From: Heptranchias perlo
Taxonomy: Eukaryota
Assembly (NCBI RefSeq): GCF_035084215.1
Contig: NC_090345.1
Coordinates: forward strand, 33,542,001 to 33,606,000
Reading direction: 5' to 3'
Length of the DNA stretch: 64,000 bases
Program-made: the position numbers and the translations under genes
Shown here: positions 1-64,000 of the stretch, in pieces
Position numbering within the stretch: position 1 is the first letter of the stretch
Layout of the letters: every line of letters starts with the position of its first letter
The notes under the pieces: model-generated
What the model was told of the DNA's origin: nothing
Seen by the model: the letters and a program-made list of their open reading frames with translations, nothing else
Databases searched by the model: none

Positions 1-680
1 TGCAGCAAGACCTGGACAACATCCAGGCTTGGGCTGATAAATGGCAAATAACATTCGCGCCTGACAAGTGCCAGGCAATGACCATCTCCAACAAGAGAGA
101 GTCTAACCACCTCCCCTTGATATTCAACGGCATTACCATCACCGAATCCCCCACCATCAACATCCTGGGGGTCACCATTGACCAGAAACTTAACTGGACC
201 AGCCACATAAATACTGTGGATACAAGAGCAGGTCAGAGGCTGGGGATTCTGCAGCGAATGACTCACCTCCTGACTCCCCAAAGCCTTTCCACCATCTACA
301 AGGCACAAGTCAGGAGTGTGATGGAATACTCTCCACTTGCCTGGATGAGTGCAGCTCCAACAACACTCAAGAAGCTCAACACCATCCAGGACAAAGCAGC
401 CCACTTGATTGGCACCCCGTCCATCACCCTAAACATTCACACCCTCCACAGTGTGTACCATCTACAGGATGCACTGCAGCAACTTGCCAAGGCTTCTTCA
501 ACAGCACCTCCCAAACCCGCGACCTCTACCACCTAGAAGGACAAGGGCAGCAGGCACATGGGAACAACACCACCTGCACGTTCCCCTCCAAGTCACACAC
601 CATCCTGACTTGGAAATATATCACCAATGCTTCATCGTCGCAGGGTCAAAATCCTGGAACTCCCTACCTAATAGCACTGT
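1..680 (+). mobile_element. CR1/L2-group LINE fragment (family B), C-terminal RT region
   Basis: QQDLDNIQAWADKWQ...ILGVTIDQKLNWTSHI...IYKAQVRSVMEYSPLAW. Near-identical to the copies at 15.7-16.8 kb and 42.0-42.8 kb. Frameshifted and truncated. Confidence 0.85.
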
Positions 681-943
681 TAATAAAGCATACGGGATCC
701 TGGGCTTTATAACTAGAGACATAGGGGTAAATTTTGACCCCCAAGAACGGGTGGGTAGTAACACTCCTGTTTCCAGAGCGGGACTGCATCCTGGCTTCAA
801 AGAGCCTATCCAGGTTTGACCCACACCCATTTGGATGCGCGCGCTTCTGACACCCGGAAGTCCCGTCGGCACTTAAAGCCAGCGGGATGATATTTAAAAG
901 GACCAATTGAAATATTTAAAGTACTTAAAGAAGTTAACTTTTT

Positions 944-1905
944 GTGAGCCTCCTGGACCTCTCTGAGGAGCAGTGTCTACGAAGGCTCAGATTAAGTCGC
1001 CAGATGGTCGCAGACATCTGCAGGTTCCTTCATGCAGAGCTGCTCCCAGCTGGGCCTGGTGGCCATGCATTGCCCGTCGCAGTTAAAGTCACCACTGCCC
1101 TCAATTTCTTCACCCCCGGATCCTTCCAGGGTGCCACTGGTGACATCACCGGGGTCTCTCAGTCGTCTGCACATAAGTGTATGCAACAGGTCATGGATGG
1201 GTTGTTTGCCAGGGTATCAGATTAAGTCAACTTCCCCTGCGACGATTGAGAGGGCAGTGGGTTTCCACTTTCTGGCTGGCTTCCCACGGGTGCAGGGCAC
1301 AATTGATTGCACACACGTAGCAATCTGAGGACTTGCACGTGAGCCAGGACTGTTCATCAACCGAGAGGGATATCACTCCATCAACGAGCAGCTGGTTTGC
1401 GACCACCGGAGGTGGTTTCTGCAGGTGTGTGCCAGATTTCCTGGCAGCTGCTGGCAAATGATTCCTTCATTTTGCACCAGTCCAACATCCCAGCCCTCTT
1501 CCAACACACAAAACAGACTTAAGGGATGGTGCCTTGGAGATAAAGGATATCCCGTGCAGATGTGGTTCATGACACCTCTGAGAAACCCCACTATTGAGGC
1601 ACTGCAGCGGTACAATGACAGTCACATCACCACCAGGTCTGTCAGTGAACACGCTATTGGAATGCTCAAAAAGCGCTTCAGGTGCCTGTATTGATCTGGG
1701 GGATCTCTTCGGTACTCATCGGCGAGGGTGCGTTGCGTCCTGCAGACCGTCGCTCAACAGAGGGTTACAGGTGGAGGCGCTCTCGTACTTATGAAGCATT
1801 TGCATCTGCCAGCAATTTTGAAGAAGAGGAGGAGGAAGATGGGCAACCCATTGGCAGAGCAGTGGCACACCTGGCTGCTCGTGATGCCAGGGAGTCACTC
1901 ATATC
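944..1905 (+). pseudogene. Harbinger (HARBI1-like) DDE transposase, disrupted; last codons resume at 6311-6326
   Basis: Motifs across frames: VKVTTALNFF..GSFQ, FPRVQGTIDCTHVAI, CLGDKGYP, RSVSEHAIGMLKKRFRCL. Contains stops and frameshifts. The 5' end is deleted relative to the copy at 59.9-61.1 kb. Confidence 0.88.
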
Positions 1906-2317
1906 CGGCGGAGGGGCATTGTGGGAGAGGAGCCGAGCCGAGCGGAGGGAGCGTCCGATAAAAGGCGGGATTTCAGAGCGCTGAGAGGAGCCGAGCGGAG
2001 CTGCGACCGAGTTCGAAGTGACGTCAGGAATCAGATCGGGACGCGACACAGGGGAGGCACCTGATTGGTGAGTAGGTTCAGGTGAGTATTTCTACTTATC
2101 TACAGTAACTAAAGTAAAAGGAAAGGGAAGGTCTGCAGGTCTTATAGGAAGTAGCGTTTATTTTTTAGTGAATCAAGGTCCCTAGTGTAGTTAACATTCT
2201 CTAAATTGAGAACAATTTAAAGGAGTAAACTCCTTAAAGGGAGTGGTAAGTAGTTTTTCTTTCCTTTTTTTTCTCTTGACATTGTAGTTGTTCTTAAGCT
2301 AATTTAAGGGTTAAGTC

Positions 2318-3265
2318 ATGGCAGGAGATCCCAGGGCCGTGTCATGTTCCTCTTGTGGGATGTGGGAATTCAGGGCTCCTTCCTGTATCCCTGATTCCTT
2401 CACCTGCGGGAAGTGTGTCCAGCTGCAGCTATTGTTTGACCGCTTGACGGCTCTGGAGCTGCGGATGGACTCACTTTGGAGCATCCGCGATGCTGAGAAA
2501 GTCGTGGATAGCACGTTCAGTGAGTTGGTCACACCGCAGATAAAAATTACTGAGGGAGATAGTGAATGGGTGACCAACAGACAGAGGAAGAGTAGGAAGG
2601 CAGTGCAGGGGTCCCCTGCGGTCATCTCCCTCCAAAACAGGTATACCGTTTTGGATACTGTTGGGGGAGATGGCTCACCAGGGGAAGGTGGCAGTGGCCA
2701 GGTTCATGGCACCGTGGCTGGCTCTGCTGCACAGGAGGGCAGGAAAAAGAGTGGCAGAGCTATAGTGATAGGGGACTCGATTGTAAGGGGAATAGACAGG
2801 CGTTTCTGCGGACGCAACCGAGACTCCAGGATGGTATGTTGCCTCCCTGGTGCAAGGGTCAAGGATGTCTCGGAGCGGCTGCAGGACATTCTGGAGGGGG
2901 AGGGTGAACAGCCAGTTGTCGTGGTGCATATAGGCACCAACGATATAGGTAAAAAACAGGATGAGGTCCTACAAGCTGAATTTAGGGAGTTAGGAGTTAA
3001 ACTAATGAGTAGGACCTCAAAGGTAGTAATCTCAGGATTGCTACCAGTGCCACGGGCTAGTCAGAGTAGGAATGACAGGATAGCTAAGATGAATACGTGG
3101 CTTGAGAGATGGTGCAAGAGGGAGGGATTCAAATTCCTGGGCCATTGGAACCGGTTCTGGGGGAGGTGGGACCAGTACAAATTGGACGGTCTGCATCTGG
3201 GCAGGACTGGAACCAATGTCCTAGGGGGAGTGTTTGCCAGTGCTGTTGGGGAGGGTTTAAACTAA
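2318..3265 (+). CDS. CR1 ORF1: CxxC...CxxC zinc finger, leucine zipper and SGNH/GDSL esterase
   Basis: 315 aa. CSSC..CGKC, heptad LLFDRLTALELRM, and esterase blocks VIGDSIVR, CLPGA, HIGTND, DGLH. Confidence 0.93.
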   Translation: MAGDPRAVSCSSCGMWEFRAPSCIPDSFTCGKCVQLQLLFDRLTALELRMDSLWSIRDAEKVVDSTFSELVTPQIKITEGDSEWVTNRQRKSRKAVQGSPAVISLQNRYTVLDTVGGDGSPGEGGSGQVHGTVAGSAAQEGRKKSGRAIVIGDSIVRGIDRRFCGRNRDSRMVCCLPGARVKDVSERLQDILEGEGEQPVVVVHIGTNDIGKKQDEVLQAEFRELGVKLMSRTSKVVISGLLPVPRASQSRNDRIAKMNTWLERWCKREGFKFLGHWNRFWGRWDQYKLDGLHLGRTGTNVLGGVFASAVGEGLN

Positions 3266-6213
3266 TGTGGCAGGGGGATGGGAACCGATGCAGGAAGTCA
3301 GTGGGAAATAAAGTGGTGACAGAAACAAAAGGCAGTAAGGGAGAGTGTACAGAACATGACCGGACAGATGGTCTGAGAAAGCAGGGCAAAGACCAAGGGA
3401 AGTCTAGATTAAACTGCATTTATTTCAATGCAAGAAGTCTGATGGGCAAGGCAGATGAACTCAGGGCATGGATGGGTACATGGGACTGGGATGTTATAGC
3501 TATTACTGAAACATGGCTAAGGGAGGGGCAGGACTGGCAGCTCAATGTTCCAGGGTACAGATGCTATAGGAAAGATAGAGCAGGAGGTAAGAGAGGAGGG
3601 GGAGTTGCGTTCTTGATTAGGGAGAACATCACGGCAGTAGTGAGAGGGGATATATCCGAGGGTTCGCCCACTGAGTCTATATGGGTAGAACTGAAAAATA
3701 AGAAGGGAGAGATCACTTTGATCGGATTGTACTACAGACCCCCAAATAGTCAACGGGAAATTGAGGAGCAAATATGTAAGGAGATTACAGACAGCTGCAA
3801 GAAAAATAGGGTGGTAATAGTAGGGGACTTTAACTTTCCCAACATTGACTGGGACAGCCATAGCATTAGGGGCTTGGATGGAGAGAAATTTGTTGAGTGT
3901 ATTCAGGAGGAATTTCTCATTCAGTATGTGGATGGCCCGACTAGAGAGGGGGCAAAACTTGACCTCCTCTTGGGAAATAAGGAAGGGCAGGTGACAGAAG
4001 TGTTAGTGAGGGATCACTTTGGGACCAGTGATCATAATTCCATTAGTTTTAAGATAGCTATGGAGAAGGATAGGTCTGGCCCAAAAGTTAAAATTCTAAA
4101 TTGGGGAAAGGCCAATTTTGATGGTATTAGACAGGAACTTTCAGAAGTTGATTGGGAGAGTCTGTTGGCAGGCAAAGGGACGTCTGGTAAGTGGGAGGCT
4201 TTCAAAAGTGTGTTAACCAGGGTTCAGGGTAAGCACATTCCTTATAAAGTGAAGGGCAAGGCTGGTAGAAGTAGGGAACCTTGGATGACTCGGGAGATTG
4301 AGGCCCTAGTCAAAAAGAAGAAGGAGGCATATGACATGCATAGGCAGCTGGGATCAAGTGGATCCCTTGAAGAGTATAGAGATTGCCGGAGTAGAGTTAA
4401 GAGAGAAATCAGGAGGGCAAAAAGGGGATATGAGATTGCTTTGGCAGATCAGGCAAAGGTGAATCCAAAGAGCTTCTACAAATACATAAAGGGCAAAAGG
4501 GTAACTAGGGAGAGAGTAGGGCCTCTTAAGGATCAACAAGGTCATCTATGTGCGGAACCACAAGAGATGGGTGAGATCCTGAATGAATATTTCACATCGG
4601 TATTTACGGTTGAGAAAGGCATGGATGTTAGGGAACTTGGGGAAATAAATAGTGATGTCTTGAGGAGTGTACATATTACAGAGAGGGAGGTGCTGGAAGT
4701 CTTAACGCGCATCAAGGTAGATAAATCTCCGGGACCTGATGAAATGTATCCCAGGACGTTATGGGAGGTTAGGGAGGAAATTGCGGGTCCCCTAGCAGAG
4801 ATATTTGAATCATCCACCGCTACAGGTGAGGTGCCTGAAGATTGGAGGGTAGCAAATGTTGTGCCTTTGTTTAAGAAGGGCGGCAGGGAAAAGCCTGGGA
4901 ACTACAGACCAGTGAGCCTGACATCTGTAGTGGGTAAGTTGTTAGAGGGTATTCTGAGGGACAGGATCTACAGGCATTTGGAGAGGCAGGGACTAATTAG
5001 GAACAGTCAGCATGGTTTTGTGAGAGGAAAATCATGTCTCACGAATTTGATTGAGTTTTTTGAAGGGGTAACCATGAAGATAGATGAGGGCTGTGCAGTA
5101 GACGTGGTCTACATGGACTTCAGCAAAGCATTTGACAAGGTACCGCATGGTAGGTTGTTACATAAGGTTAAATCTCATGGGATCCAAGGTGAGGTAGCCA
5201 ATTGGATACAAAATTGGCTTGACGACAAAAGACAGAGGGTGGTTGTAGAGGGTTGTTTTTCAAACTGGATGCCTGTGTCCAGCGGTGTGCCTCAGGGATC
5301 GGTGCTGGGTCCGCTGTTATTTGTTATTTATATTAATGATTTGGATGAGAATTTAGGAGGCATGGTTAGTAAGTTTGCAGATGACACCAAGATTGGTGGC
5401 ATTGTGGACAGTGAAGAAGGTTATCTAGGATTGCAACGGGATCTTGATAAATTGGGCCAGTGGGCCGATGAATGGCAGATGGAGTTTAATTTAGATAAAT
5501 GTGAGGTGATGCATTTTGGTAGATCGAATCGGGCCAGGACCTACTCCGTTAATGGTAGGGCATTGGGGAGAGTTATAGAACAAAGAGATCTGGGAGTACA
5601 GATTCATAGCTCCTTGAAAGTGGAGTCACAGGTGGATAGGGTAGTGAAGAAGGCATTCAGCATGCTTGGTTTCATTGGTCAGAACATTGAATGCAGGAGT
5701 TGGGATGTCTTGTTGAAGTTGTACAGGGCATTGGTGAGGCCACACTTGGAGTACTGTGTACAGTTCTGGTCACCCTATTATAGAAAGGATATTATTAAAC
5801 TAGAAAGAGTGCAGAAAAGATTTACTAGGATGCTACCGGGACTTGATGGTTTGACTTACAGGGAGAGGTTAGACAGACTGGGACTTTTTTCCCTGGAGAG
5901 CAGGAGGTTAAGGGGTGATCTTATCGAAGTCTATAAAATAATGAGGGGCATAGATAAGGTCGATAGTCAAAATCTTTTCCCAAAGGTAGGGGAGTCTATA
6001 ACGAGGGGGCATAGATTTAAGGTGAGAGGGGAGAGATACAAAAGGGTCCAGAGGGGCAATTTTTTCACTCAAAGGGTGGTGAGTGTCTGGAACGAGCTGC
6101 CAGAGGCAGTAGTAGAGGCGGGTACAATTTTGTCTTTTAAAAAGCATTTGGACAGTTACATGGGTAAGATGGGTATGGAGGGATATGGGCCAAGTGCAGG
6201 CAATTGGGACTAG
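3265..6213 (+). CDS. CR1 ORF2: APE endonuclease plus reverse transcriptase
   Basis: Uninterrupted frame. APE motifs YFNARSL, ITETWL, GDFN, SDH. RT motifs [25 protein letters not shown]. An in-frame ATG overlaps the ORF1 stop (TAATG); the true start mechanism is uncertain. Confidence 0.93.
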   Translation: MWQGDGNRCRKSVGNKVVTETKGSKGECTEHDRTDGLRKQGKDQGKSRLNCIYFNARSLMGKADELRAWMGTWDWDVIAITETWLREGQDWQLNVPGYRCYRKDRAGGKRGGGVAFLIRENITAVVRGDISEGSPTESIWVELKNKKGEITLIGLYYRPPNSQREIEEQICKEITDSCKKNRVVIVGDFNFPNIDWDSHSIRGLDGEKFVECIQEEFLIQYVDGPTREGAKLDLLLGNKEGQVTEVLVRDHFGTSDHNSISFKIAMEKDRSGPKVKILNWGKANFDGIRQELSEVDWESLLAGKGTSGKWEAFKSVLTRVQGKHIPYKVKGKAGRSREPWMTREIEALVKKKKEAYDMHRQLGSSGSLEEYRDCRSRVKREIRRAKRGYEIALADQAKVNPKSFYKYIKGKRVTRERVGPLKDQQGHLCAEPQEMGEILNEYFTSVFTVEKGMDVRELGEINSDVLRSVHITEREVLEVLTRIKVDKSPGPDEMYPRTLWEVREEIAGPLAEIFESSTATGEVPEDWRVANVVPLFKKGGREKPGNYRPVSLTSVVGKLLEGILRDRIYRHLERQGLIRNSQHGFVRGKSCLTNLIEFFEGVTMKIDEGCAVDVVYMDFSKAFDKVPHGRLLHKVKSHGIQGEVANWIQNWLDDKRQRVVVEGCFSNWMPVSSGVPQGSVLGPLLFVIYINDLDENLGGMVSKFADDTKIGGIVDSEEGYLGLQRDLDKLGQWADEWQMEFNLDKCEVMHFGRSNRARTYSVNGRALGRVIEQRDLGVQIHSSLKVESQVDRVVKKAFSMLGFIGQNIECRSWDVLLKLYRALVRPHLEYCVQFWSPYYRKDIIKLERVQKRFTRMLPGLDGLTYRERLDRLGLFSLESRRLRGDLIEVYKIMRGIDKVDSQNLFPKVGESITRGHRFKVRGERYKRVQRGNFFTQRVVSVWNELPEAVVEAGTILSFKKHLDSYMGKMGMEGYGPSAGNWD

Positions 6214-8153
6214 CTTAGTGGTATAAACTGGGCGACATGGACATGTTGGGCCGAAGGGCCTGTTTCCATGTTGTAACTTCTATGATTCTATGATTCTATG
6301 ATTCTATATCTAATAGATTCTCATGAGGAGATCTGCAAACTGAAGACAGTGAACTACTCAGGCCGCCTGGAACAACCACTACCACCAACACCAGCCACTC
6401 CTCCCCTCCGCTTGCACAAAACAGTCCTACAACCACACATACACCCATTGTAAATGCACCCAATGGGTGGCACCAAGTCTTGCCATTCATGATGCAGCAC
6501 GGAGCGCTTTCACAATAGGGACTCAAGAATGGACAAGACGTGGCAGTGGTGGTGACAATTATAACATTTAATGTGCTTATAAAGAAAAAACATGAAAATA
6601 TATAAATGAAAAACATGACATCTTGTCAGACACCCTTGTGCATACCCTTGGGGATTACAAAACCTTAGCCTTCCTCTTCCTAGCGCTTCTACATCGATCA
6701 TCCTCCTATGGCTTCTGTAGAGGTATTGGCAGGTTGCTCAGATCCCTGCCCTGACTACTGAGATGCTCTTGGCTATGCCCTTTGCAGGCACCACCAAAGG
6801 CAGCTCTACCTGTACCTGTGCAGGGGCAGACTTGGCCATCGGGAGAGAAGGCAACATTGCAGGTACTGGTTGGGGGGGGGGGGGCAAACAGGTGAGACGT
6901 GGGAACACTTTGAGTGAAGTCCCCACTTCCATGTCACCTTTTACCATCATCCCTCCCCAGGGCCACAGCCATGGCCATATCACTCCTATCACTCTGCTGG
7001 ACAACAACTTGGAGCACATCTGTGACGCGTTGTAAGGCCACTGCTAAAGTATGTTTGCCTGTTTAAGGCAGCAGAAAGGTTAGCATCCAGAGTCTGCATG
7101 GTCGTTATCATAGCCTGAATGGACTCATTTGAGAGTCATGCTTGAAGCTCAATGGAGGCTGCTATTCTCTCCATTGCAGGCATTCCCACACTTACCTGCG
7201 CCACCATTCCACTAATGCTGGAAGTGGACTCCACCATCCTCTCTGTTATTGTGGAGAGTGTGCATGGCACTTTTTCCAGTACCTCGCAAAGGTGCAGCTG
7301 TACCTTGATCATTCTCAACGATGGCCTGCAGGGTTCAGCATCTGCATCCAGCTAAGCAGAGCTTTGAGAAGAATGCGCTCCCTGATGCGGACTCTCCACA
7401 GCTGCCCCTGCCATGAGTGTCTGCTCGTGCTCAATTGAGAGTGGTGAATCACCAGGTGATAACCAACTATCTGCCTAACAGGACCCACTGACGTATGAGT
7501 ATCTGCGCTGGTACATGGCTGGATGTGATGTGACGGTGCACCCTCAGAGGCATGGAGCTTGTCTGAGGAATCATCCTCGTCCATGTCAAGTGCCACTTCA
7601 TCAATCCTTGAAGGCCCTGGAGGAGAACATAAAGCAATATTAAGAATCATCACAGAAGTTAATTTGCAATGAGCACACGGAGGTGTGCAACAGGTCAATC
7701 ATTGATAACAACAATTCATGATGTGTGTGAAGGATGTTAAAGTTCTATCACGAGATGTTTGCAGGGTACCAGTCTCAGCATCTCCGACAGCCAGCATTCA
7801 ACACTCTCTCCTCCTAAAAGGGGAGAAAGAGAAGATGTGTGAGGGAGTGAGGATGACAGGGTCACCCGATGGATACATTGCTTTGGGTGAGGCTGACAAT
7901 GAAGGAGATGCATCAGAGGGTGATAATCAGACAAATTCATGACATTGCATCAGGATTGGGGTGAGTGGGAGTGGTGGGTTCACAAATGGGGAGGTGAGGA
8001 AGTGCACAGGAGGTGAAGGCAAGTTGATAATGAGATTTAAGTGGGTGTGAGGAGTGATGTGATGGAGTAGGCTTGGCAAGACAGTGGGGGGTTAATAGGA
8101 ACATAGGGTTAATGTGCACCACAGGATGTAGGTGAATCAGTAACTGTACTCAC

Positions 8154-8393
8154 TTTTCCTGACCTGGTTAAATCATTAAAGCGCTTCCTGCACTGCACCC
8201 ATGTCCTCGTGATGGTGCTCCTGCTGCTCAGCTCCTCTACCACCTTGAGCCAGGCCTTCTTGGTGGCAGAGGCAGAGCACTTCCTGCGATCAGCCGGGTA
8301 CAGTATATCCCTCCTGCTCCTCACACCGGTCAGTAGCAACTCAAGTGAAGAGTCAGTAAACCGGGGTGCCTGCTTCGTCCTTTGTTGCTCGAT
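8154..8393 (-). pseudogene. Harbinger Myb/SANT-like DNA-binding gene, exon 1; degenerate downstream exons run to about 6740
   Basis: EQQRTKQAPRFTDSSLELLLTGVRSRRDILYP...KKAWLKVVEEL..RTWVQCRKRFNDLTRSGK|gtgagt. The start codon reads ATC, whereas the homologous copy has ATG at 59258. Confidence 0.82.
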
Positions 8394-8640
8394 GTCTTTA
8401 AATTCCTCCTTTCGCCCTCAAAATCCATGGTTGCAATGTCCCTTTAAATACTCCAGTTCACATCACGTCATTCGGGTGCACAGCTTGGAGATGCAAGACC
8501 CGGAAGTCACATTAAGGGCCTTCAATTGACTCGCGATTGCTCGAGACAACACACCCAAAATTTTTCCGGGTTTCCCACACATGTATTGACCCCCCCCCCA
8601 CCCCTCCCAGAGTTCCCGCCAGTATGTTAGAATTTACCCC

Positions 8641-9200
8641 ATGGAGTGCAAAAGCAAGGATGTTATGCTAAACCTTTAGGTTTCACCAATTCTGGGCACA
8701 TTACTTTAGGAAGGATGTCAAGGCCTTGGAGAGGATGCGGAGGTGATATACTAGAATGGTACCACAGATGAGGGACTTCAATTATGTGGATAAACTAGAG
8801 AAACTGGGATGGTTCTCCTCAGAGTAGAAAAGGTTAAGGTGAGATTTAATAGAGGTATTCAAAAATTATGAAGGTTTTTGAACGAGTAGATAGGGAGAAA
8901 CTGTTTCCACTGACAGGCGGGTAACTAGAGGACGCAGATTTTCGGAAATTGGCAAAGGAACCAAGTGGGAGATGAGGAGAAATTTTTTTAAACGTAGTCT
9001 GGAATGCACTGCCTGAAAGGGTGGTGGAAGCAGATTCAATAATAACTTTCAAAAGGGAGTTGGATAAAAACTTGAAAAGGAAAACTTTACAGAGCTATGG
9101 GGAAAGTGCAGTGGAATGGGACTGATTGGATTGCTCTTTCAAAGAGCCGGCACAGGCACGATGGGCCGAATGTTGTTCTTCTGTGCTGTAAGATTCTATT
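8641..9200 (+). mobile_element. 5'-truncated CR1 3' end (continues 681-723)
   Basis: RT C-terminal remnant, gggccgaatg stem and gattctat tail. Confidence 0.85.
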
Positions 9201-9519
9201 AAAAACTATTATATATAAAATTAAATGAAAATAAATTTAAAAATGTATATAGCTGCTGATTTTTTGAATTTTGTGGGTGCCACTTCTAACATCAGGAACA
9301 CCTGCCCCGCACAACCCTGCTCTACATTCCCCTCCCAGCCTCTTACCCTCCTCTAACCCAACTTTACCCCCACTCTGCCTTCCCTTTCACCCCACAATGC
9401 TCTAAGTTCCTCTTATAAGGTCTATATTTCTGCATCACAGTCCTCTATCACCTCCAAGTCCAGTTATTCCCCACCCTGTATCCTAGGGTTGCCAACCCTC
9501 CCAGGTTGCACAGGAGTCC

Positions 9520-9840
9520 CACAAAACGGACGACCGATCTCCCAGGCGCTGCTGGTGACCTGGGAGGAAAGTACTTTAGTGTTCTGGTTCACGCCTGCGC
9601 TCCTCCGACGGCCCGAACTGTCAATTCCCACCCAGCACCATCCTGCCTACCTCCGTAGAGCCGGAGGCGTAGTCTATCGCCAGGTTAAACAATCCCCCGC
9701 TGGAACATCCCTCGTGGTTGGCCGCTGGTCCCACACCCGCTGCCCTTGCGTTTGCCTGCGAGGCAGCTTGCCGCACTTCCTGTGAAGTCACAGCACTCGA
9801 GCGGAGGAAGTTCGTAGCCCACCGTGCTGGTTTTAGTGCC
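9520..9840 (+). promoter_or_regulatory. CpG-island-like promoter with ETS-type sites
   Basis: About 28 CpG (hand count) in 9520-9900 against a CpG-poor background. CACTTCC near 9774 and GGAAGT near 9806 lie just upstream of gccATG. Confidence 0.55.
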
Positions 9841-9907
9841 ATGAGCCAGCAGGAACGGGACGACCCGTACCTGGTGGAGGAGCCAAGTGACGAGGTGGAT
9901 TTTCAAG
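9841..9907 (+). CDS. EAPP-like first coding exon, isolated (no other EAPP exons found)
   Basis: gtgccATG...TTT CAA G|gtaagt = MSQQERDDPYLVEEPSDEVDFQ(G). DPYLVEEPSDE matches the recalled human EAPP N-terminus DPYAVEEPSDE at 10/11, at nearly the same distance from Met. Consensus donor. Confidence 0.6.
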
Positions 9908-11189
9908 GTAAGTTTCTCAGCTTACCAATTTAACAGAATGTGCATTGCCATCCTTGACCTTCTATTTAGCACTCTCAGCAAAGCACGGATATCAAGCCAT
10001 TAAGTAAATGCAGTAACATTTGCAGACTGCAGTGCATGTCATGTGACCAGCTGTCATGTGACCAAATCTCCAGAGTTGGCAATCCTGCACTGAATCAGTT
10101 AATGTCAAAACTGCAGCCGAATCCTTGTTGAACAAATAATGAGCTAAAAGAGTTTATCTGTTCCATTGTCATCTGGTCATCTTAATTTCCCCCAGCAGGA
10201 AATGACCACATCTTTCTCCGAAAGCTCATTAGCAAAGTTTTAACAACAGTGTCAGGTTTGACTCTGTTATTGGAGGATTGGAGGGAGTGGGGGGGGGGGG
10301 GGGGCAAAAGAGAGGCAGAAAACCGAGAGTAGTGTGGAAAAGGAAAACAAATCTAGTTTCAGCTTAGTTCCTGATTTTCCACCAGTTTTAATGTCCATCT
10401 CTGCCTCTCTTGCCATCAAATGATGGTGAAAAACAGCTCCTCAGTTCTGAAGATAGGCAAGAGGCGGCCCACGTTATCTGCTCACTCAAGTATATCACAG
10501 CACTTTCTATGGCTCCATTTTCTCAGTACAGTAAATACATTTTAAAATTTAAATATATATTTTTGGAACTAATTTTTACCCACTTTTGTTCCTCGTGCAC
10601 CACATTCTACTTTGTGGCCAAGAGGAGGTGGGCAGTTTGCCAGGCCTCTGCTACTAATTAACTGGTTAACAGAAAGTGCAAGAGAGTCACCCAAGGTGAC
10701 TCACCCGCTAATGTTTCCTCTATCCCTTGGGGAAGATCTTTGCCTTTGTTTGGCACATCCCAGATGGCACAGCTTACATTACAAACTTACCAAGTGATCA
10801 ATTACAGAAGAAAAATGCATTTCAATCTTATGCGACACAGCACACCGATTATCTAATGTACTTTGCCACCTGTTCCTATTTTATAAAAAAACTGCCTGTA
10901 AATAGAATACTCCATGGTAAACTGTGAAATATAGTCTTCATTACAAAAGTCAATGCAACCTTAATTACACATAAATGTTGCCACGCACAATCTATTAGGT
11001 TTTCCTTATCGTGGGATAATTTCTATAGTTTCCCCAGTCGGTACCCTTCAGCCTTCAAATTGCAGGAAATATTAAACTTTGGAATTTTTTTTTTTTACTA
11101 ATAATGTGTGAAAACAATTCTGTGCATCATCCAGAGCTTCTTCTGATCCAAAAGTTACCCTCAAAGCTTGTTTGTGCCTCAAGTCTAGT

Positions 11190-11410
11190 TTACTCTCAGA
11201 GGGTCATGAGACCCAGAGAGCTGTGGAGGCAGTCATTGAATATTTTTAAGGCTGAGTTAGATAGAGTCCTGATCAACAAGGGTATCAAAGGTTATAGTAG
11301 GTAGAGGGGAAAGTAGGGTTGAGGTCACAATCAGATCAGCCATGATCTTATCAAATGGCCGAATGGCCTACTCCTGCTCTTAATTCGTATGTTCATATGT
11401 TGGTATGTAT
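11190..11410 (+). mobile_element. CR1 3' end fragment
   Basis: tttactctcagaggg...gctgtggaggcagtcattgaatatttttaaggctgag...ggccgaatggcctactcctgct, with a (TATGTTCG)-like tail. Confidence 0.75.
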
Positions 11411-13845
11411 GTACTGGTTTTTTCCTCTATACTGACATAAATCATAATTCATTATGGTGCCACTTTTTCAGAATACACTAATGGGATGATACAGGCTTAA
11501 TGATGTCAGTCTGCAGGATTTTTTTTTATTTCTGCCTCCTTTCTCACCCTGGTAGTCTATTTATTTATTCTAGGCTGGTGCATCCAGGATAGAAACATAT
11601 TATCTGTCAATCAGTTTTAATAAATGCAGCAATGTCTGTCTTCCTGTCACTGTGCTCCAAGTTAGTCACATCCCATCTCAAAATCATAATCTTTTCTTAT
11701 TTTTCAGGGCTTGAAATAATTACATTTGTGGCTTGAAACATTATCATTATATCTGCTTAGCAAAAAAAAACAGCTGCAAAATGTGATCCATGGCTTTTTG
11801 TGTACATCCTGTTTGTCAAATTGCCATTCATGATCAATAACTATAATAAGAATAAAAAGTGCCAGTTGATGTTTTGCCAGTAAACACATTAGCATTTTTC
11901 TATAGTTTGCATTGTGGTAAATGCAACCCTTATTGATGCCACCAATCTGCTATATTATAGCCTTGTAAATCCTGCAATCCCTAAGAAATGGTTTTTTAAT
12001 CTCACATTTCACTGTCAATTTGCTGTAATGAAGTCCACGTACAGGACTTTGTGCAATACAATTTGTATATCACTGGATGGTCTAAAAAACATAATGTTGA
12101 TCACTTGCAATCCCTTAATTTCTTTCCTGATCCTAAATCAACAAAGTGGGATTTAGCATTAATTTCTACTTTAGTTTCTTAACTTTTCACTTGAAAACAC
12201 CTTGAATATTTAGACTGCAAGTCTACTTTTATTATTTTGTACAAGCAATGGAAAGCTACACGATATTCATGCAATCGTATGGACATGAAACTACTACAGT
12301 TCAATGAAGACTTCAAATAATACAAAAAAGCAAACTTCAAGTGTAGTTTCATGACAGGTTGGACTCGATGCTGTCAGAAGTCATTTTCTGATTTAAAAAA
12401 ATGCGCCAAGGAAGAGGTTAGTCTCATGCTGCAGTCTTGTAGAATATCTCCAAGGAATAATTGACACAAAAAATGAACAAAAGATTAAATGTTGTCCTCA
12501 AATTGTGAGGGCCAATCTTTAAAATCTCGGAATTGAAATCCAAAGTCTGAGAACTGGGGCCAAAGCGTAAGTAAGAGAGTCTTGCGAGTCAGCCAGGGTT
12601 TCACACACTCACTACACACAGACAACATTGAACGTTCGCCTGGACTACCAGTGACTCAAATGCATGTCAACCTTAGCTTGCCAGGGATCATATACCTACA
12701 GCTGCTAGATTGGTGAGGAAAAGAAGACATATATCTACCTACCCCAATATACTATCAAGACTTTTGACAGGCATGCACTAAAATTACCATGAAAAATGGA
12801 CACAAACCAGTGTACCATTTCTAAAATAAAGAATGAGCGTTGACAGCAGTGAGATTCCCTGCCACCAGTGCGTCCTCAGTAAATTATCCCTCAGTCAGAT
12901 CACAAAAATCGGAACTGGCTTGTTTATACCAGATGGATTCATTTTTCCAGCTTCAGTACACCACTAATGGACAGAGTTACCTTTCCTCTTATTTTCTGAA
13001 TTATTCTCTCTAACCCTTTAAGTTCTGCAACACATGAACTATAAGTAGATTATTAAAGAAGTGTGTTTGAATGTCTGTCAAGCTTGGGAATCACTGAATT
13101 TGACTTTAAATATGATTGGTGTAACAAAACAGTTCAGTTGATATTTTGCCAGTAAACACCAGGGCCCAGAAAATCCATGGGAGTTCCACCAGACCCCTGC
13201 CAAAGCTCCAGCGAGAGAGAGAGATCGGTGGAACCCACTGAAAAATGGCGGGGACCCAGTTGTGCCACATCTCCACCATACCTGGAATTTTCTGGCCTCC
13301 TTGCACCCTCACCCCCATTGTCCTCCTCCCCCCCCCCCAACTTCAGGGCAGTAAATTGGGAGCGGGGACTTCCTACTCAGAGTCCCCACTTCCCTGGACC
13401 CGGTGTTTTACTGGAGGCCATTGCACCAGTGAAATAAATGTGCCCCACTAAGAGGGTCCAAGCAAGACAAGTAAGGGCCTGGATCACCAAAGAATGATAA
13501 TTTTGTTTTTCCTTTTCTTGATTGGCCCCCTTACACAGAGGGCTGAAGGAGACATGGCTGGGGTCCGGGGTGAACCTGGGCAATCGCCCTCTCCCACAGT
13601 GGCAAGCAGGCAGCAGATTTTCTGGCTGCATGGAGCAGGTGGGTGCCAGAGATGTACCCACACTGGGGCGGGAATCCACCTTCCAAATGCAAATTAGGTG
13701 CCCTCCCACTGACCCCACAAACTCTGATGGGATGAATGCCGGAGGGCATGGTAACTGCTGGGAACATCATCCATGGATTGTCAGGGGCCAGTATTTTTTT
13801 TTAAATTTCATTGTGCTGGGTGGACCCTGTGTTAATGTCATGTTG

Positions 13846-14290
13846 GTGTCAGCTGTGGCATAGTGGGTAGCACTCTCGCCTTTGAGTCAGAAGGTTCTGG
13901 GTTCAAGTCCTACTCCAAAGATTTGAACACAAATTCTAGGCTGACACTCCAGTGCAGTACTGAGGGAGTGCTGCATTATCGGAGGTGCCATCTTTCGGAC
14001 GAGACGTTAAACCGAGGTCCCATCTGCCCTCTAAGGTGGATATAAAAGATCCCATTACACTATTTCAAAAAAGAGCAGGAGAGCTCTCCTCAGTGACCTG
14101 GTCAAAAATTATCCCTCAACCAACATCACTAAAAAACAGACTATCTGGTCATTGTTTGTGGGGCCTTGCTGCTGCATTTCCTACATTACAACAGTGACTA
14201 CACTTCAAAATACTTCATTGGCTGTAAAACTCTTTGGGATGTCCTGAGGTCGTGAAAGTTGCTGTATAAATCCAAGAACTTTCTTTCTTA
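13846..14290 (+). mobile_element. tRNA-derived DeuSINE (SacSINE1-like)
   Basis: A/B boxes (tggcatagtgg; ggttcaagtcc), Deu-domain ggtgccatctttcggacgagacgttaaaccgagg...aaaagatccca, and an L2-type tail tataaatccaagaactttctttct. Confidence 0.8.
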
Positions 14291-15500
14291 CATTCTGCTA
14301 TACTGTAGCTGGCAAATTCCACAAAGACCATTTTAAAATAATAGAATTTTGTTTAATGTGCTGATTTTCCTTCAGCACTTCCAAATTGCAGGTTTTTCAT
14401 TATGTGTAAAACTGATTCTGAAGCATCTTTAAGGCTTAGAACGTAAAAGTAGAATCACACGTGTAGGAACTGTAACACTATCATTTGAACTAATGGGATT
14501 ATGTAATTTTTGAGCAAATCCTATATTTTCAGCCAGTTTCTGCCCTGTGAGGGTAGAAATCCTGGAGGCATGCCTTTGGGAAAATTCTGAAAAATGACAC
14601 CTCCAAATTTACATTGCCCTGTATTTTGGGCCAACCTTTACTAAGCATCAAGGTCCTAGATTTGGGAGTCCCAATTCTGAGACACACTGGGACAGCGGGC
14701 TAAATTTTGAGAGGAAAGCCCCTCCCACTAAATTCAAATCCTCCCTATGCATTGAAACCATGAACAGGCAGCCAGGCCTGTAGCGCAGTTTGACTGAGGT
14801 GCAAAATTGGGCAAATCATTAGCTCTTGAAGGGCTACTGCTCGCATCCAAGGGGAGTAGACTGGTTTTGTCAATTAACCTAAAGAAGTCGCACCACTGTG
14901 AAGAGGTTTGCATATCCTTGGGAAAAATATGTGTGATGAAGGTAGTGGGGAAGATTCCCTCTTTTTCCCACAAGTTAAGAGGTCCTGATGCAGGAGATGC
15001 AACAAAGGAAGATAGTCCTCTTTGGAGTGGAAGAGAACCCTCCTGTTAAATCACAGGTCCAAGCTGCATAGATGGAGTTTACAGGTCAAATTAAAGCAGT
15101 TTCCCCAGGTCCACCAGACCTGAGAAAACATTTAGAAAAAGTTCAGTGGCATCAGAAGTGCCAAGCTAAGTGTACTCACTTTTGTCTAACATGCTGACTA
15201 TTCAGCCATAGAAAATACTAAAAAAGTTGAAATATTCATCTGCTACACCCTGAGAGAGAGAGATAGTATGCAGATAACCTTTGACCCTTTTTAAAATCAT
15301 TCTTTCATTTTACAAAAGCTGTAGGACACAATTCTAGTGAGGCATACAAAATGTTGCCCCAAATAAGGACTGCCAGCACAAACAGTATACAAGCTAATTT
15401 GCAATACCCTTGTACAAGGGAAGGAGATGGATTTCGCAGAAGGGGTGTTTGAGGTGAACAGGAAGTTGCTAACATCTTCGTAAATTTTGTGTGCTTTAAG

Positions 15501-15617
15501 GCCAAGGCAGCACATCAGAGAGAGATGACCAGTACAAGCGGTGGACCAACCATGTTGAAGCAGCTGTGCCAAGACGACAAAATGGTCTTGGCCCTTTTTG
15601 GGAACGAATGGGTGAAG
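15501..15617 (+). CDS. Candidate internal exon of an unknown plus-strand transcript
   Basis: ttttgtgtgctttaag|GCC...GAAG|gtgagt, 117 nt, symmetric. Open in phase 1 (GQGSTSERDDQYKRWTNHVEAAVPRRQNGLGPFWERMGE), which matches the phase of exon 9841-9907. Also open in phase 0. No recognised homologue. Confidence 0.3.
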
Positions 15618-15747
15618 GTGAGTTCAGATGCAAGTAATTTTCTATTTATTTTTTATCCTTCCTGCACAGACTCAATTGCTTAATCATCACAACAGGGACA
15701 AACATTGTTCAGCAGGTGTGAAACGCACAAGGGGCTGAAATTCTCCA

Positions 15748-16803
15748 GTGGCTGGAATCATACTTAGCACAAAGGAAGATGGTAGTGGTTGTTGGAGGCT
15801 AATCATCTCAGCCCCAGGACATTGCTGCAGGAGTTCCTCAAGGCAGTATCCTAGGCCCAACCATCTTCAGCTGCTTCATCAATGACCTTCCCTCCATCAT
15901 AAGGTCAGAAATGGGGATATTCGCTGATGATTGCATAGTGTTCAGTTCCATTCGCAACCCCTCAGATAATGAAGCAGTCCGTGCCCGCATGCAGCAAGAC
16001 CTGGACAACATCCAGGCTTGGACTGATAAGAGACAAGTAACATTCGCGCCAGAAAATGACCATCTCCAACAAGAGAGAGTCTAACCACCTCCCCTTGACA
16101 TTCAACAGCATTACTATCGCCGAATCCTCCACCCATCAACATCCTGGGGGTCACCATTGACCAGAAACTTAACTGGACCAGCCACATAAATACTGTGGCC
16201 ACAAGAGCAGGTCAGAGGCTGGGTATTCTGCGGTGAGTGACTCACTTCCTGACTCCCCAAAGCCTTTCCACCATCTACAAGGCACAAGTCAGGAGTGTGA
16301 TGGAATACTCTCCACTTGCCTGGATGAGTGCAGCTCCAACAACACTCAAGAAGCTCGACACCATCCAGGACAAAGCAGCCCGCTTGATTGGCACCCCATC
16401 CACCACCCTAAACATTCACTCCCTTCACCACCGGCGCACTGTGGATGCAGTGTGTACCATCCACAGGATGCACTGCAGCAACTTGCCAAGGCTTCTTCAA
16501 CAGCACTTCCCAAACCCGTGATCTCTATCACCTAGAAGTACAAGGGCAGCGGGCACATGGGAACACCACCACCTGCACGTTCCCCTCCAAGTCACACACC
16601 ATCCTGAGTTGGAAATATATCGCCGTTCCTTCATTGTCGCTGGGTCAAAATCCTGGAACTCTCTACCTAACAGCACTGTGGGAGAACCTTCACCACACGG
16701 ACTGCAGCGGTTCAAGAAGGCGGCTCACCACCACCTTCTCAAGGGCAATTAGGGATAGGCAATAAATGCTGGCGATGCCCACATCACATAAACGAATAAA
16801 AAA
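15748..16803 (+). mobile_element. CR1/L2-group LINE (family B), 3' 1 kb, apparently inserted into the end of a Harbinger-type MITE
   Basis: GVPQGSILGP, FADD, RT C-terminus and gaataaaaaaa tail. Flanked by ggggctgaaatt(15731) and ttcaacttcggtgg..., which resemble the 37649-type MITE. Confidence 0.85.
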
Positions 16804-17884
16804 ATTATTCAACTTCGGTGGAGGCGCAAAACAGGCTGTAGTGGATCAGCCACCTGTTATACACCCCACCACAGTGAGGACTTCTCGGGGGCAGGTGTAG
16901 CATTCTCTAGAGGCATAACCGTAGGAACAGAGTGGGTAAGTCCAGGTTTCCGCCAGGCGGTGGGGAGTTAAAATTGAACCTACCGACTTTAACCTTCTCT
17001 TCAGTTGTGGCAGATCTGCTGTGAATGAAAATCCCTGGACCTTTGATCCTGGCATAAGTGCCGGGATGGGCCCACCAGGAACCTTTGACCCTGATCCCCA
17101 AGATCATGGGGAGATTCCCTAATTTTAATAATCTGTGCAGGTGCCTGTACCTTTATGAGTGCCTCTCAGGCACCCACAAGGAGGGCTGGGGTAGTAAATC
17201 GTGGACAGCCACTTGTCAAGTCGATGGTGCTATTGCCCCAAGAAAATCTTTTTGATGTCCCAGCCATCTTTACAAGGGGGCCAATTTTCTGCAGATATTG
17301 ATCCAAGTCAGGACCTAGGCCTGAGAGCCCCCTTTCCCTAGTCTAAACATTCTCTGACATGGGTGATCTACTTTGGGATGTGTGAAGGTTCTGACCCAAC
17401 AAGTCCCTGTGGAAACTGGCAAAGGTGGCTGGAGCCTGGAATATTTGGGTCCTGGCTCAATTTGTGAATGCACTGCCGCTATCTTTCTAAACATACAGCA
17501 GACCCTATTAAATGCTTGCTCCACCTGTCAGGAGGTACAAAGCTACAGCCCAATCAAGTTATGCACTGTACCCTAGATATACAAATATATATTCGTACTC
17601 CCAAACCTCCAGCTTATGCCATCTAACAATTGTCATCTCAAGCCTCAGTTTCTTCACTTGCATTCAGCACAATGGAAGGATGTATGCAGGCATGCTAGCC
17701 ATAGTCCACACTCCAGTGATGTGTACTAGAATTACCTGCCGTAAGACTGTCCAGTTATATATCATTATAGACAGACAGATGGGAGGTATAAATGTGCATA
17801 TTTAATAAATGTCCAACTTTTTTCAGCCACCATGTACTGTGAAACCCAATGTATATTATATTTATGACTTTTGTGCAGTCAGTT

Positions 17885-18460
17885 GTACAGTTCCTTGGTC
17901 ACATCCCATCCGGAGTACTATGTTCAGATTTAGGCACCAAACCTCAGGAATATATTAGCCTTGGAAGGAGTGCAGCACAGATTCATCAGAATTATACCAT
18001 GACTTTAAACGTTGAATTACGAGGACAGGTTGCATAAACTTGGCTTGCATTCTCTTGAGTTTAGAAGGTTGAGAGTGATCTAATCGAGGTATTTAAATAA
18101 TAAAGGGATTCAATAAGGTAGATACAAAGAAACCATTTCCTCTGGTGGGGGAATCCAGAACAAAGGGCATAATTTTAAAATTAGAACTAGGTCATTTAGG
18201 AGTGAAATCAGGAAGCAATTTTTTTTTCCGCACAATGGGTAGTGGAAATCAGGAACTCGCTCCCCAAGAGGCTGTGGATGCTGAATCAATTAAAATTTTC
18301 AAGACTGAGATCGATAGATCTTTTGTTAGGTAAGGGTATCAAGGGAAATGAAGCAAAGGTGGGTAAATGGAATTGAGGGACAGATAAGCCATGGTCAAAT
18401 TGAATGGCGGAACAGGCTCGATGGGGCTGAATGGCTTACTGTTAGTCCCATGTTCCTATA
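17885..18460 (+). mobile_element. CR1 3' fragment
   Basis: EYYVQI..LEGVQHRF remnant, ggggctgaatggct stem and tgttcctat tail. Confidence 0.8.
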
Positions 18461-20024
18461 TTGACTATAAATAACAATATAAAAATCAAATATATGAAAA
18501 TAAGCACTGAACTTATGATTTTAAAAATAGGGACTGAATTATGTCTGCATACCCGATCCAATTATCCCCCAACCTCTAATCTCACTTCATCTGAAGACTA
18601 TGCTTGGTCATAACTCCGTGTGCACAGGGGATTGACTAATGTTATATAATCTTTACAAATATTTTAAATAGTTGCATTTGTTTTGTATGTAATGTCTTCA
18701 CAATCATGTGAAAATTATGACAGTGATGCAGGAAAAAAAAATGATAATGTTCAGAAAAAGATTAGGGCTTGATCTGGGAATGCTGAGGCAAGAGAAGCCG
18801 ACTAACTTCTTTTAACAAGGATTGTTTCCAGAAACATTTCCTCACATGCTCATGCCATCAGCATAAGTGGACAACAAAGCAAAAAACAAATTGTACTTTC
18901 AATACAGTCTCTGCTGAAGACTTTGGTTGCGTGCAAGAATCGGGATTTTTTTTTTTTGAGCGTTGGGGAAAAAGTTGTAGGATCTCTATGGATCGCCAAA
19001 GGACAACCCCCTAGTTGAAAACTACTACTGCATATTCGCATAGATCTCGAAGAGACATCTTTTATAGAATTGTCTATTAATTTTGAAGTACAGACTTGTT
19101 AGAGCTAAGTGCTATATACACCAGCCAAAAGAACAGATCGTTGTGGCTAGTACTGGATAAGGGGATCATGGGACCTTCATTATAGCATTCTATGAAAGCT
19201 GTCAGAACATGTCCACCTTCAAAGCTTATAAGGCTCCCTCATGGCTGTTACATTTTTATTAACTGCTACAATCATCACAACCATTTCTGTCACAATGATC
19301 CAAATTTATAGAATGACAAGCTAAAAAAAAAATGGAACAATCACTTTAGAATTAATTCATACTAATACACACACACACATTGGCTTTTTTTTAAAATGAT
19401 GCAAGAAATTTGGTCAAAGGAAACTACATCTTAAAAACTAGTAAAAGTACTTTAGTGACTGGAATTGTGAACATTAACTGTTTCAAAATGGCACAAGAAT
19501 ACAGTTTTATAAGAGCAATATTTAATAAACTTTGTGAAATCATGTCCCATTATTTTCTCTTCAGCCTGTCTCAGCTTCTCAACAAAGCTTCCATTTCTCA
19601 AATGATCAGAGATAATAATGATATTGCTACACACAAAAAAAGCTTTACTAGTAGTAATTCAATATTATAGAAATTCAACACTTTGAGAAACAGACAATAG
19701 CTGCAATATGTTTAACTGTTACCTCATCTAGCTATGTTTTAGATCGCAGAAGAATTAATCTTATTTTAGCAACTGTTCATCCTTTATCCACTAAACAAAA
19801 GCAATAGAAATGTAAAAATCAAAAAGTTGTGCTTTACAGCTAATTCTGTTGAAGATTAGTCATATTTCTGTGTAACTAGAAAAAAATCAAATGACTCTAA
19901 TCAGCCAACACTACGTTTTTTTCCATCTCTTCTCCCCGTCTATCTCACACACGCACACTCCCTGTTCCTCACATGCACTGTCTCTCACACATATTCTCTC
20001 TCCCCAGTGTTCCATATAAATTCT

Positions 20025-20205
20025 GGGGTAGATTTCTGTCTTCACCATCTGGGTAGTAATCTGGTGGAGCTGATAACCTGATTTTTATAGAACCCACCTG
20101 AATTTCATCGCCATCAATGGAAAGAAAATCGGCCAGGTTCTATAAAGGATGAGCGATCTGCTCTGCCAGATTACCGTCCAGGCAGTGAAAGTTAAAATCT
20201 ATCCA
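20025..20205. mobile_element. Palindromic Harbinger-type MITE
   Basis: GGGGTAGATTT...AAATCTATCCA termini, internal inverted arms (gtaatctgg/ccagattac) and TSD TCT/TCT. Confidence 0.65.
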
Positions 20206-22164
20206 TCTCTGTGCAACTGTCATTCACACTCACTGCATCTTTCTTAGTCTCATACACACGCACACGTCCTCTACTCTTTTGCTCATACATATTCTCTTTT
20301 TATATTTTTCACAAAGCACAAATGGAGAGTAAATAAGATTACAAACAAATCTTCCACATGGATGCTAATGGATATTACAATGCCAGGGGAGATAAAATAA
20401 TCAATAAGGTGAAGCATTACAAAATAAAGGTGAAGAAAACATTTAAAAACAATTTTTAAAATTAATACAAATCTCAAAACATCTTCTAGATGGTGACTTG
20501 AGTCATAATGCAATGTATCATATGATTATGTCCAAATTGCATTATAAAGCTCTGACACCAGGTAAAAATCTGATGCATAAGTTGGACAGGCAAGACCAAC
20601 ATATATGCTTTGAGCTGCATCACAGCAAATTTGAAAGGCACCAAGGAATGAAAGTAGTTTGCTATCTTGTGCATAAGTGAGTTTTGATTTTTTTTTCAAA
20701 CTATACTGGCATCAATCAAGTTTGTCAGTTCTTCACAGGTTGCCAGTTCCTGCAGATGCACCTTTTATACGCCAATTATATGCTGCAAACGGAATTGGGT
20801 CGGGCCACTTTTTCAGGCATCCAGGTCAGCCCCCTAAAGCAGGCAGTAGGCTCCTTGCATGTGCTAATGAAGGAACTAACACCTTTTTACAATAATTGGG
20901 CTGCCCTGAGCGGAGCAGGGGTCAGAGTGTGCGTGGAACGAAGTGTCAGGTTTTCTAGACGTGGATGTGGCATTATATTCTATAAACTTTAAGGCGAGAT
21001 CAGAGGTTGAAAGGCAATTTCTGTGGACCATTTTTATAATGCTGTGTTTGTAAAAGTTATAAAGGGACTATATTGTAAATTGGATGCTTTTATGGTTCAA
21101 TGATTAGTGAAGAGCTACGAACAATAAATGTTATGATAGAGGTCACGGTGCATCAAAGTTGCAGGGATCTCTTCTGCAATTCATGCCTGATCAAGAAACT
21201 AAATATCTGTTTAATTTCTCATTACCATTTGCAATAAATAGCCCAATTAGGAAATGCCCTGAGCAAAATAAAAGTCTACTCTTATGAAAAACTAATTTGC
21301 TTTTTTTTCAATAAACAGGTTATTACTAAAAGTGCCATATTATTGTGCAGGAAAATGGAGAATTTACAATGAAGATAAAGATTTTCTATTAAGTGTATCA
21401 AGGTTTCATAATTTGATATTAGTATAAAATGGACAATGGCAGACACGTTTTCCCAACTGTTGTAAAATACAATGAATTCAGCTGTACCTAGTTACAGTTT
21501 CATAATAAATCATAGCCAACATATTATGTGCTATTCATAAGAGTACATGTCTCCCTGAAATGTCATTATTGCAGCATGTAATTTCAATGCCAAGTAATAG
21601 CAGAAGCATTATCCATTAAATCAATGTCCTGAGGCACAATACCCATGTACACGTATTACAAGAGAAGATACAGATTGTGCAATGAAACTCTCAATACTAT
21701 TTCTAAGCATGAATAAATCTGAGCTCTGTTAAATATCATAAATCACCTATTCTTATGTCCCTGAGCAGTTTTTAGATTGCACATTTTATCACAAGTCAAG
21801 AGTGTGATAAGTCAAAAACACTGTTTACATTTAGTAACAAAGAAAGTTGTAAAAAAAATACATTAAAGCACATTTAAGAAAACAGTTTGCAGTACAGAGT
21901 GTGATTCTATGACATACCTAATGCGTTTATAGAAATAGTAGTTGCAAAATTCAACATTAAAATTTGACTAGTTATGTGCACATTCTCTGTATCCTGGTAT
22001 TTGTGATGTTCTTTTTTTTTTTAAGAATGAGTTAACCAGGCAGGATGTAAAAATAACCAAAAAAACTTAATATAAAAGCACATCACTAATGAATCACACA
22101 CGAATATAATTTACTGTACTCTACCTCCTGTATATATGTTTTTTACTGCTACTGTTGGAACTAG

Positions 22165-23165
22165 AAACTGAATTTATAAAGAATAGTCAGCACGGATTTC
22201 AAAAGGGAAGGTCATGCTTGATCAATCTTATTGAATTCTTTGAAGAAGTAACAGAAAGAGTAGACAAGGGTAATGTAGTAGATGTAATATATTTAGATTT
22301 TCAAAAGGCCTTTGATAAAGTACCACATAGTAGACTCATGACTAAGGTCAGAGCATGTGGAGTCAGGGTATAAGTAGCAGAATGGATAACAAGCTGGCAA
22401 CAAAACAGAAAACAGAGAGTAGGAGTTAAAGGTAGTTACTCAGACTGTCAAAAGAGGGAAATGTTGTTCCACAAGGATCAGTGCTGGGACCACTGTTGTT
22501 CACTATTTACATAAACGATTTGGATTCGGGAATCGGAAGTACAATTTCAAAATTTGCGGATGACACCAAATTGGGGGGTCTAGTTAATACAGGAAGACAT
22601 TAATAAACTTGCAGAATGAGCATGTAATTGGCAAATGAATTTCAATATAGCTAAGTGTGAGGTATTATATTTTGGTAGGAAGAATAAGGATGCCACAAAC
22701 TGCTTGGATAATAAGAATCTAAATAGGGTAAAGGAGTAGGGGGAATCTGGGGGGACAGATACACAAATCACTAAAAGTAGCTACGCAAGTGAATAAGGCC
22801 ATAAAAAAAAAGCAAACCAAGCACTGGGGTTCATTTCTAGAGGGACAGAATTGAAAAGCGGAGAAGTTATGTTAAATTTGTGTAGAACGTTGGTTAGACC
22901 ACACTTGGAGTGCTGTGAACTTCTTTATCCAGGGAGTGGTTAGAATGTGGAATTCGCTACCACAAGGATCACTTGAGGCAACTAGCATAGATGCATTTAA
23001 GGGGAAGCTAGATAAACACATGAGGGAGAAAGGAATAGAAGGATATGCTGATAGGGTTAGATGAAATAGGGAGGGAGGAGACTCGTGTGGAGCATAAACA
23101 CAAGCATAAACTAATTGGGCCGAATGGCCTGTTTCTGTTCTGTATATTCTATGTAATTCTATGTA
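22165..23165 (+). mobile_element. CR1 RT fragment with 3' tail
   Basis: [45 protein letters not shown] and an (AATTCTATGT)n tail. Internal deletion present. Confidence 0.88.
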
Positions 23166-24071
23166 AAACTTTTCACATCACTCTTCAAGTAGACAAAATA
23201 ATAAAAAGATTGTAATTCTAAGAACTAAGATGAGCCTTTGCAGATATTTTCTGTGCTGTACGTTCTATGTAATTCTATGAAAGAATGGAGCTATTCATTT
23301 AATGAGGCTTTGGTGTCATTTCTATGCCTTGTAGACTAACGCACAGTGCTAAATCCAATTTTTCAGTATATGAAAAAAGGAAGTATTTAATACATGACCA
23401 CAGTATTGGATACAACTATAATGTTTAGTTTTGTGACATTTTGCTTAATTTACAGTGGAAATGTAAAATTCTATCGTTTAAACCTGTGTTAACTATTAGT
23501 TGGCCAGTTCAGTCCATTGACTTTATCAGGAGGAAAGAAAAGATCTGGAAAAATATTTTTTTTTTAGCGGCATCAAATAAAATGTGACAGTGTAATGATT
23601 ATATTTTTGGTGTGTTAAGTACCAGCAACACTGCTTCATTAAGAAGAATCAATCCACACACATTAGTCTATCACTACTGAGATCATCTTACAAGTGGCCT
23701 AATGAAGGCACTATGCTAATGAGTCTCGTGTTTGTTTTAACAAAAAAAACAAAGGCTATCATCCTCCAAGAGACAAAAATTGAGCCAGACAGTTTTCTCA
23801 TCTTTTAAAGGATCAAAATTGTCCATTTAAGGCGTATAGCAAACTTTTTTCTTACTGGTACACGAGATGTAAATGACTTTATCCATGATGCAGTTACATC
23901 ATTCATATCACCAAGCACGTCTCCACAATAAAAATTAAAGCACATAAAAAAATGGAACAAGTCCCAACAACAGCTGCATGGAGAAAGCTCACACTGCCAT
24001 AGATAACTTATCTGCAAATGTTCACAGCAGCCCAATACGATGGCTCCAAAACATAATTGAGAGAACAGTCT

Positions 24072-24410
24072 GGGGTCAATTTTAACCGTGGACTGGCGAC
24101 AGGCAGTGCAATAGTTTGCTTCGCCCGCCCAATGTCCTTGGCGCAACACCCAAATCACTTTGAAGGCCAAGCCTCGTCAACATTTGATCAGCAGGCAGTT
24201 TGCCGACCGGGATGCGCAGAAAATTTGGCGGCTCCTCCGCGGAGCTGAGCCGAAATAATGCATTAAAGGGGCTGGACGGTGTCAGTTGTTGAGGAGAGGG
24301 GTGCAGGTGGACTAGAAGATTATTGTGGGGCCAGCAGGAGCATTCATACTCCTTCTGCCCCACAGAAATCTTTCTCTGTCTGATTCCAGTACGGGGTTAA
24401 AATTGACAGC
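24072..24410. mobile_element. Harbinger-type MITE
   Basis: GGGGTCAATTTTAACC...GGTTAAAATTGAC inverted termini. Confidence 0.55.
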
Positions 24411-25797
24411 AAAGTGTTCTCACAATTATGTTTTGGAGCCATCGTATTGGACTGCTATGAACATTTGCAGATGTGTTGTCTATGGCAGTGTGAGCTGCCT
24501 GCAGAGGTCCCTTTAAGGACTGCTAGTTGATCTATGCCTGGTACCAATGGGTGGAGTGTGCTCCGTTCATTCATGCCTCAAAAATGCATTACGGTCCTAT
24601 GTTCGCTATTGGACCCCAATTAGCATATTGAAAGTAAGTTCCCATCTGAAACAGAAGGGCATTGGGCCGCAAATCTGAGGGCTCCAACAAAAATGGTGGC
24701 AGCCATACTGAGAGTAGTAATGGCGCAATAAGTGGTGCACTGCAATTTTCAGCAGTTTTAATAAAGGTGTTTGTCCATATTTATGTAACATACCATGGTC
24801 ATATTGTCCATCCAGTGGTCCATTGTTTGGCTATGGGCTCATTCCTGAAAATAGAGGTGCACCAGTCCTTGACTCAAGGTTGAACCTGATTTACGTGCTA
24901 TATGGCTTGTAATTTTGTTCATTCTGGATTGGGTATAGTATATTGAGAGAAGAGTACCTTAGCTTTTGAGAGTGGCATCTGTTATCATGGGAAGAAAAGG
25001 TGATTGAGTTGTAAAACATGTTGGCCAGAACACGTGTCATCCAAAATAACTGTTTTGAAGTAAGATGTTTACTCAGGGCACCCACAGTCCTCTTCTCCAG
25101 AGACTTTGAAGCAAATGCACTGGCATTGAGGTACAAGTGTGTTTTGAGCATCTACTGATGCTGAGATTTTATTTAAAAGGTTGGTGAAAGACTTCAGCTC
25201 ACAGAAAAGCCTAATACTTTCTTCCCAACTATATTGAAGGGAAGATTTGCACTGCGCAGATATAGCAAAGTCATAAATCCATTCTTTATAAACAGCTTTA
25301 CAACTTCACTACAGCTAGCACATAAATAATGGGGCAAGAGTTCCTTTAAGTAGATCAGTCCCTCTGCTGACTGCAGTATTCCCCTGCAGACCTGACATAT
25401 TTGTGTTTCACTGATTTTGACCTTAGATCCAATCTGGATGGTTATATGTGGTAAGATGAGACATATTAGATTGTGCAAGGACTGATTTTTAGTGCTTGAT
25501 GATTCCTGTTCAACAGAAAAAAAAAATCAAAAACACCAGCTGACTTCACTTGGTGGAAATGGAAAAAAATAAGAAACTCTTCCAAAAGACACTAAAAGCT
25601 TACTGATGGTTAGAGCAGGCAATGCCATAAAGACGACAAAACTGGAAGCTGCAAACTTATCTAATAATTGATTTAATGGGAAAGAAAAGAATCTGAACTC
25701 TTCCCTGGTATTAATAAGATGCTGCTGCCAATGATGGAAAAAAAATTGTAAACAATTTTACAACACCAAGTTATAGTCCAACAATTTTATTTTAAAA

Positions 25798-25836
25798 TCC
25801 ACAAGCTTTCGGAGGCTTCTTCCTTCCTCAGGTGAA
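25798..25836 (-). ncRNA. Minimal hammerhead ribozyme (mirror copy, one mismatch in stem II)
   Basis: Reverse complement: UUCAC CUGAGGA A GGAAG AAG CCUCC GAAAGCUU GUGGA. Confidence 0.65.
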
Positions 25837-25838
25837 CA

Positions 25839-25877
25839 TTCACCTGAGGAAGGAGGAAGCCTCCGAAAGCTTGTGGA
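25839..25877 (+). ncRNA. Minimal type I hammerhead ribozyme
   Basis: UUCAC-CUGAGGA-A-GGAGG(AAG)CCUCC-GAAA-GC-UU-GUGGA. Conserved core, stem II, palindromic AAGCUU stem III and stem I UUCAC/GUGGA. Confidence 0.75.
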
Positions 25878-26869
25878 TTTTAAAATAAAATTGTTGGACT
25901 ATAACTTGGTGTTGTAAAATTGTTTACAATTGTCAACCCCAGTCCATCACCGGCATCTCCACATCATGGAAAAAAAATGACTGAAAGCTAAGACTTATAT
26001 GTAATATGGGAACAGGGGATTATCATTTGGATCTCATGAAGATACTCAAGTTGTTATAGAGATGATTGTTCCATGCTGGATAGAATTGCTGTCTCATGAT
26101 AAATGAGGAGGATAGAATAAATAAGATCAGTGTTGAAAAGGCAAACATTTACAATCCATAGCTCACAATTACAATCAGCAAGCCAAAACATTTATGATTT
26201 ATGTCATGACAGGATCGTTTCAAGATCAAACATTTTGTACCAATGAACTTGCTATACTTTACTTATCCAACATCACTTTTCAGTAGAGCAGCATATTGCA
26301 CCAGAGTGCTTATCAAGGCAAGGGATGATGGTGCTAAATAATGAGATGAGACCTAACGGCTGTGTTACATTTAAGGAATGAGTGCAAATGAAAGACATTA
26401 AACAATGCCACATCACAAAAGCTGGCAGTAATGCTCTGGTTTCCTCTGTTGACTATCAAAATGCTCATCCATAGTACTCAGCGTGTGGCTCACTTCATTC
26501 AGCCACACAGACTTCAATCCACTTACTGATTCAAAAGGAACTCACCACAGGTAAGTATACAGGACAGTTGGATGCACTTTGATTACAGGGATGCTGTGCT
26601 GGCTTCAGCTGTTATACTAGAATCGGACAGCATTTGAGCCAGATGCCTCAGTGAATGCAAAAAAGATGAATGGAAAAGTGCTTTGGCTATATTGGATTTT
26701 GGCACCAAATTCATAGTTCTCTCAGTGTATGCTCAGCATGAAAATCCTCATATGTAATAAGAGTATAAATTATAAATTAATAACAAATGATGGTGAAAGT
26801 GAGAATGAAAAAAATGGAGGATGTGAATCAGTTGTTCTTATAGGTATTAGGGTTCGGATATAAGGAGCA

Positions 26870-28260
26870 TCATTTTGAAATTTGCTGACCACATAAAAGT
26901 AGGGTGCTTGGCAAACAGTAAGGAGTACCGGAAAAGACTTCAGGAGGACACAGACAGATTAATCCAATGGGCAGACAGGTGGCAGATGCAATTTGATGTT
27001 AAGTGTGCATTAATATATATTCTGGGGGAGGGGGGGGGGGAGGAGAACAAGGAATAGAAGTATACAGTCAATGGAAAGATGCTCAAAGTGTGAGTTCAGG
27101 TGGATAAAGCCATAAAAAGAAGATTTTATAAATGGGGCATAGAGTACAAGAGCACAGAGTGGGTGCAGAAGATTTTGGAGAGGCATAGGGAACAACCAGA
27201 AGTCATGTTGGAACCAATGACATAAGAAGGCATAGAACTGAGTGCTCGCATAGGAAATTTCACAAATTAAACAGCAGATGCTCAGGGGTAGCGATCTCAG
27301 GAGTACGCCCATTGCCATGCCCTATTGGATATATGAATAGTAAGATAAGAAAGGTAAATGAGTGGCTAGTGGACTTTGGGACTAGTTCTAGAACAACTAT
27401 GGTCTGTACAGGTTGGATGGGCGTCTCCTGAATAGGGCTGGGACCAAGCCGTTGGTGGGAGAGTAGCTAGTGCTGTGGGGAAGTGGTTTAAATTAATATG
27501 ACAGGAGAAAGGAAAAAACAAGAGGAAGCAGAAAGGAAAACAAAAAGTATAATGGGTGTAGGAAAGGAAGAATAGAAAAATCTGAAAGTAGTAAAGAACA
27601 GATCAGAGTGAGGAGGAATTAGAAAGAATAAGATTACCAAACAGTTGAGAGTCAGGATTGAATGTATGTGAATGCACAAATTATTCAAAGCAAAATTGGG
27701 CAGTTAGAAGCATTAAGAACTGAAGCGGTATAATAAATTAGCTAAATGGAAAGGAATGGGAAACTATTCTTGGTTATAACATTTTCAGGAGAAATAGGGA
27801 AAAAGGGAGTGGATGGCAGCACTAAAAAAGGGTTCTAACAAAGCACTGGAATGTTCTAGGGAATTGCCTTAAGACAGAATCCACATGGAGAGAATTTATG
27901 AATGGGAGGAGAAATTCTACATGTGCATTTTACATTTACAATTCTAAATGTGCATTACAAGCCAACAAACAGTGGAGATAAGATATGGGGAAAATTTGTG
28001 GGCAGCTCAGAGAGATGTGCAAGAGCTAGGATATAAATATCCCAAAATACACTGGTGAAAAAATGAGAAAAAAAATGTTTTCAAATGTATTCAAGGTTTC
28101 CTCCTGGATCAGTAGGTTTCTAATCCAAAAAAGAAGAATTGCTTAATTGAGTTCTGGGAAATGAAGTGGAACAGATAACCGGTGCAACAGTAGAACAATT
28201 GGGAAATAACAATCACAATATAGTTAGATTCAAGATGAAAGCATAAAAGGATAATCAGGT
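26870..28260 (+). mobile_element. Highly degenerate CR1 pieces (RT remnant, then ORF1 end and APE domain)
   Basis: KFADH..LQEDTDRLIQWADRWQMQF. LYRLDG..ASAVG..GLN* at 27400-27496. YVNAQII..GYNIFR remnants. Confidence 0.7.
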
Positions 28261-29399
28261 CTAAATTTCACTATAGCCCCGGATGCAGCTCCAGAATAAC
28301 AGCAGTAAGGGAACCAGAAAATGGATCTTTTTTTTCTGTCTTGTAGAGAGAAGTCTGAGAAATTCTGGTGGAGGACAGATCTCCTGCCTGCCATATCATG
28401 TGTTGGGAGAGTTCTCGGTCTTCTGCAGGATATTCTACCCCGTATGCCACTCGAGGGAATTAATTATCTTGGAGAGATGGCTTGACACCTCCTTTGGGAA
28501 CTGAAGGCTTCTGCAGCCTTTTTTTTCTGTTTGGCCCTTTCTTGGGCCTCTTCTGCTGCATTAGAGTGACATTGCAGTACTGCATCAGGGTGGGTGTCAA
28601 TGCTGCTCCCTTGCAGGCCTGCAATTTGGGACAGGGTCAGTGTCCCTCACAGTTAGTGCACCTAGGCACTGTTCCGCCACACTTCTGCTGGCAAAGGTCA
28701 GTGAGAGATGAAGGGATCTGGCCCAAATTAACAGGGCAGAAAAATTAGCAAACAGGAGAAAAGATCAACAGTGGCATATCTTCAAATACAAGATGAACAT
28801 CCACCTATGTTATGTCATGCGATCCAATCTTATGGGTTAATCTCCTTGGTGGCACTGTATCAAAAGCTTTGCTGCGATTTAAATTAACAACATGCACCAA
28901 GTGTCCTCTGCCCACAACGTTTGTTATCTCCTCAAAGAACTCTGACATTTGTCAGCACGATCGCCCTCCCATAAACCATGCTGGCTCCGTACAGCTCAAG
29001 GTGATTCATCATGGAAAAAGTACAGCGTAGATGCAGCAGCAGATTACATAATGAGGATAATGGTATATTATTTACACTCCTTGATTCACCTTTACTAAAC
29101 CAGTGCCAGTGCCAGTGCACTTTAGCCTCAACCTTGAAAGAAAGCTTTTCTTTCCCCAAGAGGATCAGAGTGAAATTTCCATTCTCCGAATATTTTTTCC
29201 TTGACATCATAGAAACTGCCAAGTTAAGTGCTACATTTGGAGCAGTTTTGCCAAGTAGATTGTGGCTGCTGGAATTCACTTCACTTGCAATTTAAAATAA
29301 CATAGTCATCAAAGCAGAAACTGTCATCTCTTTCTCAGGGCTTTATTAACCTACAGATGAAAGGGCAGCCTTTAAAATACTTTTTAAGACTTAAAGAAT

Positions 29400-29780
29400 T
29401 GAGTGGTGTAGTGTTTTAGAACACTGTCTTTTCACCTCTGGGATCTGGGCTCAAATAGAGCTTAGCATGAATGGATGAAAATCTTCACTTTCTAACAGTT
29501 GTTAAGGCCCCCAAAATAAATGAGTTTGGATGTCTCAACTTACTCAGCTCCCAATGGACCTAAGCCCAAAGCCCAATACTGACCATAATTCAAAACTAAT
29601 TGGCAGGAATTGAGCAATTTCACATTGCGAAGCGATAAGGATGACTGGTGTGGGAAATACAAATGGTACAGTAAGAGGTGATTTTGCGAGTTTGATTTTA
29701 AGGCATATTGTTTGGTGCAGTGTAGAGAGATCTCTAAATTGTACCTAACTCACACTGCACTAGGTCAATAACGGCTAGAA
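29400..29780 (+). mobile_element. LF-SINE-like ancient SINE
   Basis: ttttcacctctgggatctgggctcaaat...aaatgagtttgg..tctca..aatggac...actaattggca resembles the recalled LF-SINE consensus blocks. Confidence 0.55.
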
Positions 29781-30234
29781 AGTTCAATTCCCCAATGCTC
29801 CCCTTCAGAACTTGAAAAGCACACAAATTTACAAATACATTAAACTTTAAGACTCTGAACTATCGAATCCCTAGTGCCAGTATATTTTTACATCTCACGT
29901 TTTCATAAGTCTTTAATTAAATGTAAAAAATGAACATAATTCTGAAAATAATTGGTTTACTCAACAGTGCAACATAATGGAAAAAAACAATTAATTTATA
30001 GTTGAAAAAAAATAGCTCACCATGGTGCATCCCTCATTGTTACTTAGAATGAAGCAATAAGGAATTCCTTGTTCATTAGTTATCATCTTAAGACCAGTCA
30101 TATACATAACAGTTGCATTATGTTAAAAGTCTTTAAAATTTGTTTTCTATGAGTCAACAGTTTACTGCATTAGCAAATGTGTGGAATATAATAATTGTAG
30201 CTGAATTCAATACCATTGGGTGGCATTAATTGTT

Positions 30235-30600
30235 ACTATTGGGTTCAAGCACCACTCTAGGACTTGAGCACATAATCTAGGCTGACACTTTCAGATAAGA
30301 CATTAAACTGAGGTCCTATCTGCCTGCTCAGGTAGATCTAAAAGATCCCATAGCACTATTTGAAGAGGAGCAAGGAGCTCTCCTGATTGTCTTGGCTAAC
30401 ATTTCCCCCTCAACAAATACCACCAAAAATAAATTGTCCAGTCATTCATTACCGTTGTGGGACCTTACTGTGTGCAAATTGGTTGCTGTGTTTGCCTACA
30501 TAATAACAATGGCTATAGTTCAAAAGTAACCTATTGGCTACTAGAGCTTTGAGACATCCTGAGAACATAAGATGTAACATAAATTCAAGTTCTTCTTTTA
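30235..30600 (+). mobile_element. DeuSINE (SacSINE1-like), internally deleted
   Basis: gggttcaagc..acttgagcacataatctaggctgacact..aaagatcccatagcactatttgaagaggagc. Homologous to 13846-14290. Confidence 0.75.
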
Positions 30601-30659
30601 CTACATACTTTTATTAAATATTTTGCAATTGTCTCAGATGATCATTTTTAAGAATTATT

Positions 30660-31010
30660 TTCAGTGGATCAGTGAATAAATGCACAGTGTGCTGTGGTAC
30701 TGAACCGTACAGACTAGGAAAGTCCCAGATTAGATCCCTGGTCTACGTTGCGTCAGCTCATCTCAGTTAAGGAACCCACGGGACATGCAAGTTCAATATG
30801 CCTGGGCTAGGAAGGGGAACAAAATTCATTCTGTTTTTCTACTCCTCATTGCTATCCAGTGGCCCCTGCTGTAAAGAGAACACATGTAGGCACCAGGTGA
30901 GGACAGGATCAGCTGATACCCACTCTCAAGACTCACACATGAAGGATGGCCACTTGGGTGGGGTATTGGTTGTTTGATGGTATCCATAGATCGGTTGAAA
31001 TGTATAAGTG
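30660..31010 (+). mobile_element. Ancient tRNA-derived SINE (AmnSINE2/UCON3-like)
   Basis: ggtactgaaccgtacagactaggaaagtcccagattagatccctggtct..agctcatctcag. Family assignment is from memory. Confidence 0.45.
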
Positions 31011-32319
31011 AATGCATTGAGGGGAAAATCAGCAAAAAAACAGCATGCTGGAGACAGCTGAACAAAGTTATTTACAATAATTCCATTAAAATAGCCGCAT
31101 CAGTATAAAAGTAGAGCTTGCCCTAAGAAATATCTAAAACTTTATCTTTTCTTGAATTACTGCGTTTTACAGGACTGCCCAAATATTTTTCCACAGATTT
31201 ATTTTCAGTTCATAACAGCCTGCTACAAGTTCATTCAATAATCTAAACAAAGTACTTAAAGAGTTGTGTTTCTCACCCTTTGTTACAAGTTGGAATAACA
31301 TTAGTTATTTTCCAATTAACTAGTACTACCCTGGTGTTTAATGAGCTATGAAAAATTCTAGTTACCACTTCCTTACTCTTATTTCCTTAAGTATTCAGGA
31401 TTTTTTTTCCTTTTAGTTCTGCTGCGCTATGTACATTTAATTGATCCACTTTGAGTCCTTCATTACAAGTTCTTATTTTCTTCTTCTCCAACTATTGGAA
31501 AAGGAATGTGCTTAAAACTGTTTAAAAGAAACGTTTAATTTTTGGGCACTTTCCTCTCTCACTATCTCATTTTTCTTACCCTTAAAAGGGCCCTGCTTGT
31601 TCACGAATACATTGCTTACCATGAATATACCACCCAAAATCCCTTTGTCCCAATTTTCTCTTTTCATCCAAGATTATCTTGAGTGGTATTTAATTTAGTT
31701 TTATATATTATCCAATCTCCTTCCCCATTTCCTTAAGAATGTCTTTAGACTATAACTTTAGTGTTAAGGTTTTCCACTTCACAGCAACTCTACAGCCTGG
31801 AGTGAAACAATGTGAGATTTCCATGAGGGAGTAGTCTCACACTAGTCGGATTTCACACGGCATTGAGTAAATTCAGTGTGATTTCACATCGCGTTCCATT
31901 AGGCCTTCAGGACAAAGCTACATAGAGTTAAATAGTGTGGATACTGCCAGTACGGGTCAGAATATCTCTGACCTGCGCTCCCATCTAACACAACTCAGCT
32001 CTAGAAGTGCAGGATATTACATTTTAACTGCAAGAAGAGCTTCTCTCATTTGCAAAGCCCTTTCCTGGGCAGAAGAACTGGAATTCCAGGTAGGCAGGAA
32101 CCAGGCTATTTAAAGAGAGTACCGCTAGCTGGAGTCCATACTCCCCTCACAATATTACTAATTTTCATATTTAATGATCTACCTCTACCATTTGATATTT
32201 ATTGTCTTCTTCTATATTGTATATATGCAATCCCTGGTTACCTTAGATGAATGTTACTGGGCCACCAGTGTCACAAACAACCCAATTCATTCAATGACAA
32301 TAAATCCATGACACACATT

Positions 32320-33096
32320 AGCCCAGAACTTGCTTAAAAAAGAACAGCGAGCTCAACAGCGCTCACCATTATTAATGGCAAAAATCGAGGAGCAAGTTCC
32401 ATCATTGGCCCATGCACAGTCAAACATTGAAATCCGGAACTTGCTCCACCTGGTTCACCAGCGATATGACAGCTTTGCATTAAAGGGATATCACCGGCTG
32501 GAATCAACAGAATCAATGGACCAGCATCAACTGCTCTTCTGCCCAGCTGGAAGGTAACTAACCAAAATGGCCACAAAACAGGTACGCTTAAAAATACCAG
32601 GTCTAAACTAAGATATAACAGTCTTAGTGACTGCCAAACAACTAAAATGAACTTTTAAAAATGTGGGAGTCTCATTACTCCTTATTTTAATAGTTTTTGG
32701 TCTTTAAAAAAAAATTAAAATGTTTTAAACTTTTTCCTTCTATCTCTTATATAATTTGATTATTTCTTACCCTCTTTCTCCCCCCCCCCCCCCCCCTACC
32801 ACTGTCTATAACTGTTTTAAAACAAATGATTTCAGTGTTGTAGCTTTCACTTCCTGGATTTTACATTCCAAGCCTGCAGAAACTCTTTGCAGCTTGCCAA
32901 AAATGCTGCAATCTGATTGATCGAGAGGAGAGAGTGATCCTCTCCCTTCTCCCATGGATCCTAGCTTCGCTGGAGCTAACACTGGGCTCTTCTCGGCTTC
33001 CTATAAGAGGAAGTGCACACAGTAAGTTAGTGGGTTGGTGTAAATATGTGGAGCGACGAGCACTGTTGGTTCACCACGCCGAGCAATTTCTGGGCC
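32320..33096 (+). mobile_element. Non-autonomous Harbinger-type element
   Basis: TIRs GCCCAGAACTTGC/GCAATTTCTGGGC. Interior is related to 33523-34150 and 35887-36679. Confidence 0.65.
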
Positions 33097-33522
33097 AATA
33101 ACATCATGTCAAAGATTGAAATTGTGGCATCTATGATAGGATGAGATTAATTTTTTCACATCCAGACCTTGAATGCTCCAAAATGGATGCTGGGATCTGA
33201 GAGGCTGAGAAAGAAAGGTAATGTATTTTTCAAGAAAAAAGGTTAAAAAAATAAGAGGATGGGGAGTATTAAATTGACAAAAGTAAAATTCAAATAATAA
33301 AAAGAGATAGAGAGAATGACAAAGAAAGAGAATGGGAAAGGGAAGCCAGGAGGACCACAATAAAAGTGTTTCATTTTAATTTGTTTTTTACTTAGGATTC
33401 TTTGTCAATTGTTTATTTTTGTAGTCCTGGGTTCATATTATGGTAAAAAAAAACTCAGTATTTTTCTTACCGTGATAGGAGGATTTGTTTCAGTATGACA
33501 TTGTGTGAGTTGAAAACATAAT

Positions 33523-34150
33523 GGGCCCAATTTTGCTCTAAAAATAACGGTAAGCCTAACAGCGCTCACCGTTATTTCAGTGCAAATGGAAGAGCAACTT
33601 CTGGTGACTACACATGCGCAGTTAAACACGGAAATCCGGAAGTTGCTCTACCAGATACTCTGCTCCTCCGTAAGCTTCATAGGAAAGACATCTCACCGGC
33701 TGGCTTACTGTTGAAATGACTGCAACAGCGTGAAGTTCTGCACTGCCCTGATGGAAACGAATCTCACCAGAAAAAGCTACGCCAAGTTTTTTTTTTAAAG
33801 TGTAACCAAAATTTTTAAGTCATGGTAAGTCTTAATGTCTGCCAAACAACCTCTCTGGCACTGAAAATTTACAAGTGTGGAGTTTCATTCCTTCACACTT
33901 TGATTGTTGTTGGGACATTTAAAAATACACTTTCATTTTTATACTTTTTATTTGTCCCTTTTATCTCTGTCTTTTAATTCAATATTTCTTACCCTCTCTT
34001 TATTTCACTTTCTGTAACTGATTTTACATTGAATTCACTATTCTAACTTACACTTCCTGGTTCAGTGCCTGTGCTGCTTATTAACATGCTTCAATCTGAT
34101 TGGATAAGTGGATACACAGTTCCTTGCCCTGGTGACACAGGCCCCAGACG
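33523..34150 (+). mobile_element. Non-autonomous Harbinger-type element, 3'-truncated
   Basis: gggcccaattttgctctaaaaataacgg..aacagcgctcaccg matches the reverse complement of 36630-36679. Confidence 0.6.
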
Positions 34151-35886
34151 CTGAATTGAAGACCTGACAATTTTAAGTTCATAACCCCTTGACATTGGCT
34201 CCCATTCCGAAGAAATTGTTTTTCTCCTATTCACTCTATCAAACCCTTCATAATTTAAAAAAAAACTTCCACTAAATCTCCTCTTGGACTTCTCTGCTCC
34301 ATTCCAGGCTGGAAGTTCTTGATTAATTTGTAAATGGGTTGACCTCGGAAGATTGTGCAAGGCTGGTCTTTCAAATCAGCGGCAAGCACAACACTCACTA
34401 TAAGTCCTGCTAACTCAGTGCAGGTATTTGTTGAAACATTGAGCTCAATCTATGAGGATAGTGACATATGTGATTCTCTTGCATCTCCACAAGTGGCAAT
34501 AGCTTGTCCACTTTCGTAAGAACATCTTAGAATTTTATGTCTACTTGTCTTTAAACTACTTGGGGGAGAAATTCAACATCATTGTGTCCGTTTTACCATC
34601 GTAAAACGGGTGCAACGATGACAAATTTAGCAAAGAGGCAGATCGATCTGCACGTGTGTTCCGGCTGCTAAAATTGTCAGTGTCTTTTTTTTAAGGCAGT
34701 CCTGGCTGAAATGAGGTCCTGCACCCATTTCAGGACTTCATCAAGACTAATGCACCGTGCATTCTCAGACCAGTCTTTGCAGTTCTACAGTAGCCAAAGC
34801 AACACTCTTTAAAAGGGACTGCCAGAGGCTGCTGAATAAAAGGTACGTACATTTTTTTAAACTTATCTCCATGTGGAACCAAGGGAATCAGGAGGGGAAC
34901 TGGCGAGGTAAGCAGCCCATATTCGATCTGGTCACACAGAGCTGCTGCCTTCTGGACACGCGATAGGCACCATTAGCTCACCCCAATCATTATAAACGCA
35001 GTCCTAGGCCCAATTTCTATCGAACCTCGGGCCTCCCGATTCAGGAATGCTCTGGAAGCACGTCATCAGTCTCTGCCTCTCACTACAGCTTCCACCCTCA
35101 GAGATGAAAGATCTTTGGCTGCCCTGTTATAGCAGCAAATCTGCCTGCTGTTACTCTTTTAGAGTTTTTATTGCGCATTTTCAATCAATTGTAGTTGGAG
35201 TAAACTGCCTGCTGTAGGTGGTAGAGTCTGAGTTCTTAATAGAGTCTGAGTTCTTCTGTGCTGGACTACTCCCCATTCCTGAGCAGGTGTGTTGCTATAG
35301 TCCAAGGTTAGTTAGTTATTATCACAAAACACAAAAAAAAAAATCAATTGCAACTTTTAACCTTGGGCTCTTGGATAGTTTATGAGTTATCAATCTCTCC
35401 TTCTGTTAACTAGCTTCTAATGATTGACAAATGTCACATTTCTCAATTTAAATTTTCAGTCTGCATTCATCCTTGAGCAACAGATTTGTAAAGGTTGCTT
35501 CACCAGATGAGTCCAAGAATTCAGACGTCACAGGGACTGTCTACAAATGTAGCATTAGCATTTCATGAAGTCATTTGAGAATGTGCCAAAAATTTTAAGC
35601 CATCAATGGAGGAGGCCACAACCCACAACTGAACAGTGCTGCATGGATGCCTGACTGAGCTGCATAGCGCCACGGAAAGCACAGCCATTCCATGCACTGG
35701 AAACCCCTCCCCTCTTGCCGGAGGTCCTAAGTTCAGGCATAATTTCCATAACAAGTGCTCTAATTTGTTTAATATTTTTGCATTGCATCATTGACATTTC
35801 TGGCAACTTTTCTATAAATTTAACGCTCTTAGTTGCATGTATTATATTCACTAATGGATTATGACTTCCTCCCTATAAATTTGTAT

Positions 35887-36679
35887 GGGCCATAAATGGC
35901 AAAGAGTGGCGAGGCAATGCTCACCACAGCTCCTGAGAATGTAATTAATGAAAATACTTACTGCGGGCTCTGTAGCGTCCAATTGCTTGAATTTGAATTT
36001 TAAACAAAATGTGCGCTATCAACCCAGCCTGTGAGCAGCGTGAGTTGCCGCACGGCTGGAAACATCGGAGGAGAAGACACGCCCACAAAATCGGTCAGGA
36101 AGAGAAGTCACGCCCACAGATTCAGGCTACATTGCTCAAACAGACAAGCAGACTTCATTCATTTAAAGTTAGTATTCTGGATGTCATTGTAAAAAGCAAT
36201 TTTAATTTTTTTTAAAAAAAACAAAGAAATAATTGAATTAAATTAAAGAGACAGAAGGAAAAAGTAAAAAAATGTTTTTTTTAAATGACCAAAAATTCTT
36301 AAAATAAAAGAAGTAATTTGAGACGCCACATTTTTAAAAGTTAATTTTTAGTTGTTTGGCAGTCATTAAGACTCACTGCGCTTTTAAAACTTAGTTTAGA
36401 CTTGGTATTTTTAAGCATACCTGTTTGGTGGTGTAATTAGTTACTTTCTAGCTGGGCAGATAAGCAAGTTGACGCTTTTTCAATGATTTCTCTGGTTGCA
36501 GCGTGCGGTGTCCCTTTAATTCAAAGCTGTCATATCGCCGGCAAACCACTAGGAGCAAGTTGACGATTTCCGCGTTTCACTGCGCATGTGCAAATGCGGG
36601 GACTTGCTCCTTCAATTCACCACTAAAAACCGAGAGCGCTGTTAAGCTCCTCCGTTATTTCGGGAGCGATTTCTAGCCC
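35887..36679 (-). mobile_element. Non-autonomous Harbinger-type element
   Basis: GGGCCATAAAT...ATTTCTAGCCC termini. Inverted relative of the 33523 element. Confidence 0.6.
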
Positions 36680-37648
36680 ACGCGTACTTTACTTCAGGGA
36701 TACTGAGCTCATTTGGAGAAAACCTCATTCAGCACAGAAGATCACTGGTGCTTGGTTCAGTATCTCTTTATCATCATCATCATCAAGAATCAACCTTTCA
36801 GAACCTTGTCTTAGCTGGGCAGGCACTCACATATCCTTAGGCAAACATTTTGACTGAACACTCAGATTAGTGTTGCGGCTAGTGAATTGTTCAACTTTTA
36901 ATTTAAAAAGTCAACAATCTGGGACATACAAACCTCCAGCATAAAGTCTAGTCCTCACTCATACATCCCATGATAGATTAATGTACAGTTTTGGGCAATC
37001 ACTCAAGTCTCAGCCAAGGATTTATACCCTGAAGCTAAAATGCTCAATTTATCTGAAGAACTATATTAAGTTAAGTATCTCCAATGAATGTCAAATTATT
37101 TCTACTCAATTAAATTACTTTTTCAAAATGTCATCTCTATTTATGTAAACTGTAATATGAAAGGCTTATACCTGGCATGTATCTGTAGAGCAAAAATTGT
37201 CCATAGGGCATGGGAAAATCTTTGATGTTCTTGTAAGGCACGAATAACTCTGATAGCTTAAATCTCACTGAAAACATTGGTTTTAAAATTCCTCGGCGGG
37301 GTGGGGGTGGGGGGGGGGGGGTGGTTCTGCTGGTTTCCCAGCGTAACTCCAAGAAAATAGGAGAGACTCGGTTGCATTGGGTCTCTGCCAGTTCCAGAAG
37401 TTTCCTAGTTACCTTGTAAGAGGAGGGATGCTGCGGCCCACTCAGCATTTTTAATATATAATAGATATGTTTTGAGTCATATTAAAAAAGATATTCAGGT
37501 GTAAAGAGGGTAGTAAAGGTGAACGTAGAAAAGGATGTTAGCATGATAAACATCATAATAGTAAACACGTGTTAAGCAGACAGTTAGAACTCAAAGGATA
37601 AAAGTCAGGGAGTAATTGAAGGTGAAGGGAAAATGGTGGAATTACTTA

Positions 37649-37817
37649 AGGTGGAACGTTCAACTCTGACTGGGGAGTAAAATGAGCTGTAGTGAATCGG
37701 CTTCCCATTGTACACCCCGCCCATTGACTTCAACGGAAAGGATAATTGGGGTGTATAACGGGCGGCCGATTAGCTACCACTTGTTTCACACCCCCACCGA
37801 ACTTGAAAGTTCCACCC
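37649..37817. mobile_element. Palindromic PIF/Harbinger MITE
   Basis: AGGTGGAACGTTCAA...TTGAAAGTTCCACCC with canonical TTA TSD (37646-37648 and 37818-37820). Confidence 0.8.
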
Positions 37818-37930
37818 TTAATGATTACCTTCCACAAGTATTCACTAGGGAGGAAAATATTGGTTTAATTTCCAATTATTATAGTATAATGAACATCAGA
37901 ATTTTGAAATCGGTCTGGAGGAAGTACTTA

Positions 37931-40103
37931 GAATCATAGAATGGTTACAGCACAGAAGGAGGCCGTTCAGCCCATTGAGCCTGTGCCGGCTCTTTGTAAG
38001 GGCAATCCAGTTAGTCCCATTCCCGCGCTCTTTCCCTGTAGCCCTGTAAATTTTTCCCTTCATGTATTTATCCAATTCCATTTTGAAAGCTACGATTGAA
38101 TCTGTTTCCACCACCCTTTCAGGCAGCGCTCTCCAGATCATAACTACTCGCTGTGTAAAAACATTTTTCCTCATGTCGCCTTTGGTTTTCCTCCCAATCA
38201 CCTTAAATCTGTGTCCTCTGGTTCTTGACCCTTCCGCCAATGGGAAGAGTTTCTCTTTATTTACTTTATCTAAACCCTTCATGATTTTGAACACTTCAAT
38301 CAAATCTCCTCTCAACCTTCTCTGCTCTAAGGAGAACAACACCAGCTTCTCCAGTCTATCCACGTAATTGAAGTCCGTCATCCCTGGAACCATTCTAGTA
38401 AATCTCTTCTGCACCTTCTTTAAGACCTTCACATCTTTCCTAAATTGTGGTGCTGAGAACTGAACACAATACTCCAGTTGTGGCCGAACCAATGTTTTAT
38501 AAAGGTTTGACATAACTTCCTTGCTTTTGTACTCTATGCCTCTATTTATGAAGCCAAGGATCCCCTATGTTTTTTTTAAAAATCGCTTTCTCAACCTGCC
38601 CTGCCACCTTCAACAATTTGTGCACATATACCCCCAGGCCTCTCTGTTCCTGTACCCCTTTTAGAATTGTACCATTTAGTTTATATTGCCTTTCCTCGTT
38701 CTTCCTGCCAAAATGTATCACTTCACACTTCTCTGCGTTAAATTTCATCTGCCAAGTGTCTGCCCATTCCACCAGCCTGTCTATATCCTCTTGAAGTCTA
38801 TCACTATCCTCCTCACTGTTTACTACACTTCCAAGTTTTGTGTCATCTGCAAATTTTGAAATTGTGCCCTGTACATCCAAGTCCAAGTCATTAATATACA
38901 TCAAAAAAAGCAATGGTCCTAGTACTGACCCCAAGGGAACACCACTGTATACCTTCATCCAGTCTGAAAAACAACTGTTCACCATTACTCTCTGTTTCCT
39001 GTCACTCAGCCAATTTCATATCCATGCTGCCACTGCCCCTTTTATTCTATGGGCTTCAATTTTTCTGACAAGCCTATTATGTGGCGCTTTATCAAACGCC
39101 TTTTGAAAGTCCATATACATATCAACCGCATTGCCCTCATCGACCCTCTCAGTTACCTCATCAAAAAACTCAATCGAGAAAGTTAAACACGATTTGCCTT
39201 CAACAAATCCATGCTGGCTTTCTTTTATTAATCCACACTTGTCCAAGTGACTGTTAACTTTGTCCCGGATTATCGTTTCTAAAAGCTTCCCTACCATCAA
39301 GGTTAAAGTGACTGGCCTGTAGTTGCCAGGTTTATCCTTACACCCTTTTTTGAACAAGGGTGTAACATTTGCAATTCTCCAGTCCTCTAGCACCACCCCC
39401 ATATCTAAGGAGGATTGGAAGATTATGGCCAACACCTCTGCAATTTCTACCCTAACTTCCCTCAGAAACCTAGGATGCATCCCATCCGGACTGGGTGATT
39501 TATCTACTTTAAGTACAGTTAGCCTTTCTAGTACCTCCTCTTTATCAATTTTTAGCCCATCCCATTTCTCAACTACCTCCTCTTTTACTGTGACTATGGC
39601 AGCATCTTCTTCCTTGGTAAAGACAGATGCAAAGTAGTCATTTATTACCTCAGCCATGCCCTCTGCCTCCTTTTTGGTCCCTAATCTGCCCACCCCTCCT
39701 CTTACTACAATTTTACATGCCTACAGAAGACTTTTGAATTCCCTTTTATATGTTAGCCACCAATCTATTCTCTTACTCTCTCTTTGACCCTCTTATTTCC
39801 TTTTTCACTTCTCCTCAGTACTTTCTAAATTCAGCCTGATTCTCACTTGTATGATCAACCTGACATCTGTCATACACCCCATTTTTCTGCTTCATTTTAC
39901 TCTCTCTCTCTCTCTCTCTCGACATCCAGGGAGCTCTAGCTTTGGTTGCCCTATTTTTCCCCCTCGTGGGAATGTACCTGAACCATCACCTCCTTAAAGG
40001 CCATCCGTTGCTCTATTACAGTTTATCTTTGATTCCAATTTACCCTGGTCAGATCCGTTCTTAACCCACTGAAATTGGCCCTCCTCCAATTAAGTATTTT
40101 TAC
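37931..40103 (-). mobile_element. 5'-truncated CR1 (2.2 kb, RT domain with frameshifts)
   Basis: ORF pieces 39016-39693, 38542-38985 and 37896-38513 (QHGF, DFQKAFD, FADD). Tail ctatgattcta. TSD TACTTA at 37925-37930 and 40104-40109. Confidence 0.92.
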
Positions 40104-41687
40104 TACTTATGGGTCTAACAAACCCCTGGCAAATAGTATATATCCTAGCGTGCTGAAGGGATGAAATTGGTGAGACAATTGCTGTAGGTATGAAAGATTC
40201 ATTGTGTCCTGGAGAGTTTCTGTAGACTTAACAGTGTAGAAACGCAATCCTGATATTTAAAAAGGAGGGTCAAATCTGACCTCAGGAACTACAAGCCCAG
40301 TAGCCTAACATCAATATCAGGGACGATGATGGAAACCTTACTTAGAATCAGGCTGCTTTTCCACCAGTTTAACAATAAACAGCCATCACCTATTTACAAA
40401 GGGAAGATCCTGTTCGACAAACCTCCTCATTAAGTGCGTCACAAGTAAGTAGTGTAATTTAATAAGTTTACTTGGGCTTCCAGAAAACCCTTGATAAGGT
40501 AATGCATGATAGTTACTAATAAAATTAAAATCTGTGGGTATCCAAGTAGAACTGGATAAGAAATTGAACAAGAAAAATAGGCAGAAGAGATCACTCATGA
40601 GAGGTGCCATGTCAGAAGAGAGAGAAGCTGAGTGGAGTGGATTTCTTATTTACATGCATGACCTAGTGGCAGAAAATAAATGATACTGAAATAGAGATTG
40701 CAGAAAAGGATAGAGGATGCAGTTAACATTTTGCAGAAAGATTTAGATCTGTTGCAATTGGGAAGACTAAAGCCAAACTAGAATTAATCATAGAATTCAT
40801 GGCAAAGTATTACTCAATGGGGAGGAATGAGCAATGTAGGTTTACAACAAAGTTAATAGAGTTACCACAGAGACTTTGAAAGAGAAAGTAGACTAAATCA
40901 GTTTCAATATTAATACAATGTGGAGTACCAATTAAAGGAACAAATAGCATTGTGGGATACATAGCTACAACAGTGAAGTTTGGGTCCACAAAAGTTATGC
41001 TGTGGCTTTGCAATACAATGATCAGTTATTATGAAGGAGATTCCGACCAGGTGAGGAACAATATTCAACTCAGGTACACAATCCCAATCTATATGTAGCA
41101 ACCCACCCATCCCCCCCTTCCCTACCACAAGACATACCCAGTACCCCTGTCCCCACACTTACCCGAGTGCTGGCTGACAACTTCTTCCCACCCTGGCGGG
41201 AAGTCAGACAGTGGCTTGGTAACGCGGCCCGACACTTAAAATTGCCAAGCCGTCATTCTGACATGGGAGGAGCGGAACGTTAACTCGCTAGCACTGTTTC
41301 CTGCTGGAAACTTGCTGCAAGTTAAAATTCACCTCATTGTAAACAAGGGGTTAATTATAATCACTCAGTGGTCACATGAATTGTTATCAATGACTTTTAT
41401 CATTTCCTATGAGCACCAAATAAATGGATGCTGGCTGACTAGGAAAACCAAATCCTCTGGGAGAATCTAATACATTACCTTTGTTAGCAGTTACTTCGCT
41501 ATTTTACAAATCTGAGTACATTCAACAAACTATACATAAATAAGAATTATTTTATTTTTCTAGACACCTCAGCTGGACACAGATACAGACTAGCTGATAA
41601 ATGTCCTTTAGCCTACCCACAATTATAATTTAGCTAGAGTCTCTTTAAAACACATCTATTTAAACAAAAAATATCTGCTGTGTCTCA

Positions 41688-41777
<90 letters not shown>

Positions 41778-42033
41778 CTATATAAATAACCAAACAGAAA
41801 CACAAGTCACTATAACACATTAATAGTATGCAAACAAAGCTTGTAAAAGCAATGCAATGCGTCAACAGAAAGTTTGATCTTATGAACATGTTGGGTTTAC
41901 CAGAGAAAATCTTAAAAAGGTCCTTTCAGGCGGTTCAGCAGCAGCTTGCTAACAAAGGATTTTTTGTTTATTCGATCATGAGATATGGCTCCCTCCCCTT
42001 AAATTTTTCCAGCTGTCCTTAATGGTTGTCGGA

Positions 42034-42845
42034 ATTTTTTTATTGGTTCATGGGATGTGGGCGTCGCTGGCAAGGCCAGCATTTATTGCCCATCCCTAAT
42101 TGCCCTTGAGAAGGTGATGATGAGCCGCCTTCTTGAACCGCTGCAGTCCGGGTGGTGAAGGTTCTCCCACACTGCTGTTAGGAAGGGAGTTCCAGGATTT
42201 TGACCCAGCGACGATGAAGGAAGGGCAATATATTTCCAAGTCAGGATGGTGTGTGACTTGGAGGGGAACGTGCAGGTGGTGTTGTTCCCATGTGCCTGCT
42301 GCCCTTATCCTTATAGGTGGTAGAGGTCGCGAGTTTGGGAGGTGCTGTCGAAGAAGCCTTGGCCAGTTGCTGCAGTGCATCCTGTGGATGGTACACACTG
42401 CATCCACAGTGCGCCGGTGGTGAAGGGAGTGAATGTTTAGGGTGGTGGATGGGGTGCTAATCAAGCAGGCTGCTTTGTCCTGGATGGTGTTGAGCTTCTT
42501 GAGTGTTGTTGGAGCTGCACTCATCCAGGCAAGTGGAGAGTATTCCATCACACTCCTGACTTGTGCCTTGTAGATGGTGGAAAGGCTTTGGGGAGTCAGG
42601 AGGTGAGTCACTCACCGCAGAATACCCACCCTCTGACCTGCTCTTGTGGCCACAGTATTTATGTGGCTGGTCCAGTTAAGTTTCTGGTCAATGGTGACCC
42701 CCACAATGTCAATGGTGGGGGATTCGGCGATGGTAATGCTGTTGAATGTCAAGGGGAGGTGGTTAGACTCTCTCTTGTTGGAGATGGTCATTGCCTGGCA
42801 CGAATGTTACTTGCCACTTATCAGTCCAAGCCTGGATGTTGTCCA
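42034..42845 (-). mobile_element. CR1/L2-group LINE (family B), 3' fragment
   Basis: Reverse complement of the family at 1-680 and 15748-16803. The poly-T marks the 3' tail. Confidence 0.88.
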
Positions 42846-43544
42846 TTGGTAGGACGTGACATGGCATAACACCCACAAACACCTACTGAATGAGCTCAGA
42901 GGGGAAGTCCTCTCCTCTCTTGCGAAGGGAGATAAAATGAAAGGCAAGTCACTCTGAACCTCTCACCTGAACCATAGTGGATGATGTGTGGGAGCAGAAA
43001 ATGGTGAGTCACATGAGGACATTAAAGAAAGAAGTAAAAATTAAATAAATTACAAAATGAGGGAGAGAAGGCTTTCTGCATTACAATTCTTTTTAAAAAG
43101 GCAATGTCTTCATGAAAAAGTACTGTGAAAACATTTTTTGTATGCAAGCAAGAAGATCTGTCATTTTTGTTTCAATGTGCTTTATATCATCCCAATATGT
43201 GTTGTAAACAAACAAAAACAAATGATTTGCCAACACTTTTTCATGAAGGCAGTGCCTTTTAAATATACCAATACTGCTACCTTGATGATAATAACTGTTG
43301 TATATTCATCATTTACAACACGACCCATATAACTTGGAGCTGGACCATCATGCTTAGACAAGTAATTATTGTAAACCACACAGTAAAATACATGAAGACA
43401 GCATGAAGTATACAGCATGAAGTGTAGTAATTATTGTTACACACATAAATTCCTAGTCTCCCAGAATCCATTCATCAAGAGCTGTCTGTCCCTGAAACCC
43501 TAAAACAAGGATGGTTCTATGGGCTAGTGTAGGATGAACAAGCC

Positions 43545-43860
43545 GTGGCTACTAGGGTACCTGCATGATCAAATGTTAATGGTCCGACACAGTTTGAACA
43601 CTGCACTGACTTATTTGACAGATGTTCCCTGTGACACTTTGAAAGTAGTCAGTAGCATAAAAGTTTAACACAATAGTCACCTTTACCACCACAGGCAGAG
43701 CTGTGCCAGGCCTGGAGCTGGATCCGAGGTCTTCTTTCAGAAGGTGACACAGATCCACTAGGAAAAAATAATCTGCAAAGACACAGCTTCTCAGACATTC
43801 CTAGGAAGCAGTGCTTTGGTCTGTAAATACTTATACTGGGATAGGGCCATGTTTGCTGCA
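43545..43860 (-). pseudogene. Harbinger transposase remnant
   Basis: DLCHLLKEDL..ALPVVVKVTIVLNFYATDYFQSVTGNICQISQ. Confidence 0.7.
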
Positions 43861-44489
43861 CTCTCTTGCAATGCAGATGCCCTAATCTGTTTCTGCTGGT
43901 AAAATTCCTTTTCAGGGTAGACAGAAACACACAGTTTGTGGTAATTGGAGGGGGGGCATTACAAACAAGGGGCCATAAATACAAGATTAAACATAAGATA
44001 TTTAGAACAAAAGGCAGCAGAAATGTCATCACACAGAGAGTTGTAAGCCTGTGGAATTCACTTCCAGAGTTAATAGTAACATCTAATTATTTCTCATCCT
44101 CCATCACTCCAAAAGCAAATGGTTTAAGAGAAACTGCCTAAGCCAGTAAAGGTGGCTGGATAGTTCAGGGTGTAAACTTATGTTTGTGGTTAAATACAGG
44201 AAGTTCCCTGACGGTTTCCCTTTGACCTGGAAATGTTTGTATGATTCACAGCTACATGTTGTGCACTAAGCTGGCTAATGAATACCAATCATGTTTTGAG
44301 GCTATGCAGTCTTTTCTACTTTATTACTAAATGGACACGATTAACATTAACTTAGACTGCTTGCATATACTCTCTTCTAATTGGATACTTCTAAGCTTGT
44401 AATTACCAGGAAGTAATTAGATTCAAAATTCAGTATCTGCTGCACTCAGCTTTCAGCCCGAACTGCCATCTTTCACTGTCTTCAAGCCA

Positions 44490-44718
44490 CCCCTTCCCCC
44501 CCTCCCCTCCCTCCCCCCCCCTCCCTCCCCCCCCCCTCCCTCCTCCCCCCCCTCCCTCCTCCCCCCCCTCCCTCCTCCCCCCCCTCCTCCTCCCCCCCCT
44601 CCCCTCCCTCCCCCCTCCCTCCCCCCCCCCCCCCCCTCCCTCCCCCCCCCTCCTCCTCCCCCCCCCCTCCTCCTCCCCCCCCCCTCCTCCTCCCCCCCCT
44701 CCCCTCCCCTCCCCTCCC
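44490..44718. repeat. C/T low-complexity tract ((CCCT)n/(CCT)n/poly-C)
   Basis: About 230 nt of only C and T on +, hence G-rich on the DNTT sense strand. Confidence 0.95.
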
Positions 44719-45439
44719 TGAATGTTACCTGCTGCCAGTCTCTCCCTCTCTCTCCTGGGATCTTCCTAGTTCTCCCACACCTGCTCCATGCTCTACTAAT
44801 TTTCTCAGGCCCCTTTTCTAACCCATGTCTGGAGTCCCATGCAAAGTCTTAAGTTAATTTTACTTCATTTTCTTAAATAAAAGGTATTTTGCAATTATCT
44901 CAGGATGTCTATGCAGGACCCTAGGCATATAGGACAACAGGAAGACGTAGGGTGGGGAAGAGTGAGCTTGGAACCCAAGGCCGGGAAGGGTGAGCCTGAT
45001 TGCTGGGAAGGAGAAAATAAAAGAGAACAAAAAGAACAAAAGAGGTGGAGGGAGCAAGCAGAAAGAAAAGCAGGACTGAAGATTGAGATAAAATTTAAAA
45101 GGAGAATAGCAGCAGGGAAAGGTAGAATGGGAAGATGAAAAGAATAAAGAGAAGCAAGAATAGAGAAAGGGATTAAATATGAAGAAATGAGAAGGAAAAA
45201 GAGGAAAAGCAAGGGGAAGAATCTTCAGGAGAAATTTTTTAAAAATAAAAGCAAAGATTTTCAAAAATTGAACTCTGGGGCAGGGTGCTGAGATTTTGCT
45301 GAATAGAACATGACTCAGTGCCGGCAATGAAATACATGTGAGATGAACTGGAGACCTGTGTAACTGCCTGCTGCAGGGGGGTAAAGCTTGTGGAGAAGCC
45401 ATGTCAGCTCTGCTTTCAGCTATTCAGGCCCTACACACT

Positions 45440-45622
45440 AAACAAAACCCTCCCTAAACCTACGTATCTTTCAACTCCCCTCCGCGCCTTTAAAAGCCTC
45501 CTCAAAACCTATTTTTTCCAATCGTTTCTCCTAATTCTTCAACTACTGCTCGGTCCTGCTTTAATGAAGTGCTACAGGACATTTTATTACATTAAATATG
45601 CTATATAAATGCAAGTTATTGT
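45440..45622 (+). mobile_element. L2 LINE 3' end
   Basis: ctccctaaacct...tttaaaagcctcctcaaaacct...gctatataaatgcaagttattgtt tail. Confidence 0.65.
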
Positions 45623-45819
45623 TACCTTACCCTACAATAACTCAGCTACATGCTACAGGGTGGTGTAGTTCCAAGTTCATACGCACTGCCAGTGCTGACA
45701 GTAGGAGCCTGGGGCTTATTATTAGTAGAAACATGGCACTGCTTAGTGTATCTGTGTCCCAGAACAACAAGTCCATTAGATCTATAGTCCAAGATCCTAC
45801 CAATATCAAATATGGGAAA

Positions 45820-46024
45820 ATTGTACAGAGTCGTACAACACCAGGTTATAGTCTAACAGCTTTATTTGAAATCACAAGCTTTCGGAGCTTTGCTCCTTCG
45901 TCACCTGACGAAGGAGCAAAGCTCTGAAAGCTTGTGATTTCAAATAAAGCTGTTGGACTATAACCTGGTGATGTACGACTCTGTACATTTGTCCACCCCA
46001 GTCCATCACCGGCATCTCCACATC
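45820..46024. mobile_element. Penelope-like terminal-repeat insert (second family): ~82-bp inverted arms plus tail
   Basis: Arms 45822-45903 and 45906-45987. Same tail motif as 25932-25965. TSD AAATATGGGAAA at 45808-45819 and 46025-46036. Confidence 0.85.
45901..45937 (+). ncRNA. Minimal type I hammerhead ribozyme (stem II closed by G.U)
   Basis: UCAC-CUGACGA-A-GGAGC(AAA)GCUCU-GAAA-GC-UU-GUGA. Confidence 0.65.
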
Positions 46025-48680
46025 AAATATGGGAAAGACACACTGCAGCACCACCGTTATTTTGCAACCTCGCCTTGACAATGGGAATCCCGCCGGAAAT
46101 TTGCTGTGCGTATGGGATGAACCCTGACCCAGGAAAATGGATCAGGCCTGGAGTGCCTGGAGGGAGGAATTCCCGCCCTGAAGAGGAGAATCTCGCCAAT
46201 TGACACCGTACACAGATGCCTCAGCAATGTGCTGCCAATCTCTCAAACTCGGAAAAGCAACCCCACCAATTCAAGTGGCATTTTTATTTTTCATACACTT
46301 TGTTCTCATTGGCCCTCATTTGAAATTCGTCTCACTGATACTTGAGTGGAGATATAAACCCACTTAAAATAAATGGGTTAATGTCTCTATTGAATAGTAG
46401 AGAAAGTATGCTTAATGTGTTTTAAACACGTTAAGCATTCGAAGCAGGTATCCCATGGTGTAATTTCAGGGTTTGTTGTCTCTCAGATGAAGGTAACAAA
46501 TTTAATGCATTTAGTGATATTTTGGGGCTATCTTTGCATCACACCCATTATGAACTCAGTTGAAACTAGTTAAGATCCCTAAAGAGCAATGTTACTGCAT
46601 TGATGAATTTCTGGATTAAATTCCTGGAACGAGCAGAAAGAGTATGTTTCAAAAGCTCTACTGCAATTATAAGTTCAAACTGCAGCAGATGCTGTAGATA
46701 AGATGGCATAACAACAATTTGCAACAAAACACAACTGTAACAAGAACAGATGTCTCATTAAATCAATGCTAGTGGTTACTTGGAAAACAGGAAGTCTTGG
46801 AAAAATTGGACTGGCCTACCAACGGGCAAGTGACAGATTTCACATATTCAAAGGGATGCTCCAGTAACTCTGCTTCAACAAATGATGATTAACTCTGCAT
46901 TTGAACTTCCGAATACAAGGGACATAATAACAAGAGCAGCTTTGTATGGATGAGAGTTCATAGGTACAAGAAACAGCGTAAGAAGCTTTGCTGCTGCTAT
47001 TATGTACAGCCCTTTTTCTACTGATGCCAAATGCCAACTGCCGTTGCAGCAACTATTTTGCAGGTTTTGCTTAAGTGCTAGCAACTCTTATGGTACTACC
47101 GTAGTTACAATTTTGTAGAGAACTGACTGTTCCATGTAACATCTACTGGTGTAGTAGATGATGCATGGAAATTTACCTTCAGTAAGTCAATAGGCTGCGT
47201 GACCTTTGACCGTACTGAGTCAAATATTCCATCATTGGGTTGGTACAGATTTTGTAGGATGCTTAAGTTACCAACAGGAAGGCTTTCCTTTATTGTAATA
47301 TACCATCTTTTCCATCTTTGCTATTTATTTGCCTTTGTGTAGATATGGTTTACCAGTCAAAAGCCTGAATATTTGTAATCAATGAGAGTTTGCAAGCTTT
47401 ATAAAGTAGGATTAGGTGGGCAATATTACGGTGACAAACATGCTGCCTTGGTATTCTCAATAGTGAAAATAACATACCATTTTTCCATCCATTGTCCAAT
47501 TCTTTCTGTTTTTACTCAGGATAATTTAGTTGCCCAATGATTTTTTAGATGGAATTAAATATTCTGTAGAAGGTGGGCTGCGACTGGGGTCCGGACTCCC
47601 ACAGATGAGGGAAATTTTGTTTTAAATATAAAAGGGGGCCACAGGGGGCAACTTCTTTTTATTTCCAGGGAAGCTGCCCAGCAAACCGCCAACCCCCTGC
47701 CCCGGCCAGCCACGCTACAGGGCCCCTTCTTGTGCAGCGTTGTCCCAGATGCATTCCCCGAGGCGGGAAAAAGCCCACTTTATGTGGCTCCACACCTCTT
47801 GATCTTGTGCACTTCAGCAGGGTCAACAACAGCAGCGGCAGCGAAGGGTGGGTGCACTCAGCGCTTAAGCCTGGATGTGCCCACTTGCAGATTTTTGTGT
47901 TCTCTTTCTATTTCTGAAGCTGAATTTGTGGCCAACTGGCACGTTGTTCTTGTTAATGGAAATGTTGCAGCAGCTCTTCATTCCCACAGCTTCTGTAAAC
48001 CTTGACACAGTTTAATGGACTTCAAACTTCAATGTATCTTTTTGATTTTCTTCTCTTTGCTAAAGTATCAGGTGCGGTATCATGCCCTCTTGCACTGACC
48101 CAGGTGATGTTTGTGGTGTGAGTGGAAGGTCGCCTAATTAGCATGGAGCAGACAGGTGCAAGTGTCACTACGGGTGCATCTCTGGTGCCCGCCTACCCCA
48201 TGCAGCTAGCAACTCCAGCCTCTGTCCCTACCCCAGCGCTGTCCTCAGTGTGGGATCCAATCAGTATTTTTTTTTAAATCTTACTTTTATTCATACCTGG
48301 CCTGAACCTCATTGGCGGGGCACACATCTGCTCTTGTGGAGACCAGTACCCTTCACCTCTCCTGTGAACTGCCCCTAAACTAATACACCAGGTCCCAGTC
48401 AAGCCTAAGGAGCAGGAACTCCCAGGGTAGGGCATCCCAGCACCACTGCCTCTCCCTTGCCACCATTTGTCTTGACAAAGGAAACCAGGAAACTCCCAGA
48501 AGCAGTGGAGACCTGCCAAAAACAGGTCTCCACCATTTTCCTGCAGGGTCCCCCGATCTCCCCCAGACTTGCAGCAAGAGACTGTTGGAAGCCCTGAGGA
48601 ATTACGGGGTTTCAGTGTCAAAGTAAAATATTACTGCCATGGGACAGATGTGATCAATGACACAATAACCTCACCTTATT

Positions 48681-48766
48681 TTTCAAATAAAACTGTTGGA
48701 CTATAACCTGGTGTTGTAAGATTCCTTACATTTGTCCACCCCAGTCCATCACCGGCATCTCCACAT
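48681..48766 (+). mobile_element. Penelope-like tail fragment (no ribozyme core); a CR1 tail follows at about 48785-48915
   Basis: caaataaaactgttggactataacctggtgttg...ccccagtccatcaccggcatctccacat. Confidence 0.75.
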
Positions 48767-49084
48767 TATTGCTGATTGTATCATCAGATTTTCTATGATT
48801 CTATCGGACCAAATACGGGAAAGTGGGATTAGGCTGGGTGGCTCGTTTCTCAGCCAGCGCTGACACAATGGGCCGAATGGCCTCCTTCAATGCCGTAAAT
48901 TTTCTATGATTCTATCGGACATATTTTAATTTATTAACCCAGTAAAGCACATTGCAAGGTATTTTAACAGAGGGTATTTGCCTTTAACAATTAGATGAAT
49001 TCATTAGATCCCCTTCTTTTTTGTCATGGAAAAATGCATTGGAGATCGACCTGGTCACATCCATGATCGCTCAATATTGGCCGG

Positions 49085-49215
49085 GACAATTCCCCTGCTC
49101 TTCCTTGAAATAATGCCATGGAATATTTTGCATCCACTTGAAAGGGCAGACAGGGCCTCAGTTTAACGTCTCATCCGAAAGACGGCACCTCCGACAGCGT
49201 AGCACTCCCTCAGTA
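49085..49215 (-). mobile_element. DeuSINE core fragment
   Basis: gtttaacgtctcatccgaaagacggcacctccgacag..gcactccctcagtact is the reverse complement of the Deu-domain. Confidence 0.75.
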
Positions 49216-50689
49216 CTTAATATTGCAACAATAAAGCTACTTCTGGCATCTGACTAGCTTTATTTTATTATTTTTTTTGACTAGCTTTATTACTGTAATA
49301 ATTGTCCGGGTAATTCCTCGGAGCTCCTCCCACTTTGCCGGCGTTACTTCGTCGGTAGTGTGGTGGAATCCCTGTTTACACGAGGTTGCACCTTCAAAGT
49401 GAAAGCAGTTCCAAGGACTTTCCTGGTCAATGTTTACTTCAGCTAAAAAGTTACAAACTGGTTAACCTAGGGAGGCAGCAATCTGAACGTTAAAACAACC
49501 TGTGCATTTGATGTAGGGAAGCATGTCTTTTCTGTTTATTACCCGAGCTTAGTCTTTATTGAGTGTTGCCATGTTAGTTCTTTTTATGTTTTCTCAAACA
49601 AGAAACCAAGCAGGTCGCTATGATATCTATAAAATGATAGCTACTTGGAACATGATGCTTGACATTATGACTGTAGTACATATTATTATATTTAGGTTCA
49701 TAATTTCATATCTTCAGATTTATGTTTGTATCTACATTAGTGACTATGGTTAAACAAAGGGTTAATAATAATTGCCCAAATTACTCTGGCATGGTAATCT
49801 GAAAACAGAAGATTCTCTCACGTCCATCCAGCCAAGCTAAAGTCTGCATAATTAGAGATCTACAGCTGCCTGTACCTCCTGCCACAAAAGCTTCAGTCAC
49901 ACTCTCGAGGTGCCTGTAATGGTTACATTGAGAATTTAACATTAAAATAAGCAGTTCCACAGCTCAGAATTCTCAAAGACAGCATTTCACTATTTCACAC
50001 CTACAGTATGTAAAACACAGCTACCTTAATTTCTGGCATTAATTTGCATAAGATTATGTAGGAATTTTTGGTGGGACTGTTCTTTGGGACCTGAAAACCT
50101 TAAAATATTGAAAATCGGCAAAATAAAAATAAACTCATATCTGTTTTAAATTAGAGCTGATTCCCCGATGACATGCTCATGGAACATTCCACCAGTGCCC
50201 ACCCACCCCACTCCGAGCACACAAGCCCTGCAGATTCAGAAATGTAGGCCTGAGCACACATGGTGCTGAACTCCCAGTTCCACAGAAGATAATTAATTTT
50301 TTTGAGGCCATGCTTCAAGTGTGCGTTGGCGTCATTACTGCCCCCAAAATTATTGTAATTATGCAGATTGGTTCAATAATGCGTCTCCCTGTGGTCTTTT
50401 GCAGCAGAGCTCTTCATTTGCTGAGTGCCCATTTAAAAAGGCCAGTGGGAGGCCTCCGTGGTGTTTTCTGTGGAACAATACTACTTAAAGCTAGGTTGTC
50501 TGATTTGTGATACTTGGATTCTTCCTGCTATTTATGCCAAGCTGTACTTTGAGCATTATAACTAATGCAATATTTTTTCTTCTACTTGCTGTTGTTTTCT
50601 GTGTTCAGCACTCCTTTGTTTCACACCTCCAGCAACAGCATTCTAGTTGCCACTGGTTGAAAGTCATGACTACAAGCTCAGTGCTCAGC

Positions 50690-51175
50690 GTGGGCAATGC
50701 CTTGGGCTTCTCAATATTGTCCTGGATTTGATGGGGGAAGAGAACTCCCAGCAGAAAGAAAGGCACAATGACTTAGATATGTCTGAAGGCACTTTCATTC
50801 ACCATCTAGACTTCAGCAATCACTGAGTTATGCTGTTTACTAGAGCCTGACCACCAAACTAGGTCTAAGGATCTAGAGACTACGGATAGTCTTGCCCACT
50901 GCAGTGAACTTTTATGCCATTTTTGTGGCTCATTTCAAACCACGACTGGTGACATTTGCCAGATCAGTCAATCTTTGGTCCATAGATGCATCAAACAGGT
51001 CCTGAAGCCTCCACAGAAAGGAGGCAACAACTCGAGAGGTTGTAGCACTTCTACCACGTGACTGGGTTCCCAAAAGTGCAGGGCCTCATTGATGACACAT
51101 AGGGTGCTTAACAACACCTCATGGCATGTATGAATCACAACGGATACCATTTCATCACAGTCCAAATGGTCTTGA
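50690..51175 (+). pseudogene. Degenerate Harbinger transposase remnant
   Basis: FYAIF..SFQTTTGDICQISQS..HRCIKQV and GFPKVQGLIDDTH. Confidence 0.6.
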
Positions 51176-53455
51176 AATCAACGGAAATAAAAATTTGGAT
51201 CTATTTCACACTTTCGCACAAAGTCATGATCCACCCCGTAGTGTCCTTAATAAAGGGAGTTATTATTAACTTGCTGTATAAACGTTAAAATAATAATATA
51301 ATAGATTTTTGAACATTATTGGTATTTAATTAAGGTTATAAATTAGCAGGCAATCATTTAACACAATTGTACAAGATTGCGCTGTCTGATATTTTAATCG
51401 AGGCTTTAACCTATTTATTTTAAAGTGTTAAAATTGCAGACAGAAGACTGTCAATATAAACTCATTAAGCAACATTTCACCAAGAGTAATTTCTAGCCTT
51501 ATTTATTTAGCCTGTTATTTATCACAAATCTTTTTAATTCTTATCATTTGATAGAAAATTGGATTAAAAAAATCTGTATCCTAAAACATATTATGATATT
51601 GTTATTCCAGCAGTGGGTACTTTGCTCACCATGATGGTCATTTAAGATTGCAACTGTTATTATTTGTCTGATTTCTATGGCTGTTGTTGAGGTGGTTGCT
51701 GTCATAGCAAATCTTTACAATTTTTTTTGACATGTTGAAGAATGTTTCTGGCATCAGTTTTTTTTAACTGAAATGAATCCTATTCAGTTCGTTGTGTGAC
51801 ATGGCTGCCTTTGAAGCTGATAGTGATTTGTTTGCATCAGGTGATAAAACACAGAATTTCAGAGAAATTATTACACTAGATCTACCCTATATCAGTATTA
51901 TGTGACGGGAAGTGCATTAATATGGTATAATGAGTTTTTTGGTGTGTTTGAAGCAAAAATAGGAGATGGAAAGCTGATTAAAACTTAAGCCTAGCTAACT
52001 GCTTTAATATGCTCATGGTCGTCCGGCCTAGCAAGACAGGCTGCAACATTCATTATAAGTGTCAGCAAATAGGTAGATTGAAACTTAAATTAATTATATA
52101 GCTTTATTAAATAGCTGATGAATTTTATCTTTTCACGCTCACCATCTAACCTATTGATAATGTAGAAAGTATCATCCTATAAATTAGAATAGCAACTTGT
52201 GATGCAAATGTGATGAATTAGTCTTTTTTTATAGAACCTTCTTTCTACCCATTCAACAAACATAGGCCATTAATGCTATTTCTCAGTGAATAAGATCAGA
52301 AAGATTCAGCATCCTAGCTACTAATGAGAAATAAACTCCATTTTAACAGATAATATGTTACATTTTGTAGATTATAGCTAGAATAAGGGTGAAAGCGGGT
52401 TACAGAAATGTATACCATGTCATCACTCAAGGACTACAAGTCCCAAAGCAATCAAGGACCTGAACATGTCTATACTTCATCCCTTGACCATCTGTTATTT
52501 TGTATAATAGGTACCATCTCCTTTGTTGCTTTTGTAAAAAAAAGTGAGCCAAAAATAGGATGTCAAGGTGAGCTGACTGGACAATCTGTATACCTGGCAA
52601 ATATCCCAATTTTCACAGCAATCTCCCAATTTATTGAACTACCTCCTGAAATCCTACATGCTTTAAAAAAAAGTACTCAATTTGGCAAGTTCTGGACTAT
52701 CTGCTTGGAGGAACTCAGCTGTTAGTGAAAGGTCAATCTAAATGGCCACTGAGAGAGCTTCTTAAATGCCTCAGAGATTCTCAGATTGCAGTGCAACATC
52801 ATATGTAACCAGTGATGTTTGTCATGCACTTAAAAGCAACATTGTGTGTATTGGCCAACTGATTGAGAATGAAGCATACACAGAAGCAAGAGAAAACAAG
52901 AAAGCAAAGAGGCAGAGAAGAAATATTTATCGAGACTGCAACAACATAGAGAAAGAAAACTATAGAGAGAATCAATGTAAAGTCAATAGAGACATTGTGA
53001 GAAAGGAGACTGAATAGATTGGAAAAAGAAAACAAATATTCAAAAAGAGAAAATGAAGACAGAGATTGCAAAATCAAATAGAAAAAGATCTAGAGAGAGA
53101 AAGAGAGAATTGAAAGGAAGAAATTTGAGAAGCAGTGCAAACAGGGAGTGCAAGAAAGGCTGCAAGGATAGTGTGAAGAGAGATATGTGTAGATAAATAA
53201 TTGAAAAGGACAACATTGTCAATCAAAGTAAGAAAGAGAAGCAAGAAGATATAAAATGCCATTTTCTTTACAAATTATATTTTAAAGATTTTTTTCTCAT
53301 CCTTCCTTCCTGTCTGACTTCTCCATGTCCTGCACATACACCTAGCAAGATTGTAAGCAGGTGACCCATTCCTAGCTCTCTTGTTACTTCATAGCTACCC
53401 ATTTGGACATGTTTATGAGCAATTCTGCAGGTGTCTCTCTTTTTTTATTTTTATT

Positions 53456-54073
53456 GGGGTTGATTTTAACCCTAATCGCCCGGCGGAAACTGGGCGGGTG
53501 GGTAGTTAAAAACGAGTAGCTTACTTATCTGCTCGGATCCCAACTGTTTCCCACCATTTGAAATGTTTACCTGCAGGGTTTTGCAGACAGATTAGGTGCC
53601 CACCTAAAACAGATGGGAGCCTCATAAATTTGTGCAATTTGGGGTCCTATTATGTCAATAGGACCCCGATGCAATTTCAATTGGGGCCTGATGGGTAAAC
53701 TGCCGTGGCATTCCAGCTAGGCAGAAGCAGGTCTGCAGCTGGTCTGAAGAGGCCCATCCGGTAAGTCTAAAATTCTCCTTTGTGGGGCCAGGAGGAGCAG
53801 GAGCACTCCTCGGGGCCCCACAAGGAAAGTGGCGGCCTCCCCTACCCCGAACTCGCCCCCTTCCCTCACACAAAACTCATCACGAAACCACCACTTAACT
53901 GGAAGTGGGCAGGTGGCTCTTCACCTGCCGACTGCCACTCTGCGTCCTACTCAGGCTGGAAGTGGACCGACAGCATTTAATTGAGGCCAGGCGGTTAAAA
54001 TCACCTTGGCCTTCTGCCGGGCCGAAAATCAACTCACTGGAGCAGAAACCGACTCCGCATTAAAATCCACCCC
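53456..54073. mobile_element. Harbinger-type MITE
   Basis: GGGGTTGATTTTAA...TTAAAATCCACCCC termini. Confidence 0.7.
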
Positions 54074-54898
54074 TTTGTCTCTGTGAGGAAGTGCCTATTG
54101 TCTTCTTGGCACCTGCTCATGATGGTACAGAAGAGATTAGTAACTCCCAGCATGTGGAACTACAGGTACAATTCTGTAACCTGGGGGTATTTATTTGTCC
54201 AAATAAGTTGGTGGAGTCACGAAGGTAAGAAGGTAATGAAGACCAGTAGGTGTCTGATGTCACAAATACAGGAGAGCAATGTATGATTAACATCGAAGTG
54301 CAAGATTAGAGAAACATTATCACATGTGCTGAGGTACTGTAATGCAGATTTCCATGACACTGTTCTTGGTAAAGCTGGCTGAATAAAATAGTGCCACAAA
54401 AACAAGATTTCTGTCTTTATTTTGTATCATTTAAAATTGTTAGGGCAATACTATTAAAAATAGTGTCAGCCAGCTGTGTCTTTTGGATGACTGTGTAAGA
54501 TTTCTTTTATTCTATGGTCAAATTAGTACGTACAGGTTCAATAGTTGCGGCTGGCTGCATTGCAATTATTCACATCACTTTATTCAATGTGACTGTCTGT
54601 CCTAAATGGATTTTCACTGTTGTTTCAATCCATTTCTAACTGGCAAAAATACAGATTTGCCTTGGATTGCTACTTTTGTAAATTCGTCTTGGTGATGACA
54701 GTCTGAAAATGTAATTTACTCTGGTGTCGGGAGTTAGAACTGGGTGAGCTGAAAAGATGTAAACACCACCGAGAAGACATATATTTCCTGAGCCATTAAT
54801 GCATTTATTGACTGTGATATGAGTCTGCTTGGGTCCTATTGGTTAAAGACAATTTTCAAAGAGATATGTATATCTATTTCACTGCTTGCAGACTTTTA

Positions 54899-55348
<450 letters not shown>

Positions 55349-57499
55349 TCAGTTCAACATTTTTATAGCATCCGTCAAACCAGTGAAATTCAATTTTTTT
55401 CCTTCATACTTGTAACAACTCACAGGTTATTTGACAAAATAGTAAAAAAAAGAAATAGTTTTATAAGGGCATTCCATGTGACAAATCTCATTTTCCACAT
55501 AGAAGGCCAGAGCTGCAGTATAGACCACCCTAATTGCTAATGCTAAATCCTTTCAAGATGTTATTTCTTATGACAAGGTTACAATGCAAAAGTCAACCTG
55601 TGCTTCCTTCACTTTATCATTGCTTTCTAGGCCTCCAGAGGACTGTCACACTCTGAGGTGACTGTGAAAGGCATTGTTTTTCACAGGAATGCAGCTGTAC
55701 AAAGTGTACAGTAGTTAGATTACTGCAGATCAAATGCAATATATTAAATAAAATGTATTATTTTAACCTAACTTTTAACTTAATTGTCTTATATCAACAT
55801 ATGCATTATTGTATCATGGATGAGAGATCATGAGAGAATAGTATGGTGGATACTGAATTCCCTGAATTAATTAAATGCAGATTATTTTTCAATGAACCTC
55901 CGTAAATGATATCCAAGTTATTAATACCTTGTGAATGGGGAAAGAGCGTGGAATTGGGATTAGAGTAGATTAGATTAGAGTTTGTTTTTCCTCACATTTC
56001 TGCAAAGCACTTTAGGCTTTTTTTTAAAGTCAAGGTGCCATATAAACACAAATTGCTGTTGTAGATACATCTTGTTGAAGACCCTGCGCTGGCCAAGTAA
56101 ACTATGAAGCAAGTGTTCACCTTTAATGCAGTCACACCATAATAAATATAATATATGCAGCCAAGGCAAAAAAACAAACAAATGTGTTCCTTGAAGCTTA
56201 TCCATCTATTTAAAATTAATCTAAATTGCTTATTGCAAACCAATATAGGTCTGTGTGAGCAGGGAGTGTGAAATAGATACCTTGCATTTTATATAATGCC
56301 TTCCACTTCCTCTGTTCCAAAGCATTTCAGAACCAATGTACTACTTTTTATAAAGGATGGGCCAAATGGATTCCTTCTGCAATATAAATTCTATGATACG
56401 TGATTCTCAGATCCTTTTATTAGTATCACAAACTAGAATGACTTAGAGTACACTAACAGCCAGAGTGATTATGGACAACTCCAGAGGGAAAAAATAAGAA
56501 TTGAATAAAATTCCCATGTGCAATTTATAAAGTATATATTGTTAAAAAAGAACAAATAACATGGTGTTCATGGCTTTAATTTAATGATGGTTATAAATTA
56601 CCTGGTCTTTGTTTTCATAATCTATGGCCCCAATTTTAGCCCAACTTGTCTGGCAGGAACAGTTAAAATTGTGACAATCATGAAAATTGTGAAAATTGTG
56701 TTTTTGCCGGTAACCCACCGACCGCCATTTTTACCATGGAGCTGACTCAGCTCGCAAAGAGGCATGTGCCTCATGAATAAATTAAAATAGGGGTCCAATA
56801 ACATCATTTTGACCCCAACATGATTTTAACTGGGCAGGTCAGAAGTCCCATCCAGCAGCAAACCCGTTAAGTAAATGCTGAATTTCAAGGGGCAGTCACC
56901 TGCAGCTCATTAGGATCTGTGTGCCATTGTGTGCATTTCCAAGGCCGTTCTGAGCTTCCAATTTGCTTCTTTCTGATTTTCCTCCTTTACCTACCCTCAT
57001 TAAGCACCCATTGCTTATCATGGGTGCTGTTTTTACTTCACTCTTTTGGATGGATGAACAGTTGGAGGAAGAGGAGCAGCAGAAGCCTCAACAATCAGGA
57101 CAAGCAGAGGCGGGCCTGTTAGAAGACAGCAGGTGAGAGGAGCTGCTCGGAGAAGGCCTTACCCAGCCCACTGGGTCAATAGGCCAAGAGTTAGTCTCTT
57201 GGATATTTCTGAGGAGTAGCGCGTGAGGAGGCTGCGATTCAGCAGGCTGGCTGTTGCCGACCTCTGCAGCCTGACACAGCAGGACCCGCTGCCTGCTGGA
57301 TCAGGGAGCTGTGACAGTGGCTGTCAAAGTTACCACCGCCCTTAAGATTTTCACCACAGGCTCCTTCCAGGTTGCTACAGGGGACATCACTTGTATCTCC
57401 CAGACTGCAGTGCAAAGGTGCATTAAGCAGGTCACCAATGCCCTCCTTCCCAGAGTAAACCATTACATTATCTTTGCAATGGATGCCAACAGCTAGAAT

Positions 57500-57611
57500 T
57501 GTAAACAATTTTACAACACCAAGTTATAGTCCAACAAATTTATTTTAAATTCCACAAGCTTTCGGAGGCTTCCTCCTTCCTCAGGTGAATGGTGTGGAAA
57601 TGAAATTTTCG
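57500..57611 (-). mobile_element. Penelope-like terminal-repeat insert in the element-3 transposase
   Basis: Same family as 25747-25965. 12-bp TSD AACAGCTAGAAT at 57488-57499 and 57612-57623. Confidence 0.85.
57551..57589 (-). ncRNA. Minimal type I hammerhead ribozyme, intact, on the DNTT sense strand
   Basis: Reverse complement UUCAC CUGAGGA A GGAGG AAG CCUCC GAAAGCUU GUGGA, identical to 25839-25877. Confidence 0.75.
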
Positions 57612-59257
57612 AACAGCTAGAATAAGAGAGCTCTGGGATTTGCAGCAATGGCTGGCTTCCCTTTGTGTCCAGGGCAAAATGGACTAATGAGAGTAGCTTT
57701 TAAGGCACCAGAAGATGAGCCAGCAGCCTATGTGAACAGGAAAGATTTCCACTCCATCAACTGGCGAGTGATCACTGCCAACGGATAATGCAAGTCCGCG
57801 TCAGTCTCGCTGGCAGCTGCCACGATGCCTTTATTCTGCAATGCTCACCCATCCGCCCACTTTTCTATCCTTTCAGGAACATCAAAGGTTGGATGTATCT
57901 CTTCTCGTTGGTGTTTACATCTTTGAGACCAGTTATCAAACCTCTATATCAATGACATTCTGACAATGTAGACAAAGAAGCTGCAATGAAAACAGACTAT
58001 AGACCAAAGTGCAAATGTGATAAAGGTGATGATTTGAATTCCAAACACAAAACTGTGTAGAATTCTTCTGTCACCAAGTGATTAACCCATAGTGTTTTTC
58101 ATGAAAGAAAGTTTACTAACTTCATTACTCCTACGAGGAGCTCCCCCAGTGGACTCAGCAGGGCTGGTGGATGATTGCTGCTGCTTATGTGGAGACCCTT
58201 GAGTTGATCGTGGCTGGCCACTTCTGGGTACTCGAACCTTGAGGGGCCCGGCTGCAGACTGCAGAATTTCGGCTGCTGCCATGGCAGTCTAGCCCAGCTG
58301 GCTGTCTGGCACCATGATTCGGGGGGAGGGGGGTTGGGGAGGGGGGCTGGGGAGGGGGGCAGGGAGCAGACATGCTGACATCCTGAGAGGGGGCAAAATT
58401 TGCCGCTCCCACTGCGCCACTGCGGCTCATCACTTCCACTGATCTTGGGGAGAAGAATCAGAATCATAGAATGGTTACAGCACAGAAGGAGGCCATTCGG
58501 CCCGTCGAGCCCATACCAGCAGGAGACTGCAGAAGGTGAGTGACACTTTGAAAGTCCCTATCCATTTGCTTCACCTGTCTCTCCAAGGTCAATGTCTGTC
58601 TCTGCAAGGCGGAGAGCTGCTTTTCCAAGGCAGAGCATAAGCGTGAGCCCAGAGCCTGCATGGCAGTCGTTTGAGCTTCCATCAAAGCTGTAACGGCGGT
58701 GAACATTCACTCCTGTTGTGAGGGCCCAGCTGCAGCGTCCCGAGAGGTGGCCACACTCTCCAAGGTAGATTGCAGAGCACTGATGCCATGCGAGATGACA
58801 CAACACAGGCTGGAAGTGGATTCCTCCATACTTTCAGCCATGGTGCTGAACCTCCTTGGCAGGCCTTCCAATACCTGATATAGCTGCTTGTGTGAAACAA
58901 ATAGTTTTCTTCTGATTGCTGGGCCCCTGTAGTCCAGACCTCTGTCCTCCTCAGCAGAGCTGGGAGACAACCTTGCCCTCTGGTGCTTGGGAGTTGTACA
59001 GGGCATGACAGGACTGGATGGCAGCAGGGGCGGGGGGGGGTCAATAGACGTGTGGGTAACCCGAATAATAAAAACTTACCGTTCCCCACGCAATCGTGAC
59101 TTAATTGGTGGCCATTAATCTTGTTTCCGGGTTTGCCGCCGAAAGCTGTGCAGTGGGCGGACTGCACACTCGCATGACAGGCTGTCAGCTGCAGCGTCTA
59201 GATTTAAAGGGCCATTGCTCCGATAGATTTTGCTGGAGCAAAGGGCAAGAAGACACA

Positions 59258-59496
59258 ATGGAGCAGCACAGGGGCAAGGCTGCTCCAAGATTCAGCGATG
59301 CCTCGCTTGAGCTGCTGCTGACCGGGGTGAGGAGGAGGAGGGAACTATTTTACCCGGCCGACAGGAGGAAGTGCCCGGCCTCTGCCACTATGAAAGCTTG
59401 GCTCGAGGTGGCAGAAGAGGTCACCAGCAGGAGCAACATATCCCGCACTTGGGTCAGTGCAGGAAGCGTTTCAATGATCTAACTAGGTCAGCAAAA
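59258..59496 (+). pseudogene. Harbinger Myb/SANT-like gene, exon 1 (1-nt frameshift); exon 2 starts near 59834
   Basis: MEQHRGKAAPRFSDASLELLLTGVRRRRELFYP...AWLEVAEEV..QCRKRFNDLTRSAK|gtgagt, then ccccttctag|..RAQNARERARTGGG. Confidence 0.82.
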
Positions 59497-59889
59497 GTGA
59501 GTACACTTACTGATTCTCCTGCATTCCGTGTCGCACATCACCCCCCCACCCCTCACATCATTCTGCACTGCCAAGACTACTCCATCACATCACTCCTCAC
59601 ACCCGCTTAAGGCTCATCCTCAACTTACCTTCACTTCCTGAGCACTTCCTCACCTCCCCATTTGTGACCCCACCACTACCACTCACCCCAATCCTGATCC
59701 AATGTGATGTCTCTGTCTCATACTCACCCTCTGATGCACCTCTTTCACGGTCAGCCTCACCCAAAACAATGCATTCATCAGCTGACCACTTCACCCTCAC
59801 TCACTCACACGTCAGTACTTTCTCCCCTTCTAGAAGAGAGCGCAAAATGCACGTGAGAGGGCGAGGACTGGAGGAGGGCCACAACAAAT

Positions 59890-61065
59890 AGACTCCCTGG
59901 CCTCACGAGCAGCCGGGTGAGCTGCTGTTCTCCCGATTATGTTTGTCCTCCTCTTCCTCCTCGTGCTGCTGCTTCTCTTCAATGTTCCTTGCAGATGCGG
60001 ATGCTGGATGAAGGCAACTGGTACCCCTCTCAGTTGCGCCATGTTGTGCAGGGCATAATGCACTACTAAAATGCGTCCGACTCTTGCTGGTACTGAAGCG
60101 CTCCCCTAGAACAATCAAGGCACCAAAATCGCATCTTCAGCAGCACTATCGCATGTTCAATGACCGACCTGGTGGCGATGTGGCTGTCACTGTATCGACA
60201 CTGTTACTCGCTGATGGGGTTCCTCACAGATGTCATTAGCCACATGTGCAAAGGGTGTCCCTTGTCCCTGAGGAGCCAGCCCTTAAGACTGTTTGGTGCG
60301 TAGAAGAGGGCCAGGATGTTGGATTCCCTCAGAATGAATGAATCATGGCAGCTGCCAGGGAATCTGACACACGTGAAGAAATCTCTTGCGGTGGTCACAA
60401 ATGAGCTGAGCGTTGATGGAGTGAAAACCCATTCTGTTGATAAACAGTCCTGGCTCGTGTGGAGGCGCTTGGATTGCTATATGCGTGCAATTGATTGCAC
60501 CCTATACACATGGGAAGCCAGCCACAGAGTGGAATCCCACTGCCCTCTCCATCTGGCTGAGGTCGTCCATGGGGAAGTTGACGTATTGCGAAGCCCTGCG
60601 AAACAAACCGTCGGTGACCTGCCTTACGCACTTGTGGGCAGACGGCTGAGAGACCCCGGCGATGTCACCAGTGGCACCCAGGAAAGATCAGGAGGTGAAG
60701 AAGTTGAGGGCAGTGGTGACTTTAACTGCGATGGGTAATGAGATGCCGCCAGGCCCAGCCGAGAGCAGCTCAGCATGAAGGAAGCTGCAGATGTCCGCAA
60801 CTACCTGGCGACTCACTCTCAGCCTCCATATGCACTGCTCCTCAGAGAGGTCCAGGAAGCTCAGCCTCAGTCTGTAGACCCTCTGATGAGGGTAGTGCCT
60901 CCTGCGACGTCGCTCCCTCTGTTGTTCCCCTCTGTGCTCTTGTGCAGGTGCCTATGGTGCAGCACTGTGTTGTGGAGCTACAAGTGGCAGAAGTGCACGC
61001 CTGGCAAGGATGGTGATGTTCCTCGTCCTCGGATGTACTGGTGAATGCAGCCTCGCACCCCCCAT
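59890..61065 (-). pseudogene. Harbinger DDE transposase, disrupted
   Basis: VRFPGSCHDSFILRES, GWLLRDKGHP, GAINCTHIAI and RSVIEHAIVLLKMRF across frames. Confidence 0.85.
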
Positions 61066-63166
61066 CCTGATGGTGTCAGTTTGAGGGGGGCCGAAAAGTT
61101 GGTAAATGTGTGTAAACACAACAATTCTGAGTGGAAACCAAGAATTTTCAGTCTAAACACAAAGATCTCCCAGCCAAAAGTTTGTTTGAGAGAACTGAGT
61201 GCCCTGCTGCAGTAACTCACCTTTTATCCCCATCTGTCAAACAGGCATTGAAATATCCAAATGACTGCCAGCTGAAACCCGACTTGTTTCCCATGGAGTG
61301 TTTCACACAGCACAGGAAACAAGTTGCGAGTGTTGCAACCGCTTGCCTTCATAGTTAATTGCATTTATGGCTTTTTTAAAGACTTTAAATAGGTGAATTG
61401 TTGCTTTAAATATCATCCCGCAGGCACTTCCAGGTTCGGGAATGGCGCGCGTGCCCAGATGGCTCTGGGTCATGCGCGTTCTTAGGCGTGTTGGAGCCGG
61501 GATTTCTGCCAGCTCCTCAAAAATGTGATTTTCTTTGCCGCCACCATGCCCCCCCACCCCACCCCCAACGCACCCGCACTTTTGTTTTAAAATCGTGTCC
61601 ACGGTGTGTGACTGTGCCTCCTTCTTCTGCGGGCTAAAGCTGCTGAGAAGGACCTAAAGGAAAGAGAAAAGTGACAAGAGCTGGCATGGCACTGAGAGGC
61701 TGGACAGTAGCAGATAACAGGCATCACAATGCAGCTTGATGTAGTCAAGCTGCCTGAGTGTGCATTTTTCAGAAGCTCATGAAGATAATAGTCGGAGATC
61801 CTGTTGAAAAAACCCCCCGCCTCTATATGTACCATTCTGACAGCTCTCGAGAGGCCACTGATTTTCCAGCCCGTGCTGCTCCAGCTCAGAAAGGTTCATG
61901 CTGATCCACCCCCAGTCTTACTCTTCTCCCTTGTGTTGCATGCTGCCTCGTCCTGCAGACAGAAAGTGAGGGTGAGAGTCAGTGATTATCTCCTGAAAAA
62001 GAGAGTGCACATGTGTGGAGCCTCTGCTTGTTGTGCAGATGTTGAGAGGGAGAAAAAGAAAAATGGAATGAGGATGGGGAGGTGTTGAATGGAAAGCAGG
62101 TGTGTGGATTGTGAAGTGTGGAAAGAGCCTTGAGAGAAGTTGGTGATTCTGCAAAGGAATATGAGGAGAGAATGCTGTGAGTGGCTGCAGAAAGGGAGCA
62201 AGGAAGAGGTGAGTGTGTGTTTGTAATGAGAATGAGAGGTAGTATAGTGTGCCCTTGAGCTGGTGGTGAAGGATCTGATGGAAGGGAGAGAATTGTTGGA
62301 AGTGCTTTGGTAGAGGGGAAAGGTCTATTGCCATGTGTTATTGACAGTTATGCAGAAATGAAGAGCTGTACTCACCCTTGCTACTCTTGGGAGGTCATTA
62401 AAGGGTTTCCTGCAGTGCATCCAGGTCCTGGAAGCGATGCTCCTGCAGTTGGGAATCTCTGCAATGTCTCTCTATGCCTGATGATCTTGGAATTTTGTGA
62501 TACTCTTTCCATTGGCTGGAAAGAGAACATCCTTCTTCACCCTAACTTCTTCCAGCAGGACCTCCAGGGAGGCTTCAGAAAACCTGTGCCTGCGACTCAT
62601 CGTGAAACTATTTATTCCAGCAACACTCTACAGCGAAATCAGGCAAAAGGCATTGTCGTATTATATAGGCCTTTGGCTGTCCCGCCAAAAATTGTGCTCC
62701 AGATGTGAGTGGGTTTTCCTGTGTGTCAATGAATTGGGTGGGAAACCCGCCCATGCAATTCTAATGAGGCCCGGGAGTTAAAATACCCAAGGCTTTTTTC
62801 TGAGCCAGCAAGTGAGTTTTGAACTCACCCCGATACCCACCAACCCAAAACCAGCCCAGAGTTAAAATACAGGGCCTATGTTATCATCAGTCCTTCCCCT
62901 TTGCCGACTAGGTTCCAGTCTTGAAACTCAGAATCAATTATCTTTTATTCTTCACATAATTGCTCTCATAAGGCCATTCTAACTAGAATCTAGTGAACAC
63001 ATTTTCCAGACCAGGTATTTCTCTTTGGTTGATCTTTGGCTGATTTTTAACTTGTTGCCTTTTCATAAATTGTTGCCATTTAAACAAACTAAATGATGTA
63101 CAGACAATAATATGAATTCTGTTGTTTATTCCTAAGGCACGATAACTTCACACAGGTGATATCTAC

Positions 63167-63269
63167 CTGTCTGTCCAGTTTACTGATTGCTTTATGCAGA
63201 AGACCCTCTTCCTTTCCTTCCTCCAGGCAAGTTATCAAAAAGTCCACATCATGGCCAATCTCTTTACCT
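63167..63269 (-). CDS. DNTT: DNTT internal exon (equivalent to human exon 8) with the catalytic HDVD motif
   Basis: Minus strand reads tttttgtgtttacag|A GGT AAA GAG ATT GGC CAT GAT GTG GAC...AGA CAG|gtagat = (R)GKEIGHDVDFLITCLEEGKEEGLLHKAISKLDRQ. This is the Pol X GHDVDFLIT motif with two catalytic Asp. 103 nt, phase 2 to phase 0, joins the next exon in frame. Confidence 0.95.
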
Positions 63270-63791
63270 CTGTAAACACAAAAAGACCAAAGCTAGGATC
63301 TGTGAGTAATTTAGTTATATCATTTTAACATAAACACTCTTAGATTATGAATGCATAATAAAATAGTCTTAAATAATCATGGATAATAATTCTGGTCCCT
63401 CTCACACTGAACTTCCTATTCAGAAGGCTGAAATTCAATTCCTTTCTGAAATGATACTCAAATTTTAGAACTATTCATGAGCGGGTCATTAGGTGGGAAG
63501 CCTTATGGTAGTGAAACCCAGGGAGGGAGGAGAAGAATTAATTGTCATAAAGACCTATCCCACCCCACTAAGGCTCCCTATATTGGCTAACACAGATCAG
63601 CATTAACAGCAACTATGAGTTTGAGGTGTAACCATTTCCTCCTCTTGGCTTTAGGACTCTATGGAGGACATAAAAAGAGGAGTAATTATGTACCACGGTG
63701 TCACTATCTGAAGCCATGTTTCTTATTGCATAAATAATAAACGGAGCACCATTAAGTTCACAACTTAGAAGAATAAACCAAGAGATACACT

Positions 63792-64000
63792 GGGCTAGAA
63801 ATTGGGCTGTGTAGCGCCCATTGTTTTGGTGCTACGCGGCCTCCCAAGCATCCAAGATGGTGTCTTGGCTGCGCACCCATGTTTCCAGCATCACGTGCGC
63901 CGGGCGCCATCTTGGTATAGGTATTAGTGCAAGCGCAAATACCGAATGTTGGAAGCATGTAAAGTAAGGAGAAAATGGATACAATCAGTGTGCAACGCTG
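63792..64000 (+). mobile_element. Left end of a Harbinger-type MITE (runs off the window)
   Basis: GGGCTAGAAATTGG terminus like the 36679 end, with a CpG-rich, partly palindromic interior. Confidence 0.5.

What the first reader, a model, noticed from the sequence alone, without database searches (positions are those of the whole stretch)
9484..10087. hAT-like element carrying a CpG promoter and EAPP-like first exon (candidate vertebrate Pack element)
Seen: inverted termini TAGGGTTGCCAACCCT and AGAGTTGGCAATCCTG, with a 7/10 direct repeat outside them. They enclose a CpG-dense segment with ETS-type motifs, gccATG, a 67-nt exon (MSQQERDDPYLVEEPSDEVDFQ), a consensus AAG|GTAAGT donor and ~120 nt of intron-like sequence. 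Known: DPYxVEEPSDE is the N-terminus of EAPP, a gene not adjacent to DNTT in mammals. Gene-fragment capture by TIR elements is common in plants and less often reported in vertebrates. I found no other EAPP exon in 64 kb. Inference: a DNA-level capture of a housekeeping promoter, ATG and donor, i.e. a portable gene-start module. CpGs persist although the TIRs and TSD have decayed, which hints the copy stays unmethylated.
Basis: partly seen in the sequence, partly recalled or inferred. Interest (0 to 1): 0.75.

Follow-up and report, generated by a model that had tools for sequence, protein, structure and literature searches.

The report
Shark transposon spreading an EAPP gene start
A small cut-and-paste transposon in a shark carries the start of a host housekeeping gene (likely EAPP) and has spread it to many places; this copy is decaying, but it appears to keep the unspliced exon end while sister copies appear to carry the spliced one, which would mean an RNA step in the history of a DNA transposon.

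Summary
Real. The 604-bp element has hAT-type ends: 52 DNA contigs break off at its left end and 8 run on to a perfect right end. The same terminus gives perfect 8-bp duplications in 8 of 18 paired elements elsewhere. Its 62-nt coding start matches an abundant host transcript at 53/62, and 15 DNA contigs share exon variants, so the cargo is multicopy and this is not the true gene. The name EAPP is recalled; no tool confirmed it.

New twist: this copy ends the exon like the host RNA (4 nt shorter) and goes into a consensus donor, whereas 3 + 4 sister DNA contigs read on in the host coding frame. If the intron lies where I recall, one family holds unspliced and spliced forms.

Not shown: promoter homology, donor use, protection from methylation, an 8-bp target duplication. 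The element probably lies antisense in DNTT's last intron. Multicopy Pack-TIRs are known but rare in vertebrates. This scan already noted shark Pack-hATs with other cargo (TPR, TPP2, QKI, EPB41L-like; HDHD3 in this genome).

The parts
9484..9499 (+). Left terminal inverted repeat (hAT-type, begins TAGGG)
   Evidence: pair I19; 21 + 31 X1 contigs have unrelated loose ends before 9483/9484 (agreement 0.40, 0.37)
9500..9576 (+). Left subterminal arm; high copy to 9518, where 55 contigs leave for another interior; inner limit approximate
   Evidence: tables 2, 5, 7
9577..9838 (+). CpG-rich promoter-like segment, shared in pieces by a few sister contigs; the last ~40 nt likely the host 5' UTR; origin of the rest not shown
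   Evidence: 18 CpG in 9601-9838, o/e 0.83; sister pieces 9602-9683, 9695-9788, 9723-9802; host RNA? contigs of X5 and X7 begin 39 nt before 9839
9839..9907 (+). Captured first coding exon (ATG 9841), likely EAPP; 4 nt shorter than the host RNA up to the exon end
   Evidence: 9839-9900 matches host RNA? contigs of depth 889, 379, 639 with 9 differences in 62 and no gap; window 9901-9907 fits host loose-end letters 5-11 at 6/7 (compared by eye)
9905..9913 (+). Consensus splice donor AAG|GTAAGT, seen in this copy only among the contigs laid
   Evidence: depth at 9906-9913 is the copy's own contig alone, 6.7; the 8-mer AGGTAAGT occurs 4 times in 128 kb of both strands
9914..9967 (+). Low-copy AT-richer intron-like segment shared with sister copies; origin not shown
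   Evidence: Joints 9895-to-9914 (2 contigs) and 9899-to-9914 (1 contig, 59 letters between against 14 here)
9969..10071 (+). Right subterminal arm of the transposon, high copy
   Evidence: 9 contigs have loose ends before 9969; 38 contigs carry one variant at 10013
10072..10087 (-). Right terminal inverted repeat, decayed; this copy lacks 16 nt just inside it
   Evidence: 8 contigs behind 10073 continue 30 letters to a perfect inverse of the left end, against 14 letters here
9474..9483 (+). Left half of an imperfect flanking repeat (possible decayed target duplication)
   Evidence: 7/10 with 10088-10097; 2/8 in hAT register; about 3% by chance
10088..10097 (+). Right half of the imperfect flanking repeat
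41694..41777 (-). Context: last DNTT exon found in the window; the final coding exon is absent, so the element likely lies in DNTT's last intron, antisense

Best explanation
This is one decayed copy of a multicopy non-autonomous transposon family with hAT-type ends that carries the 5' start of an expressed host gene (likely EAPP), likely first captured from genomic DNA with its exon-1 donor, after which a sister lineage likely acquired the spliced exon junction through an RNA-derived template. Shown: family-defined ends, many insertion sites for the ends, multicopy cargo, a host transcript that matches the cargo and continues in frame, sisters that continue in that frame. Inferred: a hAT element gained the CpG-rich gene start by template switch or gap repair; a transposase in trans spread it; this copy lost 4 nt of exon, about 62 nt at 9968 and 16 nt inside the right end and is now inert; in another branch the intron start was replaced by about 40 nt of exon 2 (cDNA conversion from host mRNA, or exact intron loss from a longer founder) before further spread. 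No function of this copy is shown.
For: Ends: 52 contigs break at the left end, 8 reach a perfect right end; same 18-nt terminus gives perfect 8-bp duplications in 8 of 18 paired elements and none perfect at 5-7 or 9-11 bp. Host gene elsewhere: 53/62 match to contigs of depth 889/379/639 in three RNA? runs, continuing P-A-S-S-S-E-D-E-L-D. Multicopy cargo: 31 contigs laid on 9690-9920, 19 under 90% alike, 15 share variants at 9855 and 9857. Cargo tied to arms in other contigs: exon to right part (9890-to-9993, 9893-to-9969, 9895-to-9977, 9895/9899-to-9914) and left arm to CpG part (9509-to-9760, 9554-to-9723, 9576-to-9766), 15 of 21 joints shown. Donor authentic: 6/7 fit to the host exon end directly before a rare perfect donor. 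Spliced form in DNA: consensus of 3 contigs behind 9890 and of 4 behind 9899 read E-E-D-A-V-S-S-S-E-D, with 9/9 and 14/18 matches to the host RNA after the point where this copy has its donor (by eye).
Against: EAPP name and intron position are recalled; five protein look-ups were blank. The true gene's genomic contig was not seen (6 of 26 loose-end rows and 8 of 31 pieces shown). The spliced reading rests on consensus rows (agreement 0.88 and 0.74), and the tie of those contigs to the transposon arm is inferred from joints starting at the same places. Sisters differ from today's host RNA just before the junction (6/11). The RNA step is a rare event. No clean 8-bp target duplication here, and the left flank is shared with another contig. 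All runs are one sample; X5-X7 are only guessed to be RNA.
Confidence: 0.55

Rival explanations
1. Pure DNA capture with a longer exon: the shark gene's first intron lies about 41 nt further on, sisters simply keep the whole exon, and this copy lost 45 nt in frame while keeping the true donor.
For: 59 letters against 14 is an exact 45-nt difference; needs no RNA step; matches the exon-1-plus-intron-start pattern noted for other shark Pack-hATs (unchecked notes).
Against: Three sister contigs resume at 9914, not at 9900; the 6/7 fit to the host RNA at the recalled exon end would be chance; vertebrate intron positions are usually conserved (own knowledge).
Confidence: 0.2
2. RNA-first origin: the founder took a spliced EAPP piece (from mRNA or an existing retrocopy); the donor here is an accident of a deletion junction and the CpG-rich part comes from elsewhere.
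For: Sisters read across the presumed junction; the donor is private to this copy among contigs laid; no promoter homology shown; bat Helitrons carry retrogenes (PMC4224331).
Against: A perfect donor plus a 6/7 host exon end by chance is unlikely (4 such 8-mers in 128 kb); the cargo is a 5' end with about 220 nt of CpG-rich DNA upstream of the host 5' end, unlike 5'-truncated LINE products.
Confidence: 0.13
3. The copy is a working portable promoter or first exon.
For: CpG o/e 0.83 in 9601-9838; one contig in RNA? run X5 matches this copy at 346/347 over 9651-9997 while both unique flanks have no depth.
Against: That contig reads through the donor; contigs give no strand; the site is likely inside a DNTT intron, so pre-mRNA or DNA explains it; not in X6 or X7; no plus-strand host-gene Pfam hit downstream; CpG loss is not clearly one-sided (7 against 6 of 41).
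Confidence: 0.07
4. This copy is not an intact transposed unit but a segmental duplicate or a hybrid of ends from two insertions.
For: X1 record 2 shares the left flank (9263-9357) and the left end (9457-9543); 8-bp register matches 2/8.
Against: Other contigs join both arms to the cargo, and one joins 9517 to 10019; this bears on this copy's history, not on the family.
Confidence: 0.05

Closest known systems
Multicopy Pack-TIRs of animals, e.g. Pack-hAT-N8_XT with a 291-bp CAPSL 5' UTR in Xenopus tropicalis (Tan et al. 2021, PMC8277862; read: passages, sections 7 and 14, one supplement search)
   Same: hAT ends, short 5' host-gene cargo, several insertion sites, GC-rich capture.
   Different: Only 4 (1.4%) multicopy cases, the frog example with 3 copies; here 15 contigs share exon variants. 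Their screen needed 90% identity and discarded intronless cargo; the one row my search for 'shark' found (elephant shark) had 0 Pack-TIRs. Here spliced and unspliced forms may coexist.
Bat Helitrons carrying promoter, 5' UTR, first exon and intron start, or retrogenes (Thomas et al. 2014, PMC4224331; read: passages)
   Same: Bias to housekeeping-gene 5' ends; amplification; RNA-derived cargo inside a DNA transposon is reported there.
   Different: Rolling-circle elements without inverted ends; their retrogenes are LINE insertions with poly(A) and target duplications or captured retrogenes, not two forms of one junction in one family.
hAT superfamily non-autonomous elements; hATm termini TAGGGTG with 8-9 bp duplications (PMC6004678; read: passages); Blackjack group (recalled)
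   Same: Terminus begins TAGGG; the same 18-nt end gives 8-bp duplications elsewhere.
   Different: Sixth and seventh bases differ from hATm; no transposase partner found; subfamily name not tested.
Plant Pack-MULEs (as summarised in PMC8277862)
   Same: Gene-fragment capture and spread by inverted-repeat elements.
   Different: Different superfamily and kingdom; about one third multicopy there.

Membership tests
hAT non-autonomous element | Short terminal inverted repeats with shared boundaries at many sites | tested here: met
   13/16 here; 52 contigs break at the left end, 8 reach a perfect right end
hAT non-autonomous element | 8-bp target-site duplication at this copy | tested here: inconclusive
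   2/8 in register, 6/8 with 2-nt offset, about 3% by chance; copy is old and eroded
hAT non-autonomous element | Terminus type gives 8-bp duplications | tested here: met
   8 of 18 paired elements among 85 metagenome loci perfect at 8 bp, none at 5-7 or 9-11; some of the 18 are the same site re-assembled. These are other elements, alike only in the first 21-37 nt
hAT non-autonomous element | Autonomous partner with hAT transposase | tested here: inconclusive
Multicopy Pack-TIR (Tan et al. 2021) | Internal host-derived sequence of 100-5000 bp between two ends of one element | tested here: met
   About 390 nt between the arms; 62 nt match a host transcript; rest unassigned
Multicopy Pack-TIR (Tan et al. 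2021) | Several copies at distinct sites | tested here: met
   15 contigs share exon variants; several join cargo to an arm. Flanks of each cargo copy not seen
Multicopy Pack-TIR (Tan et al. 2021) | Screen cut-off: parental copy at 90% identity or more | tested here: not met
   53/62 = 85%; a cut-off for young cases, not a biological limit
Multicopy Pack-TIR (Tan et al. 2021) | Cargo keeps introns (DNA-level); parental locus free of the element | tested here: inconclusive
   Donor here, read-through in 3 + 4 sister contigs; parental genomic contig not seen
True EAPP gene | Identity to the expressed mRNA and downstream exons | tested here: not met
   9 differences in 62, 4 nt short; no Eapp_C in 300 of 310 frames
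EAPP-derived cargo | Match to a named EAPP sequence | tested here: inconclusive
   blank for a 20-residue match; name rests on recall
Active promoter or first exon | Plus-strand starts, donor use, low methylation | not testable with these tools
   Only contigs, no strand or start information

The most novel reading that the evidence does not exclude
A shark hAT family captured the EAPP gene start from DNA and then had its intron removed or overwritten through RNA, so one cut-and-paste family preserves both the unspliced and the spliced junction; with the other shark cases this would make elasmobranch hATs a systematic harvester of housekeeping-gene starts that exchanges sequence with mRNA.
Probability: 0.4. 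Interest if true: 0.78.

Novelty: new variant of a known kind. Interest (0 to 1): 0.55.

Why it matters
Multicopy gene capture by inverted-repeat transposons was reported as rare in vertebrates (4 cases, 1.4%), and that survey discarded intronless cargo. A family with many copies and two forms of one exon junction would let one order the steps (DNA capture, spread, RNA-templated change) on a copy tree, and test whether cDNA edits DNA transposons. If the shark intron simply lies elsewhere, it is one more good example of a known class.

Tried and rejected
No Rfam hit in the window. Protein look-ups of the peptide were blank; a 20-residue acidic match is near the limit of these searches, so this is no evidence against EAPP; shark proteins are in the collection. 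The run search listed no holder on record as RNA. A degenerate exon pattern found nothing in metagenome contigs. The terminus scan found 85 loci, none alike beyond the first 21-37 nt. No second copy of the element in the window. Earlier-finding look-ups by sequence, near place and relatives were empty, as were two word look-ups. Paper searches gave no EAPP exon map (PMC1087227 not held; the EAPP hits in PMC7261175 are a FRET symbol). Searches for shark gene capture and for intron loss in Pack elements listed nothing on this case; 15, 15, 15 and 7 listings seen of 260, 25, 19 and 7. Rejected: true gene; ETS enrichment (P = 0.15); the 7/10 repeat as proof of a target duplication; summed contig depth as copy number. 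Parts without cover in the RNA? runs prove nothing.

Full report
Observation. The features are at the stated places: inverted ends 9484-9499 and 10072-10087 (13/16), ATG 9841, 67 nt to a consensus donor at 9908, and 28 CpG in 9484-9907 (o/e 0.73; window 0.33). The flanking 7/10 repeat is not in the 8-bp hAT register (2/8; 6/8 with a 2-nt offset) and has about 3% chance probability over the registers tried. ETS-type cores are not enriched (2 against 0.7, P = 0.15).

Context. Three DNTT exons on the minus strand are identical to record P0001, a shark DNTT named for Heptranchias perlo. The last coding exon is not in the window, so the element likely sits antisense in DNTT's last intron, of more than 41 kb. 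No host-gene Pfam family was found in 300 of 310 plus-strand frames of 40 aa or more from 9900 to 57500.

The ends are a transposon family. In X1, 21 + 31 contigs have unrelated sequence before 9483/9484. Fifty-five leave after 9518 for another interior. Nine join at 9969, and 8 continue behind 10073 to a perfect inverse of the left end, 16 nt longer than this copy. A scan for the first 18 nt found 85 metagenome loci; 18 matches paired with an inverted end, 8 of them with perfect 8-bp duplications and none perfect at other lengths (some rows are one site re-assembled). That supports hAT-type ends; no transposase was found in 19 of 67 long frames.

The cargo comes from an expressed host gene. 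One contig in each RNA? run (depth 889, 379, 639) matches 9839-9900 with 9 differences and goes on in frame as P-A-S-S-S-E-D-E-L-D. This agrees with my recollection of the EAPP N-terminus, but no tool named it. At 85% identity in the same sample, the window copy is not the gene. No listed piece of the host contigs covers 9520-9838, although the X6 contig has 880 nt before the match, so the promoter origin of the CpG-rich part is not shown. By eye the last 15 letters of the host 5' end fit the window at 11/15 across a 3-nt gap.

The cargo is multicopy. On 9690-9920, 31 X1 contigs were laid, 19 under 90% alike; 15 share variants at 9855 and at 9857. With two alleles per locus that is at least about 8 loci. 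Joints link exon pieces to the right part (9890-to-9993, 9893-to-9969, 9895-to-9977, 9895/9899-to-9914) and the left arm to the CpG part (three contigs). One sister present in X6 and X7 holds exon, 9914-9967 and right arm on one contig.

The junction puzzle. Window 9901-9907 fits host loose-end letters 5-11 at 6/7, that is the host sequence less 4 nt, and is followed by a perfect donor (this 8-mer occurs 4 times in 128 kb). From memory, mammalian EAPP has its first intron at the equivalent point. Yet the consensus of 3 DNA contigs behind 9890 (agreement 0.88) and of 4 behind 9899 (0.74) runs on in coding frame, E-E-D-A-V-S-S-S-E-D, matching the host RNA at 9/9 and 14/18 after that point and 6/11 before it (counted by eye; 6 of 26 rows shown; two further rows of 2 contigs each, agreement 0.72 and 0.62, go on differently). 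One sister has 59 letters where this copy has 14 and rejoins at 9914. No other contig covers the donor. Three readings: (1) DNA capture with the true donor, then an RNA-templated change in a sister branch (0.55); (2) the shark intron lies further on and this copy lost 45 nt (0.2); (3) RNA-first capture with an accidental donor (0.13). The true gene's genomic contig, which would decide, was not among the rows shown.

Activity. One X5 contig matches this copy at 346/347 over 9651-9997 and reads through the donor; no spliced piece from this donor is listed in any of the three runs. Contigs give no strand, the runs are only guessed to be RNA, and the site is likely intronic, so this is no proof of promoter use. 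Of 41 listed sister differences that I scored (one search hid 30 further rows and I left out its 5 flank rows), 7 are deaminations at this copy's CpGs and 6 are CpGs this copy lacks: protection from methylation is not shown.

Comparison. Tan et al. 2021 (PMC8277862; passages, sections 7 and 14, supplement search) found 4 (1.4%) multicopy Pack-TIRs, one a frog hAT with a 5' UTR in three copies; they discarded intronless cargo, the elephant shark row shows 0, and EAPP does not occur in 12 supplementary files. Thomas et al. 2014 (PMC4224331; passages) report bat Helitrons with promoter-first-exon cargo and with retrogenes. PMC6004678 (passages) gives TAGGGTG ends with 8-9 bp duplications for hATm. 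PMC3114185 (passages) says the human EAPP promoter is TATA-less and Sp1-regulated; PMC13317346 (one passage) and PMC7261175 (passages) added nothing. Searches (listings only) showed no report of this case; bioRxiv supplements were not open. Earlier notes of this scan describe shark Pack-hATs with TPR, TPP2, QKI, EPB41L-like and, in this genome, HDHD3 cargo (unchecked).

Verdict. Interest 0.55.

Noticed in passing
window 9263-9483: The left flank is shared: X1 record 2 (3002 nt) matches 9263-9357 and 9457-9543, and one contig each in X5 and X6 matches 9467-9509. An old duplicate of this site, or the flank is itself a repeat.
   Followed up: no
window 1-41693: DNTT's final coding exon is not in the window, so its last intron appears to exceed 41 kb.
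   Followed up: partly
window 2315-6213: LINE with an unbroken 1035-aa endonuclease/reverse-transcriptase-like frame (3106-6213) and a 316-aa upstream frame; looks young.
   Followed up: no
window 940-2100, 7100-8500, 58700-60900: Harbinger-like transposon pieces, judged by eye from the translations; the first is as CpG-rich as the element.
   Followed up: no
L040 33-170, L070 1258-1395, L076 1288-1425: The 18-nt hAT-type terminus occurs three times at 60-nt spacing, a tandem array of a transposon end.
   Followed up: no
window 54926-55216: The shark DNTT exon has about 15 extra residues against mouse TdT in the loop before the W-K-A-I-R-V-D-L stretch, and an internal donor-like site at 55061.
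   Followed up: no
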